This document shows, in pieces, positions 1-15,754 of a stretch of DNA of 15,754 nucleotides. Below the pieces are notes generated by a model. It saw only the letters and a list, made by a program, of their open reading frames with translations. It made no database searches and was not told the DNA's origin. The position numbers and the translations under genes were made by a program. The number at the start of each line of letters is the position of its first letter. Within the stretch, counting starts at the first letter, position 1. The stretch lies in UHGV virus genome UHGV-0069791. One strand, given 5' to 3'. Source of the stretch: a virus.

Positions 1-6525: not shown

Positions 6526-8627
6526 TGCTGAATCAGGAAACCGCAAAGGCAGCACGAACCGATTCAGGTTATATCCTTCGCGCACCGAGACGAATGCGGG
6601 TTGCTGATGCCGTTGCTCAGTATATGCGGGTGCCCATGGGGGCAGGGAACTCAGTCCCGTGGGATCCGCTGGTGGCACCGTATGTTATTGAGCCGATGAA
6701 CTGCCTGGCCTCGCGTGAATACGACGCAGTGATATTTGTTGGCCCGGCACGAACCGGCAAGACTATCGGCCTGATTGACGGCTGGGTGATTTACAACGTG
6801 ATTTGCGATCCTGCTGATATGCTGATCATTCAGATGACGGAGGAAAAAGCCCGCGAACACTCCAAAAAACGACTCGCCAGAACGTTTCGCGTCAGCCCGG
6901 AAGTGGTCAGTCGCCTGAGTCCGAACAAAAATGACAACAACGTTTATGACAGAACATTCCTTGCTGGTAACTACCTGAAAATCGGCTGGCCGTCAGTCAA
7001 TATCATGTCCTCATCAGATTATAAATGCGTCGCGCTGACGGATTATGACCGTTTTCCGGAAGATATTGATGGCGAGGGGGATGCTTTCTCTCTTGCCTCA
7101 AAACGTACCACCACATTTATGTCCAGTGGTATGACGCTGGTGGAGAGTTCCCCCGGCAGGGATGTGAAGGATGTGAAATGGCGACGGACTTCACCGCATG
7201 AGGCTCCACCAACCACGGGGATCCTGTCGCTCTATAACCGTGGTGATCGCCGTCGCTGGTACTGGCCCTGTCCACACTGTGGTGAGTATTTTCAGCCCTG
7301 CGGCGATGTGGTTGCTGGTTTCCGTGATATTGCCGATCCCGTGCTGGCAAGTGAGGCGGCTTATATTCAGTGTCCTTCCTGTTCAGGACGGATTATGCCT
7401 GAACAAAAACGTGAGCTGAACGGACGTGGGGTCTGGTTGCGGGATGGTGAATCCATCAATGCGGATGGCAGTCGTTATGGTGATCCCCGACGCTCACGTA
7501 TTGCGTCATTCTGGATGGAGGGTCCGGCAGCTGCTTACCAGACACTCTCGCAACTCGTTTACAAACTGCTTACTGCAGAACAGGAATACGAGACAACCGG
7601 AAGTGAAGAAACACTCAAGACGGTTATCAATACCGACTGGGGATTACCTTATCTTCCCCGCGCCAGCATGGAGCAACGAAAAAGTGAACTGCTTGAGCAG
7701 CGGGCAGAGCCAGTTCCTTCCCGCAGTGTGCCGGATGGCGTTAATTTCCTTGTGGCGACAGTGGATGTGCAGGCGGGACGTCATCGCCGTTTTGTGGTTC
7801 AGGTAACGGGCTATGGCAGCCGTGGCGAACGCTGGATTATTGATCGTTACAACATCACGCAGTCATTGCGCGGTGACAGTGACGGGGAGAGCCAGCGAAT
7901 TGATCCGGCCAGCTATCCGGAAGACTGGGATGTCCTGCTGACGGATGTTTTTCATAAAAGCTGGCCGCTGGCCTCCGATCCTTCTCAACAAATGCGACTG
8001 ATGGCAATGGCGGTGGACTCCGGCGGTGAAGACGGGGTCACTGATAATGCCTATAAATTCTGGCGTCGTTGCCGTCGTGATGGCCTTGGTAAACGTATTT
8101 ACCTGTTTAAGGGCGACAGCATCCGGCGCGCAAAACTGATCACCCGTACATTCCCTGATAACACCGGACGAACGGGCCGACGGGCGCAGGCCGCAGGTGA
8201 TGTGCCGCTCTGGCTTCTTCAGACGGATGCACTGAAAGACCGGGTGAATAACGCGTTATGGCGTGACTCGCCAGGTCCCGGCTATGTGCATTTCCCTGAC
8301 TGGCTGGGGAGCTGGTTTTACGACGAACTGACGTATGAAGAGCGGAGCAGTGACGGGAAATGGAGTAAGCCGGGTCGCGGTGCCAACGAAGCTTTTGACC
8401 TGATGGTGTATGCCGAGGCTCTGGTCATTCTGCATGGATACGAAAAGATCCGCTGGCCGGATGCACCGGAGTGGGCGAGCCGGGAAACCTGGCTGGAGTG
8501 TGTCCAGGACAGTACCGAACCGTCATCCTCACCGGAACCGGTATCCACGCCTGTTAAAAAACAAAAACGGAAGAAAACAGTAACTGACGATGTTAACCCC
8601 TGGCTGACTTCCGGAGGATGGTTATGA
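6525..8627 (+). CDS. A: Terminase large subunit (lambda gpA family)
   Basis: 700 aa with Walker-A-like GPARTGKT and a CPHCGE zinc-ribbon motif (WYWPCPHCGEYF) as in lambda gpA. Translationally coupled to the Nu1-like and W genes. Confidence 0.95.
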   Translation: MLNQETAKAARTDSGYILRAPRRMRVADAVAQYMRVPMGAGNSVPWDPLVAPYVIEPMNCLASREYDAVIFVGPARTGKTIGLIDGWVIYNVICDPADMLIIQMTEEKAREHSKKRLARTFRVSPEVVSRLSPNKNDNNVYDRTFLAGNYLKIGWPSVNIMSSSDYKCVALTDYDRFPEDIDGEGDAFSLASKRTTTFMSSGMTLVESSPGRDVKDVKWRRTSPHEAPPTTGILSLYNRGDRRRWYWPCPHCGEYFQPCGDVVAGFRDIADPVLASEAAYIQCPSCSGRIMPEQKRELNGRGVWLRDGESINADGSRYGDPRRSRIASFWMEGPAAAYQTLSQLVYKLLTAEQEYETTGSEETLKTVINTDWGLPYLPRASMEQRKSELLEQRAEPVPSRSVPDGVNFLVATVDVQAGRHRRFVVQVTGYGSRGERWIIDRYNITQSLRGDSDGESQRIDPASYPEDWDVLLTDVFHKSWPLASDPSQQMRLMAMAVDSGGEDGVTDNAYKFWRRCRRDGLGKRIYLFKGDSIRRAKLITRTFPDNTGRTGRRAQAAGDVPLWLLQTDALKDRVNNALWRDSPGPGYVHFPDWLGSWFYDELTYEERSSDGKWSKPGRGANEAFDLMVYAEALVILHGYEKIRWPDAPEWASRETWLECVQDSTEPSSSPEPVSTPVKKQKRKKTVTDDVNPWLTSGGWL

Positions 8628-8836
8628 ACCAGAATGATATCGAAGCCATGATTCAGCGTTATATGGAAGCTGAAATGGCGGTGCTGGACGGAAAATCCGT
8701 CACCTTTAATGGTCAGCAGATGACCATGGAAAACTTATCTGAGATCCGGCAGGGACGGCAGGAGTGGGAGCGCCGCCTTGCGGCTCTGATTACACGACGA
8801 CGGGGGCATCCCGGGTACCGGCTGGCGAGGTTCTGA
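8624..8836 (+). CDS. W: Head-tail joining protein (lambda gpW-like)
   Basis: About 70 aa with a conserved C-terminal RRRG motif and a lambda W-like pattern. ATG at 8624 overlaps the terminase stop (ATGA) with GGAGG 6 nt upstream; the ATG at 8618 is an alternative. Confidence 0.75.
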   Translation: MNQNDIEAMIQRYMEAEMAVLDGKSVTFNGQQMTMENLSEIRQGRQEWERRLAALITRRRGHPGYRLARF

Positions 8837-10344
8837 TGGCAATTCTTGATGATGTGATTGGCGTTTTTTCACCTGGATGGAAAGCGGCAAGGCTGCGTTC
8901 CCGTGCGGTGATCCAGGCTTATGAAGCCGTAAAAACGACGCGGACACACAAAGCCCGACGGGAGAACCGAACTGCCGACCAGCTAAGCCAGTACGGGGCC
9001 GTGTCGTTACGTGAGCAGGCCCGTTACCTTGATAACAACCACGATCTGGTTATTGGTGTATTTGACAAGCTGGAAGAACGGGTGGTGGGGAAAAACGGGA
9101 TTATTGTCGAGCCACATCCGGTATTACGCAATGGGGCCATTGCCCGTGATCTGGCAGCGGAGATTCGCACCCGATGGAGTGAATGGTCTGTCAGCCCGGA
9201 AGTCACCGGGCAGTTTACCCGTCCGATGCTGGAACGTCTGATGCTGCGTACCTGGCTGCGCGATGGTGAGGTGTTTGCCCAGATGGTTTCCGGGCGCATA
9301 AACAGCCTGACGCCTTCTGCCGGTGTTCATTTCTGGCTGGAGGCGCTCGAGCCAGACTTTATTCCCATGACCAGTGATGAGAGCAACAGGCTGAATCAGG
9401 GCGTGTTTGTTGATGACTGGGGGCGTCCCGAAAAATATCTGGTGTATAAAAGCCGTCCCGTATCCGGACGGCAGATGGAAACCAAAGAAGTGGATGCAGA
9501 GCGAATGCTGCATCTTAAATTTGTTCGCCGTCTGCACCAGATACGCGGGACGTCTTTGTTGTCCGGTGTGCTGATCCGCCTCAGTGCCCTGAAAGATTAT
9601 GAAGATTATGAGCTGACTGCAGCAAGGATCGCCGCTGCTCTGGGGATGTACATCCGCAAAGGCGACGGGCAGAGCTATGAACCGGATGGTAATGGCAGCA
9701 AGGATAAGGAACGCGAGCTTACCATTCAGCCAGGCATTATTTACGACGATCTGAAACCCGGCGAAGAAATCGGAATGGTGAAGTCGGATCGCCCCAATCC
9801 TAACCTTGAAACTTTTCGTAATGGTCAGTTGCGTGCCGTGGCGGCGGGCAGTCGTCTGAGTTTTTCCAGTACAGCGCGCAACTATAACGGCACTTACAGC
9901 GCCCAGCGTCAGGAGCTGGTTGAATCTACTGATGGCTACCTGATCCTGCAGGACTGGTTTATTGGTGCCGTCACCCGCCCGATGTATCGTGCCTGGCTGA
10001 AACAGGCTGTGGCATCCGGTGTTATCAGGCTACCCCGCGATCTTGACCGTTCTTCACTGTATACCGCGGTGTATTCCGGACCAGTGATGCCGTGGATTGA
10101 CCCTGTTAAGGAGGCTGAGGCCTGGAAAATCCAGATTCGTGGTGGAGCGGCGACAGAATCAGACTGGGTACGTGCTGGTGGTCGTAATCCGGATGATGTC
10201 AAACGTCGGCGCAAGGCCGAAATTGATGAAAACCGCAAGCTGGATCTGGTATTTGATACCGATCCGGCCAGTGATAAAGGAGGCAGCAGTGCCGCAACGA
10301 AACGACAGGAGCCGCAGCACACCGACGACCAGTCCGAAGAATAA
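8836..10344 (+). CDS. B: Portal protein (lambda gpB family)
   Basis: 502 aa, placed between W and the protease as in lambda. Start ATG overlaps the W stop (TGATG). The upstream track extension from 8764 is rejected. Confidence 0.9.
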   Translation: MAILDDVIGVFSPGWKAARLRSRAVIQAYEAVKTTRTHKARRENRTADQLSQYGAVSLREQARYLDNNHDLVIGVFDKLEERVVGKNGIIVEPHPVLRNGAIARDLAAEIRTRWSEWSVSPEVTGQFTRPMLERLMLRTWLRDGEVFAQMVSGRINSLTPSAGVHFWLEALEPDFIPMTSDESNRLNQGVFVDDWGRPEKYLVYKSRPVSGRQMETKEVDAERMLHLKFVRRLHQIRGTSLLSGVLIRLSALKDYEDYELTAARIAAALGMYIRKGDGQSYEPDGNGSKDKERELTIQPGIIYDDLKPGEEIGMVKSDRPNPNLETFRNGQLRAVAAGSRLSFSSTARNYNGTYSAQRQELVESTDGYLILQDWFIGAVTRPMYRAWLKQAVASGVIRLPRDLDRSSLYTAVYSGPVMPWIDPVKEAEAWKIQIRGGAATESDWVRAGGRNPDDVKRRRKAEIDENRKLDLVFDTDPASDKGGSSAATKRQEPQHTDDQSEE

Positions 10345-10357
10345 TTCCTGGTTCAGG

Positions 10358-12316
10358 ATGCAGGCTGGTCACCAGAGTGACGCGGATATTTATATTTATG
10401 ACGAGATTGGTTTCTGGGGTGTTACAGCGAAGCAGTTTATCAGTGATCTGAATGCACTGGGCGATATCACCCACATTAATCTCCATATCAATTCACCGGG
10501 TGGCGATGTCTTTGAAGGCATCGCCATTTTTAATGCGCTGAAAACACATGGTGCGTCCATTACCGTTTATGTCGACGGTGTGGCGGCGTCAATGGCGTCG
10601 GTCATTGCGATGGTGGGAAACCCGGTCATTATGCCGGAAAACACCTTCATGATGATTCATAAACCATTTGGCTTTACGGGCGGTGATGCGGAGGACATGC
10701 GCACCTATGCCGACCTGCTCGATAAGGTTGAGGCGGTTCTGTTACCCGCTTATGCACAGAAAACCGGGAAAACCACCGATGAAATTGCTGCCATGCTGGC
10801 GGATGAGACCTGGATGTCCGGTGCCGAATGTCTGGCACATGGATTTGCTGATCAGGTGACGCCAGCCGTTAAGGCAATGGCATGTATTCAGTCAAAACGT
10901 ACAGAGGAATTTAAAAAGATGCCGGAATCCATTCGAAACATGATTACTCCGCCACGCAACAGTGCTCCACGCGTACAGGATGATGAACCTGCAGCCTCCC
11001 GGACGCCAGTGCAGGCAGCAGCACCCGTGGTGGATGAAAACAGTATCCGTGCGCAGGTACTGGCAGAGCAAAAAGCGCGTGTAAACGGTATTAATGATCT
11101 GTTTGCCATGTTTGGCGGGCGTTATCAGACGCTGCAGGCTCAGTGTCTTGCCGATCCTGAATGTTCGCTGGAGCAGGCCCGCGAAAAGCTGTTGAACGAG
11201 ATGGGGCGCGAGTCCACGCCATCCAATAAAAATACACCGGCTCATATTTATGCCGGTAACGGTAATTTTGTGGGGGACGGGATCCGCCAGGCGCTGATGG
11301 CGCGTGCCGGATTTGAAAAAACCGAACGTGATAATGTCTACAACGGGATGACCCTGCGTGAATATGCCCGTATGTCACTGACTGAACGGGGTATTGGGGT
11401 TTCCAGTTATAACCCGATGCAGATGGTCGGTGCGGCGTTCACACACAGTACGTCTGACTTCGGTAATATTCTGCTGGATGTTGCGAACAAAGCCATTCTG
11501 CAGGGCTGGGAAGATGCTCCTGAAACCTATGAACAGTGGACGCGGAAAGGTCAGTTGTCTGATTTTAAAATTGCCCATCGTGTGGGTATGGGGGGCTTCA
11601 GTGCTCTGCGTCAGGTGCGTGAAGGGGCGGAATATAAATACGTCACCACCGGAGATAAACAGGCCACTATTGCACTGGCGACCTATGGCGAGCTGTTCAG
11701 TATCACCCGTCAGGCCATTATCAATGATGATCTGAATATGCTGACCGATGTCCCGATGAAACTGGGCCGTGCGGCGAAATCCACTATTGCCGATCTGGTT
11801 TATGCCATTCTGACGTCTAACCCGAAAATCTCCACAGATAATGTAAGTCTGTTCGATAAAGCGAAACATGCAAACGTACTGGAGAGCGCTGCAATGGACG
11901 TGGCATCGCTGGATAAAGCCCGCCAGTTGATGCGCGTTCAGAAAGAGGGGGAGCGTCATCTGAATATTCGTCCTGCGTTCGTACTGGTACCGACGGCGAT
12001 GGAGTCTGTTGCTAACCAGGTCATTCGCTCCTCAAGTGTCAAGGGGGCTGACATTAACGCCGGTATTATTAACCCGGTGAAAGATTTTGCGACCGTTATT
12101 GCAGAGCCTCGTCTTGATGATAACAGCCAGACCACCTTCTACCTGGCTGCGTCAAAAGGCTCCGATACGATTGAAGTGGCTTATCTCAACGGTGTGGATA
12201 CGCCATATATTGATCAGATGGAGGGCTTCAGTGTGGATGGCGTGACAACGAAAGTGCGTATTGACGCCGGTGTCGCGCCAGTTGATCACCGCGGTCTGGT
12301 GAAATGTACGGCGTAA
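10358..12316 (+). CDS. Fused prohead protease (ClpP-like, S14) / scaffold-like linker / major capsid protein
   Basis: The N-terminal domain has the ClpP-type signature (INSPGGDV, GVAASMAS). The C-terminal ~350 aa look like a major capsid protein. A single uninterrupted ORF of ~652 aa from ATG 10358, just after the portal stop. Confidence 0.85.
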   Translation: MQAGHQSDADIYIYDEIGFWGVTAKQFISDLNALGDITHINLHINSPGGDVFEGIAIFNALKTHGASITVYVDGVAASMASVIAMVGNPVIMPENTFMMIHKPFGFTGGDAEDMRTYADLLDKVEAVLLPAYAQKTGKTTDEIAAMLADETWMSGAECLAHGFADQVTPAVKAMACIQSKRTEEFKKMPESIRNMITPPRNSAPRVQDDEPAASRTPVQAAAPVVDENSIRAQVLAEQKARVNGINDLFAMFGGRYQTLQAQCLADPECSLEQAREKLLNEMGRESTPSNKNTPAHIYAGNGNFVGDGIRQALMARAGFEKTERDNVYNGMTLREYARMSLTERGIGVSSYNPMQMVGAAFTHSTSDFGNILLDVANKAILQGWEDAPETYEQWTRKGQLSDFKIAHRVGMGGFSALRQVREGAEYKYVTTGDKQATIALATYGELFSITRQAIINDDLNMLTDVPMKLGRAAKSTIADLVYAILTSNPKISTDNVSLFDKAKHANVLESAAMDVASLDKARQLMRVQKEGERHLNIRPAFVLVPTAMESVANQVIRSSSVKGADINAGIINPVKDFATVIAEPRLDDNSQTTFYLAASKGSDTIEVAYLNGVDTPYIDQMEGFSVDGVTTKVRIDAGVAPVDHRGLVKCTA

Positions 12317-12339
12317 ACGTCGCAGATAACAACTCTGAT

Positions 12340-12359
12340 GGCCCGTAAGGGCTTTTTTT
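12340..12359 (+). terminator. Intrinsic terminator-like hairpin immediately after the capsid gene
   Basis: GGCCC-GTAA-GGGC(T) stem-loop followed by TTTTTTT. Confidence 0.5.
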
Positions 12360-12402
12360 GTACCTGAAATCAGCCCCTGAACGGGGCTGTGCGGAGACAG
12401 TT

Positions 12403-12726
12403 ATGGCAAAGAATTTTGTAGAAGAAGGAAAAACGGTGGCGATTGTTGCCAGTGCAGCCATCAGCAGCGGAGATCTGGTGCAGGTGGGTGATGTTTTTGC
12501 GGTGGCGCTGACCGATATTCCACAGGGTGAAACAGGCGACGGCATGACCGAAGGTGTGTTTATGCTGCCTAAGCTGAAAACGGATGATATGAAAACGGGT
12601 AAGAAGGTTTATCTGAAGTCCGGAAAAGTTCAGCTGACTAACAGCGGCTCTGATCCGCTGGTCGGGGTTGTCTGGGCAGATGCCGGAACCAGTGCAGAAG
12701 AAGTGCCGGTAAAACTCAATGTCTGA
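12403..12726 (+). CDS. Small head-associated protein (possibly DUF2190-like)
   Basis: 107 aa from ATG 12403 (GGAG Shine-Dalgarno 6 nt upstream). Sits between the capsid and head-completion genes. Family assignment is from memory of gene-neighbourhood patterns, not verified. Confidence 0.65.
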   Translation: MAKNFVEEGKTVAIVASAAISSGDLVQVGDVFAVALTDIPQGETGDGMTEGVFMLPKLKTDDMKTGKKVYLKSGKVQLTNSGSDPLVGVVWADAGTSAEEVPVKLNV

Positions 12727-12994
12727 TCCCTTTTCCCGGCTGGCAGCGCGTATGGATGCGATCACGGTCAGAAAGATGGGAAAGACAGCCTCGATTAATG
12801 ATGTCGATATGACTGTGATCCCGGGAGAAACACTGGCAGAGCTGAATGCTCTGTCCGGACCTGCGGTCTCTCTGGTGGTGTTTTCTTCGGGATACCGCCC
12901 ACGGCGCGGGGATCGCGTTGTTTATGACGGACAACAATGGACGGTCACACGGCATGAACGCTTTAACGGTAAACCAATGATCTTTATTGAGTAA
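12719..12994 (+). CDS. Head completion / head-tail connector protein (lambda gpFII-like)
   Basis: 91 aa. The N-terminus (MSDPFSRLAARMDAITVRKMG) and an RRGD motif resemble lambda FII (MADFDNLFDAAIARADETIRGYMG...LRRGD). Start overlaps the stop of the upstream gene. Confidence 0.7.
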   Translation: MSDPFSRLAARMDAITVRKMGKTASINDVDMTVIPGETLAELNALSGPAVSLVVFSSGYRPRRGDRVVYDGQQWTVTRHERFNGKPMIFIE

Positions 12995-13005
12995 AGAGGT
13001 GTGGG

Positions 13006-13596
13006 ATGAAGGGGCTTGAGAATGCCATCCGCAATCTGAACAGCCTTGATACCCGTATGGTGCCACAGGCCAGCGCATGGGCGATAAACCGTGTGGCACA
13101 GAAAGCGGTCTCGGTTGCCACCCGGAAGGTTGCCGGGAATACCGTTGCGGGAGATAACCAGGTGAAAGGGATCCCCCTGAAACTGGTACGTCAGCGTGTC
13201 CGGGTGTTTAAAGCCAGTCCGTCAGGAAAAATGACGGCCAGGATCCGCGTTAACCGGGGCAATCTGCCCGCCATCAAACTGAACACAACACGGCGGCGTG
13301 CTGGTGAAGGACTGAGAGTGGGAAAATACTTTTTCCGGGGGGCATTTGTTCAGCAACTGGCGAATGGCCGCTGGCATGTTCTGAGGCGTCTTCCTGAAGC
13401 GCGTTTTGCAACAGGGCATGACCATCAGGGCAGGCCAAGAAAAAATCGTCTTCCTGTGGAGGTAGTGAAAATCCCGCTGTCCGGACCGCTGACACAGGCA
13501 TTTGAAGATGCCCGCGACCGCATCATTGCTGCGGAAATGCCGAAACAGCTGGGGTATGCACTGAAACAACAACTGAGATTATGGCTGACCCGATGA
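13006..13596 (+). CDS. Z: Minor tail protein Z (lambda gpZ-like)
   Basis: 196 aa; strong resemblance to lambda gpZ (MKGLENAIRNL..., NGRWHV, VVKIP, KQLGYALKQQLR). Confidence 0.85.
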   Translation: MKGLENAIRNLNSLDTRMVPQASAWAINRVAQKAVSVATRKVAGNTVAGDNQVKGIPLKLVRQRVRVFKASPSGKMTARIRVNRGNLPAIKLNTTRRRAGEGLRVGKYFFRGAFVQQLANGRWHVLRRLPEARFATGHDHQGRPRKNRLPVEVVKIPLSGPLTQAFEDARDRIIAAEMPKQLGYALKQQLRLWLTR

Positions 13597-13994
13597 ACCG
13601 ACATACACAAATCCGCCAGGTCGTACTGGCACGCCTTCGGGAACAGTGTGGAGACAGCGCCACGTTTTTTGACGGGCTTCCGGCATTTATTGATGCGCAG
13701 GAACTGCCTGCCGTGGCGGTGTGGCTGAGTGATGCTCAGTACACCGGAAAAATGACGGATGAAGATGACTGGCAGGCTGTTCTGCATATTGCTGTCTTCA
13801 TCCGGGCACAGGCACCGGATTCAGAGCTGGATATGTGGATGGAGAGCACCATTTTCCCGGCCCTGAATGATGTACCGGCACTTTCCGGACTCATCGACAC
13901 CCTGATCCCACTCGGTTTTAACTATCAACGTGATAATGAGATGGCCACCTGGGCGATGGCGGAAATCACGTACCAGATCACGTACACGAATTAA
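13593..13994 (+). CDS. U: Tail terminator protein U (lambda gpU-like)
   Basis: Resembles lambda gpU (ATFFDG, FPAVAV, DSELD.WMES, PALS.LI...ITY). ATG at 13593 overlaps the Z stop (ATGA); an in-frame ATG at 13581 is an alternative start. Confidence 0.85.
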   Translation: MNRHTQIRQVVLARLREQCGDSATFFDGLPAFIDAQELPAVAVWLSDAQYTGKMTDEDDWQAVLHIAVFIRAQAPDSELDMWMESTIFPALNDVPALSGLIDTLIPLGFNYQRDNEMATWAMAEITYQITYTN

Positions 13995-14004
13995 GGAGGT
14001 GGTA

Positions 14005-14748
14005 ATGACCACACCAAATCCACTGGCAAAGACGAAAGGTGCGGGGACGACGTTCTGGATGTATACCGGCAACGGCGATGCGTTTGCGAACCCTTTGTCG
14101 GACACTGACTGGCTGCGTCTTGCGATGGTGAAGGATCTGCAACCTGGCGAAATGACCGCTGATGCAGAAGATGACACTTATCTCGATGATGAAGATGCAG
14201 ACTGGAAAACGACAACCCAGGGGCAGAAATCCGTTGGTGATACTTCGGCGACGCTGGCCTGGCGTCCGGGTGACAGCGGGCAGAAAAAACTGGTTCAGTT
14301 GTTCGACTCCGGTGAAGTCTGCGCGTTTCGTATCAAATATCCCAACGGCACTGTTGATGTTTTCCGTGGCTGGCTGAGCTCACTGGGTAAAACCATTGCC
14401 TCAAAAGACGTGATGACCCGCACTGTGAAAATCAGCGGTGTGGGGCGTCCGTATCTGGCAGAGGAAGGCACTGAAACCGTGAGCGTTACCGGGCTGACAG
14501 TATCACCGGCGTCTGCCAGTGTAAAAGTGGGAGCAACCACCACGCTGACCTTTACAGTAAAACCTGACGGAGCCAGTGACAAAGCGATCAGTGTGCATTC
14601 GTCAGATCCACAGACTGCCACGGTTACCCTGAACGGACTTGTGGCCACGGTAAAAGGCGTGAAGCAGGGCAGTGTCAGCATTGTGGGCATGACCGCTGAC
14701 GGGAATTTTGTGGCTGTGACTGCGGTGACTGTCAGCGCAGCAGGTTAA
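14005..14748 (+). CDS. V: Major tail protein V (lambda gpV-like) with C-terminal Ig-like domain
   Basis: Near-collinear with lambda gpV (PNP...KGAGTT.W.Y.G.GD..ANPLSD.DW.RLA.VKDL.PGE.TA...DD.YLDDEDADW, YPNGTVDVFRGW). AAGGAGG Shine-Dalgarno before ATG 14005. The C-terminal Thr/Val-rich Ig-like region matches lambda V. Confidence 0.95.
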   Translation: MTTPNPLAKTKGAGTTFWMYTGNGDAFANPLSDTDWLRLAMVKDLQPGEMTADAEDDTYLDDEDADWKTTTQGQKSVGDTSATLAWRPGDSGQKKLVQLFDSGEVCAFRIKYPNGTVDVFRGWLSSLGKTIASKDVMTRTVKISGVGRPYLAEEGTETVSVTGLTVSPASASVKVGATTTLTFTVKPDGASDKAISVHSSDPQTATVTLNGLVATVKGVKQGSVSIVGMTADGNFVAVTAVTVSAAG

Positions 14749-14768
14749 CAGGACGATACTCATCATTT

Positions 14769-14792
14769 GCCCCGGTTATGCGGGGCTTTTTT
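14769..14792 (+). terminator. Intrinsic terminator-like hairpin after the major tail gene
   Basis: GCCCCG-GTTATG-CGGGGC perfect 6-bp stem followed by TTTTTT, located between the V stop and the G start. Confidence 0.55.
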
Positions 14793-14805
14793 GCAGGTGG
14801 AGAAC

Positions 14806-15195
14806 ATGATGTTTCTGAAACAGGACACGTTTAATTATGAAAAACAGTCCGTGGTGCTCAGTGAGCTGTCCGGGCTGCAGAGAATTGAATATCTGACGTT
14901 TGTTCAGCAGCGAACGGCAAAGTTTGATGCCGGGGAGGGAGAACTGCCGGAGGCTGAACGACAGATTGCTTTTCTGCGGATGGGGATGGATATCAATGCC
15001 TGGCTGGTTTCCCGCTCACTGTGGAATGCGGATCAGTCTAAGGATGTAGAGACGCTTTGCGCATCCGTTATTACAACATGGTCGTATGATGCCCTGGGTG
15101 CGGGGGCGGAGATGGTTCTGTCGCTGAGCGGTATGGGGGCCATTGATAATGCCGTGGATGATGAGCATGAGGCGCTGACGCCGGAAAAGTCCTGA
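14806..15195 (+). CDS. G: Tail assembly chaperone G (lambda gpG-like)
   Basis: MMFLKQDTFNYEKQSVVLSELSGLQRIEYL resembles the lambda gpG N-terminus (MFLKTESFEHNGVTVTLSELSALQRIEHL). GGTGGAG Shine-Dalgarno before ATG 14806. The track start at 14767 would overlap the terminator and is rejected. Confidence 0.85.
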   Translation: MMFLKQDTFNYEKQSVVLSELSGLQRIEYLTFVQQRTAKFDAGEGELPEAERQIAFLRMGMDINAWLVSRSLWNADQSKDVETLCASVITTWSYDALGAGAEMVLSLSGMGAIDNAVDDEHEALTPEKS

Positions 15196-15203
15196 CGCGG
15201 GAA

Positions 15204-15533
15204 ATGCAGTTTGTCATGCGGCTTGCCCGGGAGTTCCGGCGGGCAGACTGGCGGCGGATGCTGTCGGAAATGTCGGCCACTGAGCTTGGTGAGTGGGGCG
15301 ATTATTTCCGGATGCAGAGCTTCAGTGATGTGTGGATGGATGCGCAGTTTGCCTCGCTGAAGGCATTGATCGTGAGAATGGTGTCCGGCAGCAGTGATGC
15401 TGCGGTGGCTGATTTCAGCCTTTTACCGGAAGAGAACGGGATACCGGAGCGAACGGACGAAGAACTGATGCATCTTGGGGAAGGTATTTCCGGAGGTGTG
15501 CGTTATGGACCAGATAGCCAACCTGGTCATTGA
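15204..15533 (+). CDS. T: T segment of the G-T tail assembly chaperone (expressed by -1 frameshift from G)
   Basis: The ORF lies in the -1 frame relative to G and is open from 15171, overlapping the last 25 nt of G. This is the lambda G/GT arrangement. The first ATG at 15204 is only the ORF-track start, not necessarily an initiation site. Confidence 0.7.
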   Translation: MQFVMRLAREFRRADWRRMLSEMSATELGEWGDYFRMQSFSDVWMDAQFASLKALIVRMVSGSSDAAVADFSLLPEENGIPERTDEELMHLGEGISGGVRYGPDSQPGH

Positions 15534-15754
15534 TTTGGGGATTGATGCGGCAGAGTTTAAAAATGAAATTCCCCGTATCAAAAACCTTCTGAATGGTGCA
15601 GTCAGCGATGCAGAACGGTCTTCTGCCCGTATGCAGCGTTTTATGGAGCGTCAGACTCAGGCCGCCCGGCAGACAACGCAGGCAGCTTCTTCGGCTGCAA
15701 CAGCCGCATCCGTCCATGCGCAGACGGTGGAGAAGAACGCACAGGCTCATGAAC
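15505..15754 (+). CDS. H: Tape measure protein (lambda gpH-like), 5' portion; continues beyond the window
   Basis: MDQIANLVIDLGIDAAEFKNEIPRIKNLL resembles the lambda gpH N-terminus (MAEPVGDLVVDLSLDAARFDEQMARVRR). Open to the window end with no stop. Start overlaps the end of T. Confidence 0.85.
   Translation, partial: MDQIANLVIDLGIDAAEFKNEIPRIKNLLNGAVSDAERSSARMQRFMERQTQAARQTTQAASSAATAASVHAQTVEKNAQAHE

What the first reader, a model, noticed from the sequence alone, without database searches (positions are those of the whole stretch)
10358..12316. Single-polypeptide ClpP-like protease / scaffold linker / major capsid fusion
Lambda uses separate C (protease), Nu3 (scaffold) and E (capsid) genes. 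Here one 652-aa ORF carries a ClpP-type protease domain (INSPGGDV, GVAASMAS), a low-complexity Pro/Ala/Gln-rich linker (about residues 190-290) and a capsid-like C-terminal domain. This implies autoproteolytic maturation of the capsid precursor. I recall this fusion from some enterobacterial prophages but cannot confirm it here; it makes this a mosaic phage with a lambda-type tail and a non-lambda head.
Basis: partly seen in the sequence, partly recalled or inferred. Interest (0 to 1): 0.45.

Follow-up and report, generated by a model that had tools for sequence, protein, structure and literature searches.

The report
Known phage protease–scaffold–capsid fusion gene
This is the well-known fused head gene of Gifsy-2/mEp460-type lambdoid phages, in which a ClpP-like protease, a scaffolding segment and the major capsid protein share one reading frame; it is ordinary and present in about 39% of complete E. 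coli genomes (2,125 of 5,426).

Summary

It is already known. NCBIfam NF045540, [quoted passage not shown], scores 985 bits against a cutoff of 475. The protein is identical in phages Tritos and PhiR55_1 and 99.7% identical in mEp460 and cdtI. It is 70% identical over its full length, with the same gene order, to the Gifsy-2 "tripartite capsid gene" (Effantin 2010).

Three corrections:
- **Start codon:** the start is probably GTG 10289 (AAGGAGG five bases upstream, 675 aa), overlapping the portal gene.
- **Linker:** the "100-residue linker" is a 30-residue variable Pro/Ala stretch followed by a conserved three-helix domain.
- **Head module:** terminase and portal are lambda-family. Only the protease, capsid and decoration genes are non-lambda.

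One lead goes beyond the finding. A Met just after the protease domain is conserved in 120 of 125 homologues and is usually preceded by a Shine-Dalgarno motif. This suggests a nested scaffold-capsid product. That is inferred, not shown.

The parts
10277..10283 (+). Shine-Dalgarno AAGGAGG serving the probable true start
   Evidence: It lies 5 nt before GTG 10289. The anti-SD duplex is -11.6 kcal/mol, beyond the 1st percentile of in-gene background. The same aaaggaggcaNcaGTG is found 23 codons upstream in phages 1720a-02 and mEp213.
10289..12316 (+). Probable full gene: protease-scaffold-capsid fusion, 675 aa, 73.5 kDa. It overlaps the portal gene 3' end by 56 nt.
   Evidence: RefSeq/PGAP proteins are 675 aa at 100% identity. 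NCBIfam NF045540 scores 985 bits against a cutoff of 475. The region upstream of 10358 is conserved at protein level. Mass.
10358..12316 (+).
   Evidence: PhiR55_1 annotates it this way. This ATG has no good SD (-2.2 kcal/mol).
10424..10861 (+). ClpP-type (S14) serine protease domain, residues 23-168 in 652-aa numbering
   Evidence: Pfam PF00574, E 4.4e-36. NCBIfam NF045542 "head maturation protease, ClpP-related", 216 bits against a cutoff of 120. phmmer to solved ClpP 1y7o, E 3.9e-16.
10589..10591 (+). Ser78 codon, predicted nucleophile (GVAASMAS)
   Evidence: Aligned to the AASM motif of solved ClpP chains. Invariant in 21 close homologues and 7 phages. Coordinates.
10658..10660 (+). His101 codon (MMIHKP)
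   Evidence: Aligned to MIHQP of ClpP. Invariant.
10850..10852 (+). Asp165 codon (GFADQ), third member of the predicted triad
   Evidence: Aligned to GFIDE/GLIDQ of ClpP. Conserved in 6 of 7 phage homologues; Providencia phage PSTCR8lys has Asn.
10904..10908 (+). GAGGA, candidate internal Shine-Dalgarno, 10 nt before ATG 10919
   Evidence: -6.0 kcal/mol, third best of 23 internal ATGs in this gene. The motif is kept in all six other homologues that were aligned. This is an inferred function.
10919..12316 (+). Candidate nested ORF from Met188: scaffold plus capsid without protease (465 aa, 50.7 kDa)
   Evidence: This column is Met in 120 of 125 diverse homologues, amid variable flanks. SD enrichment at this junction is 81% against 6.6% in control zones. 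The SD core occurs in all three codon phases. Not demonstrated experimentally.
10946..11035 (+). Variable Pro/Ala/Gln-rich linker, residues 197-226
   Evidence: 47% P+A+Q. Indels and 17-47% identity among homologues. pLDDT <50.
11036..11212 (+). Conserved three-helix domain, residues 227-285; probable scaffolding (delta-like) domain
   Evidence: Helices at 227-250, 257-265 and 271-285, with block mean pLDDT 87-96. Conserved motifs shown. The scaffolding function is inferred by position and by analogy to the HK97 delta domain.
11213..11266 (+). Second short flexible segment, residues 286-303. It opens the residue 286-361 (nt 11213-11440) interval in which the maturation cleavage is expected.
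   Evidence: pLDDT <50 for residues 290-301. Indels in Gifsy-2 and Fels-1. The cleavage site is not determined.
11267..12313 (+). HK97-fold major capsid protein region, residues 304-652 (Pfam core 352-649)
12340..12363 (+). Terminator-like hairpin plus T-run just after the gene
   Evidence: GGCCCGTAAGGGCT followed by TTTTTTGTAC. A terminator is annotated at the equivalent place in mEp213 and listed for mEp460 and Ayreon.
12403..12726 (+). Capsid decoration (cement) protein gene, the partner of this capsid protein
   Evidence: Pfam Phage_cement_2, E 9e-21. The homologous gene is annotated as head decoration in mEp213, MD8 and Shewanella phage 1/44.
8836..10344 (+). Lambda-family portal gene immediately upstream. 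Its last 56 nt overlap the probable start of the fusion gene.
   Evidence: Pfam Phage_portal_2, E 8.7e-82. Annotation of PhiR55_1.

Best explanation
This is the head-shell gene of a Gifsy-2/mEp460-type lambdoid phage. One reading frame encodes three parts in order:
- an N-terminal ClpP-fold serine protease (Ser78-His101-Asp165);
- a short flexible linker plus a three-helix scaffolding-type domain;
- a C-terminal HK97-fold major capsid protein of the Phage_capsid_4 / Mu gpT-like family.

Shown here: the intact frame, the two domain identities, the conserved triad, the HK97 fold of the model, full-length similarity and shared gene order with Gifsy-2, and membership of the curated fusion family.

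Inferred: precursors assemble through their capsid domains into a procapsid, with the protease and helical parts facing inward. The protease then cuts away everything N-terminal of the shell domain, somewhere between about residues 286 and 361. The shell expands and is cemented by the product of the next gene (12403-12726).

Translation most likely begins at GTG 10289, not ATG 10358.

In addition, I estimate at about 55% that a second, protease-less product (scaffold plus capsid, 465 aa) is made from the conserved Met188 at ATG 10919. Protease-bearing subunits would then be a minority, as with lambda C/Nu3 and herpesvirus UL26/UL26.5.
For: - **Frame and domains:** intact frame. Pfam CLP_protease 4.4e-36 and Phage_capsid_4 7.4e-55. 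NCBIfam NF045540 scores 985 bits against a cutoff of 475. PHROG 133 matches end to end. The triad motifs align to solved ClpP and are conserved.
- **Relatives:** identical in Tritos and PhiR55_1, 99.7% in mEp460 and cdtI, 69.8% full-length to Gifsy-2, with identical gene order.
- **Literature:** PMC12315714; Effantin 2010 title.
- **Context:** decoration gene downstream and lambda-family portal upstream.
- **Start at 10289:**
- **Nested start:** Met in 120 of 125 homologues. 81% of junction ATGs have an SD at <= -5.5 kcal/mol, against 6.6% of control zones, and 62% are the best SD among all internal ATGs of their gene. SD cores occur in all three codon phases, at 4-10 nt spacing, spanning 20 different peptides. 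In the unfused relative FP_Epona the protease stop codon is followed by AGGAGGT-N8-ATG of the scaffold-capsid gene, at the same protease/scaffold boundary (gene order and domains, not aligned).
Against: - No experiment on this phage was available. Protease activity, cleavage sites and the products made are not shown.
- The Gifsy-2 paper could not be read, so what it reports on processing comes from its title and my memory of the abstract.
- In the window the internal SD is modest: GAGGA at 10 nt spacing, -6.0 kcal/mol, rank 3 of 23. It coincides with a conserved Glu-Glu, so coding constraint could explain it in the enteric clade.
- One functional relative (PSTCR8lys) has Asn in place of the triad Asp.
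- The first AlphaFold run, on the full-length protein, was uninformative (pLDDT 37). The protease domain therefore rests on sequence homology only.
Confidence: 0.9

Rival explanations
1. Only the full-length polypeptide is made. Every shell subunit then carries its own protease and scaffold, at 1:1:1. The conserved Met188 and the purine-rich motif upstream have another role, for example a structural or cleavage-site residue, or they are a relic of the ancestral separate gene start.
For: In the window and its enteric relatives the motif is GAGGA at 10 nt, a long spacing, and it is encoded by a conserved Glu-Glu. Its SD energy ranks only third among internal ATGs of this gene. No protein-level data are available.
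Against: Across 65 non-redundant fusion genes the junction ATG carries an SD 12 times more often than control zones. The SD core shifts codon phase and spans 20 different peptides, which points to selection on the nucleotides rather than on the protein. Met is kept in 120 of 125 homologues while its neighbours vary.
Confidence: 0.4
2. The long ORF is an artefact: a sequencing frameshift or a lost stop codon in a decaying prophage has joined a protease gene to a capsid gene.
For: Separate protease and scaffold-capsid genes do exist in a distant relative, Faecalibacterium phage FP_Epona.
Against: The same frame is intact in plaque-forming phages (Tritos, mEp460, Ayreon, HannyBb and others), in 80 phage records, in 2,017 E. 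coli genomes and in 80 of 80 diverse loci. A curated family model spans the junction.
Confidence: 0.01
3. The gene encodes only a protease/scaffold protein, as many GenBank records label it ("Nu3", "protease/scaffold", "head maturation protease"), and the capsid protein is encoded elsewhere.
For: Record annotations.
Against: The C-terminal 300-350 residues are an HK97-fold capsid protein by Pfam, PDB profile and structure comparison. No other capsid gene lies between the portal and the tail genes. Other records and RefSeq call it the major capsid protein or the fusion.
Confidence: 0.02

Closest known systems
Gifsy-2 tripartite capsid gene (STM1034.3n in NC_010393; Effantin et al. 2010, Virology 402:355)
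   Same: Same order of ClpP-like protease, middle domain and capsid protein in one frame. 69.8% identity over the full length. Same neighbours: gpA-type terminase, small W-like gene, lambda-family portal, fusion gene, small decoration gene, PF13856 gene, then Z, U, V, G, T and H tail genes.
   Different: The window protein is a mosaic relative. Its capsid core is 87% identical to Gifsy-2, but its protease is only 63% identical and linker 1 only 30%. Gifsy-2 has no Met at the position of window M1.
NCBIfam NF045540 (scaf_prot_MCP1), with sister family NF045541 (scaf_prot_MCP2); PHROG 133
   Same: Full-length match far above the curated cutoff (985 against 475 bits). RefSeq annotates the identical E. 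coli gene with this name.
   Different: No architectural difference was found. NF045541 matches only the scaffold-capsid part and stays below its cutoff (400 against 525 bits). That family appears to correspond to the relatives found here that carry an HK97-type (S78) protease instead of ClpP.
Phage lambda head genes C, Nu3, E and D
   Same: Same position in the late operon, between portal B and the tail genes. Same logic of protease, scaffold, shell and cement protein. [quoted passage not shown]
   Different: No match to the lambda capsid family. Only a sub-threshold match to the SppA-type family: TIGR00706 scores 22 bits against a cutoff of 155. My own knowledge is that lambda gpC belongs to that type. 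The cement protein belongs to Phage_cement_2; no lambda gpD-family match was listed. In lambda the shell protein is a separate gene.
HK97 gp4 protease and gp5 (delta domain fused to the capsid protein)
   Different: The HK97 protease is a separate gene of the S78 family. Here it is ClpP-type and in the same frame. A decoration-protein gene follows the capsid gene here. HK97 stabilises its shell by covalent cross-links instead (PMC8538268). Whether this protein cross-links was not examined.
Nested protease/scaffold genes: lambda C/Nu3, HSV-1 UL26/UL26.5, HFTV1 gp17/gp17.5
   Same: An in-frame internal initiation site just after the protease domain would give an abundant protease-less product and a rarer protease-bearing one. 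The scheme is described in 10.64898/2026.09.13.751334.
   Different: Here the nested product would also contain the shell protein itself. The internal start is predicted from sequence statistics only.

Membership tests
ClpP-like prohead protease/major capsid protein fusion (NCBIfam NF045540; Gifsy-2 type) | Full-length profile match above the curated cutoff | tested here: met
   985 bits against a cutoff of 475, profile positions 2-651 of 652.
ClpP-like prohead protease/major capsid protein fusion (NCBIfam NF045540; Gifsy-2 type) | N-terminal ClpP-fold serine protease domain with catalytic residues | tested here: met
   Pfam PF00574, 4.4e-36. Ser78, His101 and Asp165 align with the ClpP motifs and are invariant in close homologues. 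The fold itself was not modelled with confidence.
ClpP-like prohead protease/major capsid protein fusion (NCBIfam NF045540; Gifsy-2 type) | C-terminal HK97-fold major capsid domain in the same uninterrupted frame | tested here: met
ClpP-like prohead protease/major capsid protein fusion (NCBIfam NF045540; Gifsy-2 type) | Position between the portal gene and the decoration/head-tail genes of a tailed-phage late operon | tested here: met
ClpP-like prohead protease/major capsid protein fusion (NCBIfam NF045540; Gifsy-2 type) | Proteolytic processing of the precursor to a mature shell protein | not testable with these tools
   Needs virion mass spectrometry or N-terminal sequencing. The predicted mature mass is 32-40 kDa, depending on the site.
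Cellular ATP-dependent ClpP (TIGR00493 equivalog) | Score above the equivalog cutoff | tested here: not met
   59.6 bits against a cutoff of 308.6. It has the ClpP fold family but is not a housekeeping ClpP.
Lambda-type head shell genes (gpC S49 protease, gpE capsid, gpD decoration) | Sequence membership of the lambda gpC, gpE and gpD families | tested here: not met
Lambda-type packaging and tail modules | gpA terminase, lambda-family portal, and Z, U, V and G tail proteins | tested here: met
   Pfam GpA_ATPase/GpA_nuclease, Phage_portal_2, Minor_tail_Z, Phage_tail_U, Phage_TTP_12 and Phage_TAC_2.
Nested protease/scaffold gene arrangement (lambda C/Nu3 type) | Conserved in-frame start codon with a ribosome-binding site just downstream of the protease domain | tested here: inconclusive
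   Strong for the family: Met in 120 of 125 homologues; SD in 81% against 6.6% of controls; cores in all codon phases. Modest in the window: GAGGA at 10 nt, -6.0 kcal/mol.
Nested protease/scaffold gene arrangement (lambda C/Nu3 type) | Two protein products from one frame | not testable with these tools
   Needs a western blot, proteomics or initiation-site profiling.

The most novel reading that the evidence does not exclude
The tripartite gene may really be a nested pair. The full-length protease-scaffold-capsid protein would be the minor product. A conserved internal ribosome-binding site and ATG at the protease/scaffold junction (10919 in the window) would produce the bulk scaffold-capsid subunit. 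This would set the protease dose per procapsid, in both the ClpP-type and the S78-type fusion families. I found no statement of this in the literature I could search, but I could not read the Gifsy-2 paper, so it may already have been noted.
Probability: 0.5. Interest if true: 0.45.

Novelty: already known. Interest (0 to 1): 0.2.

Why it matters
As given, the finding adds nothing new. The fusion was described in Gifsy-2 in 2010, has a curated NCBIfam model, and is annotated under that name in thousands of genomes.

Its practical value lies in three annotation points:
- Public phage records label this gene inconsistently: Nu3, protease C, protease/scaffold, terminase, major capsid protein.
- Three different start codons are in use: 10193, 10289 and 10358 in window coordinates.
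- Many records therefore lack any gene called the capsid protein.

The internal-start lead, if confirmed, would explain how a fused gene avoids putting a protease on every one of the roughly 415 shell subunits. It would also extend the lambda/herpesvirus nested-gene scheme to a large phage group.

Tried and rejected
- **First AlphaFold run.** The full-length 675-aa protein was folded with 21 close homologues (76-100% identity). It gave pLDDT 37 and was not used.
- **Second database search.** A search with a mixed capsid-domain alignment (A2) returned only enterobacterial proteins at 73-100% identity and added no diversity. A third search with distant members only (A3) solved this.
- **Single-sequence PDB search.** The capsid domain alone gave only a marginal hit (2.6e-4). 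The profile search was needed.
- **Gifsy-2 paper.** It is not held, and no reference list gave a PMC id for it.
- **Literature searches.** Searches for the fusion and for internal starts found no study of this gene's products. The Phage_Finder and CBASS papers were irrelevant.
- **Other internal starts.** Other in-frame ATG or GTG codons with SD-like upstream sequence (residues 114, 513, 626) were not pursued. Of the homologue scan over residues 150-360, only Met188 recurs in all seven.
- **Promoters.** A scan of 10000-12800 found none.
- **Cleavage site.** I considered locating it by comparison with the 304-residue solved Mu-gpT-type capsid protein, whose residue 12 aligns near window residue 372. 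This gives only a bound, not a site.
Full report

Yes. Window 10358-12316 on the + strand translates into 652 residues followed by a stop, with no internal stop. The frame is open from 10088.

- Pfam places a CLP_protease domain at residues 23-168 (E 4.4e-36) and a Phage_capsid_4 domain at 352-649 (E 7.4e-55). There is a weaker Mu-like gpT match.
- PHROG 133 matches from end to end.
In phmmer alignments to solved ClpP structures (best 1y7o, E 3.9e-16), AASM, MIHKP and GFAD line up with the ClpP motifs AASM, MIHQP and GF/LID that I recognise as holding its Ser, His and Asp.
- In 652-residue numbering these are Ser78, His101 and Asp165. They are invariant in 21 close homologues. Among seven phage homologues the only exception is Asn for the Asp in Providencia phage PSTCR8lys.

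**2. Is it an artefact?**

No.

- The same uninterrupted frame occurs in 80 phage records at >=80% coverage, from E. coli, Salmonella, Klebsiella, Providencia, Hafnia and Pseudomonas phages.
- It occurs in 2,017 of 5,426 complete E. coli genomes at >=80% coverage. RefSeq calls it [quoted passage not shown] there.
- In all 80 untruncated loci examined (13 annotated phage records, 66 viral contigs and the window), at least 280 codons are open upstream of the capsid domain.

**3. What is it?**

The window is a lambdoid E. coli phage of the mEp460/cdtI/Tritos group. The 2.3-kb stretch around the gene is 100% identical at the DNA level to phage PhiR55_1 and 99-99.9% identical to Tritos, mEp460, cdtI, Ayreon and others.

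The protein is 69.8% identical over its whole length to Gifsy-2 STM1034.3n. The gene order is the same in both: gpA-type terminase, small W-like gene, lambda-family portal, fusion gene, small decoration gene, PF13856 gene, then the Z, U, V, G, T and H tail genes.

That Gifsy-2 gene is the subject of Effantin et al. [quoted passage not shown] I saw the title in reference lists, but the paper itself is not held. From memory of its abstract, it describes a ClpP-like protease, a central domain of about 200 residues with a possible scaffolding role, and the capsid protein. It reports T=7 capsids fitted with HK97 capsid and lambda gpD models.

[quoted passage not shown] It adds that the tail proteins of mEp213's close relative LLS are lambda-like (PMC12315714).

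NCBIfam has a curated model for exactly this architecture, NF045540. It scores 985 bits against a cutoff of 475.

**4. The capsid domain.**

- A profile of 14 capsid domains hits solved capsid proteins by sequence: 8rkc_A (Mu GpT-domain protein, E 9e-15) and 9jod_A (E 6e-12).
- An AlphaFold model of residues 188-652, built on 125 diverse homologues, has mean pLDDT 85.7 and pTM 0.72.
- Foldseek against the PDB gives 350 hits at E<=1e-3. The top ones are encapsulins and phage capsid proteins, including HK97 Head I and II.

So the C-terminal part is an HK97-fold shell protein.

**5. The middle part.**

- Residues 197-226 are 47% Pro+Ala+Gln. They carry indels and are 17-47% identical among homologues. 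The model has low confidence there.
- Residues 227-285 are conserved and form three helices (227-250, 257-265, 271-285), mostly at pLDDT above 90.
- A second short low-confidence stretch follows, at about 286-303.

By position and by analogy with the HK97 delta domain, the helical part is the likely scaffolding element. This is inference.

**6. The start codon.**

ATG 10358 has no ribosome-binding site (anti-SD duplex -2.2 kcal/mol, the gene's background mean). GTG 10289 has AAGGAGG five bases upstream (-11.6 kcal/mol, beyond the first percentile).

- The same SD-GTG sits 23 codons upstream in 1720a-02 and mEp213.
- Gifsy-2, Fels-1 and MD8 have Ile where the window has M1, so they cannot start there.
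- The tripeptide S-W-[F/Y] just before M1 is invariant in all seven, with synonymous changes (tcc/tcg/agt; agg/cgc), although it lies after the portal stop.
- RefSeq proteins are 675 aa.

The gene therefore most likely spans 10289-12316 and overlaps the portal gene by 56 nt. Public records use three different starts: 10193, 10289 and 10358 in window coordinates.

**7. A lead beyond the finding: a nested start.**

In the 125-sequence alignment, the column of Met188 (ATG 10919, just after the protease domain) is Met in 120 sequences, although its neighbours are highly variable. This holds for fusions carrying a ClpP-type protease and for those carrying an HK97-type S78 protease.

I then took DNA for 80 complete fusion genes, which reduce to 65 non-redundant ones:

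- 58 of the 65 have an in-frame ATG within 20 codons of this junction.
- 81% of those 58 are preceded by an SD-like sequence (<= -5.5 kcal/mol), against 6.6% of control zones of equal width in the same genes.
- In 62% it is the best SD of all internal ATGs of the gene.
- The SD core lies 4-10 nt from the ATG, occurs in all three codon phases, and spans 20 different peptides (EE, QE, KE, LE, RG, RS, PRK and others). The conservation is therefore in the nucleotides, not in the protein.
- In the unfused relative FP_Epona, the protease gene ends in TAG, followed by AGGAGGT-N8-ATG of the scaffold-capsid gene, at the same protease/scaffold boundary judged by gene order and domains; its start was not aligned to Met188.

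The simplest reading is that the fusion genes keep a working internal start, which gives a protease-less scaffold-capsid protein (465 aa, 50.7 kDa in the window). This would be analogous to lambda C/Nu3, HSV-1 UL26/UL26.5 and HFTV1 gp17/gp17.5.

In the window itself the signal is modest: GAGGA at 10 nt, -6.0 kcal/mol, third of 23 internal ATGs. It also coincides with a conserved Glu-Glu. I put the probability at about 0.5-0.55. No product was observed, and I could not check whether the 2010 paper already discusses this.

**8. Mechanism.**

Shown: the domain identities, the conserved triad, the fold, the gene context and the family membership.

Inferred:
- Precursors co-assemble through their capsid domains, with the protease and helices inside.
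- The protease removes everything N-terminal of the shell domain, somewhere between residues 286 and 361. The bound comes from the flexible segment and from the alignment to the 304-residue solved Mu-gpT-type protein.
- The expanded shell is then cemented by the Phage_cement_2 protein encoded at 12403-12726.

**9. Mosaic claim.**

Partly right. The tail genes (Z, U, V, G) are lambda-family, but so are the large terminase and the portal. Only the protease, capsid and decoration genes are of another type.

The fusion gene is itself mosaic. Its protease is 90% identical to the Stx-phage type (1720a-02), but its capsid core is only 69% identical to that type. Against Fels-1 the figures are 64% and 93%.

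**10. Verdict.**

The finding is already known and very common. Interest is low as stated. The corrected start and the probable nested start are the only additions.

Noticed in passing
window 10289-10344: The probable start of the fusion gene (GTG 10289, with SD at 10277-10283) lies inside the 3' end of the portal gene, in another frame. This is a 56-nt overlap. Public records use three different starts for this gene (10193, 10289, 10358).
   Followed up: yes
window 10358-12316 compared with L004 (1720a-02) and L006 (Fels-1): The gene is mosaic internally. The protease part is 90% identical to the Stx-phage type and 64% to Fels-1. The capsid core is 69% and 93% identical respectively. This implies a recombination joint inside the fusion gene, near the linker.
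   Followed up: partly
window 12340-12363: A terminator-like GC hairpin with a T-run sits between the capsid gene and the decoration gene, in the middle of the late operon. A terminator is annotated at the same place in mEp213, and listed for mEp460 and Ayreon. Its role (attenuation or mRNA stabilisation) was not examined.
   Followed up: partly
L007 (Providencia phage PSTCR8lys), residue aligned to window Asp165: This isolated phage has Asn instead of the third triad residue (GFAN in place of GFAD). The Asp may therefore be dispensable in these prohead proteases.
   Followed up: no
P0188-P0307; L009-L012, L015: Closely related capsid domains (55-60% identical to each other) are fused to either a ClpP-type (PF00574) or an HK97-type S78 (PF04586) protease. 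The protease module has apparently been exchanged within the same fusion layout. FP_Epona (L013) has the unfused version, and the archaeal virus Blf4 (L014) has the capsid domain alone.
   Followed up: partly
P0006, P0033, P0034, P0061, P0064, P0068, P0080, P0081: Some database "proteins" of 800-1135 aa join this fusion protein to terminase, portal or tail-protein domains. Most are from one or two contigs (P0061 and P0081 from 37 and 18). They are probably frameshift, assembly or gene-calling artefacts.
   Followed up: no
window 12719-12994: The small gene after the decoration gene hits Pfam PF13856. That family is named "Gifsy-2" and described as an "ATP-binding sugar transporter from pro-phage". 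By position, and by a weak Phage_attach match, it is more likely a head-tail joining protein, so the Pfam description looks misleading.
   Followed up: no
window 14767-15533: Lambda-like G and T tail-chaperone ORFs follow each other (128 and 109 aa). They would be expected to use the lambda-type programmed frameshift. The slippery site was not searched for.
   Followed up: no

What the first reader, a model, noticed from the sequence alone, without database searches (positions are those of the whole stretch)
15171..15195. G/T programmed -1 frameshift window with a non-canonical slippery heptamer
The T frame is open only from 15171 and G stops at 15195, so any -1 slip must occur in these 25 nt. 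The only heptamer-like site is G-GAA-AAG (15183-15189), not the canonical lambda G-GGA-AAG. The A-site AAG to AAA slip is retained, but P-site re-pairing (GAA to GGA) would be imperfect. Either frameshifting here is lower in efficiency or single-tRNA, or there is a sequencing or variant difference at one base.
Basis: partly seen in the sequence, partly recalled or inferred. Interest (0 to 1): 0.45.

Follow-up and report, generated by a model that had tools for sequence, protein, structure and literature searches.

The report
Known variant G/T frameshift slip site
This is the ordinary lambda-type tail-chaperone (G/T) -1 frameshift site of a lambdoid E. coli phage; its heptamer GGAAAAG is a real, strongly conserved variant, already annotated in other phages, of lambda's GGGAAAG and not a sequencing error.

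Summary
G (PF06894) stops at 15193-15195. The -1 (T, PF06223) frame opens at 15171, after TGA 15168-15170. The only in-phase slip-prone site in the 25-nt overlap is G_GAA_AAG (15183-15189). The base that differs from lambda is 15185, not 15184.

The sequencing-error alternative is refuted. The window is 100% identical to phage PhiR55_1. CGCC-GGAAAAG-YCC-TGA is invariant in every relative examined down to 55% G identity, inside an otherwise hypervariable linker. The junction occurs in about a third of complete E. coli genomes.

G_GAA_AAG also sits at the position homologous to lambda's G_GGA_AAG in phi80, mEp043, N15 and LLS. The N15 and LLS GenBank records annotate it as the -1 slippery sequence. 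T-frame protein conservation begins exactly at the heptamer, and T has no conserved start codon, so a G-T fusion (...TPEK|VLTREMQ..., 241 aa) is expected.

The mechanism is inferred: cognate AAG-to-AAA re-pairing of tRNA-Lys, plus near-cognate GAA-to-GGA re-pairing of tRNA-Glu or slippage of tRNA-Lys alone. Efficiency has not been measured; in vitro this heptamer was used as a poorly slippery control.

One possibly new detail: a clade-specific Shine-Dalgarno-like GAGG lies 10 nt upstream, with dnaX-like spacing. No conserved downstream structure was found. Overall an ordinary feature of low novelty.

The parts
14005..14748 (+). Major tail protein V (tail tube plus C-terminal Ig-like domain), the gene upstream of G
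   Evidence: Pfam Phage_TTP_12 and Big_2. CDS coordinates transferred from the mEp460 and PhiR55_1 annotations. ATG checked.
14769..14792 (+). Intrinsic-terminator-like hairpin plus T-run between V and G
   Evidence: 6 G-C pairs, then TTTTTT. Annotated as a terminator in the mEp460 record and at the same place in N15.
14809..15195 (+). Gene G, tail assembly chaperone (an alternative ATG lies at 14806); zero-frame product of 128 aa ending ...TPEKS*
   Evidence: Pfam PF06894 E=3.8e-40. Translation. Homologues start MFLK.
15168..15170 (+). TGA in the T (-1) frame that closes that frame upstream, setting the 5' limit of the frameshift window
15169..15172 (+). Shine-Dalgarno-like GAGG, 10 nt upstream of the heptamer; a candidate 5' stimulator (inferred, not shown)
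   Evidence: Anti-SD pairing of -5.6 kcal/mol. An SD-like element at this spacing is present in 89% of 18 lineages of the clade, against 10-12% in phi80/N15-like and GGGAAAG groups. The Glu codon here is GAG in 10/10, against GAA 19: GAG 6 elsewhere in the linker.
15183..15189 (+). Slip heptamer G_GAA_AAG (P-site GAA, A-site AAG in the zero frame; GGA AAA after the -1 shift)
   Evidence: Invariant in all relatives. Homologous to lambda G_GGA_AAG. The same heptamer is annotated as the slippery sequence in N15 and LLS.
15193..15195 (+). G stop codon TGA, one sense codon after the heptamer; the 3' limit of the frameshift window
15189..15533 (+). T segment read in the -1 frame after the slip. The predicted G-T fusion is join(14809..15189,15189..15533), 241 aa, with junction ...ALTPEK|VLTREMQFVMRLAREF...
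   Evidence: Pfam PF06223 E=5e-15. Fusion translated. T-frame conservation begins at the heptamer in all 35 lineages compared.
15505..15754 (+). Start of tape measure gene H (runs off the window), overlapping the end of T
   Evidence: Annotations of mEp460 and PhiR55_1. ATG checked.

Best explanation
This is the programmed -1 ribosomal frameshift site of the lambda-type tail assembly chaperone pair G/GT in a mEp460/cdtI/PhiR55_1-type lambdoid phage. Most ribosomes read G to the TGA at 15193 and make the 128-aa chaperone. A minority slip back one base on G_GAA_AAG (15183-15189) and continue in the T frame to 15533, giving a 241-aa G-T fusion (...TPEK|VLTREMQ...). By homology with lambda, the G part binds the tape measure protein H and the T part binds the tail tube protein V.

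The slip rests on E. coli's single tRNA-Lys (anticodon mnm5s2UUU), which re-pairs cognately from AAG to AAA. The P-site tRNA-Glu either re-pairs near-cognately from GAA to GGA (a G-U pair at the middle position) or does not need to re-pair, which would be single-tRNA A_AAG slippage.

The heptamer is a natural, selected alternative to lambda's G_GGA_AAG at the homologous position. A conserved SD-like GAGG 10 nt upstream may pair with 16S rRNA and raise the slip frequency, as in dnaX. Shown here: gene identities, frames, site position, conservation and homology. Inferred: that slippage occurs, its efficiency, which tRNAs move, and any SD effect.
For: - Gene identities and order: G = PF06894, T = PF06223, V upstream, H downstream.
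- The frame geometry limits the shift to 15171-15195. In relatives with a 19-nt overlap the window narrows to TCG CCG GAA AAG TCC.
- G_GAA_AAG is the only re-pairing site in that window.
- CGCC-GGAAAAG-YCC-TGA is invariant in all 18 lineages of the clade (55-100% G identity; the 42%-identity L093 keeps the GGAAAAG heptamer but not these flanks), while the preceding ~20 codons are hypervariable. All the clade's G proteins examined end in PEK followed by S, P or F.
- Across lambda-family G/T pairs the homologous position carries G_GGA_AAG, G_GAA_AAG or A_AAA_AAG.
- T-frame conservation, (G)K[VA][LF]..E..F...LAREF, begins exactly at the heptamer. Upstream, the T frame is unconserved and contains stop codons in most lineages. 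The first Met of T is not conserved; Gifsy-2 has none until after LAREF, about 26 residues past the slip site.
- GenBank records of N15 and LLS mark GGAAAAG as the -1 slippery sequence, and the Gifsy-2 record calls T 'part of G+G' frameshift hybrid'.
- Literature: A_AAG is the most shift-prone tetramer in E. coli (PMC4066793). NNA_AAG sites are used naturally, for example in cdd and IS1222, and G_GA occurs as X_XX in several viral sites (PMC5009743).
Against: - No experiment on this phage or clade was found, and no G-T product has been shown.
- In a reconstituted E. coli system, AUG GAA AAG gave mainly zero-frame product and was described as unfavourable for slippage, in contrast to G GGA AAG (PMC6924986).
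- A_AAG without stimulators is barely above background in vivo (PMC4066793).
- No significant or conserved downstream structure was found (z = -0.67).
- The SD-like element is absent from phi80/N15-like phages that use the same heptamer. It could reflect an acidic linker and shared ancestry.
- Public annotations of this phage list T as a separate gene starting at ATG 15204.
Confidence: 0.85

Rival explanations
1. T is made as a separate 109-aa protein from ATG 15204, as the database annotations imply. This would happen by independent initiation or by termination-reinitiation after the G stop, with no frameshift involved.
For: An ATG lies 9 nt after the G stop, in the T frame. The mEp460, PhiR55_1 and PGAP annotations list T as its own CDS.
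Against: This ATG is not conserved. It is Ile, Arg, Leu or Gln in Salmonella-type relatives, L192, Gifsy-2 and L290, and Gifsy-2 has no Met near the start at all. T-frame protein conservation starts 5 codons upstream of this ATG, at the heptamer, with synonymous T-frame changes in distant relatives such as GTC CTG to GTA TTA in L093. The sequence before the ATG (CGGGAA) is a poor, badly spaced ribosome binding site. Per the Atkins et al. review (PMC5009743), lambda makes gpG by standard translation and gpGT by -1 frameshifting.
Confidence: 0.06
2. The heptamer is a sequencing error or a rare strain variant of the canonical GGGAAAG.
For: It is one base away from lambda's site.
Against: GGAAAAG is identical in all 84 close relatives from IMG/VR and in all further lineages at 55-100% identity from independent assemblies. 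It is also identical in 17 isolated phage genomes. The junction matches at >=95% in the best place of 1,834 of 1,847 matching records from complete E. coli genomes. The encoded PEK is invariant in the clade's proteins examined. The same heptamer is annotated in N15 and LLS.
Confidence: 0.01
3. The site is the same, but slippage involves tRNA-Lys alone (hexanucleotide GAA_AAG type, as in B. subtilis cdd and IS1222). tRNA-Lys slips in the A site, or in the P site while the A site (UCC) is empty. The upstream G at 15183/15184 would then be irrelevant to re-pairing.
For: A_AAG alone supports -1 shifting in E. coli (5.6% with a strong stimulator, PMC4066793). NNA_AAG sites with non-re-pairing 5' codons are used naturally (PMC5009743). 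Second-position mismatch of tRNA-Glu on GGA is noted in PMC6924986.
Against: If only A_AAG mattered, the two bases before it should drift. Instead GG is invariant in all lineages, although the first G is a synonymous third position of Pro, Ala or Val codons (CCG, GCG, GTG). Across the family, position 3 of the heptamer is only A or G, in GG[A/G]AAAG (plus one AAAAAAG). This suggests that P-site re-pairing potential (GGN) is selected.
Confidence: 0.25
4. The -1 product arises by transcriptional slippage of RNA polymerase on the A-run rather than by ribosomal slippage.
For: There is an A4 run inside the heptamer.
Against: From my own knowledge, not checked here, known bacterial transcriptional slippage needs runs of about 8-9 or more A/T. 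Here the run is only 4 A. The phased conservation of the flanking G and GG fits codon-anticodon re-pairing and not polymerase slippage.
Confidence: 0.01

Closest known systems
Phage lambda G/GT programmed -1 frameshift (G_GGA_AAG; Levin, Hendrix and Casjens 1993; Xu, Hendrix and Duda 2004, 2013, 2014, cited through PMC5009743)
   Same: Homologous G (PF06894) and T (PF06223) genes in the same V-G-T-H order. T is in the -1 frame, overlaps the 3' end of G and has no conserved start. The slip site is at the homologous codon positions (T-frame GK-V...). The A-site codon AAG re-pairs to AAA. No downstream structure is evident.
   Different: Heptamer position 3 is A, not G, so the P-site codon is GAA (Glu) and re-pairs on GGA with a middle-position G-U, where lambda's GGA re-pairs on GGG. 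The G stop is 1 codon after the site (5 codons in lambda) and the overlap is 25 nt (64 nt in lambda). A clade-specific SD-like GAGG lies 10 nt upstream, and lambda has none at that spacing. G is only 32% identical.
N15 gene 14/15, phage LLS genes 11/12, and the phi80-type G/T frameshift site GGAAAAG (GenBank annotations NC_001901, PQ299149)
   Same: An identical heptamer, G_GAA_AAG, in the same phase and at the same homologous position. It is explicitly annotated as the -1 slippery sequence.
   Different: Those phages have the lambda-like longer overlap (5 codons between heptamer and stop) and lack the upstream SD-like element. Their G proteins are only about 32-35% identical to this one.
Hexanucleotide/tetranucleotide A_AAG -1 sites in bacteria (B. 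subtilis cdd A_CGA_AAG, IS1222 G_CGA_AAG; PMC5009743, PMC4066793)
   Same: An in-phase A_AAG decoded by the single shift-prone tRNA-Lys. The 5' codon cannot re-pair cognately. Expected efficiency is low to moderate and depends on context.
   Different: Here the 5' codon can re-pair near-cognately (G-C, G-U, A-U), so the site is intermediate between a tetramer and a canonical heptamer. The function is in phage tail assembly, not transposase or incidental expression.
E. coli dnaX -1 frameshift (A_AAA_AAG with an SD-like AGGGAG 10 nt upstream plus a downstream hairpin)
   Same: The A-site codon is AAG. An SD-like element has the same 10-nt spacer to the heptamer (dnaX cassette sequence in PMC6924986).
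   Different: There is no conserved downstream stem-loop. The SD match is weaker (GAGG, -5.6 kcal/mol). The P-site codon is not AAA. Any stimulatory role is untested.

Membership tests
Lambda-type tail assembly chaperone G/GT -1 programmed frameshift | The upstream ORF is a gpG-family chaperone | tested here: met
   PF06894 Phage_TAC_2, E=3.8e-40, full length.
Lambda-type tail assembly chaperone G/GT -1 programmed frameshift | The downstream ORF is a gpT-family domain in the -1 frame that overlaps the 3' end of G and lacks a conserved start of its own | tested here: met
   PF06223, E=5e-15. The -1 frame is open from 15171. The first Met is not conserved among relatives.
Lambda-type tail assembly chaperone G/GT -1 programmed frameshift | Located between the major tail tube gene and the tape measure gene | tested here: met
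   V (PF16461) is upstream. The tape measure gene is downstream according to the annotations of identical or near-identical phages.
Lambda-type tail assembly chaperone G/GT -1 programmed frameshift | A canonical X_XXY_YYZ slippery heptamer, in phase, inside the overlap | tested here: not met
   The site is G_GAA_AAG. XXX = GGA is not three identical bases. The relaxed requirement is met: an in-phase A_AAG plus a near-cognate P-site re-pairing.
Lambda-type tail assembly chaperone G/GT -1 programmed frameshift | The slip site is conserved at nucleotide level among diverged relatives, and T-frame coding conservation starts at it | tested here: met
   Invariant GGAAAAG in 18 lineages of the clade and in phi80/N15-type phages. 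The homologous position carries GGGAAAG in lambda-type phages. T-frame conservation starts at the heptamer.
Lambda-type tail assembly chaperone G/GT -1 programmed frameshift | A G-T fusion protein is produced at a low fixed ratio and is required for tail assembly | not testable with these tools
   This needs a reporter assay, a western blot or mass spectrometry, and phage genetics.
dnaX-type SD-stimulated -1 frameshift | An internal Shine-Dalgarno-like sequence about 10-14 nt 5' of the shift site | tested here: met
   GAGG at 15169-15172 with a 10-nt spacer. It is conserved at this spacing in 16 of 18 lineages of the clade. A functional effect is not tested.
dnaX-type SD-stimulated -1 frameshift | A downstream stem-loop or pseudoknot stimulator 5-9 nt 3' of the shift site | tested here: not met
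   The minimum-free-energy fold is not better than shuffles (z = -0.67). The RNAalifold consensus is -9 kcal/mol with essentially no covariation.
Single-tRNA A_AAG (hexanucleotide NNA_AAG) -1 sites | An in-phase A_AAG decoded by tRNA-Lys(UUU), with a 5' codon unable to re-pair cognately | tested here: met
   GAA_AAG in phase. GAA to GGA is a second-position mismatch (PMC6924986). Invariance of the preceding GG argues that P-site re-pairing still matters, so membership is only partial.

The most novel reading that the evidence does not exclude
In the mEp460/cdtI/Gifsy-2 clade, the weakly slippery G_GAA_AAG heptamer (used as a low-slippage control in vitro) may be made functional by a selected internal Shine-Dalgarno-like element (GAGG, GGAG or AGGTGA) held about 10 nt upstream within an otherwise hypervariable linker. 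This would be a dnaX-like 5' stimulator, not reported for phage G/T sites in the papers found here. It is absent from phi80/N15-type phages with the same heptamer and from GGGAAAG phages. If true, the G:GT ratio in this very common E. coli prophage family is set by rRNA-mRNA pairing plus near-cognate P-site re-pairing.
Probability: 0.3. Interest if true: 0.4.

Novelty: new member of a known kind. Interest (0 to 1): 0.2.

Why it matters
Practically, the finding matters for annotation. In this phage family, present in about a third of complete E. coli genomes, G and T are annotated as two separate genes and the 241-aa G-T fusion is missing. Mechanistically, it is a natural, strongly selected case of -1 frameshifting on a heptamer that biochemists have used as a poorly slippery control. 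Measuring its in vivo efficiency, and the effect of the conserved upstream SD-like element, would show how much P-site mismatch a functional bacterial slip site tolerates and how context compensates. It does not open a new kind of biology.

Tried and rejected
- Downstream stimulatory RNA structure: single-sequence folding of 15190-15290 was no better than shuffles, and RNAalifold on 10 diverged lineages showed no covariation. Rejected.
- GGGAAAT at 15199-15205: it looks lambda-like but lies after the stop and out of phase. Irrelevant.
- Heptamer rarity as evidence: GGAAAAG occurs 4 times in the window against 2.4 expected. Not informative on its own.
- A viral-contig scan with lambda G returned only >=99% identical copies. 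It was useless for diversity, so 12 diverse phage records were fetched instead.
- A genome-contig scan with an alignment gave only 13 loci. These were still useful for distant relatives (L093-L098).
- I tried to read Licznar et al. 2003 (NNA_AAG efficiencies) by DOI and by a guessed PMC id. It is not held. I did not try to look up Xu et al. 2004 directly; it did not appear in my searches of the held library.
- Full-text searches for GGAAAAG as a phage slip site found no paper in the held library. Only GenBank annotations and the in vitro study PMC6924986 mention it.
- An association of the SD-like element with the GGAAAAG heptamer as such was rejected: phi80/N15-type GGAAAAG sites lack it. It is clade-specific.
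- L094 (38% G identity) has neither GGAAAAG nor GGGAAAG, and its slip site was not resolved.

Full report
**What the window is.** The 774 bases around the finding are 100% identical to Escherichia phage PhiR55_1 and 97-99.9% identical to mEp460, cdtI phage, Tritos, Ayreon and others. The window carries a standard lambdoid late region: DNA methylase, lysozyme, Rha, terminase gpA, lambda-family portal, a ClpP-protease/capsid fusion, Z, U, V, then G, T and the start of H. G (14809 or 14806 to 15195) is a full-length PF06894 tail assembly chaperone. The -1 ORF is a PF06223 'minor tail protein T' domain.

**Check of the observation.**
- The G frame reads ...GAG GCG CTG ACG CCG GAA AAG TCC TGA, with the stop at 15193-15195.
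- The -1 frame has TGA at 15168-15170 and is open from 15171 to 15533. Any -1 shift that joins G to T must therefore fall within 15171-15195.
- Going through every codon pair in that window, only GAA AAG, preceded by G, allows re-pairing: the A site goes AAG to AAA (cognate) and the P site goes GAA to GGA.
- The heptamer G_GAA_AAG is at 15183-15189, as stated. The base that differs from lambda's GGGAAAG is 15185, not 15184.
- The string itself is not unusual (4 copies in the window, 2.4 expected). Its meaning comes from phase, place and conservation.

**Not a sequencing error.**
- All 84 close relatives retrieved from IMG/VR carry GGAAAAG.
- After adding more distant relatives, 18 distinct lineages of the clade were available. 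All but L093 have 55-100% G identity and include Gifsy-2 and many Salmonella and E. coli prophages. Those lineages have CGCC-GGAAAAG-(T/C)CC-TGA without exception, while the roughly 20 codons before it are hypervariable in sequence and length. L093 (42% identity) keeps the heptamer in phase but has different flanks (CCAGC-GGAAAAG-TAT-TAA).
- At protein level, all the clade's G homologues examined end in PEK followed by S, P or F after an unalignable acidic linker.
- The junction region is found at 80% or more coverage in 1,831 of 5,426 complete E. coli genomes.

**Homology with the lambda site, and prior knowledge.** I compared 35 lineages of lambda-family G/T pairs. The slip site sits at one homologous position, and the T-frame product always begins (G)K-[V/A]-[L/F]..E..F...LAREF..DWR.ML.

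The heptamer at that position is:
- G_GGA_AAG in lambda, ev017, PhiR42_1, Perceval, PhiR63_1, two Stx-type phages and three Symbiopectobacterium/Serratia prophages;
- A_AAA_AAG in Stx2_12E129;
- G_GAA_AAG in phi80, LLS, mEp043, an Enterobacter Ravinvirus, Phi06_2987, N15, three further distant prophages, and the whole clade of this window.

The N15 record annotates exactly these seven bases as 'slippery sequence for -1 translational frameshift'. The LLS record annotates 'minus-one programmed translational frameshift site GGAAAAG' with a joined CDS. The Gifsy-2 record calls its T 'part of G+G' frameshift hybrid protein'. GGAAAAG is therefore a recognised, widespread alternative to GGGAAAG. What is missing is the annotation in this phage family, where G and T are listed as separate genes.

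**Evidence that T is made by frameshifting at this point.**
- Upstream of the heptamer the T frame is unconserved and contains stop codons in most lineages. From the heptamer onward it is conserved, and it shows changes that are synonymous in the T frame, such as GTC CTG to GTA TTA in L093.
- ATG 15204, used by database annotations as the T start, is replaced by Ile, Arg, Leu or Gln codons in relatives. Gifsy-2 has no Met until after LAREF, about 26 residues past the slip site.
- In relatives with a 19-nt overlap the permitted window shrinks to TCG CCG GAA AAG TCC.
- The predicted product is join(14809..15189,15189..15533), 241 aa, with junction ...HEALTPEK|VLTREMQFVMRLAREF....

**Mechanism (inferred).**
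- The main determinant is A_AAG. E. coli's single tRNA-Lys pairs better with AAA than with AAG, and A_AAG is the most shift-prone tetramer in E. coli. It gives 5.6% with a strong 3' stimulator but is near background alone (PMC4066793).
- Sites of the form NNA_AAG with non-re-pairing 5' codons are used naturally, for example in cdd and IS1222. G_GA occurs as an 'intermediate' X_XX in several viral shift sites (PMC5009743).
- Here the P-site tRNA-Glu would re-pair on GGA with a G-U pair at the middle position.
- The two G's before AAAAG are invariant even though the first is a synonymous third position of CCG, GCG or GTG. This argues that P-site re-pairing is selected, which favours a two-tRNA near-cognate slip over a pure single-tRNA slip. 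That remains an inference.
- A reconstituted-system study used AUG GAA AAG as the 'unfavourable' control. It gave mainly zero-frame product, unlike G GGA AAG (PMC6924986). The natural efficiency is therefore probably low or depends on context. Per the Atkins et al. review (PMC5009743), lambda makes gpG and gpGT at a molar ratio of about 30:1.

**Context elements.**
- No downstream stimulator was found. The local fold is no better than shuffles (z = -0.67), and an alignment fold of 10 diverged lineages shows no covariation.
- Upstream, the window has GAGG at 15169-15172, exactly 10 nt before the heptamer. This is the spacing of the dnaX SD-like stimulator.
- An SD-like element with a 9-14 nt spacer is present in 11 of 12 first-set lineages, against 0-4 of 12 for other equal-width bins.
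- By anti-SD pairing energy, the element is present in 89% of 18 clade lineages. It is present in 12% of phi80/N15-like GGAAAAG sites and 10% of GGGAAAG sites.
- The Glu codon forming the element is GAG in 10 of 10 cases. Elsewhere in the linker GAA outnumbers GAG by 19 to 6 (Fisher p = 4e-5; not corrected for phylogeny).
- This is suggestive of a clade-specific 5' stimulator. It could also reflect shared ancestry and an acidic linker. I rate it at about 0.3.

**Verdict.** The feature is an unannotated member of a known kind, the lambda-family G/GT -1 frameshift with the GGAAAAG variant already annotated in N15 and LLS. Interest is low. The SD-like element and the contrast with in vitro data are modest leads.

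Noticed in passing
window 14769-14792: An intrinsic-terminator-like hairpin (GCCCCGGTTATGCGGGGC followed by TTTTTT) lies in the 57-nt gap between the major tail gene V and G. The same feature is annotated in mEp460 and at the equivalent place in N15. It could lower G/T/H transcription relative to V.
   Followed up: partly
window 15169-15172 (and the equivalent position in L005, L093, L103, L107, L128, L289 and others): A Shine-Dalgarno-like GAGG/GGAG/AGGTGA is held 9-11 nt upstream of the slip heptamer in 16 of 18 lineages of this clade, inside a hypervariable linker. The Glu codon at this position is always GAG. The element is absent from phi80/N15-like and lambda-like G/T sites.
   Followed up: partly
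window 15199-15205: GGGAAAT lies immediately after the G stop codon. It resembles lambda's heptamer but is out of phase and beyond the stop, so it cannot serve the G-to-T shift.
   Followed up: yes
proteins P0025 (215 aa) and P0039 (212 aa): Database proteins that are in-frame G-T fusions created by deletions removing the linker and slip site. For example, P0039 reads ...WSYDA|GKVLTREMQ..., joining directly into the T frame. They are probably defective prophages or assembly artefacts.
   Followed up: no
window 10097-12316: A 739-aa ORF combines a ClpP-type protease domain with a major capsid domain (PF00574 plus PF25209), overlapping the end of the portal ORF. This protease-capsid fusion arrangement differs from lambda's C/Nu3/D/E head genes.
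   Followed up: no
window 14806-14811: There are tandem ATG codons at the start of G. Most homologues begin MFLK, and the GGTGGAG ribosome binding site is better spaced for 14809, so 14809 is the likelier start. Database records disagree: mEp460 uses the first ATG and PhiR55_1 the second.
   Followed up: partly
E. coli RefSeq genomes: This G/T junction occurs in prophages of about one third (1,831 of 5,426) of complete E. coli genomes, with up to 6 copies per genome. PGAP annotates G and T as separate genes with no ribosomal-slippage join.
   Followed up: partly
L094 (Ewingella americana prophage), G 3' end: This G homologue (38% identity) has neither GGAAAAG nor GGGAAAG. Its G ends ...CCA CTG GCA AAA TAG, so a different slip site, possibly G_GCA_AAA or a shift at the stop, must be used.
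   Followed up: no
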